From the NCBI GenBank assembly GCA_037129555.1, contig JBAXUS010000005.1, positions 7,086 to 71,085 on the forward strand: DNA of 64,000 nt, written 5' to 3'. The stretch comes from Planctomycetota bacterium. Lineage in GTDB: Bacteria > Planctomycetota > SZUA-567 > H5-PLA8. This document shows positions 1 to 64,000 of this stretch, piece by piece. The notes beneath the pieces are model-generated. The model was not told the DNA's origin. It saw only the letters and a program-made list of their open reading frames with translations, and made no database searches. The translations under genes were made by a program, and so were the position numbers. How positions within the stretch are numbered: the first letter of the stretch is position 1; the number at the start of each line of letters is the position of its first letter.

Positions 1-1
1 T

Positions 2-640
2 GAAAAAATCGCGGTGTTTCCTAACGGGCTGGATGCGCGGCGGCTTGACGCCTTGGGCCGAACACCGCATTCAAAAAGCCGCGAACCCCGCGTTGTGTTC
101 GTCGGCACGTTTGACCCTCGCAAAGGCTCCCGCGAGTTTCCGCGCCTGGTGGATGCCATCATCAAGCACGTTCCCAACGCCACGTTTCGATTGCTGGGAA
201 CGCGCGGGATGTATCCGAACGCCGAATCTGTCTTTGCCGAATTTCCGCGCGCGTTGCGTTCACGCATTGACGTCGTGCCGTCGTTTGATTCCGACGCGTT
301 GCCTGCTCTGCTCGCGGATTGTTCAGTCGGGATATTTCCGTCGCATCTGGAAGGCTTCGGACTCGGCGTGTTGGAGATGCTCGCGGCTGGAATTCCGGTC
401 ATAGCGTACAACGTCCCCGGCCCGCCGATGATGCTGCCACCGGAGTATCTCGTGGATCGTGGCGATTGGCGCAACATGGCCGCAAAAACTGTTGCGCTGC
501 TTCACGACTCCGCCGCTCTGGTTCGAGCCACGGAATGGGCGCGCACCCGCTCGCTCGACTTCCAATGGCCGGACATCGCCGCCCGCATCGACCGCGATTA
601 CCGCTCGCGTATCGCCGCACGTCACGCCGCATCACGTTAA
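2..640 (+). CDS. Glycosyltransferase family 1, C-terminal portion (5' end lies outside the window)
   Basis: Frame is open from the window edge. Translation contains the GT1 C-terminal signature (...SHLEGFGLGVLEMLAAGIPVIAYN..., E-x7-E). GNN-rich codon periodicity is typical of coding sequence in this genome. Confidence 0.6.
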   Translation, partial: EKIAVFPNGLDARRLDALGRTPHSKSREPRVVFVGTFDPRKGSREFPRLVDAIIKHVPNATFRLLGTRGMYPNAESVFAEFPRALRSRIDVVPSFDSDALPALLADCSVGIFPSHLEGFGLGVLEMLAAGIPVIAYNVPGPPMMLPPEYLVDRGDWRNMAAKTVALLHDSAALVRATEWARTRSLDFQWPDIAARIDRDYRSRIAARHAASR

Positions 641-738
641 AAACGACTCAGCGAAATAAGGATTGACCACCGATTCGAATTCGGTCAAGATGAATTGTAA
701 CGGATTCCTGGGATTCGTTCATTTGACAAGGAGGACTC

Positions 739-978
739 ATGACAGCTCGATCAAAGACTATTTTCGATGAAGCCATGCGGCTACCCGCAGACGAACGCTC
801 GCAAGTCGCTCTGGCACTTTTGGATAGCTCGTGCGAAGACGACGACACAGCCGATCCGGATGCCCAAGCCGCGTGGGACGCTGAGATCGATAAGCGTATT
901 GCCGAGATTGATTCGGGGACGATTCCATTTAAATGCGCGTTTGAAGATCTCGACGAAATCAGGGCACTCATCAAATGA
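739..978 (+). CDS. Putative addiction-module antitoxin component (small acidic protein)
   Basis: 79-aa acidic ORF (MTARSKTIFDEAMRLPADERSQVALALL...). Its stop overlaps the start of the downstream RelE/ParE-like ORF by 4 nt (ATGA), the classic type II TA arrangement. Confidence 0.55.
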   Translation: MTARSKTIFDEAMRLPADERSQVALALLDSSCEDDDTADPDAQAAWDAEIDKRIAEIDSGTIPFKCAFEDLDEIRALIK

Positions 979-1283
979 AGTCGCTTTCGCGGCATCAAAA
1001 AGTCCGCACGGACCTCGTTTCGTCGGCCACATGGTATAACCGTGAACAACCGGGCGTGGGCCAGCGTTTCATTGATGAAGTCCAATTCACATACGAGAAG
1101 ATTCGCGAGCGTCCCACGTCTTGGCCCAGCCGTGGAAAAGGAATTCGATATTGTCCTGTAAAAGACTTCCCCTTCAATGTCGTCTATACTGAACGCCCCA
1201 ACACGATCTGGATCGTTGCCGTAGCGCATCGTTCGCGCCGTCCAGATTATTGGCAGATGCGATTGAAGGACATTCCATCGTAA
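975..1283 (+). CDS. RelE/ParE-family toxin (plasmid stabilisation system protein-like)
   Basis: 102-aa basic ORF with a C-terminal ...VYTERPNTIWIVAVAHRSRRPDYW... segment typical of RelE/ParE-fold toxins. It is translationally coupled to the upstream small acidic ORF. Confidence 0.6.
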   Translation: MKSLSRHQKVRTDLVSSATWYNREQPGVGQRFIDEVQFTYEKIRERPTSWPSRGKGIRYCPVKDFPFNVVYTERPNTIWIVAVAHRSRRPDYWQMRLKDIPS

Positions 1284-1337
1284 GCACGGTCGCCACCATA
1301 TCTGAGCCGTTCCTACACGTTCGAAAAGAACACTATA

Positions 1338-2648
1338 TCAGGCTTCGACGCTCTCGGCTTCATCGTCGCCGAGACTCAATAACATGTCTTCGTCCTCGGC
1401 TTGATCACGCGCTGAGCCGCTGGCGTTACGGCGGAAGACGCGAGCGAATTCGTCGCTTCGCGCATCGATGACTTTGACCGCGTTGTCGCCGACACGCAGC
1501 CAGTTCAGTGCGTTGGGCGACCGAAGCGAACCCAGACCAATCACGAGGATGTAGGTGCCATGCAAACTGCGTCGAGGAAGGATGTCAACTAGCGCGTCGA
1601 GACTTCGCGAATCGTCCCGGCGCAACAATGCAAGCATTTCCAATAACGCATCCAGATTGCGCCGGGCGCGGCTGACGGTAACGCGCGCGAATTGGCCATC
1701 AGGCTGGGGCGCTGCGCATTCGATTTCGATTCCGCGCCGCGCGAATTCTCGGACAGCAGTCGCGGCAAATGAAATCGCGTTTTCGAAGACGGCCAAGCGC
1801 TGCTGACCCATGCCGCGCAAATTGGTGTCGAGCAACAACAGCACACGCTTGGACAGCGGTTCTTCAAATTCTCGAACGAGCAACTCGCCTGCGCGGGCCG
1901 AACCACGCCAGTGAATCCAGCGCGGATTGTCCTCTTTGCGGTACTCGCGCAAGCCACGAAATTCTTCTTCCGAGCGCGACGGTCGAGAGCGCCGCATCGC
2001 TTCAAGCGAGCGTTCGATGTCTTCGTATAACGACGCGTTGACCTCACCCAAACGCGGATAGACGATCACCTGCCCGGGCGCTTTGCGCGCGGAAAAGCTC
2101 CGGAAAAATCCCAGCGGGTAAACGGTCTCAATGCGTGAATCCGCGAACGCATACATCCCGCGTTTACGCAGAGACAGCGTGTACGTCGCGCGCCCGGTTT
2201 CGTTCCCGGCAAGCGCCATCATAAACGCGCTGCCGTGCGCAGCGACGACCGAAATCGCGCGCCGCACCGGACCAGTTGAAGACGCAGGCGTTTCGCGCGT
2301 GATGGCTTCTACGAGACACAGGCCGGTCACTGGAAGCGGTGATGCGTTGGTCAATTGAACCGTGATCGTGAGCGGCTCACCCGAGAAAACATGCTCGGCA
2401 TTGCGCCGCTTGAACGAGACCGATTTCAACGCGCGCGTTCCGAACCACAAGGACAACATCCACAGCGCAAACAGCACCAGCGCGATCAGCAGCGGAATGT
2501 TCGACCATGAATTCGATCCCAACGACAACATCCCGCACATCACCGCCAGCGCGGCGAAGAGCAGCCCGTCCGGCGTCATGCGCATCAGGGTGCGGAAGGG
2601 CCAGGTGAAGGCATCAAAAAGAGTATCTTTTATCCGAGTGAAGTTCAT
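1338..2648 (-). CDS. DUF58-family membrane protein
   Basis: 436 aa with N-terminal hydrophobic helices and a central region resembling DUF58 (normally a partner of MoxR ATPases). No MoxR gene is adjacent; it lies directly downstream of the Ser/Thr kinase on the same strand. Confidence 0.45.
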   Translation of the reverse strand: MNFTRIKDTLFDAFTWPFRTLMRMTPDGLLFAALAVMCGMLSLGSNSWSNIPLLIALVLFALWMLSLWFGTRALKSVSFKRRNAEHVFSGEPLTITVQLTNASPLPVTGLCLVEAITRETPASSTGPVRRAISVVAAHGSAFMMALAGNETGRATYTLSLRKRGMYAFADSRIETVYPLGFFRSFSARKAPGQVIVYPRLGEVNASLYEDIERSLEAMRRSRPSRSEEEFRGLREYRKEDNPRWIHWRGSARAGELLVREFEEPLSKRVLLLLDTNLRGMGQQRLAVFENAISFAATAVREFARRGIEIECAAPQPDGQFARVTVSRARRNLDALLEMLALLRRDDSRSLDALVDILPRRSLHGTYILVIGLGSLRSPNALNWLRVGDNAVKVIDARSDEFARVFRRNASGSARDQAEDEDMLLSLGDDEAESVEA

Positions 2649-2696
2649 GGCCGGACGGCCTCACTGTGAAACGAGGACAACGGGGCAGACTCGTCC

Positions 2697-3968
2697 CTAT
2701 TTCCTCAACAAAAATTCCAGCACCGCGATGATCAGCATCGTCGCACCGAAGATGCACGCCACGATCACGTACATGCGCAGGCGTTTGACTTCTTCGCGCA
2801 AGACTTCGATTTCGCTCTTCGCGCGCTCGACGTTTTTTTGCGCGTTGTTGATCGTGCGGATGATCGTCGATTTGCCTGCATCGAGCGGTTTGTTCGACGG
2901 GTTCTGACCGATCTTGACGAGCTCCATATCCTCGATCAACGCCGTCGCTTCGTTGAAACGGTCGCTCGGATTCTTCGCCATCATGCGTTCCAGAATCGTC
3001 ATCACCGAGTCAGGAATTTTGGGATTCATCGTGCGCGGGTCGGGCAACTCCGAGCGAATGTGCTGACGCATCACCGAACTGCCCGAGCCCTCGTACGGCG
3101 GCTTGCCGGTCAGCATGTGGTACAGCGAACAGCCCAGCGAGTATTGGTCCGAGCGCCAGTCGATATTATCGTTACCCATCGCCTGTTCAGGCGAAATGTA
3201 ATCGGGCGTGCCGAGCACTTCACCTTCAGTTGAAATCACCGGATCGAGCTTGGATTTGACGAAGCCGAAGTCGCCGAGCTTGACCTGTTTTTTGCGCGTC
3301 ATCATCATGTTGCCGGGCTTGATGTCGCGGTGAACGATGTCCCATTGCTTGATGTAATTGATCGCCTGCATGATCTGGATGACGATGTCCAGCGCGTCTG
3401 GAATGTCCAGCGGCCCGACGCGGTCGATCATGTCTTCGACGGTTTCACCATCAATGAATTCCATCGAAAAATAATACACGCCACGGTCACGACCGACGTC
3501 GTAGACCTGGATCAAATTCTGGTGGCTCAAGCGCCCGGCTAAACGCGCTTCAAGCAGAAAACGCTTTTTGAATTCTTCGTCGCCGAGCCACTTCTTATGG
3601 AGTACTTTCAGCGCCACGTCGCGCGACATGGAAATCTGCCGCGCCTTGTACACAGTCCCCAGCCCACCGTCACCGATTTTGCCGATGATTTCATAATTGC
3701 CGATGCGCAGCACATCGCCTTTTTCTTCGTCGCGTTGCAACCGCCCCAGCGCCGTTCGCACCGCGCGGATTTGGTCCTCGGTCATGTAGCCCTTGGACTG
3801 CAGAATCGTATCAATCGTTATGGCGGACTCGCCGTCGTCTGTGCTGCCGCTCGGCGAGGACTCGTGCGCCTGTGACAGCGCCGCCAGGCACTCCTGCACC
3901 TGCATCTCCGTGACCAGACCGTTTTCAACGGCCAATTCTTCGAACGTCGTCGCTCCCTTACGGGCCAT
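2697..3968 (-). CDS. Ser/Thr protein kinase with N-terminal MshEN-like repeats, coiled coil and C-terminal transmembrane tail anchor
   Basis: Hanks kinase motifs are present (GxGxxGxV: GDGGLGTVYKA; HRDIKPGN; DFG; SPE). Preferred start is MARKGATTF (AGAGG 11 nt upstream). The longer 4073 start adds a sequence translated from an ACACACAC tract and looks non-protein-like. C-terminal hydrophobic segment MYVIVACIFGATMLIIAVLEFLL. Confidence 0.75.
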   Translation of the reverse strand: MARKGATTFEELAVENGLVTEMQVQECLAALSQAHESSPSGSTDDGESAITIDTILQSKGYMTEDQIRAVRTALGRLQRDEEKGDVLRIGNYEIIGKIGDGGLGTVYKARQISMSRDVALKVLHKKWLGDEEFKKRFLLEARLAGRLSHQNLIQVYDVGRDRGVYYFSMEFIDGETVEDMIDRVGPLDIPDALDIVIQIMQAINYIKQWDIVHRDIKPGNMMMTRKKQVKLGDFGFVKSKLDPVISTEGEVLGTPDYISPEQAMGNDNIDWRSDQYSLGCSLYHMLTGKPPYEGSGSSVMRQHIRSELPDPRTMNPKIPDSVMTILERMMAKNPSDRFNEATALIEDMELVKIGQNPSNKPLDAGKSTIIRTINNAQKNVERAKSEIEVLREEVKRLRMYVIVACIFGATMLIIAVLEFLLRK

Positions 3969-4163
3969 TTCGTCGCTGCCTCTCGTGGACGTGTGTGTGT
4001 TAACCGCTGTGCATTTTAGCGCATTTTCGAAAACATCTATAGCAGAGAAAATCTTTGAGCGTGAAAGCCTCATTTCTTATCATCGTGCCTTTGTGTCTTG
4101 GCGTCTTTGTGTTAAAAATCTCGCATTCAAGACGTTCTGAAAAAACATGAGGAGAGTCAAGCT

Positions 4164-5033
4164 GTGCAATTGGACCCGACGTTGACCCGGATTGCGGTGC
4201 CGAGCAAAGGGCGGCTGCAAGAACCCAGCGAATCGTTGCTGCGAGCTGCTGGCATCAAATACCGCAAGCGCGACCGTTCGCTTTTTTCGAACGTGGACGG
4301 ACTGCGCGCCGCAATTCTATTCGTGCGCCCCGACGACATCCCTCTTTTGGTCGCCGAAGGCGCGGCGGACATGGGCTTGGTCGGTGAAGATTTGATCCAC
4401 GAAAACAATTGCGTCGGTCGTGTTGAGAAGAAGCTGGACCTCGCATACGGCCATTGCCGACTCGCTGTCGCCACGCGTGTTGATGGTGGAGCGAAGACCG
4501 TCGAAGCATTGCGCGGCCAGAAAATCGCCGCGTCGATGGCTGTCTCCGCGCGCGAATTTTTCAAGCAAAAGAACGTCGACGTCAATCTGCTCGAAGTCAC
4601 CGGCTCGGTTGAAATCATGGTCGCGCTTGGGCTGGCTGATGCGATCGTCGATCTCGTCGAATCCGGCGACACACTTCGCGACAATGGATTGGAAGTCATC
4701 GAAACCGTCGCGCAATCGCAAGCCGTTTTGATTCAAACACCGAAGCCGCGCGACGCACAACTCTGTGACTTGATCATCCGCCGATTGAAAGGCGTCTTGA
4801 CCGCGCAGCAATATTCGCTGCTCGAATACAACATCCACCGCGACAAACTCAAGCAGGCTGAAGCGCTCACGCCGGGTTACAATTCGCCGACGATCAGCAG
4901 TTGCGAAGATCCCGAATGGGTGGCGGTCAAAGTCATGGTGCCGAAGAAACAATCGATCATCATCATGGACGGCCTAGAAGCGCTCGGAGCGTCTGCGATT
5001 TTGGAGACGTTGATTTCGAATTGCAGGCTGTAA
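4164..5033 (+). CDS. hisG: ATP phosphoribosyltransferase, long form (HisG with C-terminal regulatory domain)
   Basis: 289 aa with typical HisG N-terminus (LTRIAVPSKGRLQEPSESLLRAAGI) and a C-terminal regulatory domain. GTG start preceded by GAGGAGA RBS. Confidence 0.85.
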   Translation: MQLDPTLTRIAVPSKGRLQEPSESLLRAAGIKYRKRDRSLFSNVDGLRAAILFVRPDDIPLLVAEGAADMGLVGEDLIHENNCVGRVEKKLDLAYGHCRLAVATRVDGGAKTVEALRGQKIAASMAVSAREFFKQKNVDVNLLEVTGSVEIMVALGLADAIVDLVESGDTLRDNGLEVIETVAQSQAVLIQTPKPRDAQLCDLIIRRLKGVLTAQQYSLLEYNIHRDKLKQAEALTPGYNSPTISSCEDPEWVAVKVMVPKKQSIIIMDGLEALGASAILETLISNCRL

Positions 5034-5067
5034 ACACAGTTCAACGTGTGACGTGAAAGCGATTCGT

Positions 5068-5113
5068 GCCTCGGATATGAATGATCGCATTCATATCCGA
5101 GGCCGTTTTTTTT
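5068..5113 (+). terminator. Rho-independent terminator downstream of hisG
   Basis: Perfect 16-bp stem GCCTCGGATATGAATG / CATTCATATCCGAGGC with 4-nt loop, followed by CGTTTTTTTT. Confidence 0.75.
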
Positions 5114-5210
5114 CGTGCATTCGAATTGATTCGCAGCACATCACGTTCATTTTTCCTCTAATATCGAGCAACTCAGCGCGGGTAAATACACACGTTGCGC
5201 TCGCAGGCGC

Positions 5211-6767
5211 ATGCAAGGTTTCAAGAGTTCACACGTTCGATTGGAAACAGAGACCATGAGTTCTTCCGACCCCATCGCAGCACGTCCCCAGATGACCGTA
5301 ACCGGTGAAGCCACCGCGATTCTTCCGGCTCGCAACAACGCCGGGAAACCGATTACCGTGATTGGAACCCAGACCATTCGTGACGGTTTCGATGCGCGGT
5401 GTTTGGAGCAGGCGTTGAATTCGCGCGGGGCTCCGGGCGTGACGGATTTGGTTTTGAATCCGGACGCTCACGTCGGATACGGTGCGCCGATCGGATGCGT
5501 GTTGGTATCGCCGACGCACATTTACCCCGGGCCGGTGGGCGTGGATATCAAGTGCAGCATGAGTTTGTTGCAGCTTGATTTGCCTGCCGATGCGGTGAAA
5601 GACCGGACCACTCGCCGCGCGTTGATCGATGCGATTTTGGAACGGACTCCGACCGGGCCGGGGCAGGGGCAGCGTTCTGCAAAAAAGTGCCGGCAGGTGG
5701 ACGAGGCGGTGGGGCGTCGTGCGATGACCACTGGCGCGTCCGCTGACGTCTGCAACGCGCTGGGAATTCCGACGGAGTGGGCAGACATGTGCGAAGATTC
5801 GTGCCACGTCGCTCACGATGGAACGGCGGATTCGTTGGAACTGCGTCTCGATCAGATTTTGCAGACGCCATTGATCCGCAATTTCAACGACAAGGTCCAG
5901 CAGCTCGGATCGTATGGCGGAGGGAATCACTTCGGCGAATGTGAAGTCGTGACGATCGAGGATAACGCCCGCGCTCGGACGGCGGCGGATGTCTTCGGTA
6001 TGCGCGACAATTGCGTCGCGTTCCTGTCGCACTGCGGATCGCGCGGCTTCGGAAATCTTCTCGCGCAGGGACAGTTCCGCGCGTTGCAGGCGATGTTTGA
6101 ACGCTGGAGCATTCCGTTGCCGGGAGGCGACCGCGAGTTGGTGTATGCGCCGCTTGGAACGGCTGAAGCGGATTGCTATATCGACGACCTGTCGTTGGGA
6201 TCGAACTTCGCGACGGTGAATCACATGCTGATCAACGCGCTGGTGCTCGAAGCGTTTCAGTCCGTGATTCCCGGGACGAAGGGGCAGCTGGTTTATTTTA
6301 TCAGCCACAACATCGCGCGGCAGGAGATCGTCAATAATCAAAAGTGCTGGGTGCATCGGAAGGGAGCGACGCGCGCGTTCCCGGCGGGACATCATTCATT
6401 GAAGGGAACGCGTTACGAAACGACCGGTCATCCGATTTTACTTCCTGGAAATCCGACGGCGGGAAGTGTAGTCATGGTGGCCGATCCCGGCGCGGAGAAG
6501 AGTTGCTACAGCGTCAATCACGGTGCAGGCCGGTGCAAAGGACGTAAGGCTGCGATCCGCGAACTCGATCAGAAGACCGTGGACAAAGAAATGCTTGACC
6601 ACGATATTCTGAGCAACTGCCGCCAGTATCCGAAGGACGAAGCTCCGGCCGCGTACAAGGATTTCGACGAAGTCTTGAAGTCCGTCACGTCGGCAGGATT
6701 GGCCAGCCCCGTTGCGCGGTTGAAGGCGCGGTTTGTGATCAAGGACAGTTCGGGCGCTGATGATTAG
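5211..6767 (+). CDS. rtcB: RNA-splicing ligase RtcB
   Basis: RtcB family motifs (…GGNHFGECEV…, …SVNHGAGRCKGR…). The true start may be the ATG at 5256 (MSSSDPIAARP). No rtcA/rtcR/archease is adjacent. Confidence 0.8.
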   Translation: MQGFKSSHVRLETETMSSSDPIAARPQMTVTGEATAILPARNNAGKPITVIGTQTIRDGFDARCLEQALNSRGAPGVTDLVLNPDAHVGYGAPIGCVLVSPTHIYPGPVGVDIKCSMSLLQLDLPADAVKDRTTRRALIDAILERTPTGPGQGQRSAKKCRQVDEAVGRRAMTTGASADVCNALGIPTEWADMCEDSCHVAHDGTADSLELRLDQILQTPLIRNFNDKVQQLGSYGGGNHFGECEVVTIEDNARARTAADVFGMRDNCVAFLSHCGSRGFGNLLAQGQFRALQAMFERWSIPLPGGDRELVYAPLGTAEADCYIDDLSLGSNFATVNHMLINALVLEAFQSVIPGTKGQLVYFISHNIARQEIVNNQKCWVHRKGATRAFPAGHHSLKGTRYETTGHPILLPGNPTAGSVVMVADPGAEKSCYSVNHGAGRCKGRKAAIRELDQKTVDKEMLDHDILSNCRQYPKDEAPAAYKDFDEVLKSVTSAGLASPVARLKARFVIKDSSGADD

Positions 6768-6775
6768 AACGGACT

Positions 6776-6888
6776 ATTTGTCATTTGTGATTTGTCATTT
6801 GGTATTTGTCATTTGAACAACAACAGCGCCTTCGCATCGGTCGCTGTTAAATGACAAATCACAAATGACAATTGACAAATGACAAATG
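6776..6888. repeat. AT-rich palindromic array: three direct copies of ATTTGTCATTTG (14-bp period) mirrored by three inverted copies (CAAATGACAAAT) around a 13-nt centre
   Basis: Read directly. Left arm is t-ATTTGTCATTTG-tg-ATTTGTCATTTG-gt-ATTTGTCATTTG-aacaacaacagcg. Right arm is cgctgtt-aAATGACAAAT-cac-AAATGACAAt-tga-CAAATGACAAAT-g. It lies between the rtcB stop (6767) and the ftsY start (7040). Confidence 0.85.
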
Positions 6889-7039
6889 CCGTTAAACCGG
6901 TTTGTACTCGAAGCGAGCGTTGCAACGTTCGTTCTGCATCGCGCTTGTTGTTTACGACGTAGCCCCTATTATATAGTAGCGGAAAATGCCGGCGCGGAAC
7001 TCGCACTCGCGCTGAGTCGGACAACAAAGGAGCACTGCC

Positions 7040-8035
7040 GTGGCGTTGGGGAATTTTTTCAAAAAGATCGGGCAGGCGGTCAGCAACACCGTCACGAACA
7101 TCGCGAAGAAGGCCAGCGAGTCGCTCGTGGCGACCGTCAAGCCCATGACGCGCCTGTTGCGCAACGGCTTGGATTTTCTCGTCGGGCGCAAGATCGATGA
7201 CGAAGCCGCAGACCGCATTCGCGACACGCTGATTCAAGCCGACGTCTCGCCACGCATGGCCGAGGACCTCGTCGAAAAACTTCACGCCGCATACAAAGAC
7301 CGCGAAATCAAAAGCACTGACGAAGTGATGCTCTTTTTGAAGGAGCATCTTAAAAAAGAATTCCCGCCGCAGAACAGCGCGTCCAATTGGGCACCGCGTG
7401 GCACACCGACCGTGATCCTGATCGTCGGTGTCAACGGTTCCGGAAAAACAACGTCGATTGCAAAACTAGCGTATCGATTCAAAGCCGAAGGCATGAGTGT
7501 TCTGCTCGCTCCGGCGGACACATTTCGTGCGGCTGCGGTGCAGCAATTGATCACGTGGGCCGACCGCGTGGGTGTCGATTACATTCCGTCGAAACAGGAT
7601 CAAGACCCATCATCGGTCGCGTATCAAGCCGTCGAAAAAGCACTCGCCAAAAATATCGATGTGGTGATCGTCGATACCGCCGGGCGTTTGGACAACAAAA
7701 AGAATCTGATGGATGAGCTTGAAAAAATCACACGCGTCATCCGCAAAAAGCTCCCGAACGCGCCGCACGAAGTTCTGTTGGTCCTCGATGGAAACACCGG
7801 CCAGACCGCAGTGCGACAGGCGAAGAATTTCGAGAAGACGGCGGGTGTGACTGGCTTGATCATCACGAAACTCGATGGCACAGCCAAAGGCGGCGCAGTG
7901 ATTTCAATGCGCGCGGAAGTCGATCTGCCGGTAAAATACATTGGTCTCGGCGAAAAAATGACAGACCTCGAACCGTTCGACGCGGATGTGTTCGTCGATG
8001 AAATTTTCAATTCAGAAGAAACCAAAGAAGGCTGA
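7040..8035 (+). CDS. ftsY: Signal recognition particle receptor FtsY (short form lacking the acidic A domain)
   Basis: N and G domains with GTPase motifs (GVNGSGKTTS, DTAGR, TKLDG). GTG start. Confidence 0.85.
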   Translation: MALGNFFKKIGQAVSNTVTNIAKKASESLVATVKPMTRLLRNGLDFLVGRKIDDEAADRIRDTLIQADVSPRMAEDLVEKLHAAYKDREIKSTDEVMLFLKEHLKKEFPPQNSASNWAPRGTPTVILIVGVNGSGKTTSIAKLAYRFKAEGMSVLLAPADTFRAAAVQQLITWADRVGVDYIPSKQDQDPSSVAYQAVEKALAKNIDVVIVDTAGRLDNKKNLMDELEKITRVIRKKLPNAPHEVLLVLDGNTGQTAVRQAKNFEKTAGVTGLIITKLDGTAKGGAVISMRAEVDLPVKYIGLGEKMTDLEPFDADVFVDEIFNSEETKEG

Positions 8036-8089
8036 TGTCCGCGCGCTGCGTGGCAGGAACTTTATTTAATCGGAACACTGCGAAACACC

Positions 8090-8767
8090 ATGCGAAAATT
8101 GATGCGACTGATCGGGATGGCGGAATATGGCTGGGACGAATTGCTGCTGATGATCGCGGCTACTGCGGTCGCGGAAGGGCTGCTCCGGATTTTCCTGCCT
8201 CCTATTCTTTGGCCGTTGATGCTGCTGCCGTTAATCCCTCTCGGTGTGGTCGTGTGGTTTTTCCGTGATCCGGATCGTCGTGGACCCAACGAACCGAACA
8301 CCTATTTGTCACCGGCTGACGGTACGGTTGCGGACATTATCGAAGTTGACGCACCCGATTTCATTTGTGGTAAAGCTTTGCGTATCGGTATCTTTTTGTC
8401 GCCATTAAATGTCCACGTCAACCGTGCGCCGTGTGACGGTGTCGTACGTTTCGTCCAATTCAAGTCCGGCGAATTTCTCCCTGCTTACGACCCCGAAGCG
8501 CCCACACGCAACGAGTCGGCGTCGATGGGTATGGTCTCGAAAGACGGGCACAAAACGATTACGAAACAGATCACCGGCCTGCTCGCGCGCCGCATTGTGT
8601 GTGAAGCGAAAGACGGCGACGCGCTCGCGCGCGGGCAACGCTACGGCATGATCAAATTCGGCTCGCGAACGGAACTGTATATTCCGCTCACGGACAAGCC
8701 CGCATCGTTGGTGAAAGTCGGTGACGTAGTCAAAGGTGGTGAAACAGTTTTAGCCCGGATCAACTAA
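8090..8767 (+). CDS. psd: Phosphatidylserine decarboxylase proenzyme (short, archaeal-type Psd)
   Basis: 225 aa with N-terminal membrane anchor and an FGSR-T self-cleavage-type motif (KFGSRTELYIP). It lies next to the CDP-alcohol phosphatidyltransferase gene. Confidence 0.7.
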   Translation: MRKLMRLIGMAEYGWDELLLMIAATAVAEGLLRIFLPPILWPLMLLPLIPLGVVVWFFRDPDRRGPNEPNTYLSPADGTVADIIEVDAPDFICGKALRIGIFLSPLNVHVNRAPCDGVVRFVQFKSGEFLPAYDPEAPTRNESASMGMVSKDGHKTITKQITGLLARRIVCEAKDGDALARGQRYGMIKFGSRTELYIPLTDKPASLVKVGDVVKGGETVLARIN

Positions 8768-8785
8768 CAGATCACAGGAGCGAAC

Positions 8786-9799
8786 ATGGCGAGATTCGAC
8801 CGATTTCGAATGGGGCGGACTAAAGGCGATAAGCCGAAGCGACTGCTGCACGGCGTCCATCCGCTGCCGACGATGGTCACGCTCGGAAATTTGATCTGCG
8901 GTTTCGCGTCGATTTTATTATCAATGCGCGCGAATATGCCGGAAGCATTTGTAGCGTCGCGCGTTCCGGCTGGCACGGCTCCGTACACGCCGACAGATTA
9001 TCTTTACATCTCGGGGCTGCTGATTTTCTTTGCGATGATCTTCGATGTGCTCGACGGAAGCGTCGCGCGGCTGACGAAATCGACGAGTAAATTTGGGATG
9101 GAAATGGACTCGTTGTGCGACGTCGTTTCGTTCGGTGTCGCGCCTGGAGTGCTCGTCAAAAATCTGATCGATCATCACGCCATCTCCGGCGAACTGCACC
9201 CGATGCTCGACCGCTATATTTTCCCACTGCTCGTGATTTACCTCTGTTGTGCGACGCTGCGTCTGGCGCGTTACAACGTTGAAAGCGAAGCCGGGCATCG
9301 CAATTTCTTTTTCGGAATGCCGTCGCCGGGAGCGGCGGGGTGCGCGGCGGGACTTGTGATTCTCGCTCTGCCCGCCTCGCATCATTGGACGATTTCACCG
9401 TTCAGCGTTCAGGTCGACCAGATCGAAAGCTATCTCAAACTGGTCCGCGGCCCGATCATTTTGTCGCTGCCGTTTGTAATGCTGGGATTGGGCATTCTGA
9501 TGGTGTCGCGCGTCCATTATCAACACGTCGGCGACAAGATGTTGAAGGGTAAGAAATCGTTCATGCATCTGCTGGTTCTGTGCATCGCCATTGCGCTGAT
9601 TGTCATGCATCACGAAATCATGCTGGCGATCATGTTTAACGGGTACATGTTGGTTGGATTATTCAACGAAATCCGTTTTCAGCTTTTCCCGAAGCATCGG
9701 CCGGAAGCGTGGAACACTGCAGCGGACGAAGGTGTATTGGCCGGAGCGGAGACGTCGGTTAAATCGGAAGCACCGGCCAGTGGCGAACCGAAGGCCTGA
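8786..9799 (+). CDS. pssA: CDP-diacylglycerol--serine O-phosphatidyltransferase (CDP-alcohol phosphatidyltransferase family)
   Basis: Signature D-G-x2-A-R-x8-G-x3-D-x3-D present (FDVLDGSVARLTKSTSKFGMEMDSLCDVVSFG) in a multi-TM protein. It forms a pssA-psd phosphatidylethanolamine module with the upstream gene. Confidence 0.8.
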   Translation: MARFDRFRMGRTKGDKPKRLLHGVHPLPTMVTLGNLICGFASILLSMRANMPEAFVASRVPAGTAPYTPTDYLYISGLLIFFAMIFDVLDGSVARLTKSTSKFGMEMDSLCDVVSFGVAPGVLVKNLIDHHAISGELHPMLDRYIFPLLVIYLCCATLRLARYNVESEAGHRNFFFGMPSPGAAGCAAGLVILALPASHHWTISPFSVQVDQIESYLKLVRGPIILSLPFVMLGLGILMVSRVHYQHVGDKMLKGKKSFMHLLVLCIAIALIVMHHEIMLAIMFNGYMLVGLFNEIRFQLFPKHRPEAWNTAADEGVLAGAETSVKSEAPASGEPKA

Positions 9800-9813
9800 A
9801 TTCAACTCAACTC

Positions 9814-10284
9814 GTGAGAAGTGAAACAGAGACGATGGATCCCGACTTCATGACCGATGAAATGCTGACCGATAGTCCCTGGTATAAAGGGGGCGTCAAA
9901 TTCACGTGCCAGTCGGGATGCGTCCGCTGCTGCGGCGGAGCGCCGGGGGATGTGTTTGTGACGCGCGAAGAAGTGGACGCCATCGCAGCGTTCAAGGCTA
10001 TTCCGGTTCAAGAATTCGAAGACAAATTTGTGCGGCACTATTATTCATTAAAACGCATGTCGCTGACAGAGCGACGCAACGGTGATTGCATTCTGCTCGA
10101 TTCGGCCAAGGGCTGTTCGGTCTATGATGTCCGCCCGAAACAATGCCGCGATTATCCGTTTTGGCCGGAGGTGATGAAGAGTGTTTTTTCGTGGATTAAG
10201 GAAGCGGACCGTTGCCCCGGGATTCAGGTCGGCGAGGTACACGAGGCTCCGAAGATCGCGGATTTATTGAGAAGTCAACAGTAG
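9814..10284 (+). CDS. YkgJ-family (UPF0153, CxxCxxCC) putative Fe-S/zinc cluster protein
   Basis: Contains CQSGCVRCCGG and a second cluster GCSVYDVRPKQCRDYPFW that matches the family's C-terminal motif. Confidence 0.6.
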   Translation: MRSETETMDPDFMTDEMLTDSPWYKGGVKFTCQSGCVRCCGGAPGDVFVTREEVDAIAAFKAIPVQEFEDKFVRHYYSLKRMSLTERRNGDCILLDSAKGCSVYDVRPKQCRDYPFWPEVMKSVFSWIKEADRCPGIQVGEVHEAPKIADLLRSQQ

Positions 10285-10306
10285 GCGGGGACTTTTTTCG
10301 GCCATC

Positions 10307-11899
10307 GTGAGCGCCATGTCGAACAAACAATCAACCGACTCCGCATCAGATATGAAGGCGAGACACGTGCGCTGTATGTTGACGCTTGCTATGTTTGCGC
10401 TGGCGTGTGGGTCGGGATCTGTTGCACCGACATGGTTTGAGACGCTTTATTTCGCGGTATTGTTTTGTGTTGTGGTGATTGCGTCTGTGGTTGCGGGCGG
10501 GCCAAGGCAGCTCGGGCAAAGCGCGGTGGGGCGAATCATTCTAGTTGGCTGTGCACTGGCCGGAGCATTGGCGCGGAATCCGTCCTACCACTTACCGGCT
10601 GCGGGCATCACAGCGAACAACAGTATAAGTTTTGAAATCATTTCACTCATCGGATGTATTTTGATGTGGGTTCTCGGAGTGAAATTACCATTCCTCGCGA
10701 GGGAGCGTGGGCAATCCGGTGCAGAGAAACTCGAAGCGCTGCTGGTGCTGCCCGGGACGCGGTTACAGCTGACGATTGCGGCGATGATCGCACTGCCGGT
10801 CATGGCGGCGTTGAGCGGAATGCCACTTCAATCCGCGTTGTGGTCCACCGTGTTTGCAGGCGCATTGATGCTGGCGTTACACGGCTTGTTCGCGGTCGCG
10901 TCCAATTCCCGCTGCGCGCAGTTGCTCTGCATTTTGATTTTAATGATGTCAGGATTCACAATTGCCCTGGGACTGAACGCGTATTTCAAATTACGTTCGG
11001 AAGCCGACAGCGCCGTCGTTCACGCATCAACCGGTCGCTTTGATCTTGCGCAAACGAGCTATGAATCAGCGCTGCGTTTGACGCAAGCTTTCCGAGCCAA
11101 TGGTCCGCGTATCGACATGGAAACGCGCCTCGCTCAGCAGTATGAAAAAATGAACAACCCTGTATCTGCATTGGCACATTGGGAAAATGTCGTCACGTTG
11201 ACGAAGGCCGACAAGAATTCATTTCCACCGATTCGTCGAGTACGTTGCGCGATGGGTGACAGTGTTCCACCATGGCGGCTGCTGGTATTTGAAGGCATTC
11301 CTGCCATCGCCAATCCGGACATGGCTCCGGGCGTGATGCGCCTCGTCGACACCGCGCCGGATGTCCGAGCGAAATTGCTCGGCGCGTTGCTCGCGTGGGA
11401 TCAGCAAGCGCCAGACGATGAGCGACGGAAGCGACTCGAAGCGGTGCAAGCCGTCGCTCCCGGCGAGCCGACGTCGTTGAGTTTGTTGAAGCGTATGAAT
11501 GTCCCAACGAAAGACGTGCCGTTGTGGCTTCCGGCGGATTTGATCATCGGCACGGTCCCGACGTATCAATCCGCATTGGGAACCATCGAAGAACTCGGCG
11601 AGGCATGCACGATAGTTTGTTTAAATGCCGGGCGCTGGGAGATGAGTTTGAACGCGTCGGGCACGCCGCTGCATGAAGAGTGGCCGGTTGTCCGTGTCGA
11701 GCTGAACGGCAAGCCGCTCGCTGCGACGCAAGTCAATAAAGCGCTGCCGTACGATGTGCCGTTCACGTTTGATGTGACTCACAATACGATTTTTAAAGTG
11801 CGGATCGTGTTTCAAAACCGGCAGGACGATCTTGAGGACGGACGAGCGGCGCGGCGCGGGTTGAAAATAATGGGAATCAAATTCAACCAGGCGAAGTGA
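10307..11899 (+). CDS. Hypothetical polytopic membrane protein with soluble C-terminal domain
   Basis: 530 aa with about six predicted TM helices in the first 230 aa and a soluble C-terminal half. No recognisable catalytic motif. Confidence 0.45.
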   Translation: MSAMSNKQSTDSASDMKARHVRCMLTLAMFALACGSGSVAPTWFETLYFAVLFCVVVIASVVAGGPRQLGQSAVGRIILVGCALAGALARNPSYHLPAAGITANNSISFEIISLIGCILMWVLGVKLPFLARERGQSGAEKLEALLVLPGTRLQLTIAAMIALPVMAALSGMPLQSALWSTVFAGALMLALHGLFAVASNSRCAQLLCILILMMSGFTIALGLNAYFKLRSEADSAVVHASTGRFDLAQTSYESALRLTQAFRANGPRIDMETRLAQQYEKMNNPVSALAHWENVVTLTKADKNSFPPIRRVRCAMGDSVPPWRLLVFEGIPAIANPDMAPGVMRLVDTAPDVRAKLLGALLAWDQQAPDDERRKRLEAVQAVAPGEPTSLSLLKRMNVPTKDVPLWLPADLIIGTVPTYQSALGTIEELGEACTIVCLNAGRWEMSLNASGTPLHEEWPVVRVELNGKPLAATQVNKALPYDVPFTFDVTHNTIFKVRIVFQNRQDDLEDGRAARRGLKIMGIKFNQAK

Positions 11900-11999
11900 A
11901 CGCGGACGGCTCCTGATTTCGTGTACCATTTGAAGCGGGCCGGTGTAATTCTGGTGGTCGAGAGAACGTAAGAATTCAAGCCATTGTGAGGAGTTTTAG

Positions 12000-12956
12000 A
12001 TGACGATGCAATCCCCTTCGCGCCGGACATTTTTGGGAGCGGGCGCTGCTCTTGCCGCAGGAATCGCGCTGCCTTTTGCCATGCCGATTCGGTCGCGCGC
12101 GGATGGAAAAACATTCCGAATCATGCTCAACACCAGCACGATTCGAGAGTGCAAAGTTGATGGGAAAAAGCTCACGATTGAGCAAAAGGTCGATGTCGCG
12201 TCGAAGGCCGGTTACGATTGCATCGAGCCGTGGATCAACGAAATTGCGGATTACGTGAAACGCGGGAAGTCGCTCAAGGATTTGGCCAAGCAGATCAAAG
12301 ATGGCGGCATGACGGTGGAAAGCGCAATCGGTTTTGCGGAGTGGATTGTCAGCGACGACGCGCGCCGCACGAAGGGCTTGGAGACGGCCAAGCGCGATAT
12401 GGACATGGTGCTCGAAATCGGCGGCAAACGTCTCGCCGCTCCGCCGGTTGGTGCGACGAAAGCGGAAGACGAAACGATTCCTGTTGAGAAAATTGCGGAC
12501 CGATACAAAGCACTGGCCGAACTCGGCGACAAGGCCGGGATTCTGCCGATGGCGGAAGTCTGGGGCTTCTCGAAGACGTTCAAGACGCTGAACGAAACAG
12601 TCAAGGCCGCGATGATCAGCGGACATTCGAAGGCCGCGATTCTGCCGGACGTGTACCACCTTTATAAGGGCGGCTCGTCGTTCGATGACATGAAGCAATT
12701 GACGAACGGAAATTTCCATGTGCTCCACGTCAACGATTATCCCGACATTCCGCGCGACAAAATCGGCGACAAAGACCGTGTATATCCGGGCGACGGCATC
12801 GCGCCGTATGCGCAGATTTTCAAGGATTTGAAAGCGATGAATTATGCCGGGATGCTGTCGCTTGAGTTGTTCAATCCTGAATATTGGAAGCAGGATCCGA
12901 ATGTCGTTGCGAAAGCGGGGATTGAAAAGGTCAAAGCGCTGATCGCGAAGGCGTGA
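12000..12956 (+). CDS. Sugar phosphate isomerase/epimerase (xylose-isomerase-like TIM barrel), Tat-exported
   Basis: Twin-arginine signal (SRRTFLGAGAALAAGIALPFA), then an AP-endonuclease-2/xylose-isomerase-like TIM-barrel pattern. Confidence 0.65.
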   Translation: MTMQSPSRRTFLGAGAALAAGIALPFAMPIRSRADGKTFRIMLNTSTIRECKVDGKKLTIEQKVDVASKAGYDCIEPWINEIADYVKRGKSLKDLAKQIKDGGMTVESAIGFAEWIVSDDARRTKGLETAKRDMDMVLEIGGKRLAAPPVGATKAEDETIPVEKIADRYKALAELGDKAGILPMAEVWGFSKTFKTLNETVKAAMISGHSKAAILPDVYHLYKGGSSFDDMKQLTNGNFHVLHVNDYPDIPRDKIGDKDRVYPGDGIAPYAQIFKDLKAMNYAGMLSLELFNPEYWKQDPNVVAKAGIEKVKALIAKA

Positions 12957-13024
12957 TGAGTTTGGATCAAGTCTGAGAATTGAGCGAAGGAGTTGGTGCG
13001 GCAAGCGTCTGACTCAGCGACGAA

Positions 13025-13324
13025 GTGCTGAAACGGCGCTTCATAACGAAAAGGAGGGTATGGATGTTGTTGAAAACCATCAGTGCCACGATGTTGGCAT
13101 TGGCTTTTTGTGCAGGTTTGCGCGCGGACGACTGCTGCAAGCCGTGCGAAGAAAAGAAGCCGAAATGCTCGCCGTGTGAAACGGTCAAGCGATGCGGCAA
13201 CCCGATCAAGAATTTCTTCGTCCACAGTGTGGGCGGAACGATCGGCAAAGGCTTCGGCATGAATGGCTGCAACACGTGCGAAAAAGCACCCGCTCCGAAA
13301 TCGGATTGCGGCTGCGGCAAGTAG
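13025..13324 (+). CDS. Small secreted cysteine-rich protein (16 Cys in ~75 mature residues)
   Basis: Signal peptide (probable start MLLKTISATMLALAFCAGLRA at 13061), then DDCCKPCEEKKPKCSPCETVKRCGN...GCNTCEKAPAPKSDCGCGK. A strong terminator follows. Confidence 0.45.
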   Translation: MLKRRFITKRRVWMLLKTISATMLALAFCAGLRADDCCKPCEEKKPKCSPCETVKRCGNPIKNFFVHSVGGTIGKGFGMNGCNTCEKAPAPKSDCGCGK

Positions 13325-13356
13325 TCGAGTGTTAGACGGTTCTTGAAGCTGTCGGT

Positions 13357-13389
13357 AAACGGCCCGTGATACGGGCCGTTTATTTTTTG
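13357..13389 (+). terminator. Rho-independent terminator (overlaps the 3' end of the convergent minus-strand gene)
   Basis: AAACGGCCCG-tgata-CGGGCCGTTT followed by ATTTTTTG. Confidence 0.65.
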
Positions 13390-14888
13390 ATGGTCCAGTA
13401 CCCTTCGCCGACGACCGGCGTCGCATTGAATTCGAGTTTATCCCAATTCGCTTTCTGCCAGTCGAGCACGGATGACTTCCACGCGGCGGACTTTTTTTCG
13501 ACATCGGCGGCACTTGAATTTGGCGGTGTGTCGAAGACGTGTCCCAGCACATCATCGAGTTTCCCGGCGATCAATTCGCATCCGCGGGGATCGGCGGTGT
13601 TGAGGTCGGCCAGGAGTAATTCGAGGCCGTGTTTTTGTCCGCGTCGCGCGAGCATCAAGGCGGTCGTCTGGCGGACCACGGCGTCACGGCTTTGCGCGAA
13701 CGCCATCATCGTCGCGGCTGGAATGTCGCGGTCGCGTGTGTTGAGCGCGGTGAGCAGCGCGAATTCGAGATACGGGCTGCGCGTCGAAAGTTTGGCGAGC
13801 TTCTCGCATGCGATTTTGACGTTCGCCGCTTTAGCGTTTGAAACGATCTCGGACAATTCTCCAGCTGTTGCGGATGCGCGTGGATAAGTTGTTTCGAAGT
13901 CGCGCATATACGTTTCGAGCGCGGCTTTGTCGGTAGGAAGAATGCGCGCGAGCTTGGTGATGTCTGCTTGAACTTTGCGCAGTTTCCAGGCTGTGACGAC
14001 GATGTTTTCGGCTTCGGCGTTGAGCTTCATGTCGCGAATTTCCTGGGACATTGCGTCGTCCTCATCGAGTCCGACGACCGTGATGAGTGGCGGCTTGTGC
14101 AGCTTTTCTTCCAGCGGTTCCGCCGTCCCGCCGAGCACGGCGAGCACCAGCGCGCACGCTTCGGCGTATGTCGGGCGCGCCGTCCAATATTTGTAAACGC
14201 GCCGCGCTTCGTCGGTCTCTTCTGTGAATGCGAAGCCGGTGCCACCGGCTGGAAGTGCTGTGACTTCGACGGCGAGAGTAGCGATCTTTTTTTCGGCGGG
14301 AGGGTCCTGTCTCTCGCCCGGTTTTGCCGGGGTGACGGGTGCATCGTCGCGGCGGGTCACGATAATTGTCCACGCCGTGGGCGCGTCGCCGCGTTCGTCG
14401 AACGCCTCCCATATGGCAGCGCGCATGTTTTTGCCAAAGATGTTTTCGCGGACGAATCCTTTGGCCTCGCGCGCCAGTTTTGATTTTCCTGCTGAGCGAA
14501 TGTCGCGCATCCGTTCGACGCACAAGTCGGCGGCTTCAAGTTGCCCCAGGGCGTGGAGTGTCATGATGCGGCACAGGCAGATGTTCCACTCGTCGTTTCC
14601 TCCGAGTTGCGTTTTGTCATTCAACGTGTTCAGAAATTCCATCGCGCGTTTCGGCTGGCGCGCCCAATACGCGGCGGCTGCGGCCAACAACTGTGTCTCG
14701 CGTTTGGCGGTACCCGTTGCGATGGCTTTTTCGAACGCGTCGAGTGCAGCGGTGTAGTGCGCTTGCTCGAAGTGTTTTCGGCCCTCCTTAACAAGGTCCG
14801 CTGAACTTGGAGCCTCGCCTGCGAGCGTGAAGCATGCGAGCGAAAATGAAGCGATGACGAGAAGTGTCGGTACGATTAGGTTGCGCAT
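13380..14888 (-). CDS. Hypothetical secreted HEAT/TPR-like repeat protein
   Basis: 502 aa with signal peptide (MRNLIVPTLLVIASFSLACFTLAG) and alpha-helical repeat composition. Confidence 0.45.
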   Translation of the reverse strand: MRNLIVPTLLVIASFSLACFTLAGEAPSSADLVKEGRKHFEQAHYTAALDAFEKAIATGTAKRETQLLAAAAAYWARQPKRAMEFLNTLNDKTQLGGNDEWNICLCRIMTLHALGQLEAADLCVERMRDIRSAGKSKLAREAKGFVRENIFGKNMRAAIWEAFDERGDAPTAWTIIVTRRDDAPVTPAKPGERQDPPAEKKIATLAVEVTALPAGGTGFAFTEETDEARRVYKYWTARPTYAEACALVLAVLGGTAEPLEEKLHKPPLITVVGLDEDDAMSQEIRDMKLNAEAENIVVTAWKLRKVQADITKLARILPTDKAALETYMRDFETTYPRASATAGELSEIVSNAKAANVKIACEKLAKLSTRSPYLEFALLTALNTRDRDIPAATMMAFAQSRDAVVRQTTALMLARRGQKHGLELLLADLNTADPRGCELIAGKLDDVLGHVFDTPPNSSAADVEKKSAAWKSSVLDWQKANWDKLEFNATPVVGEGYWTIKK

Positions 14889-15024
14889 GCGGCGCTCAAA
14901 AAATGGAGTCTAAAAAGTGACCATGACTAGTTTAACCGCTGAAATGAAAATATGTCATTCATGAGCCGAAAGAATTTTAGCGCGGGATGGTTTGTGGCTT
15001 GTTGAAGTCGGAACTACGAACCGG

Positions 15025-15957
15025 TCACCGTCCTCGCGCGCGGGGTGGAGCAGGCGTGGTGGGCGCGGGAGGAGGAGTGGTTTTGGGTTGCGGAAGGGGA
15101 GGGTTTAAATCACCGGGAATGGGAGGGGCGTTGGTGGGCGATGTGACGTCGTCGCCGATGGGGTTGGAGACTTGTGGAATCGCAATCGCGACGTAATCGG
15201 CGGGCAAAGATTTAGTCATGAGCGGCTCGCGTTTGCCTTGGAGGCACTGAATCACGAAGTCGCGCGCCCAGCTGTAATCGCGACCGTCCGCGCCCACGTG
15301 CCAGATGTTCATCCACCCGCGATTCGCTTCGGAGATGCAGAACAAACGCCGGCCTGTCGCGTCGTGAAATGCCGACGCTTCAATCAGAAAGGTGCTGACC
15401 GTGGCGTGATTTTTATCTTCGAGTTTGAAGAGCCACAAGCGCCCGTGTTTTTTGGGCTCGAAGAATTCGTAGCCGATCAGGTGCATCGTTCCCATCGGAA
15501 TGTAATCGCGCGTGAGGCCTTCATAGCCTTTCAAAATCACGCTCTCTTTTTGCAGGCGCAGTTTCTCCAGTTTCTCGCGGTAAATACGGACTTGTTCGTC
15601 GCGTCCGATGCGCTCGTAACATTGGATCAATTTGCGGATGACGAACCAGTCTTTTGGACCGGCTTTGTGCAGGACTTCGAAATGGTCTGCCGCTTTTTGA
15701 TATTGCCCGGAATCGTACGCGGCCATCGCGGCGTTTAAACGCGTGGAGACAAATTCCGGATGTGTGGCGAGAATTGATTCGTAGCGAATGAGTGCTTCGT
15801 GAAAGCGCCCTTTGGAGTCGAGCATGCGCGCGTCTTCGAAGACTTTTTCCAATTCAATGCGTTCGCGCGGATCGATGCCGCGCAGGTCGTCCTGGCATCC
15901 GGCGATGCAGAGCAAGGCGATCACGAGCGCTGCGCATTTAACCGCCGAAGAGAGCAT
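15025..15957 (-). CDS. TPR-repeat lipoprotein with Pro-rich C-terminus
   Basis: Probable start MLSSAVKCAALVIALLCIAGC (lipobox IAGC), TPR-like helices, C-terminal PPIPGDLNPPLPQPKTTPPPAPTTPAPP. Confidence 0.5.
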   Translation of the reverse strand: MLSSAVKCAALVIALLCIAGCQDDLRGIDPRERIELEKVFEDARMLDSKGRFHEALIRYESILATHPEFVSTRLNAAMAAYDSGQYQKAADHFEVLHKAGPKDWFVIRKLIQCYERIGRDEQVRIYREKLEKLRLQKESVILKGYEGLTRDYIPMGTMHLIGYEFFEPKKHGRLWLFKLEDKNHATVSTFLIEASAFHDATGRRLFCISEANRGWMNIWHVGADGRDYSWARDFVIQCLQGKREPLMTKSLPADYVAIAIPQVSNPIGDDVTSPTNAPPIPGDLNPPLPQPKTTPPPAPTTPAPPRARGR

Positions 15958-16026
15958 GGGAATAACTCCGATAAAAAGCATGATCGATCACGGCTACTGT
16001 TTAACGCAAGAAATTCGCGCGGCAAG

Positions 16027-16707
16027 CTACTTTGCTTTTTCCATGATGGAGGTAAGCGCATCGAACCACTTCGCGGCCATCTTTTCAGCACCGGCGGCGT
16101 TGGGATGAACTTTGTCAGCGATGGCGTCTGTTGCCGGGTCGAAACCTTCGGCCTGATTCACGAGAATGATACGTTGCTCGGGCGTGTTCAGTTTGAGTGC
16201 AAGTTTTGCGAGCTCTTCGTTGAGTGCCGGAAGATAACTGTATTTTGGGAGCTTGCCGCTGGTGATGACTTGGGCCAGCAAAACCTTCACGTTGGGATTG
16301 AGAGCGCGCAAAGACGTGATCAGCTTTTCGGTCGAAGCGATGATGGTGCCGACGGGTTGTTCCTCGGAAGTATGATTGTGCCCGGCGTGAATCAAAACGA
16401 TATCGGCGGGATGGTCTTTGAAATTCTTGGGGACGGTGATTGCCAAAAATTCAGCATTCCTCCCGCCATACCCTTCGTGATTCAAAGCGCCGTGCGGTGA
16501 GTCGCTTTTCTTGGAGCCGACAAATCGAAACGCGTAACCGGCGGCGTGAAGCTTCTCCCAAAGAACAGGCCGGTACACGACAAACGTCTTGCCACCCTCG
16601 GTGATCGAATCGCCAATGGGCATGATGCGATAGGGTGTGGTGGCGTCAGCGGCGGAGACGATGCAGAAGCAAATGGAAAGAAGAAGTGAGTACGGAAAAA
16701 ATTTCAT
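16027..16707 (-). CDS. SGNH/GDSL-family hydrolase (secreted esterase/lipase)
   Basis: Signal peptide, then the GDSL block (IMPIGDSITEGG). Start taken at MKFFPYS so as not to overlap glgA. Confidence 0.65.
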   Translation of the reverse strand: MKFFPYSLLLSICFCIVSAADATTPYRIMPIGDSITEGGKTFVVYRPVLWEKLHAAGYAFRFVGSKKSDSPHGALNHEGYGGRNAEFLAITVPKNFKDHPADIVLIHAGHNHTSEEQPVGTIIASTEKLITSLRALNPNVKVLLAQVITSGKLPKYSYLPALNEELAKLALKLNTPEQRIILVNQAEGFDPATDAIADKVHPNAAGAEKMAAKWFDALTSIMEKAK

Positions 16708-16714
16708 ATGACGC

Positions 16715-18193
16715 TTATCCCAGCGCGATTTTCGAGCGCGCGACTTTGAAGACATCGACGTATTTTTTAGCGCTCGCTGACCATGTCCAGTCCTGGGCCA
16801 TGCCGGTGTGTTGGATGGCGGTCCATGTAGTGGGATCGGTGTGGAAAATATGGAGAGCGCGGTCGAGCGCGGCGAGCATGTCGAGCGTTCCGAATGAGCT
16901 GAATTGGAAGCCGGTTGCAGTGCCGGCGGCGAGCGTTTCGGGCGTCGTGTCCACGACGGTGTCGGCCAGTCCGCCGACGCGATGAACCACGGGCGGAGTG
17001 CCGTACTTTAACGAATATAGCTGGTTCAAGCCGCACGGTTCGTAGCGGCTGGGCATCAAGTAAATGTCGCTGCCGGCTTCGATCAAATGCGCGAGGCTAT
17101 TGTCGAATGCGAATGAGACCGCGACTTTGTCCGGGTGCGATTTACAGACCTGTTCGAGCAGTCGGTGGTACTCTTCGCGGCCGGTGCCGAGGATCACCAG
17201 TTGGATGTTCCGGCGCATCAAGTCGTCCATAGCCTGGGCGACGAGGTCGAAGCCTTTTTGTTCGAAGAGCCGCGCGATCATGCCGACGACAGCGGAGCCG
17301 TTAGTGGGCAGGCCGAGGCGGTTGCGCAGTGCGGCCTTGCATTTTGCCTTGCCTTCCAAGTCGCCGGGCTGGTAAGCCATCGGCAGCAGTGAATCCGTGG
17401 CGGGATCCCAGTCGTGATCATCGATGCCGTTCACAATGCCGGTCAGATCGGCGGCGCGATCACGTAGGACGCCGTCGAGGCCGAAACCGTTTTCAGGCGT
17501 TTGAATTTCACGTGCGTAAGTTGGTGAGACGGTCGTGAGTTTGTCGGCGTGAACGAGTGCGCCTTTGAGCAGATTCATCTTGCCGTGAAATTCGAGTTCC
17601 TGCCAATTGTAATGTTTCCACGGCAGATTCAGAATCGGCCAATCCCAATGCCAGAATTGGCCTTGATAGCCCATGTTGTGAATCGTGAACACACTCGCTG
17701 CGCCCGAGAGCAGCGGATGTTTATCGAACACGGTTTTGAGGTACACCGGAATCAGCGCGGTCTGCCAATCGTGGCAGTGCCAGAGATCGACGCTCCACGC
17801 CATTGCCTGGACGGCGGCGAGACACGCGCGGCTGAAGAAGACGTAGCGCTGGCAGCTGTCATCGAAATCGCCTTTTGCGGTGCCGTACAAGCCGTCGCGG
17901 TCGAAGTACTGATCGCAGCCGATAAAATAAATGAGTGCTCGATCTTTGGAATTGACGGTTGTCGCAGCGGCGTACAGTGTCCATCCGATAGAGTCGCCGC
18001 CGACGGGGACGAATCCTTGCGCGATCTGGCGAGGCTTGGGTTCCAATTTTTTAACGCACCGATAGTACGGCGAGAAGACGCGAACGTGGTGACCGAGCTT
18101 CGCCAATTCATGCGGCAAAGCGGCTGAAACATCGGCCAAGCCGCCCGATTTGGAATACGGAGCTATTTCGGATGTGGCGTACGCGATGTTCAT
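16715..18193 (-). CDS. glgA: Glycogen synthase (ADP-glucose type)
   Basis: MNIAYATSEIAPYSKSGGLADV N-terminal signature, GT5/GT1 fold, 492 aa. Confidence 0.85.
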   Translation of the reverse strand: MNIAYATSEIAPYSKSGGLADVSAALPHELAKLGHHVRVFSPYYRCVKKLEPKPRQIAQGFVPVGGDSIGWTLYAAATTVNSKDRALIYFIGCDQYFDRDGLYGTAKGDFDDSCQRYVFFSRACLAAVQAMAWSVDLWHCHDWQTALIPVYLKTVFDKHPLLSGAASVFTIHNMGYQGQFWHWDWPILNLPWKHYNWQELEFHGKMNLLKGALVHADKLTTVSPTYAREIQTPENGFGLDGVLRDRAADLTGIVNGIDDHDWDPATDSLLPMAYQPGDLEGKAKCKAALRNRLGLPTNGSAVVGMIARLFEQKGFDLVAQAMDDLMRRNIQLVILGTGREEYHRLLEQVCKSHPDKVAVSFAFDNSLAHLIEAGSDIYLMPSRYEPCGLNQLYSLKYGTPPVVHRVGGLADTVVDTTPETLAAGTATGFQFSSFGTLDMLAALDRALHIFHTDPTTWTAIQHTGMAQDWTWSASAKKYVDVFKVARSKIALG

Positions 18194-18360
18194 GATGGTG
18201 TCGGCCCGAGATTCGAATTCAATCCAATCGTACGGTCAAAATCGGGCGCGTGACATACGAGGTGGCACACGTTCCCATTCTGTCATCGGCATTATAAGCG
18301 TCGATCCCGACGAATTCAGCGGTACTTTCAATGCGAAAGCGCAAATTGCGAGGGGGTCGA

Positions 18361-21300
18361 TTATACGAGCGAGTTCGGCGCTCCATCTTTCGATGATGAT
18401 GCGGTGGTCGGGCGGTTGAGAATTTGGGAGTCGCCCCGGGCCAAAATAGGAAGAATGACGGTCATCGTCGCGCCTTTTCCAAGGCCTTCGCTCGCGGCGT
18501 GAATTGTGCCACCGTGCAGCTCGACGAGATGTCGGGCGATGGCCAGGCCGAGGCCCATGCCGCCGTGCCGTCGTGTGCTGCTGGAGTCCTCTTGCGTGAA
18601 GCGTTGAAACATGCTGGGAAGGAATGCGGGATCGATGCCGTTACCATTGTCTTTTATGATCAGATGGACGTGGTTTTCGATGATCGAGACCGAAACTTCT
18701 ATCAGACCACCGATGATCGAAAACTTCACGGCGTTGAACAGGATGTTGAACGCGACTTGATACAATCGATCGGGGTCACCCATAATGCGCGCAGGATGCA
18801 GGAGCAGTTTGAGCTCAACTTTTTTAGCGAGTGCCGTCGGGCGCACAGCATCGACAGATACGGCCACGACCTCGGCCAAATCCAGCATCTGCATCTGTAC
18901 CCGAATTTGTCCGGTGACGATGCGTGACACGTCGAGTAGATCTTCAACCAGTTTAGCTTGTGCTCGGCCATTGCGTAAAATGGAGTCCAGTCCCCGGCGC
19001 AGCGTGGTGGGTTCTGCCGGAGCTTCGGTGAGCAATTGCGCCCAGCCGACGATGGCTGTCAGGGGAGTGCGCAATTCGTGTGAGACCGTGGCGAGGAATT
19101 CATCCTTCAATTGTGTGGCGCGTTCGGCCTCGCTGCGCGCGGATTTTTCGCGTTCGAGCATGTGTTCGCGTTGGGCGTCGATCATCTTGCGGTCGGTAAT
19201 GTCGATGGTCGCGCCGATAGACGATGTTGGGATGCCGTTTTCGCCGACGACAATTTTTCCGTGTGTGGCGAGCCAGCGACACACACCACCGGAGTGGACG
19301 ACACGGTATTCGAAACTGTATTCCTCGGTGGACGTTATCGCGTCCTCGATTCCTTTCAAGAGGACGCATTGGTCGTCGGGATGGACGCGGGTGAGCCAGT
19401 CGTTGAACGTAAACGATACGCGGTCGGACGGCAGGCCAATGAGTTTTCGAAACTCGGGTGAGCATTGAATGACGTCGGTCGAAAGGGTTCGTTCGTGAAT
19501 GCCGATGCCCGCCGTGCGCTGGGCGAGTTCGAAGCGTTCGCGAATCTGCTTTTCATTGGCGAGCAGACGTTCGCGTTCGGCGGCGGATTCTTTTTGCGCG
19601 GTGATGTCCTGCTCGACTCCGATGAGGCGCAGAGGCTTGCCGTTTTCGTTGCGCGTGAATTTGCCTTTGGTGGTGATCCAATGAACGCTTTTGTCGGGCC
19701 AGATGACGCGATATTCAACAGCGTAGTCGTTGCTCGATGATTCAAGCGTGGCGCGCGAATTCTCGGCGACTCGCGGCCAGTCGTCGGGATGAACCATCCG
19801 GGTCCAGTGTTCATACGTCTGCTGAAATTCGCCACGATTGAAGCCGTACAGTGCTTCGAGTTCCGGAGAGAAATGTGTTTCACCAGTGCGAGCGTCCCAT
19901 TCAAACGTGCCGATTTCTGCGGAGCGCTGGGCGAGTTCCAAACGCATGCGCGTTTCACGTTCACTGGTCAGAAGTTTTTCGCGTTCGACCTCCGCCTCTT
20001 TTTGCGGTGTGATGTCCAGATTGACGCCCAGTGCGGACAGCGGAACTCCATTGTCGTCGCGGAATACTTTCGTTTTACTCGACATCCAGTGCACACTTTT
20101 GTCGGGCCACACGATGCGGTACGTGGCACTGTAGACGGGCCGGTCCTCGGTCATCAGGATGCGTGTATTTTCTCGAACCATTAAAATATCGCTGGGATGA
20201 ACGAGTTTTTCCCAGGTGTCGTATGATCCATCAAAATCGCCAGGCTTGAATCCGAACATGGCTTCAAGTTCGGGAGAAATCGTTGAATGGCCCGTTCGGA
20301 AATCCCACTCGAACGTGCCGATGCCGGCGATGGTTTGAGCCAGTTCCAACCGATCGCGCGCCGCTCGCATCGCCTCCGCATCTTTCTTTCGTTGGCTGAC
20401 ATCGCGGACGATGGCGGATAGCAGGCGACGCGCTCCGGCACGGGTTTCGGAGTATGACATTTCGAGCGCGAATTCGGAGCCGTCTTTGCGCAGGCCCGGG
20501 AATTCGATGTGCTTCCAATCGACCGTCTTGAGACCTGTTTCAGAGTAACGCCGCATGCCGTTTTCATGGCGCTCGCGCAGATGTCCTGGCACAAGTGCGG
20601 TCAGATACATGCCGATCAACTCAGCGCGCGGGTATCCGAAAAGGGTCGCGAATGAGGTGTTCGCGTACAGAATTTTACCGCGTTCATCGACAGTGACGAA
20701 TCCGTCCACCGCACTTTCGGCGACGTTGCGGAATTGCTCCTGGCCGTCGCGGACGATGTGCTCGACGAGTTCCTGTTCGGTTACATCACGAAGAACGCCG
20801 ACCAATTTCACCGGTTCGCCGCGATCATTATAGAACGGTTGGCCGTGCGACTCGACCCAGATGATGTCACCATTCAGCCGGATCATGCGGTAGCGCCCGA
20901 CGTAGTTCTTGTGCTCCTCAAGCGCGGTCTTCGTGAGGTGCTTGATCATCGCCACATCGTCGGGATGAACGTAGGTCAGGAAGTTGTCGCGCATTGATAC
21001 ATCTGCTCCGGGAAGCAGTGAATTCATGCGGCTTGAAATCAATTCTCCGGACGACAGTACCCACTCCCAAGGGACTAATTTTCCGACTTCGAGCGCGAGG
21101 TGAAAACGTTCGGCGGAGATGCGTGTTTCCTCTTCGATGCGGCGTTGTTCGGTGACGTCACGAAAAACCAGCACGACAAAGAGGGGTGTATCAGGTGACG
21201 AGGACATGACGGCGGCGCAGTCGTCGATGATTTTGCGGCGACCGTCTTTTGCAATCAGAATGACCGACTCGTCAAAACGGACCGGGGTTTTGTAGCGGAG

Positions 21301-21852
21301 GACTTTGGTGATCGGGTCTTCGAGATTTTCTTTGGATGCCAGCGAGGCGATTTTAAACACGTCCGAGGACAGTTGGCCAATGGCTTCCGGGCCGACTCCA
21401 GTCAGGTGTTGAGCCATGGGATTGATGTATGTGATCCGCCCGAATTCGTCGGCTCCGATGATGCCATTGTCGATGTGAGCAAGCGCGAAGCGCAGCCACT
21501 CCGCCTGCTCGCGAACTTGCGCTTCTGCGTTGCGTTGCGAACTGGCGATCAGATTTACTAAAATAAGTAAGGCGAAGAAAATAAGTTCACGCGCAATATC
21601 ACGCCATATATCGAACGGAGTTGTTTTGGGATACAGTATGAAGAGCCCATAACTTGTCACCGCAACGAAGAGTAGACCGGACAACAGAGCTTGTTTAGGG
21701 CCGAGTTTCCACGCCAACACCATGACGACGGCCACACAGGGCAAGAAAGGCGTGCTTGAACCTAAAAGGAAATAGGAGAAAAACAGTGCGGTTGCAGAAG
21801 CGGCGAGCGCAATGGCGTAGTCGCGCCAGATTGATTGTCTACTCCACGCCAT
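18361..21852 (-). CDS. Multi-PAS/PAC sensor histidine kinase (membrane-anchored, HisKA + HATPase_c at C-terminus)
   Basis: 1163 aa with N-terminal TM helices, at least five PAS/PAC-like repeats, an H-box (ATVSHELRTPLTAIVGWAQLL) and N/G1/G2 ATPase boxes (NAVKFS…, DNGNGI, GGMGLGLAI). Confidence 0.8.
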   Translation of the reverse strand: MAWSRQSIWRDYAIALAASATALFFSYFLLGSSTPFLPCVAVVMVLAWKLGPKQALLSGLLFVAVTSYGLFILYPKTTPFDIWRDIARELIFFALLILVNLIASSQRNAEAQVREQAEWLRFALAHIDNGIIGADEFGRITYINPMAQHLTGVGPEAIGQLSSDVFKIASLASKENLEDPITKVLRYKTPVRFDESVILIAKDGRRKIIDDCAAVMSSSPDTPLFVVLVFRDVTEQRRIEEETRISAERFHLALEVGKLVPWEWVLSSGELISSRMNSLLPGADVSMRDNFLTYVHPDDVAMIKHLTKTALEEHKNYVGRYRMIRLNGDIIWVESHGQPFYNDRGEPVKLVGVLRDVTEQELVEHIVRDGQEQFRNVAESAVDGFVTVDERGKILYANTSFATLFGYPRAELIGMYLTALVPGHLRERHENGMRRYSETGLKTVDWKHIEFPGLRKDGSEFALEMSYSETRAGARRLLSAIVRDVSQRKKDAEAMRAARDRLELAQTIAGIGTFEWDFRTGHSTISPELEAMFGFKPGDFDGSYDTWEKLVHPSDILMVRENTRILMTEDRPVYSATYRIVWPDKSVHWMSSKTKVFRDDNGVPLSALGVNLDITPQKEAEVEREKLLTSERETRMRLELAQRSAEIGTFEWDARTGETHFSPELEALYGFNRGEFQQTYEHWTRMVHPDDWPRVAENSRATLESSSNDYAVEYRVIWPDKSVHWITTKGKFTRNENGKPLRLIGVEQDITAQKESAAERERLLANEKQIRERFELAQRTAGIGIHERTLSTDVIQCSPEFRKLIGLPSDRVSFTFNDWLTRVHPDDQCVLLKGIEDAITSTEEYSFEYRVVHSGGVCRWLATHGKIVVGENGIPTSSIGATIDITDRKMIDAQREHMLEREKSARSEAERATQLKDEFLATVSHELRTPLTAIVGWAQLLTEAPAEPTTLRRGLDSILRNGRAQAKLVEDLLDVSRIVTGQIRVQMQMLDLAEVVAVSVDAVRPTALAKKVELKLLLHPARIMGDPDRLYQVAFNILFNAVKFSIIGGLIEVSVSIIENHVHLIIKDNGNGIDPAFLPSMFQRFTQEDSSSTRRHGGMGLGLAIARHLVELHGGTIHAASEGLGKGATMTVILPILARGDSQILNRPTTASSSKDGAPNSLV

Positions 21853-21891
21853 GACTCGCTCCCACTTTCAGTGCTCGAACGCGTGGTGACG

Positions 21892-22275
21892 TTAACGCGA
21901 AGTGCCACTTGGATCAAACGAATCGTCGAGCGAAAAGTAACCGAGCGTCGTAATGGCACCGGGTGGACTTGCGATAGCTAGAACATCGTGACTGTGGCCC
22001 GAGATGATTAATGTGGCTGGGCCGAACACTTTTTGTACGACACGGGAGCCGTCCTCGGCGTCGTCGGGTTCAGTCAGATTGAATCCCAGCAAACCCAGCG
22101 CGTCAATTGATTCCTTGGGCATTGAAAGATACGGGCACGCTGAATTCATCCCGGCATTCAGCGTGACACGACGCACGGATTCCGCCGCCAAAAGGCCTTG
22201 GCGATTCAACGCTTCATCATAGGAGTTCAACACGTCCACGCGCGCGACGATGTTGTTTTCAATGGCCTGTTCCAT
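21892..22275 (-). CDS. Small hypothetical ORF resembling the C-terminal part of a calcineurin-like metallophosphoesterase
   Basis: 127 aa with a ...ATLIISGHSHDVLAIASPPG... (GHxH-like) block. It lacks the N-terminal DxH/GDxxD motifs, so it may be a gene remnant. It ends 40 nt upstream of the histidine-kinase start. Confidence 0.25.
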   Translation of the reverse strand: MEQAIENNIVARVDVLNSYDEALNRQGLLAAESVRRVTLNAGMNSACPYLSMPKESIDALGLLGFNLTEPDDAEDGSRVVQKVFGPATLIISGHSHDVLAIASPPGAITTLGYFSLDDSFDPSGTSR

Positions 22276-22289
22276 GGCGGTCGTAACTC

Positions 22290-22625
22290 CCTCTCATTGG
22301 AGATGAATCGCGTACACTCGTATTAGGTTTATCGTCAAACACAGCCCAAAGCGCGATAAGAGCGCCCTCATTTTTCACAAAATGACACATCGCTGGCGGA
22401 TCGATCAAGTCATTTTTCCAAAAAATAACTCTTTTTGATGCGTATGCAAAGCTTTTCGCTCATTTCTCTTAAAAGTGGTTCAAAATAATTTAGAAAATAT
22501 ATTAAAGTGGAGTATAGTGATTGTCGATAGTGATAATGAGCCACTGCAAACAGAGTGAATAACAGTTGAGCAGTGGACCAGTTTGCCACGGGACTTTGGG
22601 GGGGAGCCCAAATAACCCGGAGGTC
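22290..22625 (+). promoter_or_regulatory. AT-rich island upstream of smc (candidate promoter / UP-element region)
   Basis: About 330 nt with strikingly low GC (stretches near 25%: ...aaaataatttagaaaatatattaaagtggagtatagtgattgtcgatagtgataatga...) in a ~59% GC genome. It ends at the GGAGG RBS of smc (ATG 22632). Confidence 0.3.
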
Positions 22626-22631
22626 GCAGTC

Positions 22632-25600
22632 ATGCACCTGAAGCGTCTCGAAGCGTTCGGATTCAAGTCGTTTGCAGACAAAGTCGTTTTCGATTTCGAA
22701 AAGGGCTTTACCTGTTTTGTCGGCCCCAATGGATGTGGAAAATCCAATGTCGTCGATGCCTTTAAATGGGTGCTCGGCGAACAGTCGGCCAAAGCCATGC
22801 GCGGCGGCGAAATGCTCGACGTTATCTTTAATGGCTCGGGCAACCGCAAGCCGTTGAGTATCGCCGAAGTGACGCTGCTCTTCGATAATGCGTCCGGCAA
22901 GCTGCCGCTGAATGCTCCCGAAGTCTCGGTGACGCGCCGCCTTTATCGCTCCGGCGATAGCGAATACCTCATCAATAAGGCGCTCTGTCGCCTCAAAGAT
23001 GTCCGCGAGCTTTTCTGGGATACGGGCATCGGTACGTCCAGCTATTCGGTGATCGAGCAGGGTCGCGTTGCTGCGCTGCTTGAAGCCAATAGCAAGGACC
23101 GCCGCGTGCTGTTTGAAGAAGCTGCCGGCATTCACAAATACAAAGAACGCAAACGCATCGCGCTGCGCAAGCTCGAACGCGTCGAACAAAATCTCGCGCG
23201 TCTCAACGATCTCTTGGGCGAAGTGGATCGCAACTTAAAGGTTGTGACGCGCCAGGCTGAGAAGGCGCGCAAGGCCAAAGAATTCACCGACAAGCTGCGC
23301 AGTGCTCGCATCGACATTCTGTTGAGTGATGCGTTTGCGAGCCGCGAATCGTTGCGCGAAGCGACAGCGAGTTTGCAGCTCGCCGACGAGCGCGTCACGA
23401 CGTTGGCATTGGAACTCGCGACGGCTCAAGCGCTGACGGCTGAGCATCAGACGAACATGTCTGAATTGGACGGCCGCTTGAATGCTGCGAAGCAGCAGCT
23501 CTCTGATGCGGGTAACCGCTTGCACCGCATTGAAGCTGAAACAGAAGGTGAACGCCGCACGATTGCTGAATTGGCAACTGAGTCCGATCGCGCGCGCAAC
23601 GCTGCTACTGCTGCGGGTGAACGCGCCGCTGCGATTTCGCAGGAACGTGAACGCGCTGAGATGGATGCGGAGCGCGCAGTTGAACACTTCAAAACGTGTG
23701 CTGAAAAAGCAACTGAATTGGCCGCGATCGTTGCGAAGGAATTGGATCTTCGCGAAGTTCGCGTCAGTGACTTGGAGTCGGCTCGTAAGAAAGCCGTTGA
23801 ATCGCTGGGACGCCGGGCGCAGTTGCAGGACACGCTCGTCCGAGCCGAAGCCGAACTCGGCAGTCTCGAATACCGTGTCCGCCGAACGCAGGCGCAGATG
23901 AGTCGCGCCGATGATCAATTGAAGTTTGCCCAGGCGGAGTTGGAAGAATTGCGCGGACGGTTGGAGCAGGTCAAGCACCGCCGCGAAATGCTCGAGACCG
24001 AACAAGAAGGCATGAAGGCGCTGCAACGCAAGACGCAGGACGAGATCGACCGACTCGGCCGAGCGATCAGCGAACAGCAGCGCGAACTCGAACAACGCCA
24101 CTCGCGACTCGTCGCGTTGGAAGGCTTGCGCGAAAGCGGTGAAGGCTTGTCGCCCGGCGCGCGAGCTGTGTTGACGACGCTGCGCTACGACATGAATTTG
24201 CAGAACGAAGTCTACGGTCTGGCCGTCGATTGCTTGAACGTTGAGCCCCGCTTGGAACAGGCGATTGAAGCGGCGCTGGGTGATCACGTCGAAACGATTG
24301 TGGTTTCGACTGCGGAAGTAGCCCGATCGCTGGCAGCGAAACTCAGTGAAATGGAACTTGGTCGCGCGCGCTTCTTGCCGTTGGACAGCGCCGAAGCCGT
24401 GCTCTCCGCCCGCCGCGCACCCGAAGCTGGGAACACGCCGGGCTACTTGGGCCGAGCCTCGGACCTCGTCACCTGTAAGGAGCGTTTCGGTGCCGTGGCT
24501 CGCGCCCTTCTGGGTGAAGTGTTTGTGTACGACTCCTCTAAGGCAGCATCGGATGCGTTCGAACAAGGCATGGCTCTTGCCTGCGCAAGCCGGGTGTCGC
24601 TGGATGGCGATTTGTACGAATGCTCGGGCACGTTCAGCGCGGGCCGCTTCAAGGCGCAGCGCCTTGGATTGATCGCGCGGAACAATGAAATCGCTCGGCT
24701 CGGGACGCAGATCGAAGACGTCCGCCAGCGCATCGAAGGACTCGCAGAACGCTCGGCCTATCTCGAAAAACGCGCGCAGAAGATCGCTCGCGATGAAGAG
24801 CGCATGAGCGTTGACATTCACGCGTTGTCGATGAGCCAGACGGAATTGAAGAGCATGTTGGCCGCGATCGAACGTGAAGAATCGCGCAGCTCGGAAGAGA
24901 AGAATCTGGCGGTCAAGGAAATCCACGAACTCGAAGCCGAACGTTCGGCGCACACCACTCGAGTGGGAACTATGCGTGACGAGTTGGACGTTGCCCGTCA
25001 GACCGAATCGACGACAGCGGCGAGTGTGCAGGCGTTTGAAACGGAACACACTGAACGCGAAAGTTCGCTCGCCGTATCGCGCGCGGGTCTCTCGGAAATG
25101 GAACGCGAAGCCGCGACGTGGCGCGAACGTGTCACGGCGTTGGAACGCGAAGGCCAGTCGTTGTCCGCGCAATTTGCGGAACGGCGCGACGAAGCCAGCC
25201 GCGAAAGCATGCGTGCTCAATCGATGGATGAACGCCGCGTGATGCTCGAAGCGACGCTCGACGAAAAGGATGTCACGCGCACACAATTGGCTGCATCGAT
25301 TGAAATGCTGTCAGTTGAAACGGCGGCGATGCAAGCGAACAAGGACGCGGCCCGCGAAGGCTTCGACCGAGCGCGCGGCAGCGAACGTGAAATCGCGACC
25401 GAACAGCAGAAAGCAAATGCGGAACTGACATCGGTCCGCGAACGCGAAGTGAATCTGCGTGTGCGCTTGGAAGGCAAGCTGGAACAAGCGCGCTCGGAAT
25501 TCCAGATGGATGCGGATACGGAATTGAACACGCGCGGCGGACCGCCTGAAGTTTCTGCGGATGCGGTTGAAATGGTGCGGGTGCTTGAAGAAAAGCTGGC

Positions 25601-26351
25601 ACGAATCGGACCGGTAAACATGTACGCGCTGGAAGAACAGCAGGAATTGGAAAAACGCCACGGATTCCTGAAAGTGCAGTTCGAGGATTTGGATTCAGCG
25701 CGCGCAAGTTTGAAGGACGTGATCTCGCGCATCAACCGCCGCAGCCGCACCCTCTTCCAGGAAACGTTCGAAGCGGTGAAGGGCAACTTCAACGAAATCT
25801 TCCGCAAGTTGTTCGGCGGTGGAAAGGCAGAATTGGTGATGGAACAAGGCGAGGATATTTTGGAAGCCGGGATCGAAATCATCGCCCGCCCGCCCGGAAA
25901 AGAACCGCGCAATGTGATGTTGTTGAGTGGTGGCGAAAAGACGATGACGATGATCGCGCTGTTGTTCGCGGTGTTCCGCTCGCGCCCTGCTCCGTTCTGT
26001 ATCCTGGACGAAGTCGACGCGCCGCTGGACGAAGCGAACGTGGACCGCTTCAACCAGATCGTGAAGGAATTCACGGACCAGAGTCAGTTCCTCGTGATCA
26101 CGCACAACAAGAAGACGATGAGTTACGCGAACATTCTGTACGGCATCACGATGCCGGAACCGGGCGTCTCGAAGCGCATCGCGATCAAGTTCGAAGAATT
26201 GGAACGCCACCTGCCGATGGACGAAATCGACCGCGCCGCCGAAAAAGCCCGCCGCGACGCCGCAGCGAAGATGGAAGCTGCCTCGGAGAAAGCGGAGTAC
26301 AACGCGAGTCAGCAGAAGTCGGATGTGGAGAAGGAATTGGTGATGGCGTAG
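22632..26351 (+). CDS. smc: Chromosome partition protein SMC
   Basis: Walker A (FVGPNGCGKSNVVDA), long coiled coils with a central hinge, C-terminal signature (LSGGEKTMTMIALLFA) and Walker B (ILDEVDAPLDEAN). GGAGG lies 8 nt upstream of the ATG. Confidence 0.9.
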   Translation: MHLKRLEAFGFKSFADKVVFDFEKGFTCFVGPNGCGKSNVVDAFKWVLGEQSAKAMRGGEMLDVIFNGSGNRKPLSIAEVTLLFDNASGKLPLNAPEVSVTRRLYRSGDSEYLINKALCRLKDVRELFWDTGIGTSSYSVIEQGRVAALLEANSKDRRVLFEEAAGIHKYKERKRIALRKLERVEQNLARLNDLLGEVDRNLKVVTRQAEKARKAKEFTDKLRSARIDILLSDAFASRESLREATASLQLADERVTTLALELATAQALTAEHQTNMSELDGRLNAAKQQLSDAGNRLHRIEAETEGERRTIAELATESDRARNAATAAGERAAAISQERERAEMDAERAVEHFKTCAEKATELAAIVAKELDLREVRVSDLESARKKAVESLGRRAQLQDTLVRAEAELGSLEYRVRRTQAQMSRADDQLKFAQAELEELRGRLEQVKHRREMLETEQEGMKALQRKTQDEIDRLGRAISEQQRELEQRHSRLVALEGLRESGEGLSPGARAVLTTLRYDMNLQNEVYGLAVDCLNVEPRLEQAIEAALGDHVETIVVSTAEVARSLAAKLSEMELGRARFLPLDSAEAVLSARRAPEAGNTPGYLGRASDLVTCKERFGAVARALLGEVFVYDSSKAASDAFEQGMALACASRVSLDGDLYECSGTFSAGRFKAQRLGLIARNNEIARLGTQIEDVRQRIEGLAERSAYLEKRAQKIARDEERMSVDIHALSMSQTELKSMLAAIEREESRSSEEKNLAVKEIHELEAERSAHTTRVGTMRDELDVARQTESTTAASVQAFETEHTERESSLAVSRAGLSEMEREAATWRERVTALEREGQSLSAQFAERRDEASRESMRAQSMDERRVMLEATLDEKDVTRTQLAASIEMLSVETAAMQANKDAAREGFDRARGSEREIATEQQKANAELTSVREREVNLRVRLEGKLEQARSEFQMDADTELNTRGGPPEVSADAVEMVRVLEEKLARIGPVNMYALEEQQELEKRHGFLKVQFEDLDSARASLKDVISRINRRSRTLFQETFEAVKGNFNEIFRKLFGGGKAELVMEQGEDILEAGIEIIARPPGKEPRNVMLLSGGEKTMTMIALLFAVFRSRPAPFCILDEVDAPLDEANVDRFNQIVKEFTDQSQFLVITHNKKTMSYANILYGITMPEPGVSKRIAIKFEELERHLPMDEIDRAAEKARRDAAAKMEAASEKAEYNASQQKSDVEKELVMA

Positions 26352-26383
26352 GACGAGTGTGGATTGAAGTAAAAATAGTTGGG

Positions 26384-26422
26384 AATGCGCCCGGCTGGGG
26401 AACTCGCCGGGCGCATTGTTTT
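26384..26422 (+). terminator. Rho-independent terminator downstream of smc
   Basis: 12-bp stem AATGCGCCCGGC / GCCGGGCGCATT followed by GTTTT. Confidence 0.65.
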
Positions 26423-26492
26423 AAGACACTTTAACAGCTGCATCGGTGTATCTCCTATGGAACGTTCGTATCCCCCTTTTTAAGGAACCGCA

Positions 26493-27380
26493 ATGAAAAA
26501 GTCTGCTCTTCTGTTCGCCGTCCTGGCCCTTTCGGCTTCGATGGGAATGACCCGTGCCGAAACCACCAAGCGCGATGATTCCGCGTCTGAAAAGCTGGGT
26601 ATCAAATTGTCGCTGCAATGCTACACGTATCGCTCGATCAGTTTTTTCGAGACCGTTGACAAAGCCGCCGCGATGGGCATCAAGTATCTTGAAATTTATC
26701 CGGGCCAGAAACTGTCGCCGGCGTCGACCGCGAAAGTCGATATGAACATGAATGAGACCATGATCGAAGACATCAAGAAAAAGTTGGCCGAAGCGGGTGG
26801 ATTGAAGCTGGTCGCGTACGGCGTCGCTGGCATCCCGGGAAAAGAAGAAGATGCGCGCAAGATGTTCGAATGGGCCAAGAAGATGGGCATCGAAGTGCTC
26901 GTCACCGAAACGAAGCCTGCTCCGATGCACGACAAGCTCTGTACCGAATTCAACATCAAGATGGCACTGCACAACCATCCCGGCACGTGGCCGCCGGATC
27001 AAGTGTTGGCCGAAACGAAGGAACGCTGCGCACTGATCGGTTCCTGCTCCGACACCGGCCACTTTATGCGCCGCGGACTGGTTCCGACCGAGCAGTTGAA
27101 GAAGCTTGGCGCTCGCGTGTTGCACAGCCACTTCAAGGATTTGAACGATTTCAGCTGGGTCAAAGACGCGACGCATGAGAAGGGCGGACCAGGCGTGCAT
27201 GATCTGCCGTGGGGTACTGGAAAGGGCGATGCTGCGGGCATTTTGGCCACACTCAAGAGCATCGGCTTCAAGGGCTACACGTCGATTGAATACGAGACCG
27301 GTGGCGTCAAAGAGCTCGACGAAAACTTGCCGAAATGTGTCGCGTTCTATGACAAGACGCTGACCGAATTGGCGAAGTAA
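26493..27380 (+). CDS. Sugar phosphate isomerase/epimerase (xylose-isomerase-like TIM barrel), secreted; paralogue of 12000-12956
   Basis: Signal peptide MKKSALLFAVLALSASMGMTRA; same fold signature as the 12000 gene (…YLEIYPGQ…, …HNHPGTWP…). Confidence 0.65.
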   Translation: MKKSALLFAVLALSASMGMTRAETTKRDDSASEKLGIKLSLQCYTYRSISFFETVDKAAAMGIKYLEIYPGQKLSPASTAKVDMNMNETMIEDIKKKLAEAGGLKLVAYGVAGIPGKEEDARKMFEWAKKMGIEVLVTETKPAPMHDKLCTEFNIKMALHNHPGTWPPDQVLAETKERCALIGSCSDTGHFMRRGLVPTEQLKKLGARVLHSHFKDLNDFSWVKDATHEKGGPGVHDLPWGTGKGDAAGILATLKSIGFKGYTSIEYETGGVKELDENLPKCVAFYDKTLTELAK

Positions 27381-27440
27381 CTACATTGATATTGCCGGGC
27401 GATGAAGTCGCGTGGGCAAAGCAAATGAATAGTCAAACAG

Positions 27441-27472
27441 GCCCGGCGAGGAAACTTGCCGGGCTTTTTTTT
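27441..27472 (+). terminator. Rho-independent terminator
   Basis: GCCCGGC-gaggaaactt-GCCGGGC followed by TTTTTTTT. Confidence 0.7.
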
Positions 27473-27634
27473 CGATTATTTGCGTAAGAACCGGCGCGTT
27501 CATTCTTAGTATAGGTGTGAATGCGAACACGGATTCGAACGTTCGAATGTGAGCCCGCATGCACATGTCCGGCTACGCCATCTGCGCGCGTTGTTGGGAT
27601 TCGAGTTGAGAGCGCGGGCGGAGGTGTTTTTTCG

Positions 27635-28366
27635 ATGGTCAAGGTCACAGGCATGTTACGCCGGGCGTGTGTGCTGGTCGCTGGAGTCGCTCTTGTGTAT
27701 GCGTCGGCAGTTCGGGCTGCCACGTTGGAAAGCGTTCAGAAATCCATTTCGGATGCGTGGGAAAAAGCGTCGTCGGCAACGTATGACATGGAGACGATTA
27801 CCGATTCGAGCGGTCCAGGGTATTCGATGAAGATGACGATGACCGGCACAAGCGAAATGTCGCGCGCGGGTGGGAAGTACAAAATGCGCATGGAATCAAA
27901 GGCGGTCACGGATCAAAATTTTGGCGGCAATGCGTCAAAGTCCGAGAGCAAGAGCACGATGATTGTGGATGGCGATTTCGCGTACACGATCATGGATACG
28001 GCAGGCCAAAAGATGGCGATGAAGATGTCTGCGGCTCCTTACACAGAAAATGCAGGCGGCGACAAGATGTTCAAGAGCATCGCGGCGTCGAGCACTTTAA
28101 CGTTGGCGGCGGATGAGTCGGTCGATGGGCAGGCGGCGTATGTGATCGAAGCCAAAGAAAAAACGCAAGGTTCTGTGATGAGCTATTATTTCAGTAAGGA
28201 TAATGGCTTTGTGCTTCAAATGATTTCGAAAGGCCCGGATGGCAAAACGATCACGACAACGAAAATGAAGAACATCAAAATCGGCGCGAGCATTCCGGCG
28301 GACCACTTCGTCTTCACAGCTCCGGCGGGTGTGCAGGTGCAGGACATGACGAACGCCGGGAAGTAA
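27635..28366 (+). CDS. Hypothetical secreted protein (LolA-like / beta-rich fold guess)
   Basis: Start at MVKVTGMLRRACVLVAGVALVYASAVRA (GGAGGTG 8 nt upstream). No catalytic motif recognised. Confidence 0.45.
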   Translation: MVKVTGMLRRACVLVAGVALVYASAVRAATLESVQKSISDAWEKASSATYDMETITDSSGPGYSMKMTMTGTSEMSRAGGKYKMRMESKAVTDQNFGGNASKSESKSTMIVDGDFAYTIMDTAGQKMAMKMSAAPYTENAGGDKMFKSIAASSTLTLAADESVDGQAAYVIEAKEKTQGSVMSYYFSKDNGFVLQMISKGPDGKTITTTKMKNIKIGASIPADHFVFTAPAGVQVQDMTNAGK

Positions 28367-28383
28367 TAATTCATTTTTTTTGA

Positions 28384-28428
28384 GAGCGATGCGGAGCAAA
28401 ACAATGCTTCGCATCGCTCGTTTTATTT
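28384..28428 (+). terminator. Rho-independent terminator
   Basis: GAGCGATGCG ... CGCATCGCTC stem followed by GTTTTATTT. Confidence 0.6.
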
Positions 28429-28509
28429 CAAGTCATTCCGAACGCAGATGCTTCCAATTTAAGACACCTTGATGTAAAAGAGTGAGTCGAATTTCCATTC
28501 ACTCATCAC

Positions 28510-29487
28510 ATGGCGGCCCGCATGAAAACTCTCCGAACGAGTATTCTTCTCCTGATCGCTTTCGTCGTTTTTTATTCTGCATTCCACGCATCTGCGGGTG
28601 AACCCGCGAAGGCGGAGTGGAAGCTCGTTTGGAGCGATGAGTTTGACGGGACGGAGATTGACAAGACGAAATGGGATTTTGAACGCGGCAGCGGATCGTG
28701 GAGCGCGGACGGAAAAACGTGGCTGCCGGGATTCGGAAATAACGAATTGCAGTTCTACACAAAGCGCCCGGAGAACGCTCACGTCAGAGACGGCATGCTC
28801 CACATTTGCGCGATCAAAGAGCAGTATAAAGGGGCGGGGTACACGTCGGCCAAATTGAAGACGCGCAAAGCGGATTTGAGTCCGTTGTACAATAAGATGT
28901 ACGGGCGTTTTGAAATCCGCGCGAAGGCTCCGTTGGGCAAAGGGCTGTGGCCTGCGATTTGGATGTTGCCCCAGGACGACAAATTCGGCGGGTGGGCGTC
29001 GTCGGGTGAAATCGATATTCTGGAAGCGCGCGGGCAGGAGCCGAACAAGGTTCTTGGGACGTTGCATTATGGTGGCAGCTGGCCGGTCAACACGCACACG
29101 GGCAAAGATTACATTCTTCCGGACAACGGCACCATCGCGGATTTTCATGTCTACACGGTTGAATGGGAACCGGGCGAAATTCGCTGGCTAGTCGATGGGA
29201 AGTTGTATCAGACGCAGAATTTTTGGTGGAGTTGCAGCGACAAGGACGGGCCGAAAGGCGTCAATCCGGTCAACGAATCCGAATTGAATCCGTGGCCCGC
29301 GCCGTTCAATCATCCGTACTACATTATTCTCAATCTTGCAGTCGGTGGACAGTTCCTGGGCAATCCGGATAAGACGACAATCTTCCCCGCCGAAATGGTC
29401 GTTGATTACGTTCGCGTCTATGAAAAAGTCGGCGGATACGGTCCCGTGCCCGCGCGCGGCGAGGGAAAACTTCCGTTCAATAAATGA
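28510..29487 (+). CDS. Glycoside hydrolase family 16 (beta-glucanase/laminarinase-like), secreted
   Basis: Signal peptide; GH16 catalytic block E-x-D-x-x-E (SGEIDILEARG); WSDEFDG N-terminal block. Confidence 0.75.
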   Translation: MAARMKTLRTSILLLIAFVVFYSAFHASAGEPAKAEWKLVWSDEFDGTEIDKTKWDFERGSGSWSADGKTWLPGFGNNELQFYTKRPENAHVRDGMLHICAIKEQYKGAGYTSAKLKTRKADLSPLYNKMYGRFEIRAKAPLGKGLWPAIWMLPQDDKFGGWASSGEIDILEARGQEPNKVLGTLHYGGSWPVNTHTGKDYILPDNGTIADFHVYTVEWEPGEIRWLVDGKLYQTQNFWWSCSDKDGPKGVNPVNESELNPWPAPFNHPYYIILNLAVGGQFLGNPDKTTIFPAEMVVDYVRVYEKVGGYGPVPARGEGKLPFNK

Positions 29488-29909
29488 GCACTGAAATGAC
29501 TCATGTGTGGCTTTACTTATTTTATGTGTTGCCGTTTATCGGTGTGGGAAGCATCGTGCTTGGATTAAAGAATTGGAAACACTATGAAAAGAAATTACTT
29601 CAATGGCAGCGGATCGATGGGCATGTTGTTGATGTCATCGCACACTTGGGCGGCGTTGAGTGTCCCGGCACGATTACGCTGAAATACATGTATGACGTTG
29701 GCGGCAAAGCATATGTTGGATTCTACGCGAATTGTACGTCGCTGGAATTCAAGGTTGGGGACAGTATTCAGATCTTATCGGATCCTGACAACCCATTCGA
29801 CTCCGTTCCAACCGATGCTTTGAAGAACGGGGCAAAATTACTTTTTGTGTTTGGAGCTGTATTCATCTCCGCCGGTGCATTTATTTTTGCGGTCAGGCAC
29901 CTAACGTAA
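29484..29909 (+). CDS. DUF3592-like small membrane protein
   Basis: 141 aa with two TM helices flanking a small beta domain. Overlaps the GH16 stop by 4 nt (ATGA). Confidence 0.45.
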   Translation: MSTEMTHVWLYLFYVLPFIGVGSIVLGLKNWKHYEKKLLQWQRIDGHVVDVIAHLGGVECPGTITLKYMYDVGGKAYVGFYANCTSLEFKVGDSIQILSDPDNPFDSVPTDALKNGAKLLFVFGAVFISAGAFIFAVRHLT

Positions 29910-29913
29910 GATA

Positions 29914-32454
29914 TTATCGTAAACTCCACCTGAGCTTCGAATTGTCTTTTCGAAAGAGCCGGAGGAAGCTACCGGCTTTGACTTTTGTGTTTCCATCCAG
30001 ATCCAAATCGACTGAGACGGCCATGTCGGCGCGCGTGACTTGGCTGGTTGAGATCGCCATGCCGGAAGGCGTTTCGCCGGTCGCGGGAATGCCTTTGAGA
30101 TAGAAGACAAAGCCGCCGGTTTTTTGATTGTATTGAAACGATGTAATACCGCTTTTGACACGTTTCGGCGCGTAGCTGTACACGGTTCCGCTCAAGGTTA
30201 TCGAAGCGACAGGCACATCTTCCGAGTAATTTCCGAACGTTAAACGCCATACGCCAGACGAGGCTTTCGTCAATGTTTTGCCGGCTGGCAATGTCAGATT
30301 TCCACCGGCGGCGAAATCGTGGACCATCGGGCCGGTCTTGCCATTTGCAAGTTTCTCCGTTGAGAAACCGGCGGTGACACCGAAGTATCCGTCGCCGGGG
30401 AAACCGGCGCTTCCGAGCGCATAATTGATTTTACCCGAGACGCCGACGGTCGCCGTGTACTGCGCTTGGAGTGTTTCCGTGGTTGTCAATCCGGCGAAGG
30501 AAAAGGAGATGGGAATTGAGACGTTGAGTTTGGATGCGGTCGTGTTGCTGACGCCTGTTCCGGAAAGTGCTGAGAGAAGTTGGTCGGAGGTGCCGGTCAG
30601 TGAGAATGAGCCGGTGAAGGGGTCGAGTTGAAAAACGAGGAATGGTTTGGCTCCGGTTGTCGAAAAGAAAGTTCCGTCCGAGAGTAAATTAAACGTGTAG
30701 GAATTGGTGCCGATTTTGGCTGTGACGGTTTGCCCTTTCACGTAAATGGGCTGGCGGGTGATGTCGAAACGGCCTCCGATGCGGAAGGTGTCGGCGCTGG
30801 ATTTGACGAAGTTGAGTGTGGCTGAAAAACTTCCGAGGATCAGTTTTGTATTGATGCCGGAACTGATGTCGCCGGTGACGCCGCCGACGGATTGCGGCGG
30901 GCCGCCAGCACCGCCGACGCGACTGGTCTCGACGCCGATATTGAAGAATTGATTGTAGCGCAAGCCTGATTTGATCAGAGAGAAGACGGCGGTGTACGAG
31001 CCTGCGTTTGTGTATTTGTGAGTCGTCGAAAGTAGGTCGGACGTTGCGGAACCATCGCCGAATTCCCATTGTATTGTGTCATATAATCCGGTTGACGAAC
31101 CAGGGCCGAATGATGTCGTCAAAGGGGCGATTCCGACAGACGGGCCGACGAACGCCCCGGGACGAAGGTAGGGGCGGAGCGAATTGCCGGCTTGAGTGCT
31201 GTCGATCAAAGCAGCATAGATGTTGGTTTGTTTTGGCGGGTCGTTGACGCGGCGGCGGCCGTCCATCCAAACGGTCAGATATGTCGTGCCGATGGCAGCG
31301 GCGGTCGCGCCATTCAAAATACCGCTGCTGGCTTCATCGACGACCGCCATGTTGAGATCGTTATCGGTGCCGTTGATGTTGACGCGTTTCATGAAGATGT
31401 GGTACGAAACGTCGCTCACTTTGCTATTGCGCAGGAAGAGAAATTCGAATGATCCGTTGAAGACGGCGAGCGGAAAATTATTTTCATCGAGTCCAGTCGA
31501 TCCTTGTCCGACTAGTGCGAATGGCGCTGTTGACAGCAGAACGCGGCCATCGGGTTTGAGCCACGCGCGCGACACGCTGCAGGTAATTTGAGTGCCCTGT
31601 GAGGCGAGCAGCATGTACTCCTGGGAGTCCTTAAAATAAGCGCCGCCGATGGGTGCGCCCGCTCCGGACGGTGTCAAATCGTTGGTGAACATTTTGGTTC
31701 CGACAGACGGGCCGGAGATGGAATTATCCGCTTCGATGCGCACGGCGTACGAGGCGTTTGGAGTGGAGTCGGTGTCCTGATAGACGAGCAGATTTTCGCC
31801 GCTTTCGCCCGGGACGAGGAACTCCAATTTCTGTGCGACGGTGTTGGCGTTGGATGCCGGGACGGAGTGGATCGTGTCAATGACTCCGGTGATCGACACG
31901 CTGGTAAAATAAATTTGTGTGCCGGTGCCGGAGAGCGGAACGTCCTGCCATGCGACGAGGCAATTGCCGCCGCTGAAACAGACCTGCGGATTGATGTTGG
32001 ATGTGTTGGTTGTCGGGGCGATCAGAAAATCCGAACTATTCACAATCGTGCCCTGGGGCGAAACGAGCGCGCCGCGGACACCTGTGCCGTTGGCCAACAG
32101 GTCGTGCCATACGACGAGGTAGTTTGCGCCATTGAACGATACGCGGACGCGTTGCACGGGGCCGGATTGAGGAATTGCGTTGGGGTTGGAAATTTGAAAC
32201 GACGCAGACGCGACACCGGTGGAACTGACGATGGAGCCGGAGATTTGAGCGGCGTTGGAACCGCCGGATAGATCGCGCCAGACGACGAGATAATTCGTCC
32301 CGCCCGCTGCGACAGAGAGCGAGTCAACGGGTGCGTCGGGTCCGATTTGAAAATCCGGATTGACCAGCGCCGCTCGCGCGGAGAAGACAGTTGCAGTTAA
32401 CCCAAGCAGCGTGGCGACAACCAACGCGGTCCGACGTGTTGACAAAAACTTCAT
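29914..32454 (-). CDS. Large secreted beta-rich protein with a PKD domain
   Basis: Signal peptide (MKFLSTRRTALVVATLLGLTATVFSARA). PKD-like block ...WEFGDGSATSDLLSTTHKYTNAGSYTAVFSL... About 850 aa, S/T/G/N-rich. Confidence 0.55.
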   Translation of the reverse strand: MKFLSTRRTALVVATLLGLTATVFSARAALVNPDFQIGPDAPVDSLSVAAGGTNYLVVWRDLSGGSNAAQISGSIVSSTGVASASFQISNPNAIPQSGPVQRVRVSFNGANYLVVWHDLLANGTGVRGALVSPQGTIVNSSDFLIAPTTNTSNINPQVCFSGGNCLVAWQDVPLSGTGTQIYFTSVSITGVIDTIHSVPASNANTVAQKLEFLVPGESGENLLVYQDTDSTPNASYAVRIEADNSISGPSVGTKMFTNDLTPSGAGAPIGGAYFKDSQEYMLLASQGTQITCSVSRAWLKPDGRVLLSTAPFALVGQGSTGLDENNFPLAVFNGSFEFLFLRNSKVSDVSYHIFMKRVNINGTDNDLNMAVVDEASSGILNGATAAAIGTTYLTVWMDGRRRVNDPPKQTNIYAALIDSTQAGNSLRPYLRPGAFVGPSVGIAPLTTSFGPGSSTGLYDTIQWEFGDGSATSDLLSTTHKYTNAGSYTAVFSLIKSGLRYNQFFNIGVETSRVGGAGGPPQSVGGVTGDISSGINTKLILGSFSATLNFVKSSADTFRIGGRFDITRQPIYVKGQTVTAKIGTNSYTFNLLSDGTFFSTTGAKPFLVFQLDPFTGSFSLTGTSDQLLSALSGTGVSNTTASKLNVSIPISFSFAGLTTTETLQAQYTATVGVSGKINYALGSAGFPGDGYFGVTAGFSTEKLANGKTGPMVHDFAAGGNLTLPAGKTLTKASSGVWRLTFGNYSEDVPVASITLSGTVYSYAPKRVKSGITSFQYNQKTGGFVFYLKGIPATGETPSGMAISTSQVTRADMAVSVDLDLDGNTKVKAGSFLRLFRKDNSKLRWSLR

Positions 32455-32520
32455 GCAGCTCATCTCCCTGTTCACGATCATGAGTGACAATTGTAATGAT
32501 GTGAGCTTACTTCAGACGTG

Positions 32521-32946
32521 TCAAATTACAGAAGCTTCGAATTCGACTTTAACTATCGGTGAATAACGGTGCTCGATGTCGTGGCGCGCTTCGATGTCGC
32601 GCGTGGCTGTTAGATATTTTTCGTACAGAGCATTGCGGTCTTCTTCGTAGGTTCGGTCGCAAAAATAAATGCGGCAGCCGATGGCTCGATGATCGCGCGC
32701 GCCGCAGAGCTTTCCGCGCAGGTACGGGCATTTTCCTTCGGCGGAAAGGGCCATGTCCGGGCGTTCGTCACATGCGGCCATTTCGGAGGCTTCGAGGTCG
32801 GTGACGTAGAGCATGTGATCGGTGGCTGTGAAATTACAGCAGAGTCCGCGGGCATCGCAATGCCGACGGAAGGGTTCGAGTTCGGAGGCGAGTTGCGCAT
32901 ATAGCGCGCGCAATTCGAGGCGCGCGGCTTCGGGGATGGTGAGCAT
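32521..32946 (-). CDS. YkgJ-family-like cysteine-cluster protein (second paralogue), immediately downstream of recN
   Basis: 141 aa from MLTIPEAARL. Contains HCDARGLCC and CPYLRGKLCGARDHRAIGCRIYFC. The longer ORF-track version (to 33408) adds a low-complexity segment overlapping recN and is rejected. Confidence 0.45.
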   Translation of the reverse strand: MLTIPEAARLELRALYAQLASELEPFRRHCDARGLCCNFTATDHMLYVTDLEASEMAACDERPDMALSAEGKCPYLRGKLCGARDHRAIGCRIYFCDRTYEEDRNALYEKYLTATRDIEARHDIEHRYSPIVKVEFEASVI

Positions 32947-32953
32947 GAGGAAA

Positions 32954-34744
32954 TTATTCCGCAGCCTTGAGCATCGCGGCGGCTTCCTCGCGCGTGTGCG
33001 ATGAGGCTTCCGAGCCGCGCAGCATGAGCGCGATTTCGTCGATGCGGGCGTCGCCTTGCAAGAGGCTGACGACGACAGTCGTGGTTTTTCCAGACTGGCT
33101 CTTGGAGACTTTGAACTGGCTTTGTGCGCAGACGGCGAGCTGGGGTTGGTGCGTGACGCAGATGACTTGGCGAACGGTGGCGAGATCGCGCAATTTTTTT
33201 CCGAGCATGGCTCCGAGGCGACCGCCGACACCGGAATCGACTTCGTCGAAGACGACGACTGGCAGTCGGTCCGCTCCGCCTGCCCGCGCGAGGACTCCTT
33301 TAAGAGCGAGCATGACGCGCGCGATTTCGCCGCCGGAGGCGCTTTCGCGCAGGGGCTTCGGCGGGAGGTCGGGGTTGGCGGTGAACATGATCTCTGCACC
33401 TTCCGCACCGCTGGATTTCAAATGCGCGGGGATGAGCGCTTCGGCTGAAGGGTCGTCGTCTTCGTCGGAGAGTGGCGTGGTGAAGGCGTCTTTTTTTTCG
33501 GGTGTGGCCGGAGTCGCTGCGATTTCGTTGGAAGAGAGTTCGATGCCTAAGGTAGCGTGATTGAGGCCCATGCCGCGCAGTTCAGTGTTAACCTTTTTTT
33601 CGAGTTGGCGCGCACCGAATTTGCGTTTGCGTGACAATGCTCCACACGTGGTCTTGAGTGTTTCGATGGCGGCTGTGAGCGCTTTCTCGCCGGCTTCGGT
33701 GTTGGATTCAAGTTGGTCCAGTCCCGACAATTCAGCGCGAAGTATGTCGCGGAAGGCGGTCAATTCGGCGAAGGTGCGGCCGTGTTTGCGTTGGAGCGTT
33801 TTCCATTTTGCGAAGACGTCTTCGAGTTCGCCGAGACGCTCGGGGTCGCTGCGCGCTTTGTCGGCGAGCGAGTTGGCGTCGTGCGAGGCGTCGCGGACAT
33901 CGTCGAGCATGGACTCGATGCGTTCGCAGAGTTCCGCAGCGTCAGGCCCTGCGTCGCCAGCGGCTCCGAGGGCTTTCAACGCGCGCGAGAGAAATTGTGC
34001 TGCGCCGTCGCCGTCTTCGCCGTCGAGGAGCGCGCAGGTTGCGAGCGCGGCTTCGCGTATCTTTTCGGCTCCACGCAACAGTTTGAGTTCGCCTTCCAAT
34101 TCGGCGGGATCGAAGTCGTCGAGCCGGGCGTCTTCCAATTCGTGGAGTTGAAAGCGGGCAAGGTCCTGTCGGCCTTGGCGATCACGTGCGGCTCGGCGCA
34201 AACTGGCGAGGCGTTTGGCTGCGTCCATGGCGGCACGGTGTGCCTGCTTGACGGCTTCGCGTTCGGATTCGGCTTCGCTGAATCGGTCGAGGATGTCGAG
34301 GCGCGCGGGGGCGCGCAACAAGGATTGATTTTCGTTCTGGCCGTGAATGTCGAGGAGGCGTTCGCCGAGCTCCTTGAGTGCCGGGAGGGCGATGGGGCGA
34401 CCGTTGGCGTAGGCGCGGGAGCGACCTGTTTTGGGGATCGTGCGTGAGAGGACCAGTTCGCTGAAGCCGCTGCCGTCATCTTCGAAGACCAAGCCGAGGT
34501 CGCGGGTGAACGCTGCGACGAGGTCCTTGTCTTTGAGAATAAAACATGCGGAGACTTCAGCCTGCTCAGCGCCGGCGCGGATCATGCTGGCATCGCCGCG
34601 CGCGCCGAGCAGGAACTCGATGGCGTCGAGCATGAGGCTCTTGCCCGCGCCGGTTTCGCCGGTGAACGCGTTGAAGCCCGAATTGAATTCAATGCGGGCG
34701 TTGCTGATCAGGAGCAGGTTTTCGATGCGGAGTTCAGAGAGCAT
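32954..34744 (-). CDS. recN: DNA repair protein RecN
   Basis: N-terminal Walker A (FTGETGAGKSLMLDAI), long coiled coil, and C-terminal signature plus Walker B (VVVFDEVDSGVGG). Confidence 0.9.
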   Translation of the reverse strand: MLSELRIENLLLISNARIEFNSGFNAFTGETGAGKSLMLDAIEFLLGARGDASMIRAGAEQAEVSACFILKDKDLVAAFTRDLGLVFEDDGSGFSELVLSRTIPKTGRSRAYANGRPIALPALKELGERLLDIHGQNENQSLLRAPARLDILDRFSEAESEREAVKQAHRAAMDAAKRLASLRRAARDRQGRQDLARFQLHELEDARLDDFDPAELEGELKLLRGAEKIREAALATCALLDGEDGDGAAQFLSRALKALGAAGDAGPDAAELCERIESMLDDVRDASHDANSLADKARSDPERLGELEDVFAKWKTLQRKHGRTFAELTAFRDILRAELSGLDQLESNTEAGEKALTAAIETLKTTCGALSRKRKFGARQLEKKVNTELRGMGLNHATLGIELSSNEIAATPATPEKKDAFTTPLSDEDDDPSAEALIPAHLKSSGAEGAEIMFTANPDLPPKPLRESASGGEIARVMLALKGVLARAGGADRLPVVVFDEVDSGVGGRLGAMLGKKLRDLATVRQVICVTHQPQLAVCAQSQFKVSKSQSGKTTTVVVSLLQGDARIDEIALMLRGSEASSHTREEAAAMLKAAE

Positions 34745-34771
34745 GGTTCGACGAATACCCGTTGACGTTGG

Positions 34772-35224
34772 TTAACTGACTACAAGTCCACTTGGAGCCG
34801 GGCCGTCGGTGGTGATGAGACGCAAGCCGCCTTCGGGCAGGCGCACGGCCAACAACATGCCGAAGCTGATTTCGCCGCGCAGTTTGGAGGCCTGGAGATT
34901 GTTGACGACGACGATTGTTTTACCGACCATTTGTTCGGGCGTGTAAAATTCGCGGATGCCGGAGACGATCTGCTTGGTTTCGTCGCCGACTTTGACTTGA
35001 AGGATCAGCAGTCGGTCGGCTTTCGGATGCGGGATGGCGCTGAGGACTTCGCCGGTCACGAGTTTGACTTTGAAGAAATCGTCGATCCCGATGAGCACGA
35101 CGCCTTCGGCTTTGACTTCCGGAATTGGGGGTGTTGCCGGAGCTGCGGAGGGCGCTGCCACGGGTATGGTCGCGGCGGCAGTCGGGGGAACGAGTGCGGG
35201 TGGTGTTGGGACGGGTTCGGACAT
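34772..35224 (-). CDS. tRNA-binding domain protein (CsaA/Trbp111/EMAP-like OB fold) with Pro/Ala-rich N-terminus
   Basis: Start MSEPVP (AAGGAG RBS). C-terminal domain ...GIDDFFKVKLVTGEVLSAIPHPKADRLLILQVKVGDETKQIVSGI... matches the Myf/tRNA-binding domain family. Probably co-transcribed with recN. Confidence 0.6.
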   Translation of the reverse strand: MSEPVPTPPALVPPTAAATIPVAAPSAAPATPPIPEVKAEGVVLIGIDDFFKVKLVTGEVLSAIPHPKADRLLILQVKVGDETKQIVSGIREFYTPEQMVGKTIVVVNNLQASKLRGEISFGMLLAVRLPEGGLRLITTDGPAPSGLVVS

Positions 35225-35424
35225 GGATGTAACACTCCTTACTGACAGTATCGGCTGAAATCGAATCGAGTAAAAAATATTACGCGAAAGCGGCAAAAGA
35301 AAAACGGAAGAATGGAAAAACGAATCGGGATCGGAGGGGCGGTTTCGGAGGAAGCAGTGCGTCGCTTCACGTCCGGATCCTCCACTCCAATCCCGAGTCT
35401 TACTCAATTGAGTTGATCCAACGA

Positions 35425-37773
35425 CTAGCGATTGCGGTTGACGTCGGTGGCAATCGGCTGCGGGCCATCGTCTTCGATCAAGGGCGGCAGCACTTTGCGG
35501 ATGACCGGTTTTTCGGAGACTTTGGTCGGGTCCTTTTTAGGCTGCGAATCGGCAACGTTGGGCTTCGCGGTTTCGGGCAGCTTGGCCTGGTATCCCGGTT
35601 CGAGTTTTTCGATTTGCTCGATGGCCTTGAGGCTGAGGCGGTCAGCGAGTGCGCTTTGGGCGGTGCCGTTGCGGCTCAAATCGACGACGGATTTCAAGCG
35701 CGTCTTGGCGCCTTCAGGGTCATTCTTTTGAAGCAGCGTCATACCGAACCAGAATTGGTGGTCCGCGTTTTCTTTCATCACGTTGTCTGCCTTCGTGAAT
35801 GCTTCGACGGCACCATCCATATCGCCGGAGCGGAAAAGAGCGGCTCCGAGAATGGACTGAGCTTGGGCGCGGGTCACGTCTTCTTTGGCTTCATCGATCA
35901 AGAGCTTGGCGATGTCAGCGGCGACAGGATCGGCGGTCGTGCGATCCAAGCGGGAGCGGGCGGCGAGCATGCGCGCTTCGGTGGTCTTCATGATTTCAGC
36001 GGCTTTATCGGCAGCTGCGACAGTTCCTTCGACATCGGCGAGACTGTGGCGAATCTGCGCGAGTTCGTACCAGGCGCTGCCGTTTTCGGCGTCGATGGCG
36101 AGAGCTGCTTCGTAGTTCTTTGCGGCTGAGAACAGGTCGGGCATTGGGCGGCTGGCGAGCACATTGGCGAGACGGCAATGCGCTTTCGCGTCGGCTTTGA
36201 CCTTCAACGCCATGTTGGCCGCGCGTTCCATGATGTCCCAGTGTCCGAGCTTGACGGCACTGTCGTACAAGGCTTCGATGAACTTCGCATTGCCGGGCGT
36301 TTTGGCGAGAGCGGTGTCCGCTGATTTTTCGATTTCCTTTTCGCGGCCCAATTCCTTGAGCATGTCGAGTTCGATGCCGCGCGCCTCGGTGTTGGAGTCG
36401 TCGATCTTGAGGCAGAGGCGGGCGTTGTCGAGCGCTTCGGTGTAGAATTTCTTCGCATCGTCAGGCTTGTTGTCTTTCTTTGCAGCATCACCCTGCAAAC
36501 GGGAAATGAGCGCGAATTTGTAGAACGGTTCCGGGCGGTTCGGTGACAAATCTTTGGCGAAACTGAATTCGCGCTTGGCATCATCATACTGCGTCATCGT
36601 CAACAAAACGTCGCCCAATTCCAAGTGAAGGACGGGATCGGCGGCGCGGAAAATGACGGCTTGGCTCAATTCCTGTTTGGCGAGTTCAAGCTTGTTCTGC
36701 TTGATGTAGATCACAGCACGATTGCGGTTGGCTTCGGGGAGTTGGTTGCGCGGTGCGAGCTTTTGGGCGAAATCCAATTCCTTGAATCCGGCTCGTTCAT
36801 CGCCGGTCATGGCGAGAGCGAGACCGAGTTCGGCGCGGGCTTCAGGATTACCGGGCGCGAGTTTGACGGCGCGTTCGGCGGCGACTTTAGCTTCGTCGTA
36901 CTGCTGGAGCTGCAGGTCGGCACGGGCCATGTAAATGAGGTTTGTGACGTTGGCTCCGTCACGAATCAAGGCTTCGGCGTAGGCGTTGCGGGCGTTGGAG
37001 AAGAGGCGCAATTCGAAGAATGAGCGCGCCAGAAGGGACCATGCGCGAGCTTCGGCAACGAGCGGCAGTTGCAACTTCAATGCGTTTTCGAACGACTGCG
37101 CGGCGAGGTCGTAGCGCTTGCGCGTCATTTGTTTGGAGCCCAATTCGAGGTGCTTCAACGTGGTGTCGCGGAGGGCTGTTTCGGGAATAATTTCAGCGCC
37201 TTTGATTTCAAGCCACGGCGAATTTTCGCTGCGTGAGCGTTCCTGCACCCACAAGTGGACGGGCGTGTACATGGGAATGTGCGCGAGTTTATCAACGAGT
37301 TCTTTGCGGCGGCGATCAACGTAGAAGAGCACGTGAACTTGTTCGCGAGCTTCTTTGGTCCAGATTTCGGAGCCGTAAGACCACGCGCCGTAGTTCATGT
37401 AGCCTTCTTCATGAAACGGGGAGGTGAAGGGACGGTAGATGGAGCCGCTCTTGCCCCAATAGACATCGATCTGGCAATTGTGTTCCATGAAGTAGGCGGG
37501 TTCGGCGCGCATCTTGTCGAGCGTCGTCGGATCGAAGCCGTCCAATTCTTTGGGATAGACCTGAAAATATTTATCCCACGTGGTCCGCATGTGGTGGAAG
37601 ACATGACGCCATTCGGCTTGCTGAGACTCGACGGTCACGCAGGGCTTGATGAAGGGATTCAACGTAGAATCGCCCGACTCTCCCGCGCGAGCGGCACCGA
37701 CCAAGACAACCACGATGGCCACAGATGCCAAGGCCATCACCATCGGCTTCAGGGTCTTGAAACGCATTTCCAT
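35425..37773 (-). CDS. Secreted protein with N-terminal conserved domain and multiple TPR repeats
   Basis: 782 aa with signal peptide, TPR repeats through the middle, and a C-terminal Pro/Lys-rich tail. Confidence 0.5.
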   Translation of the reverse strand: MEMRFKTLKPMVMALASVAIVVVLVGAARAGESGDSTLNPFIKPCVTVESQQAEWRHVFHHMRTTWDKYFQVYPKELDGFDPTTLDKMRAEPAYFMEHNCQIDVYWGKSGSIYRPFTSPFHEEGYMNYGAWSYGSEIWTKEAREQVHVLFYVDRRRKELVDKLAHIPMYTPVHLWVQERSRSENSPWLEIKGAEIIPETALRDTTLKHLELGSKQMTRKRYDLAAQSFENALKLQLPLVAEARAWSLLARSFFELRLFSNARNAYAEALIRDGANVTNLIYMARADLQLQQYDEAKVAAERAVKLAPGNPEARAELGLALAMTGDERAGFKELDFAQKLAPRNQLPEANRNRAVIYIKQNKLELAKQELSQAVIFRAADPVLHLELGDVLLTMTQYDDAKREFSFAKDLSPNRPEPFYKFALISRLQGDAAKKDNKPDDAKKFYTEALDNARLCLKIDDSNTEARGIELDMLKELGREKEIEKSADTALAKTPGNAKFIEALYDSAVKLGHWDIMERAANMALKVKADAKAHCRLANVLASRPMPDLFSAAKNYEAALAIDAENGSAWYELAQIRHSLADVEGTVAAADKAAEIMKTTEARMLAARSRLDRTTADPVAADIAKLLIDEAKEDVTRAQAQSILGAALFRSGDMDGAVEAFTKADNVMKENADHQFWFGMTLLQKNDPEGAKTRLKSVVDLSRNGTAQSALADRLSLKAIEQIEKLEPGYQAKLPETAKPNVADSQPKKDPTKVSEKPVIRKVLPPLIEDDGPQPIATDVNRNR

Positions 37774-38141
37774 GTAGAGCGCCCTTTCTTCCAGTACGTT
37801 TGAAGATGCCTATCAGGCATCGGTCTCGCTTCGCATAACGATCATCGGTCATTTTGAGCTTCGCCCGATACTCAATTCGGGAGAAAGCTGACGACACGTT
37901 GATGCGATAGCTATGTGACCCAAGTATTATCGGCCATTCGCACTGGGGGCTTCATAAAAATCTTCGCCTCATTTTAAGAGTTCTAATCGGCGCGCGAGAA
38001 TTCACCGAAAAGAAGAGTACACTCCGTAGTCTACCTCACGACGTGCACGTGTCTATCAAGTTGGCGAGGAAAAGTTGAGCGGAACTATGCACATGCGCTT
38101 TCGCAGGGTCGGAAGATTATGTGTACGCTTTGGCAGGGTGC

Positions 38142-38245
38142 CTTGGAGCAGTACTCTGCTCCAAGCCGTTAGGCGCGAGAGTAATTGAGGGAGAAGATTG
38201 TTTCAAGTGAGCGCGCAAAGGCACGGAGCAGGGTACTGCTCCGTG
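38142..38245. repeat. Two copies of a GGAGCAG-N4-CTGCTCC hairpin motif (10-bp stems) downstream of hisS
   Basis: 38142-38165 CTTGGAGCAG-tact-CTGCTCCAAG; 38222-38245 CACGGAGCAG-ggta-CTGCTCCGTG. A third copy at 45398-45415 is the exact reverse complement of the first 18-mer. Confidence 0.7.
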
Positions 38246-38262
38246 GCACCCGGCCGTCGCTC

Positions 38263-40131
38263 CTATAAAAGGCGCGCGAGTGTTTGCTCGAAGGTCAGTT
38301 CGTCCTGGGATTTTGCGTTGAGGTCTTTGAGCATCAGGGTGCCTTTGGCGATTTCGTTGGCTCCGAGAATGGCGGCGAATGGGATGCCTTTTTTGCTTGC
38401 GGCTGAGAGTTGCTTGTCGATCTTTGGTTTCTTCTCGTTGTCTAAAAGCATTTCGGATGCGATGCCGGCAGCGCGTAATTTTCCGAGCAGCGTGAGTGCC
38501 GGAAGGATGCCTTCGGCGTCCATCGGGACGACGCAGACGCGGCTGGTCGCGCCGCATTTTTTCACGACTTTCAATTCAGACAGCCCGGCGAAGAGGCGGT
38601 CGATGCCGACGCTGATGCCGACGGCGGGCGTGGGCTTGCCGGAGTAGCGCGCGATCAGGCCGTCGTAACGTCCGCCCGACATGACACTGCCGAAGCCGGG
38701 GAGGTCGGTGAGGAATGTTTCATACACGGTACCCGTGTAATAATCGAGTCCGCGCGCGATGGAGAAATCGAGGATTGGCGTTGGCTCGGGCAGAAGTAAA
38801 TGCGATTGAGACGAATTTTTTGTGTCGTCTTCAATAGGAATTGCGGGCCTGCGTCCACCCGTCTGCGCATCAACATATTTCTTAACTTCGCGTAATTCGG
38901 AGACGGCTTCGTCGCCGACGCTGCCGACGAGCGCGCTGAATTGGGCGATCATGTCGTCAAAATTACCGGCGATGTCGACGAAGCGGATGATGGTTTCGAT
39001 TTGTTCAGCGTTGCATTTGGCATCGGTGTCGAGAAGTTCGCGGACGCGTTGCTTGCCCTGGGACGGAAGTTTGTCGATAGTGCGGAAGATCGCCATCATC
39101 TGGCGTTCGTCGGCGACGTTGAGTTTCTGTCCGAGCGCGGAGAGGACTTTGCGGTTGTTGAAGCGGACTTCGGCCTTGACGCCGAGTTCCTGCATGACGG
39201 CGAAATCGAGCGCGATGCACTCGGCGTCGTACATTAAGGAGGCAGAGCCGACGATGTCGCAATCACATTGGAAGAATTCGCGGAAGCGGCCTCGTCCGGG
39301 ATTTTCAGCGCGCCAGACGGGGGCGACTTGATAGCGCTTGAAGGGCTTTTGCAGGTCTGCGTATTGAGCAGCGACGCGCGCGAGCGGGACGGTTAAATCG
39401 TAGCGTAAACAGACATCGCGGCCGCCGTTGTCGCGGAAGCGGAAGAGCAGCTTTTCGGCATCGCCGCCGAGTTTTCCGAGGAGGATGTCGGTGTATTCGA
39501 GCGCGGGCGTTTGCAGCGGCGCGAAGCCGAAACGCTCGAAGACGCGCGTGATGGCTCCGATCATGGCTTGGCGCGGCAGCATGTCTTCGGGGAGATAATC
39601 GCGGAAGCCTTTGAGCGTGCGCGGTTCGATGACAGCTCCACCGGATTTCTTGGCTGATTCAAAATCGAGCAGTTGAAGGGACGCGCCGAGGAAGGCTTTG
39701 AGGTCGTCGGCGGCGACGAGGGTTTCGAGAAGCGGGTCTCCACTGGAGACGGCGATGTTTTCGGAATCAAAGACGCGACCATCGGCGACGACGGGGAACT
39801 TTTTTTCAGGTGCGTTGAACGGTGTCACAGCGTTCATTGGCGCGGCGAAATCGGCTTCGAGTTTTTCCTGCGGATAGTAATCGGCGTCCTGGCCGAGCAA
39901 CTTCGACAGTGTTTTGAGATCGAGACGCTCGGGGGCTTGAAGCAGCAGCACGAAGGGTGCACCAGTGGCTTTGAGTTGCATGGCGAGCGCTTTGACGCAG
40001 TGTTCGGGCGCGATGTTGAATGCCTTTGCGAGTACATCAGCACGCTCGCGTGGATTCGTCGGGGCAGCGTTTAGCTTATGCTCAGTCAGTTGAAAACCAC
40101 TGGTTGTAAAACTTGATTGAAAACTAAGCAT
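38263..40131 (-). CDS. hisS: Histidine--tRNA ligase with a ~170-aa N-terminal YbaK/ProX-like extension
   Basis: Class II aaRS motifs 1-3 (…RYDLTVPLARVAAQ…RYQVAPVWRAENPGRGRFREFFQCDCDIVG…, …GGRYDGLIARYSG…) and an anticodon-binding domain. The usual N-terminus (…KGFRDYLPED…) is preceded by ~170 aa that resemble YbaK/ProX deacylases. Confidence 0.8.
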   Translation of the reverse strand: MLSFQSSFTTSGFQLTEHKLNAAPTNPRERADVLAKAFNIAPEHCVKALAMQLKATGAPFVLLLQAPERLDLKTLSKLLGQDADYYPQEKLEADFAAPMNAVTPFNAPEKKFPVVADGRVFDSENIAVSSGDPLLETLVAADDLKAFLGASLQLLDFESAKKSGGAVIEPRTLKGFRDYLPEDMLPRQAMIGAITRVFERFGFAPLQTPALEYTDILLGKLGGDAEKLLFRFRDNGGRDVCLRYDLTVPLARVAAQYADLQKPFKRYQVAPVWRAENPGRGRFREFFQCDCDIVGSASLMYDAECIALDFAVMQELGVKAEVRFNNRKVLSALGQKLNVADERQMMAIFRTIDKLPSQGKQRVRELLDTDAKCNAEQIETIIRFVDIAGNFDDMIAQFSALVGSVGDEAVSELREVKKYVDAQTGGRRPAIPIEDDTKNSSQSHLLLPEPTPILDFSIARGLDYYTGTVYETFLTDLPGFGSVMSGGRYDGLIARYSGKPTPAVGISVGIDRLFAGLSELKVVKKCGATSRVCVVPMDAEGILPALTLLGKLRAAGIASEMLLDNEKKPKIDKQLSAASKKGIPFAAILGANEIAKGTLMLKDLNAKSQDELTFEQTLARLL

Positions 40132-40312
40132 TTCGATACCTTGGTTGGTCTGAGAATTTAAAATGATTCGGCGTGTAAATCCGCGCGCAAATTTTATGTC
40201 GCCCTTTCAGGGCTTGGATTTCTATGGGCGACGGACCTAGGGCTGCGCGAGTACGCTTAGCCCTAGGCTATATCATGCCGCCCCATTCGGGGCTGAAAAA
40301 TCGGGGCTGAAA

Positions 40313-40380
40313 AACAACATCAATCCTTTCGGGGCATAAAACAACATCAACCCTTTAAGAACTTATAACAATATCAACCC
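40313..40380. repeat. Three direct copies of a 14-mer AACAA(C/T)ATCAA(C/T)CC at an exact 27-bp period in the hisS upstream region
   Basis: Copies start at 40313, 40340 and 40367. Preceded by a GGGGCTGAAAAA tandem (40289-40314) and a 9-bp-stem palindrome CCTAGGGCT…AGCCCTAGG (40236-40267). Confidence 0.7.
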
Positions 40381-40452
40381 AATAAAAATTATTCTCGAAG
40401 ATTCGCGTCCATTCGCGTTATTCGATGTTAAAAAGCCGTTTTCTGTTCGCCG

Positions 40453-41439
40453 TTAATTCGCCACACCGGCTTCACGGTAACGTCCCAGGGCGCGGAGTTT
40501 TCGGTAGCGGCGTTCGAGCAATTGCGGCAGCGGTTGTGCGGCCAAGTCGCCTAATTCTCGGAGGATTGTTTTCTTGAGGAGCTTCGCGGCGGCGACACGG
40601 TCGCGGTGTGCGCCTCCGAGTGGTTCGGGGACGATGCCATCGACGATGCCCAAACGCAGCAATTCCGGCGCGGTGATGCGCAGCGCTTCGGCGGCGTCGG
40701 CTTTGCGTTCGGCGTCTTTCCACAAAATTGATGCGCAGCCTTCGGGGCTGATGACGCTGAAGTACGCGAATTCCTGGATCATCAAGCGGTCGCCGACACC
40801 GATGCCGAGTGCTCCACCGGAGCCGCCTTCGCCGATTACGACGCAGACGATGGGGACTTTAAGGCCGGACATTTGCATCAAATTATAGGCAATCGCCTGG
40901 GACTGGCCGCGCTCTTCGGCTCCGATGTCAGGTGCTGCACCTTTGGTGTCGATCAGGCAGACGATGGGCAGCTTCAACTTTTCAGCGAGGCGCATTTTCA
41001 GGAGCGCTTTGCGGAAGCCTTCGGGTTGGGGCGAGCCGAAATTGCAGATCGAACGTTCGTGAACGTCACGGCCTTTGTGCTGGCCAACAAGCATGAAGCG
41101 GACGCCGTCCATTTGGGCGAAACCGGAGAGGATCGCGCGGTCGTCGGCGAAGGTGCGGTCGCCGTGCAATTCGATGAAATCTTCGCACATCATTTCGACG
41201 TAATCGGCGGTCTGGGGGCGGTGCACGTGCCGAGCCATCTGGATGCGGTCCCACGCGGTAAGCTTCGCGCACATTTCTTTGAGAGAGAGTTCGCGCAGCG
41301 CATTCTGGCGATCAATTTCGGAGGTGAGATCGACGTTGTTCTGCTTGCAGAGATCTTCGAGCTTCCGAATCCGATCGTCAAAGTCCCGCAACGACGATTC
41401 GAAGGGTAAATAATGACTGCTGGTCGGACGGATGGACAT
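40453..41439 (-). CDS. accA: Acetyl-CoA carboxylase carboxyltransferase subunit alpha
   Basis: Collinear with AccA throughout (…PIVCLIDTKGAAPDIGAEERGQSQAIA…VVIGEGGSGGALGIGVGD…VISPEGCASILWKDA…). Confidence 0.85.
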   Translation of the reverse strand: MSIRPTSSHYLPFESSLRDFDDRIRKLEDLCKQNNVDLTSEIDRQNALRELSLKEMCAKLTAWDRIQMARHVHRPQTADYVEMMCEDFIELHGDRTFADDRAILSGFAQMDGVRFMLVGQHKGRDVHERSICNFGSPQPEGFRKALLKMRLAEKLKLPIVCLIDTKGAAPDIGAEERGQSQAIAYNLMQMSGLKVPIVCVVIGEGGSGGALGIGVGDRLMIQEFAYFSVISPEGCASILWKDAERKADAAEALRITAPELLRLGIVDGIVPEPLGGAHRDRVAAAKLLKKTILRELGDLAAQPLPQLLERRYRKLRALGRYREAGVAN

Positions 41440-41647
41440 GGATAGAGCCCCGGTAAAAACACGACAACACAATGCGACTAAGGGGGGATAAAATACCTTC
41501 TGGAGCGGTTGAATTCAATGAAAATGTGGGGGAGGGTGAGAAATGCTCGGAGCATTTTTGTCGGGAATCGACAAATAGTGTGCGTCTATAAAGGGTGGTG
41601 TTGCTCGCTTACAGGACGTTATCTTTCAAGCATCGGAATTTTACGTT

Positions 41648-42832
41648 ATGCGGATTCTCTTCCCTTTAATGGTAGTCATCGTTCTCACTGCGAATACTGT
41701 ATGGAGTGCGGATGACGCGCCTGCTGCCCAGACGGGTTGCACCAATTGCCGTATGGCGGTGACGGTTCAGCGCAGGACGCCTCAGACCACTCAAGTTTCC
41801 GAGGTCGAGAATTCGTATCTCGCGCCGTCGGTCACGATTCTTGTTGGCGATACGGTGACGTGGACGAACAATGGGATGGTGGATCATACGACGACCAGTG
41901 ACGACGGGTTTTGGGATTCCGGGCGGATGGTTCCGGGCAAAGTGTTTTCGTATACGTTTAAAAAGGTGGGTACGTTCAAATACAATTGTGTCTATCACAA
42001 GTCGATGGGCATGAAGGGGACGGTCATTGTGCTGCCGCCTGCGCCAGTGATTACGAGTTCGTTTGTCGCGACGGGCGCTGTGGGGTTGCCTTTTTATTAT
42101 GCGATTACCGGGACGAATTCGCCGGACACATTTACTGCGATGCCGTTGCCCCAGGGCTTGACGTTAAATGGGAATATCATTTCAGGAATTCCGGCTGCGT
42201 CGGGAAGTTTTTCGATCACCATCGGCGCGTCGAGTGCATCGGGAGGAGACACGAAGACGTTGGCGCTGGATGTTGTTGATGCGATAGCGGAGACGGATAC
42301 AGATGCTGATGGTTTTCCGGATGCGTTGGAGATCGCGGCGGGATCGTCGGAGAACGATATGTCTGCGACTCCTTATAGTATCGCGTCGGGAGCGTTGACG
42401 CCGGTCCTCGGTTCGAAGGTGTCGGTCGCTTTGAATTTTACAAAGATGGGGAGCGACAGTATCAAAGTCACGGGCTTGTTGCCGGTGACGTCCGCGCCCA
42501 TGGTGTCCGGAGCCATCGTGGCGGTGGATATCGGCGGTGTTGTGAAGACGTTCGAGCTTGACGAAAAAGGTTCGGCGAAGAGTGGTACGAGTTCTGCGAA
42601 ATTCACGACGAAGACGGATCGGAATGCGGGCTTGGTTTCGGCGTTCAGTGTGAGTTTGAGCAAAGGCGATTTTGCGGTGACGTTGGCGAAAATTGGTTTG
42701 GATGGGAATGCAGATTTGAAGGCGGTTCGGAAAGCGATGTCGCTGACGATTCTGTTCAGCGGGACGCACTATCAGACGACGCGAATTGTGTTGTACACGT
42801 CGAAGATGAACAAGAGCGGTACGGCGAAATGA
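41648..42832 (+). CDS. Secreted cupredoxin (plastocyanin/azurin-like type-1 copper) domain protein with C-terminal Ig-like domains
   Basis: Signal peptide; copper ligand arrangement (…MVDHTTT… and …YNCVYHKSMGM, C-x2-H-x4-M); downstream Ig-like repeats. Confidence 0.6.
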   Translation: MRILFPLMVVIVLTANTVWSADDAPAAQTGCTNCRMAVTVQRRTPQTTQVSEVENSYLAPSVTILVGDTVTWTNNGMVDHTTTSDDGFWDSGRMVPGKVFSYTFKKVGTFKYNCVYHKSMGMKGTVIVLPPAPVITSSFVATGAVGLPFYYAITGTNSPDTFTAMPLPQGLTLNGNIISGIPAASGSFSITIGASSASGGDTKTLALDVVDAIAETDTDADGFPDALEIAAGSSENDMSATPYSIASGALTPVLGSKVSVALNFTKMGSDSIKVTGLLPVTSAPMVSGAIVAVDIGGVVKTFELDEKGSAKSGTSSAKFTTKTDRNAGLVSAFSVSLSKGDFAVTLAKIGLDGNADLKAVRKAMSLTILFSGTHYQTTRIVLYTSKMNKSGTAK

Positions 42833-42989
42833 GTGGTGTCCGCTGCGTTGTTTTTACGTGATAAGAAGCCGACAATGACGTGCGCAATATAACATAGAAT
42901 TTGCGCTATTGCGCGGATTGTATTTTTGCGTTCGCGGGTAATATGGTACTCAACCGGCGGGGTTCGCCGGATTTTGAGGAAACCATTCA

Positions 42990-45353
42990 ATGCCCCTGAC
43001 GCCCATCGCAACACCCAATTTCACACCTGTCGAATTGAAGGCTTTGGCCGGATCGCCGTATGCCGCTGCGTATCCGTTGCATGAAAAAATGCCGACATTG
43101 ATCGTGAACAATTTCCCGGCACTTGGTCGGCTCGCTGCGATGCGATTCATTGAGTGGGCGCAGGGCAATCCGGGCGGCGCGATTTCGTTGCCGACTGGGA
43201 AGACGCCCGAGCATTTCATCGCGTGGGTTACGCGCATTTTGAAGACGTGGAACAGCTCCGAGATGGGCTTGATTCTCGAGCAGAACGGCGTATCCGTCTC
43301 GCGCGGTAAGCCGGATATGGGCAGCTTGAAGTTTGTCCAGATCGACGAATTTTATCCAATGCCCGCGCAGCAGAAAAACAGCTTCCATTATTATGTCAGT
43401 AAATATTACGTAGACGGCTTTGGATTGAACCGCGAGAAGTGCCTGCTAATGGATGCCGGGCGCATCGGATTGACGGAGACACAGAAGCTTGAAGACGTGT
43501 GGTTGGACGGCACGTGCGATTTGGAACTGCGAACTCGGCAGGCGCGGACGGCGTTGGAGCGCGTGCAAAAAGATGCGCTGTATCGCGTCGATCAGTGGTG
43601 CCAGGATTTTGAAGAGAAGGTCCGGCAGATGGGTGGCATCGGATTCTTCCTCGGCGGCATCGGCCCGGATGGGCACATCGGATTTAACGTGCGCGGATCG
43701 GATCATCATTCGACGACGCGGTTGACTCAAACGAATTACGAAACGCAGGCGGCGTCGGCGTCGGATCTCGGTGGGATCGAAGTCGCTCGCAAACGACTCG
43801 TGATCACGATCGGACTCGGGACGATCACATTTAATCCGAACGCGACTGCGCTGATCATCGCGGCGGGCGAAGCGAAAGCGCCGATTGTGTCCGCGTCGAT
43901 TCAGCATGACGCGAGCGTGATTTATCCGGCGACGAGTTTGCGTGGCCTTCCCAACGCGCGCTTTTATTTGACGCAGGGCGCGGCGAAATTGCTGGATGCC
44001 CGCCGCTTGGTTGGGTTGGCTAATGTGCAAACCGTTACGGACGAAATTGTCGAACAGGCGCTGGTTGATGTCTCGGTTCGCAAGCAGAGGCGTTTGCTTG
44101 ATCTGACGATGGATGACGTCAAGGGTGATGCGTTTGCTGAAGAGACGTTGCGGAAATATGGCGGGTCGTTGAGTTCTGCTGCGACGAAGATTCACGACCG
44201 CTTGGTCGCGAAGATCGAGGCTGGAGCGGCGTGTCGGAAAGACACGTGTTTCCTGCATACCGAACCGCACCATGACGACGTGATGCTGGGTTATTTGCCG
44301 GCGGTGGTGCGAAACATTCGCGACGCCAGCAACGAGCATTATTTTGCGACACTGACGAGCGGCTTCACGGCTGTGACGAACGATTTCGCGCGCGAACGAT
44401 TCCAACGCGCCCGATTGTTTTTGGACACACCGCATTTCGCCGCGCTTGAAAAAGAAGGTCATTTCACGCCTAAGAATCCGCGTGCGCGCAACCGCGAATT
44501 GTGGCGCTACCTCGATGGTGTCGCGGCGAATGATCCGGCGATGCGGCACGAAGCGGAGAGCTGCCGCGACATTCGCAATATTCTTGACGCGCACGACGAA
44601 TCGAACACGGCGCAAGTCCGCGCGCATCTCGACGAACTCGTCACATATTTGAAGAGTGCGTATCCCGGGCAGAAAGATACCGAGATGGTGCAGCGCTTGA
44701 AGGGCATGTTCCGCGAATGGGAAGCTGAGACGCTGTGGGGCTATTTTGGGTGGCAGACTGAGCGCGTGTTCCATCTGCGGCTCGGATTTTATTCCGGTGA
44801 TATTTTTACTCAAGAACCGACGCTGGAACGCGACGTTCCGCCGGTCGTGGAGTTGTTGAAGAAGACGACGCCGCACGTGGTCAGCGTGGCGCTGGACCCG
44901 GAAGCGAGCGGGCCGGACACTCATTATAAGGTGATGCAGGCGACGGCAGCTGGATTGAAAATGTACGCGGAAGAGACGGGGCGCAGCGACATCACGGTAT
45001 GGGGCTATCGCAACGTGTGGTTCCGCTACCATCCGTGTGAAGCGAATTTGTTTGTGCCGGTGTCGTTGAACATGATGTCGATCATGGAGTCGTCTTTCCA
45101 CACGACATTCGCGTCGCAGACGAAAGCGTCGTTTCCGAGCTACGAACACGAAGGACCGTTCTGCGAATTGGCGCAGAAGATTCAAGTCTCGCAATATGCG
45201 GCGCTGCGGACGTGCCTCGGCGAAGCGTGGTTCTACGAGCATCCGAGTCCGCTGATTCGCGCGGCGCGAGGACTGGTGTTCCTGAAAGAAATGAAGCTCG
45301 ATGAATTCTATACGTTCTGTCGCGAGTTGAGGCAGAGTGCAGAAAACAAATAA
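42990..45353 (+). CDS. Glucosamine-6-phosphate deaminase-like (NagB fold) N-terminal domain fused to an LmbE/PIG-L-like deacetylase C-terminal domain
   Basis: N-terminal …GGAISLPTGKTPEHFIAW… and …GGIGPDGHIGFNVRGS… (NagB/6-phosphogluconolactonase family). C-terminal half has …TEPHHDDVMLGYLP… (HPDDE-like) and …GPDTHYKV… blocks. Confidence 0.55.
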   Translation: MPLTPIATPNFTPVELKALAGSPYAAAYPLHEKMPTLIVNNFPALGRLAAMRFIEWAQGNPGGAISLPTGKTPEHFIAWVTRILKTWNSSEMGLILEQNGVSVSRGKPDMGSLKFVQIDEFYPMPAQQKNSFHYYVSKYYVDGFGLNREKCLLMDAGRIGLTETQKLEDVWLDGTCDLELRTRQARTALERVQKDALYRVDQWCQDFEEKVRQMGGIGFFLGGIGPDGHIGFNVRGSDHHSTTRLTQTNYETQAASASDLGGIEVARKRLVITIGLGTITFNPNATALIIAAGEAKAPIVSASIQHDASVIYPATSLRGLPNARFYLTQGAAKLLDARRLVGLANVQTVTDEIVEQALVDVSVRKQRRLLDLTMDDVKGDAFAEETLRKYGGSLSSAATKIHDRLVAKIEAGAACRKDTCFLHTEPHHDDVMLGYLPAVVRNIRDASNEHYFATLTSGFTAVTNDFARERFQRARLFLDTPHFAALEKEGHFTPKNPRARNRELWRYLDGVAANDPAMRHEAESCRDIRNILDAHDESNTAQVRAHLDELVTYLKSAYPGQKDTEMVQRLKGMFREWEAETLWGYFGWQTERVFHLRLGFYSGDIFTQEPTLERDVPPVVELLKKTTPHVVSVALDPEASGPDTHYKVMQATAAGLKMYAEETGRSDITVWGYRNVWFRYHPCEANLFVPVSLNMMSIMESSFHTTFASQTKASFPSYEHEGPFCELAQKIQVSQYAALRTCLGEAWFYEHPSPLIRAARGLVFLKEMKLDEFYTFCRELRQSAENK

Positions 45354-45397
45354 CGGAATGGTTTTGGAGTTCGTGGCAATTGAACGCGGAAAAACAG

Positions 45398-45415
45398 GGA
45401 GCAGAGTACTGCTCC
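45398..45415. repeat. Third copy of the GGAGCAG-N4-CTGCTCC hairpin (reverse complement of the 38142 copy)
   Basis: GGAGCAG-agta-CTGCTCC, 44 nt downstream of the NagB-LmbE stop and just inside the longest xylR ORF. Confidence 0.65.
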
Positions 45416-45436
45416 TTGGCACCGGCACATGTGATG

Positions 45437-46735
45437 TCGTACTTTGAAAGCGCAGGATTAATGGGCTCTCTGAATCGGAACTCGGAAATTGTGCGCGAAA
45501 TAAATCAGATTGCGCGGTGGCGGCAGGTGGCCGTTGTGTTTCCGCTGCAATTGGATCCGACACGCGATGATGTTGGGACGATTGAGGGGCAGAGCCTTGC
45601 GCAGCATCAATTCAAAACGATGTTCAGCAGTCACGGAATTCTGCGCGGTGTGTGCCAGTTTGCGCGGACGCACAACGAATGGAATTTGTGTTTTTCGGAG
45701 AACGATCCGAAGGGGTTGAGCCGCTTTATCAAGCAGTTGAAACCTGAAGGCGTTGTGGCTCATGTGTCATCGCCAGAAGTGAAAAAGATTCTCGAACGTT
45801 CAGGCGTCAAAGTCGTGAACGTGTCGAGTTACCTGGCCGATCCCGGCGTGCCCTCGGTGGTGGTGGACAACTTGGCGATCGGTCGGCTTGCGGCTGGGCA
45901 TTTGTTGGAGAGCGGATTTCGACGCGCTGCGTTTGTCGGTTATCCCGGCGTTCATTTCTCGGATTTGCGCTTGGAAGGATTCGTCCGTGAATTCAAAACA
46001 CTGGGCCAAACACCGCTGTCTTTCCCGCCGCCTGAACTCGCCGGAAAAGAGATGAAGTACACGGCTGAGAACAAGGAACTGTGCAAGTGGCTGCGGGCGC
46101 TGGTCAAGCCGGTAGGGATATTTTGCTGCAATGACGGATTGGCGTCGTGCATCGCCGACACGTGCCGGTCATTGGGGATTCGAGTTCCGGACGATGTGGC
46201 ACTGTTGGGCGCGGACAATTCGGAGATCGTGTGCGAGCTGTCGCATCCGCCGTTGTCGAGCGTCCGCATTTCGCGCGAACGGATCGGGTACCTTGCGGCG
46301 GAGATGTTGTACAACGCGATGAAGGGTCAGGTTCTTCCTCGCGAACACACGTTGTTTGCACCGGACGGAATTGCGAAGCGGTTGTCGACTGACATCCTGG
46401 CGATTGAAGACGAGGACCTGGTGCTGGCGATGAAATTCATCCGCGAGCACGCACATGATTCGATCGGCGTCGAGGATATTCTGCGCAACGTGCCGATCTC
46501 GCGTCGGTTGCTCGAAAAGAAATTTCGGACGCTGTTGAACAAATCGCCGCTGGATGAAATTCAGCGTGTGCATCTGGAGCGCGCGAAGCAGTTACTCACC
46601 GACACGGATCAAAGTTTGGCGCAGGTTGCGAAGGCGTCTGGATTCAACAGCGGCGAGCGGTTGTCGGTTGTGTTCAAGCAAAAAGTGGACATGCCTCCGG
46701 GGGAATTCCGTCGGCGGTCGCGGCTGAACAAATGA
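45437..46735 (+). CDS. XylR-type transcriptional regulator (periplasmic-binding-protein-like sensor domain + AraC-family HTH)
   Basis: C-terminal AraC HTH (…SLAQVAKASGFNSGERLSVVFKQKVDMPPGEFRR); N-terminal LacI/PBP-like sugar-binding fold. Start uncertain (45380/45437/45464). Confidence 0.65.
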   Translation, partial: SYFESAGLMGSLNRNSEIVREINQIARWRQVAVVFPLQLDPTRDDVGTIEGQSLAQHQFKTMFSSHGILRGVCQFARTHNEWNLCFSENDPKGLSRFIKQLKPEGVVAHVSSPEVKKILERSGVKVVNVSSYLADPGVPSVVVDNLAIGRLAAGHLLESGFRRAAFVGYPGVHFSDLRLEGFVREFKTLGQTPLSFPPPELAGKEMKYTAENKELCKWLRALVKPVGIFCCNDGLASCIADTCRSLGIRVPDDVALLGADNSEIVCELSHPPLSSVRISRERIGYLAAEMLYNAMKGQVLPREHTLFAPDGIAKRLSTDILAIEDEDLVLAMKFIREHAHDSIGVEDILRNVPISRRLLEKKFRTLLNKSPLDEIQRVHLERAKQLLTDTDQSLAQVAKASGFNSGERLSVVFKQKVDMPPGEFRRRSRLNK

Positions 46736-46769
46736 ACCGTGTGATGTAAATTTTCTCGCTCTCAAATCC

Positions 46770-47648
46770 GTGCCGTTTATCATCATGAGCATGCACAGCG
46801 CCCTTTATACTGGCTGGGTCCGGCACCGGCGGACGTCGCCTGTCGACAATGCGTTTCAGTATTCGCTGTCGATGGCGTATCTCGATCTCGACGAGCTGGA
46901 CACCGTCTTCCATAAATGTGCGTTTTGGTCGGCGCATGAATTTAATCTTGCGTGGTTTCGCCGGGATGATTACATGATCGCGTCGCGCCGGCTTGGGCAA
47001 TCGCTGGGTGATGCGGTGCGCGATTGTGTCGAGCAGCGTTGCGGCTCGCGGCCTGAGGGGCCGATTCGAATTCTGACGAATGTTCGGCGCTTTGGATTCG
47101 GCATGAATCCGGTCAGTTTTTATTATTGCTTCCAGCCGGATGGCGTCGCGCTGCATTCGATTGTTGCTGAGATTAATAACACGCCGTGGAATGAGCAATT
47201 CGCGTATGTGCTGCCGTGTGGCGAGGGCGTTGAGGTGAAGCGCTCGGTCGGTGAGTCTGCGGTGCTCGGGTGGCCACCGGTTCAGCCGGGGATGACGAAA
47301 ATTGCGTCGGGCTCGAAGACGATGCACCGGTTTTGTTTTAAGAAGACGTTCCATGTGTCGCCGTTTTTGGATATGGACTATGAGTACGATTGGCGTTTCA
47401 GCGTTCCGGGGAAGAAGCTTGCGGTGCATATGATCAATCGTAAGTCCCAGGGCGAGCCGTTTGATTCGACCATGATTCTGTCGCGCCGCGCGATTTCGCC
47501 GCGTGAATTGGCGCTGGATGTGCTCCGTCAACCGTTGATGACACTGAAGGTCTTTGCAGCAATTTACTTTCAAGCGGCGCGACTTTGGTTAAAAAGGACT
47601 CCGTCATTTTCGCATCCGCAAGGATCCGTCGGGGAGAAAATCGTTTAA
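46770..47648 (+). CDS. DUF1365-family protein (usual partner of cyclopropane-fatty-acid synthase)
   Basis: N-terminal …SALYTGWVRHRR… signature. Stop overlaps the cfa start (TAATG). Confidence 0.6.
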   Translation: MPFIIMSMHSALYTGWVRHRRTSPVDNAFQYSLSMAYLDLDELDTVFHKCAFWSAHEFNLAWFRRDDYMIASRRLGQSLGDAVRDCVEQRCGSRPEGPIRILTNVRRFGFGMNPVSFYYCFQPDGVALHSIVAEINNTPWNEQFAYVLPCGEGVEVKRSVGESAVLGWPPVQPGMTKIASGSKTMHRFCFKKTFHVSPFLDMDYEYDWRFSVPGKKLAVHMINRKSQGEPFDSTMILSRRAISPRELALDVLRQPLMTLKVFAAIYFQAARLWLKRTPSFSHPQGSVGEKIV

Positions 47649-48955
47649 TGAATTCGCCGTTGCCAGCGCCGTCCCAACGACTGCAACCCATTTCCGAAAT
47701 ACAACCTGCTACGAGTGCGGAGCGGGTGTCCACTCCCGAAACAGCGTCGTGGTTTGAACGCGTTGCGCGCAGTGCGGTGATGCGCCAGTTGGGTGGATTG
47801 AAAACCGGTTGCATGGAGATCGTTGAAGGTTCGGAGCGCGTACGATTCGGCGCACCTGTGTCGGGTTCGAAGTCAGAAATTCCGGCGATGACGGTACATC
47901 GCCCGAGCCTGTTTCCGCGAACGATGCTGGGCGGTACGATTGGTGCTGCAGAAAGTTACATGGACGGCGATTGGTCGTGCAACGATCTGACCGAATTGAT
48001 TCGCGTGTTTATTCAGAACATTCATTTGGATTCGGAGACCGACAACGGATTGGCGCGGCTGATGCAGCCGGTCCTTCGATTTGCGCATTGGTTGCGTGGA
48101 AATTCAGTGAGCGGCAGCCGGAAAAATATCGCAGCGCATTACGATCTCAGCAACGATTTCTTCGCGTTGTTTCTGGACGAAACGATGATGTATTCGAGCG
48201 CGTTTTTTGAGCGTGAGAACATGGCACTGGCAGAAGCGTCGTCGGCGAAAAACGAGCGATTGTGCAAGATGTTGAAGCTCGCACCGGGCGATCATATGCT
48301 GGAAATCGGAACGGGTTGGGGTGGGTTTGCGATTCACGCGGCGCAGCATCACGGATGTAAAATCACGACGACGACGATTTCGAAAGAGCAATTTGCGATG
48401 GCGAATGAGCGCATCGCGAAGGCGGGGATGAGCGATAAAATCACGGTGTTGCTCGAAGACTATCGGCACTTAAAGGGGACGTACGACAAGCTGGTTTCGA
48501 TTGAGATGATTGAAGCGGTGGGGCACGATTATCTGGATACGTTTTTCAAGCGCTGCAGCGAATTGTTGAAACCGCACGGCGCGATGGCGCTTCAGGCGAT
48601 CACGATTCAGGACCGGTTATTCAAGCAACACGCGGAGTCGGTGGACTTCATCAAGAAGCATATTTTTCCGGGCAGTTGTCTGCCGTCTGTCGCGCGGATG
48701 TTGGACGCGACGCGACGACACACGGATTTGAATCTCGCGCGGTTGGAGGAAATCACGCCGCATTATGCGCGGACGCTGAGTGCGTGGCGGCAGCGATTTT
48801 TTGACAAGATTGAGCTGATTCGCGGCATGGGTTTCGGCGAGAAATTCATTCGCATGTGGGAGTTTTACCTGTGCTATTGTGAGGCCGGATTTCGCGAGCG
48901 GTACATTGGATCGATGCAGATGGTGTTTGCGAAGCCGGGGTGGCGGATCGATTAA
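47648..48955 (+). CDS. cfa: Cyclopropane-fatty-acyl-phospholipid synthase (SAM-dependent methyltransferase)
   Basis: SAM-binding motif (LEIGTGWGGFAIHAAQHHGC) and conserved C-terminal region. Translationally coupled to the DUF1365 gene. Confidence 0.8.
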   Translation: MNSPLPAPSQRLQPISEIQPATSAERVSTPETASWFERVARSAVMRQLGGLKTGCMEIVEGSERVRFGAPVSGSKSEIPAMTVHRPSLFPRTMLGGTIGAAESYMDGDWSCNDLTELIRVFIQNIHLDSETDNGLARLMQPVLRFAHWLRGNSVSGSRKNIAAHYDLSNDFFALFLDETMMYSSAFFERENMALAEASSAKNERLCKMLKLAPGDHMLEIGTGWGGFAIHAAQHHGCKITTTTISKEQFAMANERIAKAGMSDKITVLLEDYRHLKGTYDKLVSIEMIEAVGHDYLDTFFKRCSELLKPHGAMALQAITIQDRLFKQHAESVDFIKKHIFPGSCLPSVARMLDATRRHTDLNLARLEEITPHYARTLSAWRQRFFDKIELIRGMGFGEKFIRMWEFYLCYCEAGFRERYIGSMQMVFAKPGWRID

Positions 48956-48976
48956 TTTTGTTTTTGGAGAGCAGGC

Positions 48977-49630
48977 ATGTCGAATGGCAAAGCGGTGTCG
49001 AATGAGACGGTGATTCAGCAGTTGAAGTGGCGTTACGCGACGAAGAAATTTGACGCGACGAAGCGCATTTCGGATGCGGATTGGAAGACACTTGAAGAGG
49101 TGCTGGTGTTGACTCCGTCGTCATTCGGATTGCAGCCGTGGAAGTTTTTTGTTGTCGTTACGCCAGCATTGAAAGAGAAGTTGGTTCCAGTATCGTGGGG
49201 ACAAATGCAGGTGAAAGAAGCGTCCCACACGCTGGTCATGGCGATCAAGAAGAATATGAATGCGGCGGACATCACGCGGTATGTTGAGCACACGGCGCAG
49301 GTGCGAAGCGTGCCGGTGGAGTCGCTCGAAAAGTTCAAGCAGGTGATGGTGAATTTCGCGACTCGTCCGGGCTTTGATGTGAATGCGTGGGCGAAGGATC
49401 AGGTGTACATTGCGCTCGGAAATTTCATGACGGCAGCGGCGATGCTGGGAATTGATACGTGTCCGATGGAAGGGATAGATCCGAAAAAGTACGATGAAAT
49501 TCTAGGACTCGAAGCGCTGGGATTTGCGACTGTTGTGGCGTGTCCGGCGGGGTATCGGTCCAGTGAAGACAAATACGCGGCGACTCCGAAAGTGCGGTTC
49601 GATCACGACGACGTCATTGGGCATTTATAA
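48977..49630 (+). CDS. NAD(P)H nitroreductase family protein
   Basis: Classic nitroreductase N-terminus (…RYATKKFDATKRISDADWKTLEEVLVLTPSSFGLQPWKFFVV…). Confidence 0.75.
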   Translation: MSNGKAVSNETVIQQLKWRYATKKFDATKRISDADWKTLEEVLVLTPSSFGLQPWKFFVVVTPALKEKLVPVSWGQMQVKEASHTLVMAIKKNMNAADITRYVEHTAQVRSVPVESLEKFKQVMVNFATRPGFDVNAWAKDQVYIALGNFMTAAAMLGIDTCPMEGIDPKKYDEILGLEALGFATVVACPAGYRSSEDKYAATPKVRFDHDDVIGHL

Positions 49631-49653
49631 ACGCGAATGGATCAAACGCACTT

Positions 49654-49732
49654 CACCCCTCACCTCGCGAGACGGAACGGCTGTCTCGTCGGTCCTCTCC
49701 CTCAAGGGGAGAGGGCAACAGCAACGGCTAGT
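49654..49732 (+). repeat. Structured ~90-nt repeat, copy 1 (most diverged)
   Basis: cacCCCTCACCtCGCGAGACGGAACGgCTGTCTCGTCGGtCCTCTCCCTCAAGGGGAGAGGGcaacagcaacggct. Stem 1 is CGAGAC/GTCTCG; stem 2 is CCTCTCCC-tcaa-GGGGAGAGG. Confidence 0.7.
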
Positions 49733-49826
49733 CCAAACCTGCTGCGAATTGTGAAGATCGTGTTGTGAGATTTGAGTCCGCTTGTATAGTCGAATTCTCT
49801 TGATTCGACATTTCGATAGACATTGG

Positions 49827-52391
49827 ACCGCCATGACTTCCACACCGCCAGACGCAATCGTAAAAGCATCATCGGCCTGGCGCACGGGCTATGCCGCCAA
49901 GCTGGGCGTGTTTGATGAGATGGTGTCCGCGCGGGGGGAAATCCATCCGCATTGGTCGAGTTTTGTCGAGCATATGGATGCGATGGGCGCGGCTGAAATT
50001 TCACGACGCTGGGAGTTGGCGCTGCGGACGCTTCACGAGAATGGCGTGTCGTACAACGTGTATGGCGATCCGCATGGAATCGATCGACCGTGGGTGTTGG
50101 ACGCGGTGCCGATGATGATTTCGGCGCGCGAATGGAGCGGCTTGGAGCGCTCGCTGATTCAACGCGCGCGTTTGTTGAATCTGATTCTCGCGGATATTTA
50201 CGGGCCGCAAAAACTGCTCAAAGAGGGTGTGCTGCCTCCGGAGTTGATCTACGCGCATCCGGGATTTTTGCGTCCGTGTCATGGCGTGGCGCTGCCGGGT
50301 AATCTGCATCTGCATTTGTATTCAGCGGACATAGCGCGTTCGCCTGATGGAACGTGGTCGGTGATCGGCGACGGGACGCAAGCGCCAGCCGGGGCGGGTT
50401 ACGCGCTTGAAAACCGCATCGTGTTGTCGCGTATTTTTCCGGATATTTTCAAAGAGTGTCATGCGCAGCGTCTGGCGATGTATTTCCGGCGTATCCGTGA
50501 AACGTTGCGCGGACTGGCGTATTACAATCGCGATAATCCGCGTATCGTTCTGCTCACGCCGGGGCCGTACCACGAGACGTATTTTGAGCACGCGTATCTG
50601 GCGCGGTATTTGAATTACACGCTGGTGGAAGGCGGCGATTTGACCGTGCGCGACCAGTGCGTGTATTTGAAAACGCTGGGTGGGCTGCATCGCGTCGATG
50701 TGATTTTACGGCGGCTGGATGACGACTATTGTGACCCGCTTGAATTGAATCCGGAATCGTTTTTGGGTGTGCCGGGATTGATGCAGGCGGTGCGCGCGGG
50801 GAACGTGGCGATTTCGAATCCGCTGGGCAGCGGGTTGGCGGAGTCACCGGCGTTGAAGCCGTTTTTGCCGGACTTGTGCAAGCATTTGCTGGGCGAAGAT
50901 CTGTTACTCCCGTCGGTGCCGAGCCATTGGTGCGGGAAGCGTGCGTCGATGGATTACGCGCTGGATAATCTTGAGCGGATGATTGTAAAAGCGTCGTATC
51001 CGGAGCGTGGGATTGAGTCTGTTTTTTGTGGGCGGCTGTCGATTGTTCAACGTGAAAAGCTTAAGGAAAAAATCCGGGCGCGACCCGCGTTTTATGTTGC
51101 TCAAGAGCAGGTGGAACTGTCGACGGCACCGGTGCTGGTTGAGAATCGGATACAGCCGCGACACGCAGTTTTGCGGACGTATCTCGCGGCGTCTGAAGGA
51201 ACGTACAGCGCTATGCCGGGCGGATTGACCCAGGTGCCGACGTCGGCTGAAGCGCATGTGTTTTCGTTGCAGCGCGGGGCCGGGAGCAAGGATACGTGGG
51301 TGCAGTCGTCGGGGCCTGTGAGCACCTTTAGTTTGCTCAGACCAAAGGGTGACGCGATTGAATTGACGCGCGGCGGGAATGATTTGCCGAGTCGCGTGGC
51401 GGACAATTTGTACTGGCTTGGGCGCTATGTAGAGCGCGCTGAAAATGCGGTGCGGTTGATGCGAGGAATCGCGAATCGGATTTCGGACAAATCGATATGG
51501 GGGGAAGTCCGAGAATTGTCGGACCTCATGCGCGCGCTATGTCACCAGGGTGGTATGGCATGTGGATTGGATTCGGTTCATTCGGCGGAAACGGTGACGC
51601 AAGGCGATGAGTTGACACTTCTTTTAGAACAGAGTCGTCGTCCGGGCGGATTGCATTCAACATTGCAGTCGCTGCAATTTGTGTCGCGAGCGGTGCGCGA
51701 TCGAATTTCCACGGATACGTGGCGCGTGGTAAACAGTTTGAACGAAGACGCGGTGTGGCCGGACGACTTGGATTCGACACGACTGAGTGAGATTATCGAG
51801 CGGCTCAACATGATGGTGACGACGCTGGCGTCGTTCGGCGGGTTGGCGAGCGAGAGCATGACCCGCGGGCAGGTGTGGATTTTTATGGACATGGGCCGGC
51901 GGTTGGAGCGGACGGTCAGCATGGCCGGGCTGTTGCGCAGCACGCTGGTGACGCCGGTGAAGGAAGACAGCACACTGCTCGAATCCGTCTTGGAAGTTGG
52001 CGATAGTTTCATGACGTATCGCCGCCGGTATTTGGCGAATTTGCAACTCGCGCCGGTGCTGGATTTGTTGCTTGCGGACGAGACAAATCCGCGCTCGATT
52101 GCGTTTCAATACGTGATGTTGAACGAGCATATTGAGAGTTTGCCGCGCGATCGGACGCTTGCGCATCTGTCGCCAGAACAGCGGGTGACGGTGGGTGGAT
52201 TGGCGTCGTTGCGGTTACAGGAAATTGAAGAATTGTGCCAGTTGGACGCGCAGGGCAAGCGCGGGAATCTCGCGCATTTGCTGACGCGCGTGGATGAAGA
52301 CATGGCGGCGCTTTCGGATATTGTCACGCGACAGTTCCTGAGCCACGCCCAAGCCTCGCGGCAACTCGCGAGTTTCAACATGGAAGGTTAG
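49827..52391 (+). CDS. Circularly permuted ATP-grasp type 2 protein fused to a C-terminal alpha-E domain
   Basis: N-terminal region matches the CP-ATP-grasp family (…HWSSFVEHMDAMGAAEISRRWELALRTLHENGVSYNVYGDPHGIDRPWVLDAVPMMISAREW…). The C-terminal ~300 aa begin with the alpha-E signature (…SRVADNLYWLGRYVERAENAVRLMR…). Start taken at MTSTPPD (49827). Confidence 0.7.
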   Translation, partial: TAMTSTPPDAIVKASSAWRTGYAAKLGVFDEMVSARGEIHPHWSSFVEHMDAMGAAEISRRWELALRTLHENGVSYNVYGDPHGIDRPWVLDAVPMMISAREWSGLERSLIQRARLLNLILADIYGPQKLLKEGVLPPELIYAHPGFLRPCHGVALPGNLHLHLYSADIARSPDGTWSVIGDGTQAPAGAGYALENRIVLSRIFPDIFKECHAQRLAMYFRRIRETLRGLAYYNRDNPRIVLLTPGPYHETYFEHAYLARYLNYTLVEGGDLTVRDQCVYLKTLGGLHRVDVILRRLDDDYCDPLELNPESFLGVPGLMQAVRAGNVAISNPLGSGLAESPALKPFLPDLCKHLLGEDLLLPSVPSHWCGKRASMDYALDNLERMIVKASYPERGIESVFCGRLSIVQREKLKEKIRARPAFYVAQEQVELSTAPVLVENRIQPRHAVLRTYLAASEGTYSAMPGGLTQVPTSAEAHVFSLQRGAGSKDTWVQSSGPVSTFSLLRPKGDAIELTRGGNDLPSRVADNLYWLGRYVERAENAVRLMRGIANRISDKSIWGEVRELSDLMRALCHQGGMACGLDSVHSAETVTQGDELTLLLEQSRRPGGLHSTLQSLQFVSRAVRDRISTDTWRVVNSLNEDAVWPDDLDSTRLSEIIERLNMMVTTLASFGGLASESMTRGQVWIFMDMGRRLERTVSMAGLLRSTLVTPVKEDSTLLESVLEVGDSFMTYRRRYLANLQLAPVLDLLLADETNPRSIAFQYVMLNEHIESLPRDRTLAHLSPEQRVTVGGLASLRLQEIEELCQLDAQGKRGNLAHLLTRVDEDMAALSDIVTRQFLSHAQASRQLASFNMEG

Positions 52392-52550
52392 TGGTTCGGC
52401 AATGCTAATTTGATAGATCTGCTTGCGTCTTTTTGCTTGGCTCTTCGTTGTATGCTCAGTTAGAGATTCATTAATATCTTCCTGAGCATACGCCTCGATC
52501 CAGACAAAAATACGCGGCGCATATCTATCAAATTAACCTTGCCGAACCAC
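52391..52550. repeat. 160-bp nested inverted-repeat element (28-bp terminal inverted repeats enclosing a 10-bp inner stem)
   Basis: Left repeat 52391-52418 GTGGTTCGGCAAtgcTAATTTGATAGAT. Right repeat 52523-52550 ATCTATCAAATTAaccTTGCCGAACCAC (25 of 28 complementary). Inner GTATGCTCAG (52450-59) / CTGAGCATAC (52482-91). The interior is AT-rich. It overlaps the stop codon of the ATP-grasp gene. Confidence 0.7.
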
Positions 52551-52581
52551 TCGCGGCTTTCGCGCCCGAGAAACAAAGCCC

Positions 52582-54108
52582 ATGCCTGACACCATCATCG
52601 CTGTGTCTAGTCCGTCTGTGAGTCTCGCGAACGCTTCGCCGGGAATGGTGCCATGCTCCATGATCCGGCTTTCGGGGCCGGATGCAGGGCGGTGCGCGGA
52701 TACGGTTTTTACAATCCATCAACCTGAACATACGACACGATCGGCGAGTTCGATTGGGCTTCGTCCGAAACATGAGGCGCATCGAATTCCGGCGACGGTG
52801 ACGGATGCGCTGTCTGAAAAAAAATGGCGACGAATTGTGGGACGAGTTGTGTGGCGGGGGAACGAGTTGAATGCGCATGTGTACGTCATGCCTGCGCCGC
52901 GCAGTTACACACGTGAGGATGTTGTCGAACTGCATGTGCCGGGATTGCCGTGGGTGGTGGAGACATTGTTGGATGGATTGATCGCGTCGGGCGCTCGGAC
53001 GGCGCAGCCGGGTGAATTTACGCGGCGGGCGTTTGAGCATGGTCGGATCACGCTGGAGCAGGCTGAAGCGGTTGGGAAATTGATTGCGAGTTCATCCGCC
53101 GATGAAGCGCGCGCGCATGCGTCTCAGTTGGCGGTTCATTCGGGTGTGCAGCGCCGGGTGTTGAAAAAAGACATTGAGGATTTGCTGGCGCAAGTGGAAC
53201 TCGGTTTGGATTTTTCGCATGAAGATGTAATCGTGATTTCGTTGGAGGAGATGGCGACTCGATTGGACGCGTTGCGGGCGCGGGCGGTGAAATTGGCGGA
53301 CGAATCTTCGCATGAATTTGAGCGGGCACCAGCGACGCGTGCGCCGCGCATTGTTCTTGTTGGGCCGACGAATGCAGGGAAGAGCCAGCTCTTTAATACA
53401 TTGTTGAAACGCGATGCGGCGATAGTGAGTTCGGAGCGGCACACGACGCGTGATGGAGTTGAGGCGGTGCTGAAATTTGGTGGCTCGGTTCCGGATGCCG
53501 TGTTGATTGACAGCGCTGGGAGCGGGGATTTAGGCGGAGTGGATGCGGAGCTTTTTTCGGCAGCGCGAACGGCGACGCGCCGGGAATTGGAGATGGCGGA
53601 TATTGTGTTGCTCGCGCTGGACCGATCGGTGGCGATGGAGCAGCAGGAGAATTTCGCAGCGTTATTGAAAGATGTGAAGGCGTTGACCCCAGCGTATTCG
53701 GCGTTGGTTTGGACGAAGAGCGATCTTGCGGCTCCTGCGAATTGGGATGCCGGGATGCAGTTGGGTTGGGACGTCACACAGCGATTTGAAGTGTCGTCGG
53801 TGTCGGGGCGCGGTGTTGATGCGCTGCGAGAATTTTTGGCTCAACGGACGTCTGAGTTGGCGCAACGGACCGCGCAGGCTCATGCGGCAGCGGGGGCGTC
53901 GGTGCGGGCATCGGCACTCAGTGCGGCTGATGCGCTTGAACGGGCGTCAGGCGCGTTGCGAGACGGATGTGGCGAGGATGTGGTAGCGGTAGAATTGCGC
54001 GAAGCGATTCACGCGTTTTGGCGGGCTGAAGGGATATTAATGCGCCACGATGCGGTGACGGAAGCGGCGCTCGATATTATTTTCTCGCAATTCTGCGTCG
54101 GAAAGTAA
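52582..54108 (+). CDS. mnmE: tRNA modification GTPase MnmE (TrmE)
   Basis: N-terminal …DTIIAVSSP… block, G domain (LVGPTNAGKSQLFNTL, DSAG), and the C-terminal C-V-G-K motif characteristic of MnmE. Confidence 0.85.
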   Translation: MPDTIIAVSSPSVSLANASPGMVPCSMIRLSGPDAGRCADTVFTIHQPEHTTRSASSIGLRPKHEAHRIPATVTDALSEKKWRRIVGRVVWRGNELNAHVYVMPAPRSYTREDVVELHVPGLPWVVETLLDGLIASGARTAQPGEFTRRAFEHGRITLEQAEAVGKLIASSSADEARAHASQLAVHSGVQRRVLKKDIEDLLAQVELGLDFSHEDVIVISLEEMATRLDALRARAVKLADESSHEFERAPATRAPRIVLVGPTNAGKSQLFNTLLKRDAAIVSSERHTTRDGVEAVLKFGGSVPDAVLIDSAGSGDLGGVDAELFSAARTATRRELEMADIVLLALDRSVAMEQQENFAALLKDVKALTPAYSALVWTKSDLAAPANWDAGMQLGWDVTQRFEVSSVSGRGVDALREFLAQRTSELAQRTAQAHAAAGASVRASALSAADALERASGALRDGCGEDVVAVELREAIHAFWRAEGILMRHDAVTEAALDIIFSQFCVGK

Positions 54109-54128
54109 CCTACGCTCCGACGCATTTT
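54095..54128 (+). terminator. Possible bidirectional terminator hairpin between convergent mnmE and dUTPase-like genes
   Basis: GCGTCGG-aaagtaacctacgct-CCGACGC followed by ATTTTAAT and then AAAAAAAA. The stem overlaps the mnmE stop codon. Confidence 0.4.
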
Positions 54129-54184
54129 AATCCAAAAAAAATTCGTGAAGATTCGCGTGATTCGATGTTCACATGCCGTTGCCG

Positions 54185-54637
54185 TTAAACAATCGCGCGG
54201 TTCTCGGCTTCGTTCTTTGTTTCCTTCGAATAACCGGTCTCCTGGCGGTTCTGGTTGACGCGGTGTTTGGCCGTGTAGAGGCGGTGGAATTCGTCGGCGG
54301 TGAGGCCGGACGCGAGCGCGAGGCTGGTGAGGAAGTGCATCAGATCGACGATTTCGACGCGGATGTTTTGGAGGTCGATTTTGTCCTTGCTCCACCACTT
54401 CCACAAGAGGTCGGCTTCAAGCTCCTGGGCTTCGCCTTGCAGTGCGCGGAGGTAGTTGCGGAGCCACAGATTCGGCAGTCCGTTCGGTCCCAATTCGCCG
54501 CGATCCAGGGACGCTTGAATGGAGGCCATTGTGAGCAGGTTGCCGTCGGGGCCGTGTATGTCCTGCTTCTTAAAAATGCCGTCGTTCAGTTCGCCTTGCA
54601 GCGTGAAAATGTCGTTGAGTTTGTCGGTCTCAGCCAT
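54185..54637 (-). CDS. All-alpha NTP pyrophosphohydrolase, dimeric-dUTPase/MazG-like family
   Basis: 150 aa with …LQGEAQELEADLLWKWWSK… (the E-rich metal-binding helix and WKWW motif characteristic of dimeric dUTPase-like enzymes). Confidence 0.45.
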   Translation of the reverse strand: MAETDKLNDIFTLQGELNDGIFKKQDIHGPDGNLLTMASIQASLDRGELGPNGLPNLWLRNYLRALQGEAQELEADLLWKWWSKDKIDLQNIRVEIVDLMHFLTSLALASGLTADEFHRLYTAKHRVNQNRQETGYSKETKNEAENRAIV

Positions 54638-54657
54638 GTCTTTTGCCTTCCTTTTCT

Positions 54658-56118
54658 TTAGAAACGGTCTTCGATTTTGACTACTTTGAATTGATCGAAC
54701 AGGCCAGCGCGCGCTTCGCTGATCAGCGTCATGTAGACGCGTTCTTCAACTTCCTCGAACGTCACGTCCTGTTTTTCGAGGCACTTGAAAATGTGCCAGC
54801 CATACGCACTGCGAACGGGTGCGGAGACTTCACTGGGTTTGAGTAAGACGGCTGCGTTGACGGCTGCTTGATCGAGCGGACGAGCGGGGATGGTGTCTTT
54901 GCCGATGCGACCGATGAGACCGTTGGCGCGTTTGGTTTTGTCGTCGGAGTATTTGCGAGCGGTTTCGTCGAAGTTGGTTTTGGCGAGATCGACGAGACCA
55001 TCGATCTTGGGCTTTGCATTTTGGAATTGAGTTTCGCGCGCTTGGCTCGAATAGGCATTGATTGCGGCATGGCCGTCGGCTTGCCACGCAGGGCCGTAGG
55101 GGTGGCCGTCGGGGTCGAGGACTTGGACGAAGATGTGCGCGATCAAACTTTCGGCGAGTTTGTATTTGGCGGGGCTGGCGGCGAATTCGGCCTGGAGTTG
55201 TTTCAAGCGGATGTTTTGTTTAACGAGGAGTGTGGCGAGCGCATCGAAGGAGAAGATGCGGCTCGTCAGATAATGTTCTGCGGTCATGCCGTGGCGTTGA
55301 ATGATCTGCATCATGATCGCGCGGCCGGGGACGCCGGTTTGTTGTTCTTTCAAACGGCACAGATAGCTGAAGTGAAATTTGCGGTCGTCATCGTTGAGCG
55401 CGAGGCCTTTTGACTTCGCGGCGGCTTGAACGAGGCGTTCGAGTTTCAACTGTTCGAGGATGTCGAGCAGCGCGCTTTTGGTGATCTGGCCCTCGGCTTC
55501 GAGAATGTATTGACGGACTTCATCGCGCGGATAGGAGCGGGTGCCGATGCGGACGGCTTCGCCTTTGCCGAGCTTAGCGGGTTCGGCTTCGACGCCGTTG
55601 AGTTGGATGAATTTCTCGACGAACTTGCGTTTCAAATCCTCGAACTGAGTGGTGTAGGTGCGAAGATCGGAGGCGAGTTTTTTGTCGTTGTGGAAGATTT
55701 TCATCAGCCCGAGATCGACGCGAACGGTGCGGCGCAGGGCTTCGACTACGCCAGCTCCGTAGCGGCGTTCGATTTCGTCGGCATTGATTCCGAGCACGCG
55801 CGCCTTGTTGTCGAGGGTGAGTTTGAGTTCGGTGTTGACTTCGGCCATGGGGACGTCGATTTTGGCGCGTTCGACTTCCTGTTTCCGGATGGCGTAATCG
55901 ACGAACGCCGGCAAATATTTTTCCCAGGCTTCTTCGACGAGTACGTCGAGTACGTCGCGTCCGAAGATTTCTTCACCGTTGACGATGCGGTACACTCGGC
56001 CTTCATCGATGTGGATGAGGGGTTCGTTGGGCTGTGCAAGTTCGGCTCGCAGAGATGTGGCGGCGAGCATGGCGGCGATGCAAAGAAGGAGTGCGTTTCG
56101 GATCATGATCGGCCTCAA
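54658..56118 (-). CDS. SurA-like periplasmic chaperone / parvulin-type peptidyl-prolyl isomerase
   Basis: Signal peptide; C-terminal parvulin block (…VSAPVRSAYGWHIFKCLEK…); long helical SurA-N-like region. Confidence 0.65.
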   Translation of the reverse strand: MRPIMIRNALLLCIAAMLAATSLRAELAQPNEPLIHIDEGRVYRIVNGEEIFGRDVLDVLVEEAWEKYLPAFVDYAIRKQEVERAKIDVPMAEVNTELKLTLDNKARVLGINADEIERRYGAGVVEALRRTVRVDLGLMKIFHNDKKLASDLRTYTTQFEDLKRKFVEKFIQLNGVEAEPAKLGKGEAVRIGTRSYPRDEVRQYILEAEGQITKSALLDILEQLKLERLVQAAAKSKGLALNDDDRKFHFSYLCRLKEQQTGVPGRAIMMQIIQRHGMTAEHYLTSRIFSFDALATLLVKQNIRLKQLQAEFAASPAKYKLAESLIAHIFVQVLDPDGHPYGPAWQADGHAAINAYSSQARETQFQNAKPKIDGLVDLAKTNFDETARKYSDDKTKRANGLIGRIGKDTIPARPLDQAAVNAAVLLKPSEVSAPVRSAYGWHIFKCLEKQDVTFEEVEERVYMTLISEARAGLFDQFKVVKIEDRF

Positions 56119-56230
56119 AAAACGCGGCGGAAAACGGATGTAGAGTTCCGGTGATGGCGTGGAATTGTAACCGAATTATCGTCCGATAATGAAGGTAAAA
56201 AGAGGGAAAATAGTGGAATGGAGCGGTTGA

Positions 56231-56330
56231 GATTAATCAGCGCCACCCCTCACCCCGCGAGCCGAACGGCTGGCTCGTCGGCCCTCTCCCTCAAGGGGAG
56301 AGGGGAAGGGCTACGGCTCGCTTTGCTCGC
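56231..56330 (+). repeat. Structured ~100-nt repeat, copy 2
   Basis: GATTAATCAGCGccACCCCTCACCCCGCGAGCCGAACGGCTGGCTCGTCGGCCCTCTCCCTCAAGGGGAGAGGGGAAGGGCtaCGGCTCGCTTtGCTCGC. It lies between the SurA-like gene start and the 3' end of the large minus-strand gene. Confidence 0.75.
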
Positions 56331-56337
56331 GTGAGAA

Positions 56338-59300
56338 TTACGCGTTGCGCGAGATGGGGTCGGCGCCCATGGTGCCGATGAGTTCGGTGAGGTGCTCTTT
56401 TGAGAGGACGTGGGCAAGCGTGGATTCGGCGCGTTGCAGGCGGTCTTTGATTTTCAGGCGCGCGATGGGTTCGGCGTGGCCGGGCTTCGCGAGGAAGGCT
56501 TTGATGTAGGAGATTGTGTCGGTCAAGTGCGCGGCGTCGCGGGACTGTTTGATTTTCAAACGCTCGTGATACCACTCGCTGGCGAGCAGGTAGTCTTTGG
56601 TGAACATGGCGCGGACGTCGGGGTGCGACGCGGTTTTGCCCTGCCATTCTCCGTGCGCCATAATGGCGATGATGGCTTGGAGCGGCGGGCATGCGTCGTC
56701 AATTGTTTCGTCTTCGACGTATTGCAACGCGACGCGTTTTTGAGCCTCGACAATGTTCTCGATGCCATCGACGAAGACGGCGAGGTTTTGCGTTTCGGGT
56801 TTCATCATGGCTTCGTCGAACACGGCAACCGGATTGTCGAAGACGCGTCCGAAGTAAACGTGGACGAAGCGGGTCGTGATGCGGTAGCCGAGGCGGCTTG
56901 CTGGGATGGTGCGGCCCTCGTAGTCGAAGTCATTCATCTTTTCGAAGAAGCCGTTTTCGATCATCTCCTGAATGTTGCGTTCGTCCGGGCGCAAGCGGCA
57001 CCAGATTTCCGGGATGAGGAGGCTGACGTCGTGGCCGACGGGGACGTTGGGACCGACGCAACCGGCGGCGGTCGTGAGGCCGTCGTGGCCGGTGAGGATG
57101 AAGGAGACGAGCGCGTTGTTGAGATCGGCTGTCGTTGGGAGCGCGTTGAAGGGGCCTTTGGTGAGCGCGCCTTCGGAACCTGCTCCGGTTGTCGACGGCG
57201 ATTTTCCGGTCAGGCTGCAAATGAAATCCATGAACAGCTCGGGCAGTTCCTGATAGTGGATCGGGTTGTAAACGGCGAGCGGGCGGATGCCGGCTTTGAG
57301 GTCAGGCGGATTGTTGCGACGACCGGCGAGGACGGCGTTGACAGGGAAAATGACTGGTGCATCGGCGGACAGACGGCGGTGCAAACGGGCACCGACTTCG
57401 GCGAGGTATTCGGTGATCGGATGGACGAGCGTCGGGCGGACTTGGAGGTAGCGCGGATTTTGCGTGGGCTTGCCGTCAACCAAACGCGGATGCGCGGACG
57501 AGACGAAGAATGTACCGTCGGCTTCGGTCGCGGCTTTGCGGATGAGCGCGCGCATGGGATCGGTGAATTGGCTGAAGTGGATGGAATCGTCGATGAGTTC
57601 GAGGGCTTCGTTGCGCGGCAGCGGTTGGAAATTGGAGATAAAATTGCCGGGCAGACTCATATCGAGTTCAGCTTGTTTATCGTAGCCGCGATGGATGGCG
57701 TCGTCGGGGCGCTGGAAGAAACGGTACTCGCAATTGTTGGTCAGTTTCAGCGAATGTGCATCCGCTGATTTGTAATACGAATCAACCCATGACGGCGGGA
57801 CGACGACGGATGCGGTGATGTCGTCTTCCATTTGGACTTTTTCAGCGGGAATAAAATCCTGGCGGAGCTTGTGTGTGCGCCAGGAACCGTCCTGCGTTTT
57901 TCCGACGCGGAGGTAGCTGCCGACGAGGCTGCGGCCGTTGAATTTCAATTCGTGTCCGGAGCTGCCGTTGACGTTGTCGACGCTGAAATGCGAGCGCCAA
58001 TCGTCGCCCCATTCCGGGCGGTGGAAGCGCTTGATGATGTAGACGAGTGCGAAAATGTGGTTCGGGATGGTCGCGAGCCACGCGTTGTATTCGGGCGTGT
58101 ATTCAATGACGGATGGCGTGAGCAATTTGATGACGGAGCCGAGCGAGCGCTGGGGGCTGAGGATCGGACGGGAGGTGTGCTCGTCGGTGAAGCGCCGGTA
58201 TTTGGGAAGGAAGCGGCCGCTGTAATTGCGCGTGATGATGGCGTCCACGTCGTCGAAATCTTTTTGTGCATCGGCAACGAAAACCGGGCCGTAGAGGACG
58301 GCATCGGTGATCGATTTGGAGAGTTCAGATTTGCCGCCGCCGGAGACAGTGCAGGGCTTGTGGCAGAAGGTCGGTTCGGCTTCGGTCCCGACGAGACGCC
58401 ACGATGGCGCGCCGGGATGTTTTTCGAGTTGGACTTTGTAACCCGACGGCATGATGTAGACGTTGCCGTTGAGGACTTTGACGCTCTGTTCTTTGCCGTC
58501 TTTTTGCCAGGACGCTTTTTGTGTAGCGAGGTCGAGGCGGACATCTTCGGGGACGTAGACGATGGTCGGGTATCTTTTATCGACGCCGTAGCCTTCGGGT
58601 TTGAAGTCGATGAAGTTGGAATAGAGGCGCTTCATTTCGACGAAGGAATGTCCTTCCATGTGCATGCGCCGGGCTGGGCGCGTGGCGTCGAGATCGTCGC
58701 CGTAATTGTAGCGCGGGAAGGCGAGGGCGCCGCCTGCGTGTTCTTCTTCGCAGAGACCGAAGAAATTCGCAGCCATGCTGATCTGGGTCTTCACTTCTTT
58801 TTTGCAGTAGCCGAAATAATTGTCGGCGATGATTGTGACCATGATGCCGTCCATCGAGCGGCAGACGAGCTTGAAGGCGCTGCCGCCGTTGTAGCACTCG
58901 TTGGCATCGCGCCAGCACATGCCGTCGGCGCGCTGGCGTTCGGTGGCGTCCTTCCAATTGGGGAGGCCCATGTCTTTCTTGCGAACGAAGACGAGGTGCG
59001 GCGCGAGAATCACGCAGCCGGTGTGGCCGGTCCAATGATCGACGTCGAGGCCGGCATCGTTTTCGGGTAGGTAGGGATCGCCTGCGTTGCCGAAGATGGA
59101 TTCAACGAAATCGAGGTTGGCGACGAGACTTCCCGGGGCGAAGAAGCGGACTTCCATCGTTTTTCGCTGCAATTTTCCGGGCACTTCGGGACAGACGATG
59201 GGGCGAAGGAGGAGCGAGACCATGATCTCGGCTTCATCGGTTGAGCTCATGGTGTACGGCAGTTTTAATAATTCTTTCGGCGGGTTCAATGCGGCGTTGA

Positions 59301-59823
59301 GCATGTTGCCGTAGACGCGTTTGGGGACGGCGATTTTGTCGGCGGGAACGGGGAGGCCGCCTTCGGCGATGTGGAAGACGCCTTTGGTGGTGCGCTTGTC
59401 ATTTTTCGGATTGTGAAGGACGCCTTGTTCGACGCGATACGAGCTACCGATTTCGGTTTCGAGGGTATTTTTATTGAGCGGAAGTGAGAGTTCGCGCGCG
59501 AGGCCGTGGCGGTCGAGCGTCAGGGTGTTGCGCGGAAGTTCGATGGGGCCATTGAGTTTGACGTCGGCGAAATGAGACGCGAGAAAATCCTGGATGCGGC
59601 GATCAGGTGGACAGAGATGGGACGAAAGCAGGCGGACTTTTTCGCGATAATTTTGGACGAGGTCATAGGCCATGTCCAAGAGTTCGGAGTCTTCATTCGC
59701 GCCGGGGGCTTTGAGGCCGAGGGCGGCGAGTTTCAGATTGATGTAGCGGACGATCAGGAGTCGTTCTTTTTCGGCCTCAACACCTTTTAATGGAGGGAAA
59801 CCCAGTGCTCGTTTTAAACCCAT
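56338..59823 (-). CDS. Very large soluble protein, tentatively PPi-dependent phosphoenolpyruvate carboxykinase (PEPCK3 family)
   Basis: Single 1161-aa ORF with no TM segment, no repeats, and none of the standard motifs of GTP/ATP-PEPCK, PEP carboxylase or PPDK. Size (~130 kDa) and overall character fit the PPi-PEPCK family described in Entamoeba, Propionibacterium and some PVC bacteria. The assignment is from memory of that family, not from a motif match. Confidence 0.4.
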   Translation of the reverse strand: MGLKRALGFPPLKGVEAEKERLLIVRYINLKLAALGLKAPGANEDSELLDMAYDLVQNYREKVRLLSSHLCPPDRRIQDFLASHFADVKLNGPIELPRNTLTLDRHGLARELSLPLNKNTLETEIGSSYRVEQGVLHNPKNDKRTTKGVFHIAEGGLPVPADKIAVPKRVYGNMLNAALNPPKELLKLPYTMSSTDEAEIMVSLLLRPIVCPEVPGKLQRKTMEVRFFAPGSLVANLDFVESIFGNAGDPYLPENDAGLDVDHWTGHTGCVILAPHLVFVRKKDMGLPNWKDATERQRADGMCWRDANECYNGGSAFKLVCRSMDGIMVTIIADNYFGYCKKEVKTQISMAANFFGLCEEEHAGGALAFPRYNYGDDLDATRPARRMHMEGHSFVEMKRLYSNFIDFKPEGYGVDKRYPTIVYVPEDVRLDLATQKASWQKDGKEQSVKVLNGNVYIMPSGYKVQLEKHPGAPSWRLVGTEAEPTFCHKPCTVSGGGKSELSKSITDAVLYGPVFVADAQKDFDDVDAIITRNYSGRFLPKYRRFTDEHTSRPILSPQRSLGSVIKLLTPSVIEYTPEYNAWLATIPNHIFALVYIIKRFHRPEWGDDWRSHFSVDNVNGSSGHELKFNGRSLVGSYLRVGKTQDGSWRTHKLRQDFIPAEKVQMEDDITASVVVPPSWVDSYYKSADAHSLKLTNNCEYRFFQRPDDAIHRGYDKQAELDMSLPGNFISNFQPLPRNEALELIDDSIHFSQFTDPMRALIRKAATEADGTFFVSSAHPRLVDGKPTQNPRYLQVRPTLVHPITEYLAEVGARLHRRLSADAPVIFPVNAVLAGRRNNPPDLKAGIRPLAVYNPIHYQELPELFMDFICSLTGKSPSTTGAGSEGALTKGPFNALPTTADLNNALVSFILTGHDGLTTAAGCVGPNVPVGHDVSLLIPEIWCRLRPDERNIQEMIENGFFEKMNDFDYEGRTIPASRLGYRITTRFVHVYFGRVFDNPVAVFDEAMMKPETQNLAVFVDGIENIVEAQKRVALQYVEDETIDDACPPLQAIIAIMAHGEWQGKTASHPDVRAMFTKDYLLASEWYHERLKIKQSRDAAHLTDTISYIKAFLAKPGHAEPIARLKIKDRLQRAESTLAHVLSKEHLTELIGTMGADPISRNA

Positions 59824-59898
59824 GCGTGTGTCCTAAAATGATTCTGATGTTCAAAAAGTGATGTACATGCTTTGGAAGCAGCGAACCGCATCCACCTT

Positions 59899-60867
59899 TT
59901 ATTTGGTGTTCAAAACGCCACTCAATTCGCTTGCCATCTTTAATGCTGCAGCTCGCGCGGCGGATGCAAAACCGCGTTCGCCGTGTTGGCTGTAAGCGGC
60001 TTGTTTGTACGCAAAGATGATGCCACGCGAATTGTTGACGATGGCACCTCGACCGTCGGAGCGGAAGCCTGCGGCTGCGTCTTGTGCGGAGCCGCCTTGA
60101 GCGCCGTAACCGGGGATGAGGAAATAGGTGTCGGGCATGAGAGCTCGGAGGGCGCGGGCTTCGTCGGGATAGGTGGCTCCGACGACGGCTCCGACATCGG
60201 AGAGTCCGCAGGTGCTGAGGTGCGGGCGGCCGATTTCGTGGACCATTTGGGCGACGTGTTCGCGGACGAAACGACCGTCTTGAAGTTTCAAGTCTTGCAA
60301 GTCGCCGCTGCCGGGGTTGCTGGTTTTGACGAGGACGAAGACGCCTCCGCCGTTTGCTGCTGCGGTTTTCAAAAAGGGTTCGAGCGTGTCGCGGCCCATG
60401 TAGGGATTGACGGTCAGGGCGTCGGCATTAAAAGGGGAGGTTGGGCCGCCGAGATGGGCTTGGGCGTAGGCTTCGGCGGTGGCTCCGATGTCGCCGCGTT
60501 TGGCGTCGGAGATGACGAGGAGGCCTTTTTCGCGGGCGTAGGCGCAGGTGGATTCGTAGGCGCAGATGCCGTCGGTGCCGAGTTCTTCGTAGAAGGCGAT
60601 TTGTGGTTTGCAGATGGGGACGATGTCGGAGACGGCGTCGATGATGGCTTGATTGAATTGAAGAAACGCGAGTGCTCGGGCGAGCGAGGTGTCGCCTTTG
60701 GATTGGATCGCGGCTTCGGTGATGAATTTGGGAATGCTGTCAAAACGTGGGTCGAGGCCGACGCAAATGGGGTTGCCTTTGGCGCGGATGGCGGCGTCTA
60801 ATCGGTCGGAGAAATGTTGCATGGTCGAGTCCTTTAAAGTCATAAATTGGTGCGCTGATTTTACCAC
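59899..60867 (-). CDS. pyrF: Orotidine-5'-phosphate decarboxylase, type 2
   Basis: …ICVGLDP… N-terminal substrate-binding block and …LVISDAKRGDIG… with the catalytic Lys. ~275 aa core; start may be 60822 (MQHFSD). Confidence 0.7.
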   Translation of the reverse strand: MVKSAHQFMTLKDSTMQHFSDRLDAAIRAKGNPICVGLDPRFDSIPKFITEAAIQSKGDTSLARALAFLQFNQAIIDAVSDIVPICKPQIAFYEELGTDGICAYESTCAYAREKGLLVISDAKRGDIGATAEAYAQAHLGGPTSPFNADALTVNPYMGRDTLEPFLKTAAANGGGVFVLVKTSNPGSGDLQDLKLQDGRFVREHVAQMVHEIGRPHLSTCGLSDVGAVVGATYPDEARALRALMPDTYFLIPGYGAQGGSAQDAAAGFRSDGRGAIVNNSRGIIFAYKQAAYSQHGERGFASAARAAALKMASELSGVLNTK

Positions 60868-60916
60868 AGAATGGCGTCTGAACGAAGTGATTGATGTGAC
60901 AAAATTCTGAAAATAA

Positions 60917-62185
60917 TTGACGTGCGCGCGGAATTGGGGACGATGTTTTCATATGCTTCACAGTGTCTTAACGAGTGCTGAAAAAACGCTGGGGTGCGTG
61001 CTGCGCGTGGACGGCGACATCGGGTTGCTTGAGCGGCCGCGCCGTGCGTTGCTGGTGTCGCGCGGGGAGCGGAATCCTGCGCCGGACGAGGCACGACTTT
61101 GCGCGGTGATTGATGCGGCGCGGAGTGTGGTGAGCTCGGGTGAGGCGCTGGTTGTTGGGACGGAGCGCGAGCATTGGGATGTGGCGTTGTGGACGTGTCG
61201 GGAGGCAGGCGGTGCTGCGATTGTGGTGTTGCATGAGCGCTCGGAGGCGGCGGAGTTTTTTCCGGAGAACGTGTTGTTGGTGTGGCCGGCGATGAGTGAG
61301 CCGGCGTTGAGTAAAGAGGAGCGGCTGTTGTTGCGCGATCAGCTTGTTGGGATGCTGGCGTCGTGTGCGACTGCGATTCAAATTCGGGCGAATGGGAATA
61401 TGGCGCGGGTGGCGGCGGATATGAGTGCGCGGGGATGTGGGGTTGAGGCTTGGGCGATTAAGAAGAGTGAACGGACGACTCGAAAACTGGATAGCGGTTT
61501 AGAGTTGGGGAGCGCCACCCCCTCACCCCGCGAGCCGAACGGCAGGCTCGTCGGCCCTCTCCCCGAGGGGAGAGGGGAAGGGCGGCGACTCGCTTCGCTC
61601 GTTGGATCTGAATTTGAGAAAATGGGTGACGCCTATTTGACTCATTTTACGCGCGAGCCGGATGGGTGTTGGCCGGGCGAGAGTCGGGGTGATTATGTGC
61701 GGTGGTTGGCTTCGGGAATTCGATTTGATCAGCGCGATGGGTTTCAGGCGCTGCGGCGGATTTTGAGTCAACGCAGGATTGTGTCGTGTGGGCGGCTTAT
61801 TAATGGTGGGACGCCGGTGGTGTGTTTGACGGCGCGTGATCCGGGTGAGTTGCTGGTTGAAAATCGGTGGCGAAAAGGGTTGGGGCGTTGGACGTATTCG
61901 CGATATGCGCTGTCGATTCGGCGGGATGTTTTGGAGGCGGCGGGTGCGCGAGTGGTGCGGTATGTTTCAGCGGACGTGATGCAGCTGGCTCCGATTTCTG
62001 AGCGTCATTTTTTGCAGATTGAAGCGTCGAGCGGAATCGATTGGCGGAATGAAGCGGAGTGGCGTGTGACGGGCGATTTGGATTTTTCGCGATTGGATTC
62101 TGGGGCGACGGTGGCGTGGGTTTCGAGCGAAACTGAAGCGGCGAGCATCGAGAGTGAGTTTGGAATTCGTGCGTTTTTGTTGTGA
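60917..62185 (+). CDS. Hypothetical protein: N-terminal divergent Rossmann-like domain (weak DprA/LOG/SLOG-superfamily resemblance) + C-terminal unknown domain, joined in-frame through a copy of the structured repeat
   Basis: One open frame of 422 codons. Both halves have coding-like periodicity. Residues ~200-232 (GSATPSPREPNGRLVGPLPEGRGEGRRLASLVG) are translated from repeat copy 3 (61511-61601). This may be one protein with an in-frame repeat insertion or two genes (second start MGDAYL at ~61622). Confidence 0.4.
   Translation: MTCARNWGRCFHMLHSVLTSAEKTLGCVLRVDGDIGLLERPRRALLVSRGERNPAPDEARLCAVIDAARSVVSSGEALVVGTEREHWDVALWTCREAGGAAIVVLHERSEAAEFFPENVLLVWPAMSEPALSKEERLLLRDQLVGMLASCATAIQIRANGNMARVAADMSARGCGVEAWAIKKSERTTRKLDSGLELGSATPSPREPNGRLVGPLPEGRGEGRRLASLVGSEFEKMGDAYLTHFTREPDGCWPGESRGDYVRWLASGIRFDQRDGFQALRRILSQRRIVSCGRLINGGTPVVCLTARDPGELLVENRWRKGLGRWTYSRYALSIRRDVLEAAGARVVRYVSADVMQLAPISERHFLQIEASSGIDWRNEAEWRVTGDLDFSRLDSGATVAWVSSETEAASIESEFGIRAFLL
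61511..61601 (+). repeat. Structured repeat, copy 3 (in-frame inside ORF 60917-62185)
   Basis: gcgccACCCCcTCACCCCGCGAGCCGAACGGCaGGCTCGTCGGCCCTCTCCCcgAGGGGAGAGGGGAAGGGCGgCGaCTCGCTTCGCTCG. The loop of stem 2 is changed (cga vs tcaa) without breaking the stem. Confidence 0.75.
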
Positions 62186-62216
62186 ATGTTGGGACGACTC
62201 TTTTGGAAAATGACCT

Positions 62217-62630
62217 GTGGATATTGAACCGAAGAAGCATGGCGTGATCGCGATTTTGCAGGACGCGGGTGGGCGATTTCTGGTGATTCGGCGCGGGCTG
62301 ACGTTGGAGCGTGCGCCGGGGTGGTGGTGTTTTGCCGGGGGCGAGGTGGAGCCGGGCGAGGTGTTGGAACGGGCGTTGGAGCGCGAAGTTTTTGAGGAGT
62401 TGGGATTGCGCGTGGCGGCGGGGGAGAAGGTGTATGAATCGGTGTCGCCGAATGGGGTGTATCGGTTGCATTGGTTTCGTGCGGAGTTGGTGGGGCCGGT
62501 GAGTGAGTTGTGTGCGCATCCGATTGAAGTGGCAGAGGCGCGATGGTTGTTGGGGGCGGAGATTTTGGAGTTGAGTCCGGTGTTGCCGGGGTTGATTGTG
62601 TGGTTGAAGGGGGGAGGCATGGATAAATAA
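62217..62630 (+). CDS. NUDIX hydrolase
   Basis: Nudix box GGEVEPGEVLERALEREVFEELGL (GX5EX7REUXEEXGU). Confidence 0.7.
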   Translation: MDIEPKKHGVIAILQDAGGRFLVIRRGLTLERAPGWWCFAGGEVEPGEVLERALEREVFEELGLRVAAGEKVYESVSPNGVYRLHWFRAELVGPVSELCAHPIEVAEARWLLGAEILELSPVLPGLIVWLKGGGMDK

Positions 62631-62640
62631 AACGCGCTTG

Positions 62641-62742
62641 GATTAATCAGCGTTTACCCCTCACCCCGCGAGACGGAACGACTGTCTCGTCGGCCCTCTC
62701 CCTCAAGGGGAGAGGGGAAGGGCGACGGCTCGCTTCGCTCGC
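62641..62742 (+). repeat. Structured ~100-nt repeat, copy 4
   Basis: GATTAATCAGCGtttACCCCTCACCCCGCGAGaCGGAACGaCTGtCTCGTCGGCCCTCTCCCTCAAGGGGAGAGGGGAAGGGCGACGGCTCGCTTCGCTCGC. Stem 1 carries the compensatory pair (CGAGAC/GTCTCG). Confidence 0.75.
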
Positions 62743-62761
62743 CTGAAGAAAAGCGGCGGGG

Positions 62762-63994
62762 TCAATCCTTGTTTCGGAAAATTCCGAAGCAGGAGGTGAA
62801 GCCGTGGATGTAGGTGGTGCCGCCGACGGGGCCGATTTCGCCGTTGCAGAAGAAGCCGCCGAGTGGGGCGTCGACGAATTTGTTGGCGAACGCGAGGCTG
62901 TCGTGGTCGGGTTTTCCGTAGAGGCCTTCGCCTCGGCCGAGGCATGAGAAGAGCAGGCCGCCGCGAGGTGGTGTTGGGAGCGATTCGCCTTTCATGGCGT
63001 TCATGCGTTCGGTGGAGTGACGCCAGAGGACGGCTTCGAGGTCGGCGGTTGCGGCGGCGGATTCGCGCAGATGGAATTGAACGGTCTGGCCTTCGTCGAG
63101 CAGCGCTCCGATGGCAAGGACGCCGCGATTGGCGTCCATGCCCACCAAATTGCGGATGAGGAAATCGCCGGGCAGGGGTTCGCCGGCTTTGAATGGGTCC
63201 ATCACAATTCCGAGGAAGAGCGACGAGCGGATCAAATCCTGTTCGCGTTCGTCAGCGGCTTCGAACAATTCCTGGAGCGCGAGCAAGGCGGGTTTTTTGT
63301 CGAGTTCGACGAGGAGATTTTTCTGGCAGCTGGTGATGCGCATCGGTTTTCCGATAGGGCGGCAGCCTTGTGCGACGAGGGTGTCGATTTCGATCTCTCC
63401 GGAGAAAGCGAGGCCGACGGCTCCGGTGCGGCGGAAGGTGCGGTCGAGGTAGAGCGCGTTTTGGCCGGGGCCGTTGGCTCCGCTGGCGAGGCCTCCGATC
63501 TTGGCTGATTGGGGGAACGCGTAGTCAAATCCGCGCAACATGTCTTCGGCGCGCGACATGCTGTACGGGTCGGCGACGATGACGAAATGCGGATTGTCGG
63601 CGGCGTGGACGGCGATGGCTTCTTCCCATTTTCGGGGCGGATCATCGAGGCCAGGAAGGGTGTCGTCGTCGAGGTGGAAGGGTGTGATGGTGACGTCGGG
63701 GAGGATCGCTGCGGTGATGGAAATCGCGGGCGCGTGTTCGACTTCGCGGCCTCCGCCGATGACGGCTCCGCCTGAGCAGCCGAGCAGGTGCTGGGGTTCA
63801 AGTCGCTTGTTCACGGCCGCTCCGGCCCGAGCGTAATTGGCGCGGTGCTGGGGCGAGATGAAGAGGAAGGCGACATCGGGTTTTTCGCCGTGCAGGTCGG
63901 TTGTGATTTTCGAGAGAACGTCATCGAGGGCTTTGTCGGTGTCGGCGTCGGTGCTGATCGCTGAGGCCCATTTCATTCCAATTTTAACAGTCAT
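62762..63994 (-). CDS. FIST-domain (FIST_N + FIST_C) sensory protein
   Basis: 410 aa. The N-terminal half (MTVKIGMKWASAISTDADTDKALDDVL…FLFISPQH…) and C-terminal half match the FIST architecture. Start codon is 6 nt from the window end. Confidence 0.55.
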   Translation of the reverse strand: MTVKIGMKWASAISTDADTDKALDDVLSKITTDLHGEKPDVAFLFISPQHRANYARAGAAVNKRLEPQHLLGCSGGAVIGGGREVEHAPAISITAAILPDVTITPFHLDDDTLPGLDDPPRKWEEAIAVHAADNPHFVIVADPYSMSRAEDMLRGFDYAFPQSAKIGGLASGANGPGQNALYLDRTFRRTGAVGLAFSGEIEIDTLVAQGCRPIGKPMRITSCQKNLLVELDKKPALLALQELFEAADEREQDLIRSSLFLGIVMDPFKAGEPLPGDFLIRNLVGMDANRGVLAIGALLDEGQTVQFHLRESAAATADLEAVLWRHSTERMNAMKGESLPTPPRGGLLFSCLGRGEGLYGKPDHDSLAFANKFVDAPLGGFFCNGEIGPVGGTTYIHGFTSCFGIFRNKD

Positions 63995-64000
63995 TTAGTG

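Follow-up and report, generated by a model that had tools for sequence, protein, structure and literature searches.

Between rtcB and ftsY, in the planctomycete DNA analysed here (a 64-kb stretch, hereafter the window), lies a long AT-rich palindrome, and this locus raises the question of what kind of element it is and what it may do beside these genes. A preliminary description read it as an array of 12-mers, in which three exact direct copies at a 14-bp period are mirrored across a 13-nt spacer by three inverted copies. The copies themselves are all present: ATTTGTCATTTG occurs exactly on the + strand at 6776, 6790 and 6804, and in inverted form once exactly (6876-6887) and twice with one mismatch each (6848-6859 and 6862-6873). 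The spacing of 14 bp is also observed, but the true unit is a heptamer. Tandem Repeats Finder gives a basic period of 7, with 5.7 copies of ATTTGTC at 6776-6815 and 5.7 copies of AAATGAC at 6849-6888 (81% and 87% matches, respectively), and the apparent 14-bp period arises because the heptamer variants alternate (GTC/GTG/GTC/GGT/GTC in the third-to-last bases). The right arm has variants of its own, CAC at 6860-6862 and TTGAC at 6872-6876. The two arrays lie on opposite strands with 33 nt between them; the 13-nt spacer is recovered only with arms lengthened to 47 nt, whose complementarity is then 77% (inverted repeat I1). The palindrome of ~110 bp at 6776-6888 is likewise real, but its stem extends farther, to 6768-6893, through pairing beyond the arrays (Table 1). 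The low G+C content stands as well, at 35% for the element and 28% for the arrays, against a window value that is 56% and not 59%.

Table 1 Features at the rtcB-ftsY spacer, in positions of the window.
Feature	Position	Strand	Description
Whole hairpin-forming palindrome	6768..6893		Stem base AACGG (6768-6772) paired with CCGTT (6889-6893); MFE fold of ~50 pairs
Left arm, heptamer array	6776..6815	+	Units ATTTGTC, ATTTGTG, ATTTGTC, ATTTGGT, ATTTGTC, ATTTG; 5.7 units; 28% G+C; Tandem Repeats Finder, direct-repeat family D1
Central spacer	6816..6848		Small apical G+C stem 6823-6830/6839-6847, loop 6831-6838; from predicted folds
Right arm, inverted heptamer array	6849..6888	+	(AAATGAC)5.7, the reverse complement of the ATTTGTC units; Tandem Repeats Finder, inverted repeats I1-I5
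rtcB, RNA ligase, 503 aa	5256..6767, stop TAG 6765-6767	+	Pfam RtcB, E 3e-97; 503-aa call on identical metagenome contigs
Promoter-like block before ftsY	6937..6972	+	CTTGTT/TTGTTG, 16-17 nt spacer, TATTAT 6967-6972; predicted
ftsY, 331 aa	7040..8035	+	GTG start, AAGGAG before it; Pfam SRP54/SRP54_N (SRP54 E 5e-78); exact protein on 6 metagenome contigs

The element thus described consists of more than the minimum of three head-to-tail 7-nt copies, in the non-coding DNA that separates the rtcB stop (6767) from the ftsY start (7040). The same heptamer is present on opposite strands at close range, and this pair type is kept behind rtcB in two related lineages (L133 and L135/L136, see below). 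Neither ATTTGTC nor its complement GACAAAT contains a G-tract from which a G-quadruplex could be built. In the GACAAAT orientation, the sequence itself shows TGA as well as ATG in each reading frame, with stop codons in every frame. The element can be assigned with high confidence to the intergenic heptanucleotide simple-sequence repeats, as two arrays in inverted orientation, (ATTTGTC)n-loop-(GACAAAT)n. Across the 64-kb window, every exact or one-mismatch match to ATTTGTCATTTG falls inside the element, and only two-mismatch matches occur elsewhere, at 22379 and 60599. Neither a second heptamer-palindrome locus of this kind nor another inverted repeat of comparable size was found within the 64-kb window. 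With a single such element in 64 kb, the genome does not use it as a general signal at gene ends.

The proposal that the palindrome can fold into an imperfect hairpin is borne out by structure prediction. The region 6765-6900 folds as a single hairpin of ~50 pairs with RNA dG values of -61.0 kcal/mol on the + strand and -60.5 kcal/mol on the - strand (z = -9.8 and -10.0), and 0 of 200 shuffled sequences were as stable. As single-stranded DNA, the fold has a dG of -41.5 and a z of -9.4. The hairpin is interrupted by three small internal loops and ends in a short G+C apical stem. The variant units are uncompensated inside the window hairpin, in that GTG stands opposite GTC and GGT opposite GTG. 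Among five hairpins of Planctomycetota lineage for which the direction of transcription is known, neither the fold energy nor the count of G-U pairs differs consistently between the sense and antisense strands. Based on these equal folds and the unbiased G-U pairs, the sense RNA is not singled out over the DNA or the antisense strand.

The position between rtcB and ftsY, as given in the preliminary description, is confirmed by the domain matches of both products (Table 1). The upstream protein is 100% identical to the exact 503-aa cluster P0121, 'RtcB family protein [Planctomycetota bacterium]', and the heptamer array begins 8 nt past the rtcB stop codon. The names given to homologous FtsY proteins likewise point to uncultured Planctomycetota as the host. 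Farther upstream lies hisG, and farther downstream lie psd (phosphatidylserine decarboxylase) and a gene of the CDP-alcohol phosphatidyltransferase family. In relatives with FtsY proteins of 76-91% identity (L128-L131), rtcB is not found upstream of ftsY. The closest of these, L128 (FtsY 91% identical), nonetheless has GCATCGYGCTTGTYGTTT..CCTATTAT in common with the window, ~70-100 nt before the start codon, and CCTATTAT is present in L130 too. The sequence at 6944-6972 is thus a putative ftsY promoter, as the block is kept upstream of ftsY in relatives with other upstream genes; a scan with the sigma-70 consensus placed this promoter-like block below threshold. If the block is read as a promoter, the hairpin belongs to the rtcB side. 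A promoter within the right arm was also considered and rejected, since no -10 element lies 16-18 nt from the lone TTGACA at 6872-6877.

The locus recurs on eight metagenome contigs, drawn from several samples, with 0-1 SNP over up to 9 kb. These copies are clonal and are therefore uninformative on repeat-number instability. Three Logan contigs stop inside the left arm, which represents an assembly break. Known RNA families do not account for the element: at the element, a permissive Rfam search of 6400-7300 returned only sub-threshold miRNA-hairpin models from plants and animals, on either strand, and such matches are artefacts to which any long hairpin gives rise. The Y RNA/YrlA of rsr-rtcBA operons was rejected as a candidate as well, with no Rfam match at the element and no Ro60 gene adjacent to rtcB in the window; YrlA is found readily by Rfam in one relative (L138, 75 bits). 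The same permissive search of 6400-7300 gave a weak, unrelated Mu-gpT-DE match inside ftsY.

The preliminary description had suggested that the spacer be compared in related genomes. The FtsY relatives, which have no rtcB upstream, offer no such comparison, but it can be made behind rtcB, where a hairpin is present in some relatives and absent from four. These relatives were collected by scanning metagenome contigs with RtcB and then taking the closest RtcB proteins, which gave seven at 81-89% identity. In L133 (RtcB 89% identical over 179 aa), a hairpin follows rtcB at bases 590-705 with a dG of -58 and a z of -6.2. In L135 (RtcB 81% identical) and its near-duplicate L136, a hairpin follows rtcB at ~2110-2255 with a dG of -69 and a z of -8.4. 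The next gene past the hairpin in L133 and in L135/L136 is rtcA. The window, L133 and L135 hairpins agree in their left boundary (ACGG), in an innermost ATTTGTCATTT and in the motif AACA(ACAAC) at the centre, and they are therefore considered homologous. Comparison with both homologues further revealed that AACAACAAC, in the central spacer, is common to the window and L135.

Outside this shared core, the units of both arms have been exchanged. The outer units are ATTTGTC in the window, ATTTTCC and ATTGTCC in L133, and AATCGAA and AATTGGT in L135, and the homologous hairpins keep 46-60 bp of pairing despite these differences. When the outer 21 positions are compared between the window and L133, 6 have changed on both sides and are still Watson-Crick paired, 12 are unchanged and 3 are irregular. 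In these outer arms, 19/21 positions pair in the window as against 20/21 in L133, whereas the arms are identical between the two homologues at only 13/21 positions. With the units swapped on both arms and the pairing retained, it is the complementarity that persists and not the motif. The homologous series has a counterpart in four further relatives (L132, L134, L137 and L138), in which no hairpin is found after rtcB and the following gene is 1-40 nt away. Their RtcB distance is similar to that of the hairpin-bearing relatives, and their lack of the hairpin indicates that the element is dispensable. The RtcB identity matrix is star-like (81-85%), so that the order of hairpin gain and loss is not recoverable from it. 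In other relatives, rtcB and rtcA are adjacent or overlapping. Comparable palindromes are seen behind other genes of these relatives: a heptamer palindrome of the form (GGTTTCA/AGTTTCA)n lies right behind the rtcA stop codon at L133:1767-1875, and a (TGAATGN)n/(CATTCAT)n palindrome, also right behind a stop codon, lies at L131:10970-11055, between ftsY and a riboflavin-biosynthesis deaminase/reductase gene with RibD-type Pfam domains.

Where the hairpin lies and how it is conserved would suit a role at the 3' end of the rtcB mRNA. We infer such a role at the RNA level purely from its site and predicted stability and from the retention of both site and pairing in relatives, and we give about an even chance to the reading that the heptamer-array pair acts as a 3'-UTR or intercistronic RNA hairpin that serves as an exonuclease barrier and/or processing site. 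According to this proposal, transcription would run on beyond the rtcB stop codon and reach the element after 8 nt, and the transcribed element would fold into an imperfect RNA hairpin of ~50 bp. This hairpin would block 3'->5' exonucleases and/or serve processing of a double-strand-specific (RNase III-type) kind, and the fate of the rtcB mRNA could thereby be uncoupled from what lies downstream, namely rtcA in the relatives and the separately promoted ftsY in the window. The arrays would evolve by slippage and replacement of units, and the complementarity of the arms would be maintained by selection on pairing or by templated correction from arm to arm. The mode of action would resemble that of REP or STRR intercistronic hairpins and differ from that of a Rho-independent terminator. 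By stopping 3' exonucleases, REP hairpins protect the mRNA upstream of them, and they bring about differential expression of the genes in an operon. The resemblance to the REP/BIME elements of enterobacteria is a comparison of function only: in either case a stable stem-loop lies behind a stop codon, in intergenic or intercistronic DNA, but REP/BIME elements are ~35-nt palindromes of unique sequence that number in the hundreds and are moved by RAYT transposases, and none of these features is seen here. Several observations weigh against an RNA-hairpin role: the window stem has no U-tract behind it, its two strands fold with equal stability, the hairpin is absent in four relatives, only one such element is present in 64 kb, and the replacement of units on both arms could have come about without selection.

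The same position would also suit a transcription terminator for rtcB, possibly bidirectional, that works without a canonical U-tract or aids Rho. Such a function is judged improbable. Like a Rho-independent terminator, the element is a stem-loop immediately past a gene, 8 nt beyond the stop codon, with ftsY apparently served by its own promoter downstream, and the L133 and L135 stems are followed by U-rich tails (CUUUUUGGUUUG and GAUUUUGUGAUUUUUAGG, respectively). Unlike such a terminator, the window stem is ~50 bp long, AT-rich and broken by internal loops, and it leads directly into GUUAAACCGGUUUGU, which contains no U-tract. A promoter and terminator scan of 6500-7300 found nothing at the element and 0 terminator-like sites, although canonical terminators exist elsewhere in the same genome: one with a stem and T8 at 5068-5113 after hisG, and another at 13354-13384. 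The genes rtcB and rtcA are classically co-transcribed, and it is between these two that the hairpin sits in the relatives. The strong bidirectional terminator of the preliminary description, taken in the canonical sense, is not supported by these results.

The exchange of units in the homologues bears equally on the possibility of a protein-binding array in the DNA, whether an operator, an iteron, a nucleoid-protein site or a cruciform recognised by a protein. The preliminary description had pointed to TGTCA/TGACA cores as the recognition sequence. A symmetric motif in many copies invites this explanation, and the arm order is fixed in 9/9 palindromes of the ATTTGTC unit, a hint of polarity. 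However, ATTTTCC or AATCGAA takes the place of these units in the homologues while the complementarity of the arms is kept, so that pairing is conserved and not the sequence to be bound. Moreover, a spacing of 7 bp sets successive sites on different faces of the helix, no regulator or replication gene is adjacent, and there is a single copy in 64 kb. A centre of 13-33 nt disfavours cruciform extrusion. Taken together, an operator or iteron function is not supported in the form first proposed, and DNA-level recognition by a protein is considered very unlikely.

To place the element among known repeats, the pattern ATTTGTCATTTGNNATTTGTCATTTG was searched for; it has 24 specified bases, and chance predicts essentially zero matches. 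In a species-representative genome collection, which does not contain the source genome, >119 loci match ATTTGTCATTTGNNATTTGTCATTTG, and arrays of this type are found at 15 loci in viral contigs. Among the matches listed, the majority are in Nostocales and other filamentous cyanobacteria; the other hosts among the matches listed are Acidobacteriota, Planctomycetota, Anaerolineae, Verrucomicrobia, Nitrospinae, Ignavibacteriae, Omnitrophota, Bacteroidales and Desulfuromonadales-like genomes. ATTTGTC arrays occur either singly or as palindromes, and most of the cyanobacterial matches listed are single arrays. The unit is found mixed with AATGACC, AATGGCA and AATGACT, and it adjoins arrays of unrelated heptamers. 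In Acidobacteriota, the arrays often come as inverted pairs whose folds are similar to that of the window element (L005, L009, L039, L070, L101, L112 and L113; dG -50 to -71), and several of these palindromes start a few nt past a stop codon; their loops are mutually unrelated. The arm order 5'-(ATTTGTC)n...(GACAAAT)n-3', which is independent of the strand read, holds for the window and eight further loci. For single ATTTGTC arrays between co-directional ORFs, GACAAAT is on the sense strand in 34 cases vs 15 on the basis of crude ORF calls.

This distribution speaks to a further possibility, that of a MITE or a REP-like mobile palindrome inserted downstream of rtcB. The element is AT-rich amid 56% G+C, it is missing from some relatives and assemblies break inside it, all of which speak for an insertion. 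On the other hand, no second copy is present in the window, and no target-site duplication or flanking direct repeat was found in the sequence at the element. The loops of ATTTGTC palindromes in other genomes, including those of other phyla, are unrelated, the arms are simple tandem heptamers and not unique terminal repeats, and the homologues share their position and not their arm sequence. The small non-autonomous element envisaged in the preliminary description is accordingly not supported, and mobility of any such kind is regarded as a very remote prospect.

The element instead resembles three kinds of heptamer repeat that have been described in bacteria. The 7-bp STRR repeats of cyanobacteria form hairpins, for example between hupS and hupL, for which a role in transcript stability or translational coupling has been proposed (PMC2670836). 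Like STRRs, the element is composed of tandem 7-nt units, is intergenic or intercistronic and can form a hairpin, and among the matches listed the ATTTGTC unit is abundant in genomes of Nostoc, Calothrix, Fischerella and Coleofasciculus. STRR2-type and ATTTGTC units are mixed within one array in L110, L025, L037 and L085. ATTTGTC is presumably a one-base variant of STRR2, whose sequence is reportedly TTGGTCA (Mazel et al. 1990). The differences are that the host is a planctomycete and not a heterocystous cyanobacterium, that one locus per 64 kb is not highly repetitive and that both arms here form a long palindrome, whereas the cyanobacterial ATTTGTC arrays are mostly single. Strict membership of the cyanobacterial STRRs is thus not supported, given the Planctomycetota host, the single locus in 64 kb and a unit that presumably differs from STRR2 by one base.

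A second likeness is to the GGGAATC arrays of Xanthomonas, of which 70-75 convergent pairs and ~180 loci per genome have been reported (Rehm et al. 2015, PMC4692102). The type of a locus, single or pair, is kept between Xanthomonas species while length and sequence vary, and most of these arrays are transcribed (PMC4692102). The present element shares with them the arrangement of two opposite-strand heptamer arrays close together in intergenic DNA in a constant order, as well as the retention of position and type between related species with varying length and sequence. It differs in its unit, since GGGAATC is G-rich and forms quadruplexes, which ATTTGTC cannot do. Third, TAACTGA direct repeats occur in Beggiatoaceae, Cyanobacteria and Bacteroidetes, in scattered phyla without an evident mechanism of transfer (MacGregor 2015, PMC4679880). 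Nearly all of them lie just upstream of start codons, with one inverted case, and a translational role has been proposed (PMC4679880). The ATTTGTC repeat is similarly a single heptamer that recurs in scattered phyla, intergenic, near gene ends and with stops in all frames, but it forms here a hairpin-forming array pair behind a stop codon, in place of direct repeats before start codons. It can be stated with high confidence that the element is an STRR-like intergenic heptanucleotide repeat of the same kind as STRRs and the inverted GGGAATC pairs. Both the heptamer unit and the membership of this class were missed in the preliminary description.

Membership of such a class brings with it the main and serious rival to an RNA-hairpin function, namely that the element is a neutral or selfish by-product without a cell function. 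Slippage would have made the heptamer arrays, and intramolecular template switching (quasi-palindrome correction) would have matched the inverted copy. As far as the work of Mrazek et al. 2007 is presented in PMC4679880 and PMC4692102, heptamers are the most over-represented of the long simple-sequence repeats in many unrelated bacteria, and polymerase slippage has been proposed as their origin. The patchy presence of the hairpin (absent in L132, L134, L137 and L138), the fast turnover of units between homologues, a fold stability that favours neither strand and the uncompensated variant units of the window hairpin are all consistent with this explanation. The replacement of units on both sides could likewise come from replication errors that homogenise the palindrome without selection. 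However, the hairpin keeps its site after rtcB across 11-19% RtcB divergence and a changed downstream gene, and in several lineages such palindromes lie close behind stop codons. Since the stable upkeep of a long palindrome is not normal for bacterial DNA, the retention of one suggests some benefit or active maintenance. An origin as a by-product is treated as possible but somewhat doubtful, and preference is given to a hairpin in the RNA that would act at the 3' end of the rtcB transcript.

Finally, the hints of polarity noted above, the 9/9 arm order and the 34 vs 15 bias for GACAAAT on the sense strand, are the basis of a more speculative proposal. Heptamer-array palindromes may be made or maintained by an active polar process and not by passive slippage, for instance by the addition of repeats on a template or through fold-back, or by a structure-specific repair pathway. 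This idea, though improbable, would join three observations, namely the presence of the unit in at least 10 phyla, the arm order and the re-tiling of both arms of the rtcB hairpin in step.

The locus itself is ordinary, being another intergenic heptanucleotide repeat of a class known from cyanobacteria since 1990 and from bacteria at large since 2007. What is added here is a homologous series from the window through L133 to L135, along which the units of both arms are exchanged and the hairpin is retained, and an extension of the ATTTGTC unit and its palindromic form to Planctomycetota and Acidobacteriota; among the top results of a search of the searchable literature, no paper on Planctomycetes or Acidobacteria with a heptamer-repeat term was found. 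Heptamer palindromes also break short-read assemblies, as seen in the three Logan contigs that end in the left arm. If it is true that such hairpins set mRNA 3' ends or stability, they would constitute a gene-end signal that is missed by standard terminator predictors in poorly studied phyla.

The arms of the palindrome downstream of rtcB (6776-6888) follow the order 5'-(ATTTGTC)n..loop..(GACAAAT)n-3'. Among the matches listed, this order was observed in 9 of 9 ATTTGTC-type palindromes and the reverse in none, the comparison comprising the window element and genomic loci L005, L008, L009, L039, L070, L101, L112 and L113. The order of the arms is the same whichever strand is read. Single ATTTGTC arrays located between co-directional ORFs read GACAAAT along the sense strand 34 times versus 15, as counted among the matches listed (L001-L119) with crude ORF calls. 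Each of the three frames of (GACAAAT)n holds both TGA and ATG, whereas (ATTTGTC)n contains no stop codons. The 26-nt ATTTGTC pattern is also present in 15 stretches of IMG/VR viral contigs (L139-L153), four of which are found on a single 330-kb contig, IMGVR_UViG_638276558_000001.

Three independent Logan short-read contigs (L122, L124 and L125) start at 6785-6786, inside the left arm, and the palindrome disrupts de Bruijn assemblies. At the hairpin center, AACAACAACAGCG (6816-6828) is 85% complementary to CGCGCTTGTTGTT (6940-6952), which is positioned 111 nt downstream in the promoter-like block of ftsY. In the relative L135, the AACAACAAC motif instead pairs with GTTGTTGTT, within the hairpin. 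The complementarity in the window is probably either a coincidence or a remnant of a deletion at the hairpin apex.

Heptamer-based structures are additionally found elsewhere in relatives. In L133, a second, near-perfect hairpin of ~46 pairs (1767-1875, dG -65) begins at the rtcA stop codon and is built from the heptamers GGTTTCA AGTTTCA GGTTGAA ..., and further heptamer arrays surround ftsY in L131, where the gene after ftsY encodes RibD-type deaminase/reductase domains, and in L130 (see table). A ~55-nt tandem unit, every copy of which is palindromic in itself (GCAAGCACTTGCCGATTTGACCATCC...), is seen at L135:1-170 and L136:1-150; this repeat falls within a partial ORF called upstream of rtcB and gives miRNA-like matches in the Rfam search.

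Features in the window and in relatives
Feature	Sequence	Position	Strand	Details
Canonical intrinsic terminator	window	5068-5113	+	between hisG (upstream) and rtcB (downstream); 16-bp stem GCCTCGGATATGAATG...CATTCATATCCGAGGC, then CGTTTTTTTT
Second canonical intrinsic terminator	window	13354-13384
Acido-Lenti-1 RNA	window	40236-40294	+	Rfam RF01687; 40.1 bits vs gathering score 37
YrlA Y-RNA-like genes	L138	1285-1401 and 1449-1585		RF02553, 75 bits each
(TGAATGN)n/(CATTCAT)n palindrome	L131	10970-11055		between ftsY stop and next gene's start
(TTCCACA)n and (CCTGACC)n arrays	L130	9897-9920 and 19874-19906 (the two arrays)		(TTCCACA)n immediately upstream of ftsY; (CCTGACC)n elsewhere

The relative L138, whose RtcB is 83% identical to that of the window, contains a classical RNA-repair operon (1-4575) with the gene order Ro60/TROVE gene, two YrlA Y-RNA-like genes, rtcB and rtcA. 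In the window genome, no rsr, Y RNA or rtcA adjoins rtcB. Elsewhere in the window, tandem repeats of 14 nt (TCGGGGCTGAAAAA) and 27 nt (a 27-mer in 2-2.6 copies) at 40287-40380 directly adjoin the Acido-Lenti-1 RNA. Finally, two canonical intrinsic terminators are present in the window, and the organism therefore employs ordinary terminators.

Follow-up and report, generated by a model that had tools for sequence, protein, structure and literature searches.

To our knowledge, the INS-superfamily deacylases described so far are either tied to ProRS, in cis or as a fused domain, or are free single-domain factors that act in trans. They include the Cys-tRNAPro deacylase YbaK (PDB 1DBU/1DBX and 2DXA; NCBIfam TIGR00011) and the Abu/Ala-tRNA deacylase ProXp-x (T. 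thermophilus TTHA1699; PDB 2CX5/2Z0K). The N-terminal editing domain of ThrRS is likewise an established post-transfer editing module. Histidyl-tRNA synthetase (HisRS) is not known to belong to the editing synthetases or to need proofreading. Only about half of synthetases edit (PMC7373986). All characterised INS members use a Lys together with a GXXXP loop (PMC11286415), and INS-type domains at the N-terminus of ProRS actively deacylate Ala-tRNAPro, among them the cis or tethered ProXp-ala domain of the lower-eukaryote enzyme in Plasmodium and Trypanosoma (PMC11286415; PMC11295145). In the literature searched, we found no description of a HisRS fused to an INS/YbaK-like domain, in agreement with the remark in the first-pass annotation of this DNA that such a combination would be unusual.

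The window analysed here, meaning the whole 64-kb stretch of Planctomycetota DNA, carries such a fusion at 38263-40131, where a HisRS with an N-terminal extension of about 170 residues ahead of the K-G-x-R-D motif had been proposed. The extended enzyme is indeed encoded there in a single frame of 622 aa that starts with ATG, with the nearest in-frame upstream stop 26 codons away and the motif (K-G-F-R-D) at residues 174-178. The N-terminal domain (N-domain) spans ~160 residues, a linker of 12 residues follows, and the rest is a complete HisRS with catalytic core and HGTP anticodon-binding domain. The features are as follows, in window coordinates.

38263..40131, (-) strand: complete coding sequence of the YbaK-like/HisRS fusion (622 aa + stop), from the ORF list.
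39652..40131, (-) strand: N-terminal INS-superfamily (YbaK-like) domain, residues 1-160, from Pfam, the family profile, Foldseek and AF2.
39991..39993, (-) strand: codon of Lys47, which HMMER alignments to 2dxa and 1dbu place opposite the catalytic Lys of YbaK (Lys46).
39820..39834, (-) strand: N100-A-V-T-P104, counterpart of the INS GXXXP loop, Asn standing in place of Gly, from alignments and column counts.
39616..39651, (-) strand: inter-domain linker, residues 161-172 (KKSGGAVIEPRT), with low pLDDT and without in-frame ATG/GTG/TTG.
38593..39615, (-) strand: HisRS class IIa catalytic domain with insertion domain, residues 173-513, from Pfam and NCBIfam.
38776..38862, (-) strand: variable low-confidence loop in the HisRS insertion domain, residues ~424-452, from pLDDT and alignment.
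38269..38538, (-) strand: HGTP anticodon-binding domain, residues 532-621, from Pfam PF03129.

The YbaK-like/HisRS fusion is one genuine, conserved polypeptide. In the aligned homologues conservation begins at residue 1, and the inter-domain junction holds neither a stop nor a canonical start. Because no in-frame ATG, GTG or TTG occurs between codons 102 and 184, an intact plain HisRS cannot be made from an internal start, and the objection that translation might begin close to the canonical HisRS N-terminus fails. The full-length AF2 model has a mean pLDDT of 92.1 and a pTM of 0.79. Outside the insertion-domain loop (pLDDT 53-77, blocks 421-450), which differs in length among homologues (alignment columns ~520-570), confidence is lowest at residues 161-180 (pLDDT 67-71).

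By sequence, the HisRS part is complete and clears the equivalog cutoff of NCBIfam hisS TIGR00442 (365.9 bits vs 286.75; model positions 2-405 of 406). Pfam tRNA-synt_His matches residues 175-513 of the fusion protein (E=1.5e-40), and the HGTP domain, which is absent from the paralogue HisZ, is found by PF03129 (E=1.1e-10; 41.9 bits vs a cutoff of 21), while the HisZ model reaches 178 bits against its cutoff of 272. The window protein has all three class II motifs and both His-specific ones (RGLDYYTG, GGRYD) intact, and in 110 homologues, with or without the fusion, LKGFRDY, motif 2 (WRAE..GRGRFREFFQCD), RGLDYYTG, SGGRYD and motif 3 (PAVGISVGIDRL) do not vary. Since the pocket motifs of fused enzymes match those of plain relatives, there is no sign of relaxed HisRS specificity. 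Plain Planctomycetota HisRS (TIGR00442, 'REF-x-QCD' type; P0037, P0038, P0046-P0058) are 55-71% identical in the core, with identical catalytic and His-binding motifs and the same anticodon-binding domain, but they lack the N-domain and start 7-19 residues before the LKGFRDY (KGFRD) motif. A survey of orthologues, as proposed earlier, took in the best 120 HisRS homologues and found the N-domain in 44 of them; where the source of a fusion is named, it is a Planctomycetota MAG. The domain is dispensable in some lineages, as judged from the tree and from P0037, a close HisRS relative whose lack of it was confirmed at the DNA level; sister lineages seem to have lost it repeatedly.

The extension had been ascribed to the YbaK/ProX family from two peptides aligned by eye, which lie at residues 44-80 and 94-132, and profile searches and structure prediction now agree with that assignment. 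Sequence and predicted fold show the N-domain to be a complete, YbaK-like member of the INS superfamily. The Pfam model tRNA_edit (PF04073; gathering cutoff 25.5 bits) matches residues 29-144/145 of the whole protein (E=3e-14, 53.5 bits) and, run on the extension alone as the first-pass annotation had suggested, gives E=1e-14 and 55.1 bits; the alignment spans 116/123 model positions, and the match is far above chance. Among the structures, the family profile picks out YbaK of E. coli and of H. influenzae (E ~3e-11) and ProXp-x (2cx5; 1.2e-9). With pLDDT of 86 when modelled alone and 92-98 within the full-length model, the predicted domain superposes at TM 0.75-0.81 on 2cx5, 1vjf, 1dbu, 2dxa and 1wdv in Foldseek. 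All 37 PDB matches at E<=1e-3 are YbaK-fold structures (best TM 0.75-0.86), comprising INS-superfamily members, designed scaffolds on 2cx5 included, and two HDOD proteins that match through a YbaK-like N-domain. Homologues of the domain were taken from an exhaustive HMMER search; a word-index search gave 5 weak matches and missed the fusions themselves.

Among solved structures, YbaK resembles the N-domain most in sequence (E ~3e-11; TM 0.75-0.82); it is of similar length and covers the whole domain, with its K46 aligned to K47. It differs in being basic, free-standing and ProRS-associated, whereas the N-domain is acidic and fused to HisRS, and in reading V-G-G-I-S-P-L-G and 'SGGKRG' where the N-domain has M-N-A-V-T-P-F-N and 'SSGDPL'. 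The altered Gly-rich substrate loop noticed at first sight (GGISPLG in YbaK vs NAVTPFN) is thus real. ProXp-x is the top Foldseek match (E=2e-11, TM 0.76/0.81, rmsd 2.2 A, 22% identity) but retains G-G-V-P-P-V-G in the loop and works in trans as a single domain (PMC11295145). Of the named INS subfamilies compared (YbaK, ProXp-x and ProXp-ala), the first two stand at a similar distance from the N-domain and ProXp-ala is distant, and assignment to a named subfamily was rejected. Neither YbaK proper nor ProXp-ala fits: TIGR00011 reaches 33.0-36.7 bits where its equivalog cutoff is 153.25, PRK10670 gives 13 bits with a cutoff of 243, and ProXp-ala (5VXB, 1VJF) gives profile E=0.04-0.05 at ~17 bits with only the C-terminal half covered, its Foldseek similarity being generic to the superfamily.

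Residue conservation was counted by column over 41 fusions, comprising 35 members of group A (the window's subgroup) and 6 of group B, together with 8 stand-alone or reference sequences. The column of K47 holds Lys in 39/41 fusions (33/35 in group A and 6/6 in group B) and in 8/8 of the stand-alone and reference sequences; the group A members P0029 and P0031 have Ser. The GXXXP Gly, present in 8/8 stand-alone and reference sequences and 5/6 of group B, occurs in 0/35 of group A (N15 D5 E5 S4 T3 A2 Q1), and the Pro is kept in 29/35 of group A and 6/6 of group B. The window protein therefore retains the catalytic Lys of the INS superfamily and departs from its GXXXP signature. Group A has newly arisen invariant residues, N26, R28, R30 and R119, the last being fusion-specific (40/41 fusions vs 0/8 stand-alone and reference sequences). 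In the same group S/T103-P104 and S130-G131 are well conserved, as is an LD-x-E-S-A-K motif (D156, E158, K161) before the linker. With a pI of ~5 the N-domain is acidic; the median pI among 121 stand-alone relatives is 7.8.

We tentatively read the N-domain as a HisRS-tethered module at the aminoacyl end of tRNAHis, most likely serving post-transfer proofreading or else, in group A, persisting as a changed or non-catalytic derivative; our confidence in this reading falls slightly short of even. The HisRS body would charge tRNAHis as usual. Because the basic character of free-standing relatives has been lost, the N-domain probably relies on HisRS to hold the tRNA, and its low pI would fit a module that no longer binds tRNA alone. 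Once tethered, it could receive the 3' aminoacyl-CCA end of HisRS-bound tRNA, in the same subunit or across the dimer, and its likeliest activity would be post-transfer hydrolysis of wrongly acylated tRNAHis, such as one bearing a histidine analogue. Group B, with the full Lys and GXXXP catalytic signature, would represent the ancestral-looking state. The remodelled loop of group A (Gly to Asn, Asp, Glu, Ser or Thr) and its new invariants suggest that chemistry or specificity may have changed there, or that catalysis may have been lost with binding kept.

Precedent for tethered editing may be seen, by analogy of architecture, in the INS domains on ProRS and the editing domain on ThrRS. The lower-eukaryote ProRS shares the order of N-terminal INS domain, linker, class IIa core and HGTP domain, but its partner is ProRS, it is eukaryotic, its domain belongs to another INS subfamily (E=0.04), and Lys and GXXXP are both kept. 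ThrRS is also class IIa, with an N-terminal editing module above the catalytic domain and an HGTP anticodon-binding domain; its editing-domain fold (N2/tRNA_SAD type, not INS) is unrelated, and no ThrRS editing-domain match to the fusion protein was found. Against proofreading count the substitutions aligned in group A (Gly absent in 35/35, Pro in 6/35 and Lys in 2/35), the lack of a known editing need in HisRS, the unchanged pocket motifs and the dispensability of the domain in some lineages. The fullest version of the proposal, in which the Planctomycetota fusions would be the first HisRS with a built-in post-transfer proofreading domain, the INS loop having been re-engineered with a polar residue for the GXXXP glycine and the substrate being tRNAHis that wrongly carries a histidine analogue, non-cognate or non-proteinogenic, seems to us unlikely as it stands.

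The N-domain of group A could instead be a hydrolytically dead deacylase kept as a non-catalytic module, which we consider possible though doubtful. Its role might then be that of a binder or chaperone of the His-tRNAHis acceptor end, a structural or dimer-stabilising element, or a regulatory domain that senses a small molecule. The same Gly, Pro and Lys losses speak for this reading, as do the acidity of the domain and its apparent repeated loss in sister lineages, and the group-A-specific invariants N26, R28 and R30 hint that a new surface for binding has formed. Uses of the fold other than editing are seen in the HDOD proteins SadB (9QZK) and Maqu_0641 (3MEM), whose YbaK-like N-domains are matched by the family profile (E=5e-6 and 3.5e-3) and by Foldseek and, fused to another domain, presumably do not serve tRNA editing; their HDOD partner, position and context differ, however, from those of the fusion. 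The persistence of Lys47 in 33/35 members, the well-kept S/T103-P104 and S130-G131, and the complete motif of group B all sit poorly with a dead domain. So does dN/dS for the N-domain (~0.1-0.4, reliable only as an omega well below 1 since synonymous sites are saturated in most pairs), by which the domain is under purifying selection. Studies of YbaK and INS enzymes assign the oxyanion-hole role of the loop to backbone atoms, so that loss of the Gly is not proof of lost catalysis. The choice between an inactive appendage and a real editing activity, both of which the first-pass annotation had entertained, is narrowed by this evidence.

It is improbable that the N-domain is an ordinary trans-editing factor, acting for example on Cys-, Ala-, Abu-, Ser- or Thr-tRNAs from other synthetases and joined to HisRS for co-expression only, with no functional link to tRNAHis. 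Its nearest solved relatives are YbaK, the Cys-tRNAPro deacylase, and ProXp-x, and YbaK-like domains do occur on unrelated enzymes, as in P0269, where one is fused to an argininosuccinate lyase homologue. The broad tRNA specificity of YbaK and ProXp-ST1 (PMC11295145) would also suit such a factor. Yet the domain reaches only 33-37 bits against the YbaK cutoff of 153 and only E=0.04 with ProXp-ala, and both the lost positive charge and the conserved residues specific to the fusions (R119 and the NPRER motif) speak for a domain adapted to its place on HisRS. P0129, the closest of the stand-alone relatives, is clustered on one strand with a HisRS paralogue, which hints at a non-accidental link to HisRS-type enzymes; this association is a single anecdote, because P0129 is a singleton without close homologues and hisS was absent near the stand-alone relatives at the three other loci examined.

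An artefact, in which the start was mis-called or a faulty assembly or a frameshift joined a ybaK-like gene to hisS, is effectively refuted. Although all sequences are metagenome-assembled and some entries in the databases are cut short (P0009, P0035, P0126-P0128), assemblies from NCBI, JGI, ENA and Logan yield 44 protein clusters with the same continuous frame, at least 5 independent GTDB species genomes have it at the DNA level, the junction is uninterrupted, the linker motif is conserved, and selection acts on the N-domain. The GTDB genomes were searched with a full-length group A alignment and the patterns EFFQCDC and KGFRDYLP, and the five are a lower bound since these patterns do not capture group B.

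A conserved fusion under selection could point to an unrecognised fidelity problem at histidine codons, posed for example by environmental histidine analogues, or to an editing fold turned into a non-catalytic module for tRNA-end binding or regulation. If built-in proofreading were true, HisRS would join the editing synthetases and the INS superfamily would gain a new specificity class. Groups A and B, with the Gly replaced in one and Lys and GXXXP kept in the other, form a natural experiment on the need for GXXXP, and as single-chain bacterial enzymes with confident structure models the fusions are amenable to direct assay. No tRNA genes, tRNAHis included, were found in the 64-kb window or the related fusion loci. 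Only the closest relative, L003, has accA upstream of hisS, so gene context gives no functional clue. The window protein is 100% identical to P0001 in GenBank, 'MAG: histidine--tRNA ligase [Planctomycetota bacterium]', an entry annotated as histidine--tRNA ligase only.

The histidyl-tRNA synthetase (HisRS) gene hisS opens with an ATG, the nearest in-frame stop lying 26 codons 5′ of it, and its product is identical to P0001, a GenBank protein from a metagenome-assembled genome (MAG) whose sole annotation is 'histidine--tRNA ligase [Planctomycetota bacterium]'. As the first-pass annotation had read it, about 170 residues precede the HisRS signature L-K-G-F-R-D-Y, which occupies residues 173-179, and both peptides that it quoted are found in the protein.

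38263..40131, minus strand: fusion open reading frame, 622 aa, ATG start (ORF list)
Residues 29-144: tRNA_edit (PF04073), Pfam, E=3e-14, 53.5 bits against a cutoff of 25.5
Residues 175-513: tRNA-synt_His, Pfam
Residues 532-621: HGTP_anticodon, Pfam

The extension alone scores 55.1 bits against tRNA_edit. The whole protein passes the NCBIfam hisS equivalog cutoff (365.9 versus 286.75) and does not reach that for HisZ. Every class II and histidine-specific motif of the HisRS core is kept in the same form as in relatives without the extension (plain HisRS), and comparison of these motifs gave no sign of a loosened amino-acid pocket. A lineage-specific loop in the HisRS insertion domain, RPAIPIEDDTKNSSQSHLLLPEPTP (38776-38862, minus strand; residues ~424-452, pLDDT 53-77), is different or much shorter in most homologues.

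The assignment of the extension to the YbaK/ProX type is borne out by Pfam tRNA_edit, PDB profile and Foldseek matches, which all agree. A profile built from 32 fusion-family N-domains and searched against the PDB matched E. coli and H. influenzae YbaK (E ~3e-11), ProXp-x (2CX5, E=1e-9), APE2540 (E=4e-7), the INS domain of ProRS (E=2e-5) and, at only E=0.04, ProXp-ala. It also matched the YbaK-like N-domain of the HDOD protein SadB from P. aeruginosa (9QZK, E=5e-6) and the N-terminal domain of the HDOD protein Maqu_0641 (3MEM, E=3.5e-3). The AlphaFold2 model of the full-length protein has a mean pLDDT of 92.1 and a pTM of 0.79 (N-domain 92-98, linker 67-71), and the N-domain modelled alone reaches a pLDDT of 86. 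Foldseek against the PDB returned, at E<=1e-3, only YbaK-fold structures, namely INS-superfamily members and the two HDOD-protein N-domains, with TM of 0.75-0.86 for free-standing INS members and no one subfamily ahead. Together, the profile and structural results identify the extension as a complete INS-superfamily domain, one that fits neither YbaK proper nor ProXp-ala. YbaK proper was rejected as an identity for the N-terminal part at 33-37 bits against an NCBIfam equivalog cutoff of 153. The SadB and Maqu_0641 domains (Foldseek TMq 0.67-0.68) score better with the profile than ProXp-ala does.

The fusions fall into group A (35 sequences including that of the window, 59-85% identical overall) and group B (6 sequences, 46-53% identity). 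All characterised INS members use a conserved Lys and a GXXXP loop (PMC11286415), which in the window protein correspond to K47 and N100-A-V-T-P104.

Residues at active-site and neighbouring positions (column counts)
Lys aligned with YbaK K46: group A 33/35, group B 6/6, stand-alone/reference 8/8
Gly of GXXXP: group A 0/35 (N15 D5 E5 S4 T3 A2 Q1), group B 5/6, stand-alone/reference 8/8
Pro of GXXXP: group A 29/35, group B 6/6, stand-alone/reference 7/8
R119 in the D-G-R motif: group A 34/35, group B 6/6, stand-alone/reference 0/8

R119 is fusion-specific. The 'NPRER' motif residues N26, R28 and R30, together with the linker motif D156-x-E158-x-x-K161, are invariant or almost invariant in group A alone. 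Two 626-aa group A clusters, P0029 and P0031, have Ser in place of the catalytic Lys ('EQCVSAL'), and their loop following the GXXXP-equivalent segment is enlarged. PF04073 goes unflagged by Pfam in both, and their N-domains may be fully inactivated.

The N-domain may quite possibly be a tethered proofreading domain, a reading that we hold tentatively, at a little short of even. For group B this role is fully plausible; for group A it would imply an altered chemistry or specificity. Such a domain would leave the holding of the tRNA to HisRS and itself handle only the aminoacyl-CCA end. All the fused N-domains are acidic, with a pI of 4.4-5.8 and a median net charge of -4, in contrast to stand-alone relatives (n=121, median pI 7.8) and the E. 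coli YbaK fragment (pI ~8.7), and this lost positive charge fits a module that leans on HisRS for tRNA holding. ThrRS likewise combines an N-terminal editing-type domain with a class IIa core and an HGTP anticodon-binding domain, which is the architecture of the fusion protein. The same architecture is seen in protozoan ProRS, whose N-terminal ProXp-ala domain is an active deacylase (PMC11286415; PMC11295145). The group A N-domain could instead be a non-catalytic derivative serving as a binder or regulatory domain, which we consider somewhat less likely; in its favor, the YbaK fold presumably has non-editing uses in SadB and other HDOD proteins, and the matches to these signalling proteins indicate that the fold has been recruited outside tRNA editing.

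That the N-domain is an ordinary trans-editing factor fused by accident is improbable, and that the fusion is an artefact is scarcely credible. N-terminal sequence conservation among homologues begins at residue 1 (MxxFExxFTxKGF...). An internal start near the canonical HisRS N-terminus, which the first-pass annotation had named as one observation that would overturn its proposal, finds no canonical codon to use: no in-frame ATG, GTG or TTG lies between codon 102 (GTG) and codon 184 (ATG), and the latter is already beyond the invariant KGFRD motif, so no canonical internal start yields an intact plain HisRS. In a collection of 5.8 billion proteins, 44 of the 120 best-scoring HisRS homologues carry the domain, and these come from NCBI, JGI, ENA and Logan assemblies. 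DNA-level searching, with patterns that capture group A specifically, located the full-length fusion in at least five species-representative genomes of GTDB, every one a Planctomycetota MAG. When codons were compared with those of four of these loci, the N-domain gave dN/dS of ~0.1-0.4 and the core 0.1-0.2, with dS largely saturated; the N-domain is under purifying selection, and its non-synonymous change is 2-3 times faster than that of the core. A complete HisRS really has been joined to an INS-fold domain, and the fusion is under selection. One Planctomycetota MAG with plain HisRS, XB_MAG1214, has two HisRS loci (L048 and L068) on different contigs; HisRS duplication thus occurs in the phylum, a caveat to regarding the fused gene as the only HisRS.

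In a neighbor-joining (NJ) tree of HisRS cores, built without support values, the fusions sit in one Planctomycetota HisRS clade, interleaved with plain enzymes, with P0049 basal, then P0042 with P0039-44, then group A, whose sister is the plain pair P0037 and P0038. The DNA upstream of P0037, which holds a 216-nt spacer and a divergent gene, confirms that this enzyme is truly plain. An N-domain NJ tree that included 60 stand-alone relatives recovered group A in 199 of 200 bootstraps and 'all fused domains plus stand-alone P0129' in 87 of 200. One old fusion followed by several losses is the simplest reading, independent gains of the domain being an admissible alternative history.

An exhaustive profile search of 1.84 billion representatives gave 1607 matches. 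Among the 150 matches listed, all are stand-alone-sized (~150-235 aa) or short fragments except four long proteins: the fusion representative P0015, P0269, P0237 and P0260. P0269 (676 aa) joins an N-terminal YbaK-like domain (TIGR00011, 76 bits; G-G-V-P-P-V-G loop retained) to an argininosuccinate lyase homologue (argH 302 bits versus a cutoff of 279.5), while P0237 (322 aa) and P0260 (315 aa) have a C-terminal YbaK-like domain after an uncharacterised N-terminal region of ~160-190 residues. The closest stand-alone relative of the fused domain among the matches listed, P0129 (107 bits), is encoded on a 14.5-kb contig, where a divergent HisRS paralogue precedes it by ~2.4 kb on the same strand. 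Their same-strand cluster (L083, 258-6420 of a Logan SRR24075711 contig) comprises, in order, the HisRS paralogue, a 273-aa unknown, a 483-aa SAM methyltransferase, P0129, a 263-aa unknown and a receiver-like protein. The paralogue (444 aa) is 32% identical to the window protein, scores 254 for hisS, below the cutoff of 287, and reads 'ISGFNDY' where LKGFRDY is expected. The cluster is possibly a dedicated aminoacyl-tRNA-dependent pathway, and it gives a hint that HisRS-type enzymes and this YbaK-like lineage are recurrently linked. Since P0129 is a singleton without close homologues in the database, and hisS was not found near three other stand-alone relatives, the link remains an anecdote.

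According to a 2024 review, the INS superfamily comprises the ProRS INS domain and eight trans families, members other than INS being single-domain proteins; the only synthetase fusion described is that of ProXp-ala to ProRS, and plant ProXp-ala carries an extra C-terminal domain (PMC11295145). Our full-text literature search found no paper connecting HisRS with a YbaK/INS domain. The fusion sequences are in public databases, with a precomputed Pfam architecture that already reads PF04073 + PF13393 + PF03129; the novelty therefore lies in the recognition and interpretation of the fusion, not in the sequence.

The neighboring genes, spacer elements and palindrome around hisS have no bearing on the fusion. 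The same-strand gene upstream is accA (423 bits, equivalog), an order common only to the closest relative, L003; a 782-aa TPR protein is encoded downstream and a cupredoxin-like protein divergently nearby. The accA-hisS spacer (321 nt) contains, on the strand opposite both genes, the sole Rfam gathering-level match in the whole 64-kb window; the related loci L003 and L004 lack it.

40236-40294, plus strand: Acido-Lenti-1 RNA (RF01687), Rfam 40.1 bits against a gathering threshold of 37, full model 1-46
40191-40213, plus strand: weaker partial Acido-Lenti-1 copy

At ~40283-40380 the spacer also holds short direct repeats, with three copies of CC(A/T)TTCGGGGC(T/A)(G/T)AAAA and two 27-nt units containing AAAACAACATCAA(T/C)CC; on the hisS strand they give three occurrences of GGTTGATRTTGTT spaced 27 nt apart. 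Possible identities are operator/promoter elements and repeat units that have decayed. Immediately past the hisS stop (38263), an imperfect palindrome of 124 nt (38132-38255; 45-nt arms, 80% complementary) holds two perfect 10-bp hairpins, at 38142-38165 and 38222-38245. Its sub-threshold Rfam match to the plant miRNA family MIR898 (41.9 bits versus 75) is certainly spurious, and the palindrome is possibly a terminator, or else REP-like.

What the first reader, a model, noticed from the sequence alone, without database searches (positions are those of the whole stretch)
52391..52550. Nested inverted-repeat element overlapping the stop codon of the ATP-grasp gene, upstream of mnmE
28-bp terminal inverted repeats (GTGGTTCGGCAAtgcTAATTTGATAGAT and its complement, 25 of 28 matching) enclose ~104 nt of AT-rich sequence that contains a further 10-bp stem (GTATGCTCAG/CTGAGCATAC). 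The architecture resembles a MITE, with terminal repeats, AT-rich interior and small size. It could also fold into a long-stem structured RNA, for example an sRNA or a 5' leader of mnmE. No obvious target-site duplication flanks it.
Basis: seen in the sequence. Interest (0 to 1): 0.55.

Follow-up and report, generated by a model that had tools for sequence, protein, structure and literature searches.

The report
Small palindromic mobile repeat (MITE)
The 160-base hairpin-forming sequence between the ATP-grasp gene and mnmE is one copy of a small, non-coding, dispersed repeat (a miniature transposon, MITE) with at least four copies in this uncultured Planctomycetota genome; it is an ordinary kind of element, but this family has not been described.

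Summary
Window 52390-52551 is a 162-nt near-perfect palindrome made of three nested inverted repeats. It folds into one long hairpin (RNA -80 to -86 kcal/mol, z about -10 to -12) and is 40% GC in a 56% GC genome. Its first bases complete the TAG stop codon of the CP-ATP-grasp/Alpha-E gene, and it ends 30 nt before the mnmE start codon.

It is not single-copy. Three more full-length copies, 88-95% identical, lie at unrelated loci. Protein accessions and the WCT04 locus-tag prefix place all four in one Planctomycetota MAG. A rearranged remnant lies in a second, distant Planctomycetota MAG.

The dinucleotide TA flanks the GTGG...CCAC core at 6 of 9 junctions, against a 1.9% background. Orientation relative to neighbouring genes is mixed. 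There is no Rfam match, no terminator or promoter consensus and no convincing ORF. An orthologous gene pair in two relatives lacks the element (spacers of 77-87 nt against 259 nt).

Best reading: a new family of TA-flanked bacterial MITE, built like Correia, RUP and ERIC elements. No autonomous partner transposase was found, so the IS630-type mechanism is inferred. Three compensatory stem changes and an almost invariant mid-stem hint at constraint on the hairpin, but four copies cannot prove it. This is a new member of a known kind, of modest interest.

The parts
52390..52551 (.). The whole element: a 162-nt imperfect palindrome (core GTGG...CCAC = 52391-52550), one copy of a dispersed repeat family
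   Evidence: Nested inverted repeats. Single long hairpin on both strands. Full-length homologues at L014 2240-2403(-), L015 1-162(+) and L017 3873-4036(+).
52390..52422 (.). Left terminal inverted repeat (33 nt)
   Evidence: pair I1, 91% complementary to the right arm. Matches the pattern.
52519..52551 (.). Right terminal inverted repeat (33 nt). Its outer 26 nt is 92-96% conserved in a second Planctomycetota MAG (L012).
52425..52515 (.). Middle stem (arms 52425-52443 / 52497-52515). It lies within the part that is almost invariant among the four copies.
   Evidence: pair I3. Only 1 of 64 mid-stem columns varies, against 23 of 98 elsewhere.
52450..52491 (.). Apical stem-loop (arms 52450-52468 / 52473-52491). 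It contains the compensatory pair 62-101 (T-A to C-G).
   Evidence: pair I2
52389..52390 (.). Left flanking TA. It forms the first two bases of the TAG stop codon (52389-52391), whose G is the first base of the element core.
   Evidence: TA is found at 6 of 9 junctions of the family (P = 4e-9 at a 1.9% background).
52551..52552 (.). Right flanking dinucleotide TC, read as a degenerate TA (putative second copy of a TA target duplication)
49782..52391 (+). Upstream gene: CP-ATP-grasp + Alpha-E fusion protein. Its C-terminus is at the position usual for the family.
   Evidence: Pfam hits. Homologues end within 2-6 residues of the same point.
52582..54108 (+). Downstream gene mnmE (tRNA modification GTPase). 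Its start codon is 30 nt after the element.
52460..52522 (-). 20-codon ORF (MRRVFLSGSRRMLRKILMNL) intact in all four copies. Judged incidental.
   Evidence: Changes among copies: 1 synonymous, 4 non-synonymous, 1 stop-to-stop. No match in the protein database.

Best explanation
The element is a copy of a previously undescribed miniature inverted-repeat transposable element (MITE) family of uncultured Planctomycetota. It is a 160-nt non-coding, A+T-rich, almost fully palindromic unit with about 30-nt terminal inverted repeats and TA at its ends. It spread to several places in this genome by borrowing a transposase encoded elsewhere. That transposase is most likely a DDE enzyme of the IS630/Tc1-mariner type, which inserts at TA and duplicates it. 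In the window it landed in the TA of the stop codon of the CP-ATP-grasp/Alpha-E gene. The element's first G regenerated a TAG stop, so the protein was left intact, and a roughly 28-nt spacer before mnmE grew to 190 nt. Any transcript that reads through from the upstream gene into mnmE will contain a very stable hairpin of about 65 base pairs. By analogy with Correia and ERIC elements, such a hairpin is a likely substrate for double-strand-specific or structure-sensitive RNases and could uncouple the stability of the two cistrons.

Shown: the structure, multi-copy dispersal within one genome, presence in a second genome, the TA flanks, absence from relatives' equivalent spacers, the lack of a convincing ORF, and mixed orientation.

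Inferred: the class of transposase, TA as a true target duplication, insertion into the stop codon, and any effect on RNA.
For: Structure and composition.

Four full-length copies, 88-95% identical, at unrelated loci (mnmE; sulfatase; GT4/MtnA; TlpA/DUF4432).

All four are in one MAG. Protein accessions MEI6231720-MEI6236688 form one series. Locus tags WCT04_01605/01645/01755 (window), WCT04_16210 (L017) and WCT04_26825 (L014).

A remnant lies in MAG JBBRQD01 (L012 5520-5608), with 25 of 26 arm bases matching and the 9-nt opposite terminus in place. That MAG's DUF4432 orthologue is only 45% identical in protein, so the element's sequence is far better conserved than vertical neutral descent would allow.

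TA at 6 of 9 junctions, and on both sides in L017.

The Redoxin-to-DUF4432 spacer is 87 nt (L031) and 77 nt (L033) without the element, against 259 nt with it (L017/L030).

Relatives' mnmE upstream regions lack the element.

Assemblies break at the element (L003 starts inside the invariant 32-mer; the L015 contig starts at GTGG), as expected for a repeat.

No Rfam family, terminator or promoter consensus.

The C-terminus of the upstream protein is unaltered.

The features match the published definition of bacterial MITEs (under 200 bp, TIR, terminal TA, A+T-rich, long stem-loop transcripts): PMC2229807. TA duplication by the IS630 family: PMC2170065.
Against: No autonomous element with matching terminal repeats was found. 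No transposase lies in the 64-kb window or any locus held, and there was no hit in plasmid or viral collections.

Only one copy (L017) has TA on both sides. No empty site is available at nucleotide resolution, so TA could be part of the repeat rather than a duplication.

Only four or five copies are known. The searches required an exact 19-base arm, so the true number is unknown.

Variation among copies is concentrated in the terminal arms and the apical loop, while the mid-stem is nearly invariant. That is the opposite of the simple expectation that transposase-bound ends are the conserved part.

Three of the four copies share mismatches in the outer stem.
Confidence: 0.8

Rival explanations
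1. A hairpin-dependent mobile or domesticated repeat of the REP/REPIN type, or of the TIR-repeat type linked to tyrosine (HUH) transposases. It would move as single-stranded DNA, recognised through its hairpin rather than through DDE-type terminal repeats, or be kept by the host for an RNA or DNA structural role.
For: The whole element is a hairpin rather than just two repeats around an unrelated core. Three stem pairs carry compensatory double changes among only four copies. The mid-stem is nearly invariant while the termini vary. Planctomycetes are known to carry REP families and tyrosine-transposase-associated TIR repeat families (PMC3733652). A GTAG-tagged REP dimer sits inside the L012 remnant, and REP-like hairpins abut the L017 copy. 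Four of five copies lie 0-8 nt from a stop codon, the usual REP position.
Against: The arms are not themselves short palindromes with a GTAG or CGTC tag and a 5-13-bp stem, so the REP definition is not met (PMC3733652). TA flanks are typical of DDE-type TA-targeting elements, not of HUH elements. The published review states that full-length stem-loops are the norm for ordinary bacterial MITEs. Three compensatory pairs in four related sequences is weak evidence: 51 of 500 shuffles reach the same number of pairs. No RAYT or TIRYT gene was seen in any locus.
Confidence: 0.1
2. A dedicated structured RNA: an sRNA gene, or a 5' leader or processing signal that regulates mnmE.
For: A very stable fold that forms on its own within the mRNA context. 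It lies 30 nt upstream of the mnmE start codon, probably inside a two-gene transcript. Some compensatory changes are present.
Against: No Rfam family matches; the only hits are far-sub-threshold miRNA hairpin models. Relatives' mnmE genes have other upstream genes and no such element. The other copies sit next to unrelated genes and in both orientations relative to transcription. One-sided stem changes give G-U on either strand with no clear bias. No promoter-like or terminator-like signals.
Confidence: 0.05
3. A tiny protein-coding or toxin-antitoxin-like module, based on the 20-codon minus-strand ORF MRRVFLSGSRRMLRKILMNL.
For: The start and stop codons of this ORF are intact in all four copies, including a TAA-to-TGA change that keeps the stop.
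Against: There are four non-synonymous changes against one synonymous change. The invariant part is invariant at all codon positions and coincides with the conserved stem. No ribosome-binding motif is visible upstream. The peptide is basic rather than hydrophobic, unlike type I toxins. A six-frame protein query found nothing in 5.8 billion proteins.
Confidence: 0.03
4. An integron attC-like recombination site, or an intrinsic terminator, at the 3' end of the upstream gene.
For: An imperfect palindrome directly after a stop codon. GTTCGGC / GCCGAAC resemble the attC core motifs GTTRRRY / RYYYAAC with one mismatch each (read from the sequence; consensus from my own knowledge).
Against: The order of the two motifs is the reverse of attC. 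The flanking genes are housekeeping genes, not a cassette array, and no integrase is present in the window. The copies are dispersed on different contigs. No T-run follows the hairpin, and the terminator scan found nothing.
Confidence: 0.02

Closest known systems
Correia elements / NEMIS of Neisseria
   Same: Size of about 107-155 bp, terminal inverted repeats of 24-26 bp, TA at the termini, intergenic and often co-transcribed with neighbours. Transcripts fold into long hairpins that RNase III cleaves (PMC2229807). No autonomous partner is known for Correia either.
   Different: No sequence similarity. Different phylum. Correia elements occur in hundreds of copies and carry IHF sites and promoter motifs, none of which is shown here. 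RNase III processing is untested here.
RUP of Streptococcus pneumoniae (mobilised by IS630-Spn1) and other IS630/Tc1-mariner-derived MITEs (e.g. plant Stowaway)
   Same: Small, non-coding, TA-flanked, hairpin-forming and intergenic. The proposed mechanism is trans-mobilisation by a TA-targeting DDE transposase (PMC2229807, PMC2170065).
   Different: For RUP the matching IS is known. Here no IS with matching ends was found, and the TA duplication is intact in only one of the copies.
ERIC/IRU and YPAL palindromic units of enterobacteria
   Same: Imperfect palindromes of 127-167 bp spanning the entire unit, located between co-transcribed genes. The effect on mRNA stability depends on orientation (PMC2229807).
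   Different: ERIC has only very short terminal repeats and is largely immobile and vertically inherited. The present family has about 30-nt TIRs and occurs in two distantly related genomes.
REP / REPIN elements and RAYT- or TIRYT-associated repeat families
   Same: Hairpin-forming intergenic repeats that prefer the 3' ends of genes. They are present in Planctomycetes (PMC3733652). One such REP dimer is nested in the L012 remnant.
   Different: REP units are 20-40 bp, each a self-complementary stem-loop with a GTAG or CGTC tag. The arms of this element are not self-complementary, and the unit is TA-flanked.

Membership tests
Bacterial MITE (as defined in Delihas 2008, PMC2229807) | Small size (about 100-200 bp) | tested here: met
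   162-164 nt in all four full copies
Bacterial MITE | Terminal inverted repeats | tested here: met
   33-nt arms, 91% complementary in the window copy. Weaker in the other three copies.
Bacterial MITE | Several dispersed copies at unrelated loci of one genome, with high identity | tested here: met
   Four loci, 88-95% identity, one MAG (WCT04). The total copy number is unknown.
Bacterial MITE | No coding capacity | tested here: met
   Stops in most frames. The only ORF intact in all copies is 20 codons and shows no sign of purifying selection. Nothing found in the protein database.
Bacterial MITE | A+T-rich relative to the host genome | tested here: met
   40-42% GC against 56% for the window
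Bacterial MITE | 5'-TA-3' at the termini / target-site duplication | tested here: inconclusive
   TA at 6 of 9 junctions (P = 4e-9), but on both sides only in L017. Without a nucleotide-level empty site, a duplication cannot be told apart from an extension of the repeat.
Bacterial MITE | Presence/absence at orthologous sites (mobility) | tested here: inconclusive
   The Redoxin-DUF4432 spacer is 77-87 nt in two relatives against 259 nt with the element. Those relatives are distant (45-49% protein identity), so the spacers cannot be aligned. No close relative of the window locus exists in the databases.
Bacterial MITE | Transcript or strand folds into a long stem-loop | tested here: met
   Predicted only:
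IS630/Tc1-mariner-derived MITE | Terminal repeats matching those of an IS630-family insertion sequence in the same or a related genome | not testable with these tools
   The complete MAG could not be scanned. There is no transposase in the window or loci. The arm pattern found no IS in 185,579 species representatives, where only exact 19-base matches count.
REP / REPIN (RAYT-mobilised) | Unit is a 20-40-bp self-complementary stem-loop tagged by an unpaired GTAG or CGTC | tested here: not met
   The arms have no internal palindrome. The element begins (TA)GTGG but is followed by no local stem.
REP / REPIN (RAYT-mobilised) | A RAYT gene flanked by the repeats | not testable with these tools
   The genome is not available as a whole
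Any Rfam RNA family | Score at or above the family's gathering threshold | tested here: not met
   Best hit 23 bits against a threshold of 100 (a miRNA hairpin model)
Intrinsic terminator | GC-rich hairpin followed by a T-run | tested here: not met
   none found. The sequence after the hairpin is CGCGGCTTTCGCG.
Integron attC site | RYYYAAC ... GTTRRRY in that order, within a cassette array next to intI | tested here: not met
   The motifs are in the opposite order. The neighbours are housekeeping genes and there is no integrase.

The most novel reading that the evidence does not exclude
The family is more than a decaying parasite: the hairpin itself is under selection. Signs are compensatory changes at three stem pairs, a mid-stem of 64 columns with a single variable position while the supposed transposase-binding ends vary, and arms 96% conserved between genomes whose proteins are about 45% identical. 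On this reading either it is mobilised through its hairpin by a single-strand (HUH/tyrosine) transposase rather than a DDE enzyme, or it has been recruited by Planctomycetota as an RNA processing or insulator module at operon junctions next to stop codons.
Probability: 0.15. Interest if true: 0.5.

Novelty: new member of a known kind. Interest (0 to 1): 0.3.

Why it matters
MITEs are well known in Proteobacteria, Firmicutes and cyanobacteria. I found no description of one in Planctomycetota, a phylum known mostly from MAGs.

In practice the family explains contig breaks in assemblies of this organism. It also gives a marker for strain typing and for tracing horizontal exchange among uncultured Planctomycetota.

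Biologically, the window copy shows how a TA-targeting element can settle in a GC-rich genome: it used the TA of a stop codon and regenerated the stop. It places a hairpin of about -80 kcal/mol 30 nt in front of an essential tRNA-modification gene. If the two genes are co-transcribed, this is a natural test case for hairpin-mediated mRNA processing in a phylum whose RNA biology is little studied. None of this changes the view that the element is an ordinary kind of genomic parasite.

Tried and rejected
1. Rfam, both with permissive E-values on the locus and with gathering thresholds on the whole window: only sub-threshold miRNA hairpin models on the element.

2. Second copy in the window or in relatives' loci, by pattern, blastn-short and nhmmer: none.

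3. Orthologous mnmE loci in the nearest relatives (64-68% identity): synteny is not conserved (metK or other genes lie upstream), so there is no empty-site comparison for the window locus.

4. Genome-collection scan: the window's own MAG is not among the species representatives. Two of the three hits were chance.

5. Metagenome scan: four of the nine hits were chance.

6. Concatenated six-frame translations of the element as a protein query, to retrieve spurious ORFs from other copies: nothing at E <= 10.

7. Viral contigs (two patterns) and plasmids (blastn): nothing real.

8. Search for a partner transposase in the window through gene tables of the source contig: only housekeeping genes.

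9. Sigma-70 promoter and intrinsic terminator scans: none.

10. Strand bias of G-U-compatible changes as a test for a strand-specific RNA: about 4-6 events favour the minus strand and 2 favour the plus strand, alongside four invariant plus-strand G-U pairs. No conclusion.

11. attC, terminator, small-protein and mnmE-leader readings were considered and rejected, as listed under rival explanations.

12. Literature search for the terminal sequence: only unrelated primer and tRNA papers.
Full report
**1. The observation**

The sequence at 52390-52551 reads AGTGGTTCGGCAA...TTGCCGAACCACT. The repeat finder reports three nested inverted repeats:
- 52390-52422 / 52519-52551: 33 nt, 91% complementary
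- 52425-52443 / 52497-52515: 19 nt
- 52450-52468 / 52473-52491: 19 nt

The whole 162 nt is therefore one imperfect palindrome, not two repeats around an unrelated core.

As RNA it folds into a single hairpin of -82.5 kcal/mol on the plus strand (z = -9.95) and -86.2 on the minus strand (z = -11.6). None of 200 shuffles folds as well. As DNA the value is -46.6 kcal/mol, z = -10.9. The hairpin also forms on its own within 301 nt of mRNA context.

They agree at 26 of 28 positions. GC falls to 40-42% inside the element, against 56% for the window.

The upstream ORF (49782-52391) has CP_ATPgrasp_1/2 and Alpha-E domains. The downstream ORF (52582-54108) is MnmE. The stop codon TAG occupies 52389-52391, so its last base is the first base of the GTGG...CCAC core. 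The element ends 30 nt before the mnmE ATG.

**2. Not a known RNA, terminator or promoter**

A permissive Rfam scan of the locus gave only miRNA hairpin models far below threshold (23 bits against 100). The consensus scans found no intrinsic terminator or sigma-70 promoter on or next to the element.

**3. Source and relatives**

The window matches ENA metagenome contig k141_28269 (76 kb). Its MnmE is annotated at NCBI as coming from a Planctomycetota MAG. Two other assemblies of the same organism carry an identical element.

The nearest other MnmE proteins are only 64-68% identical. In those contigs mnmE is preceded by metK or other genes, with spacers of 89-114 nt and nothing resembling the element. 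The element is therefore not a conserved feature of the mnmE upstream region. No close relative exists that could provide an empty site for this locus.

**4. Other copies**

The window holds no second copy.

A scan of 185,579 species-representative genomes with the arm pattern (19 specified bases) gave three hits, about the number expected by chance. Two are chance: AT-rich coding DNA with no second terminus.

The third, L012, lies in Planctomycetota MAG JBBRQD01. It matches 25 of 26 arm bases and has the 9-nt opposite terminus AGTGGTTCG in inverted position 80 nt away. It sits in a 102-nt spacer, 4 nt after a stop codon and 9 nt before the next start. Its interior is replaced by a perfect head-to-head pair of GTAG-tagged REP hairpins. 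I read it as a remnant of the element with a REP dimer inside (compare PMC3733652).

The single metagenome scan gave nine hits. Four are chance. Five represent three loci, each with a full-length homologue of 162-164 nt:
- L014 = L021
- L015
- L017 = L018; the same locus was later fetched as L030

Pairwise identity among the four full copies is 88-95%.

Exact look-ups of the flanking proteins show that all four loci belong to one NCBI MAG. The accessions MEI6231720-MEI6236688 form one series. The locus tags are WCT04_01605/01645/01755 for the window, WCT04_16210 for L017 and WCT04_26825 for L014. The element is therefore a dispersed repeat with at least four copies in the window's own genome.

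The true number is unknown, because the scan needed an exact arm. Assemblies also break at the element. The Logan contig L003 starts inside the 32-nt block that is invariant among copies, and the L015 contig starts exactly at GTGG.

**5. Contexts**

| Copy | Position |
|---|---|
| Window | Between two co-directional genes, overlapping the upstream stop codon |
| L017 | Between two co-directional genes (TlpA-like and DUF4432-like), 8 nt after the upstream stop, but in the opposite orientation relative to transcription |
| L015 | 8 nt after the stop of a GT4 glycosyltransferase gene, also antisense |
| L014 | 354 nt upstream of a sulfatase gene, in sense orientation, not at a stop codon |

Mixed orientation and unrelated neighbours argue against a gene-specific or strand-specific RNA.

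The Redoxin-to-DUF4432 gene pair of L017 is syntenic in two distant relatives. One of them is the JBBRQD01 MAG. Their spacers are 87 and 77 nt and contain no element, against 259 nt in L017. This is an approximate empty site.

**6. Ends**

The core GTGG...CCAC is flanked by TA at 6 of the 9 junctions that can be read, and on both sides in L017. TA makes up 1.9% of dinucleotides in the window, giving P = 4e-9.

The window copy has TA on the left and TC on the right. If TA is a target duplication, the pre-insertion sequence would have been ...GGT TAG CGG..., with the same stop codon. That fits the finding that homologues of the upstream protein end within 2-6 residues of the same position.

TA duplication is the hallmark of the IS630/Tc1-mariner family (PMC2170065). 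Terminal TA is listed among the typical features of bacterial MITEs (PMC2229807). No transposase gene lies in the window or in any locus held. The class of the mobilising enzyme therefore remains an inference.

**7. Is the hairpin itself constrained?**

On the four-copy alignment, 93% of cells form standard pairs, against 34-46% when partners are slid. Three pairs show changes on both sides:
- 27-136: G-C to C-G
- 28-135: A-T to G-C
- 62-101: T-A to C-G

The covariation score is reached by 2 of 500 shuffles, but the count of such pairs is reached by 51 of 500. With four related sequences this is only suggestive.

The minus-strand RNA fold is more stable in every copy. However, one-sided changes produce G-U on either strand without a clear bias.

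Variation is unevenly spread:
- outer arms: 15 of 58 columns vary
- inner stem and loop: 8 of 40
- mid-stem: 1 of 64 (Fisher P = 6e-5, with regions chosen after seeing the data)

I cannot explain this pattern with a simple decaying-MITE model. It motivates the minority reading that the hairpin is recognised or selected.

A 20-codon minus-strand ORF is intact in all copies. It shows four non-synonymous changes against one synonymous, and it has no database relatives. I regard it as incidental.

**8. Comparison with known families**

The element meets the published operational definition of a bacterial MITE in size, terminal repeats, A+T-richness, lack of coding capacity, dispersal in several copies, terminal TA and long stem-loop fold (PMC2229807). 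Target duplication and presence/absence are supported but not proven.

Its closest analogues in architecture are Correia/NEMIS, RUP and ERIC/YPAL. It shares no sequence with them.

It fails the REP definition, because its arms are not self-complementary tagged stem-loops. It also fails the attC and terminator definitions. I found no paper describing this sequence or any MITE family in Planctomycetota.

**9. Verdict**

This is a real, well-defined feature. It is a new family of a well-known kind of element, found in an uncultured Planctomycetota MAG.

The likely consequence at this locus is a very stable hairpin in a transcript joining the ATP-grasp gene to mnmE. By analogy with Correia and ERIC elements it might be processed by RNases, but this was not tested.

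Noticed in passing
window 6776-6815 and 6849-6888: Two inverted arrays of about 5.7 copies each of the heptamer ATTTGTC / AAATGAC, 33 nt apart. They lie just after the stop of an RtcB-like ORF and upstream of an SRP54/FtsY-like gene. The arrangement is an AT-rich, iteron-like palindrome.
   Followed up: partly
window 38132-38255: 45-nt arms that are 80% complementary. Each arm holds its own hairpin (TTGGAGCAG-TACT-CTGCTCCAAG / ACGGAGCAG-GGTA-CTGCTCCGT). The structure lies directly downstream of a prolyl-tRNA-synthetase-like gene and looks like a REP dimer (REPIN).
   Followed up: no
window 40236-40294 (+): Acido-Lenti-1 RNA (RF01687) at 40.1 bits, above the gathering score of 37, in a Planctomycetota MAG.
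   Followed up: no
L012 5528-5583: A perfect head-to-head dimer of GTAG-tagged REP hairpins (GTAGTTCCGCCTTCAGGCGG - 10 nt - CCGCCTGAAGGCGGAACTAC), nested inside the remnant of the element in MAG JBBRQD01. This is one small repeat inserted into another.
   Followed up: partly
L017 3801-3872: A pair of REP-like hairpins (GAGCGGGA-tgccg-TTCCCGCTC and an inverted relative) abuts the left end of the L017 copy.
   Followed up: no
L003 position 1; L015 position 1: Two independent assemblies break at the element. The k=31 Logan contig starts inside the 32-nt block invariant among copies, and a JGI contig starts exactly at the GTGG terminus. This is a typical signature of a multi-copy repeat, and it means copies are under-counted in assemblies.
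   Followed up: yes
L030 3468-3926; L014 376-2304: Gene-calling artefacts caused by the element or its surroundings. In L030 the antisense ORF was called instead of the TlpA-like gene. In L014 the longest sulfatase ORF begins at an ATG inside the element, giving a spurious N-terminal extension of about 150 aa.
   Followed up: partly
window 52554-52568 and 52666-52680: A short direct repeat, CGGCTTTCGCGCCCG / CGGCTTTCGGGGCCG, just after the element and inside the 5' end of mnmE (family D2). It is probably chance.
   Followed up: no
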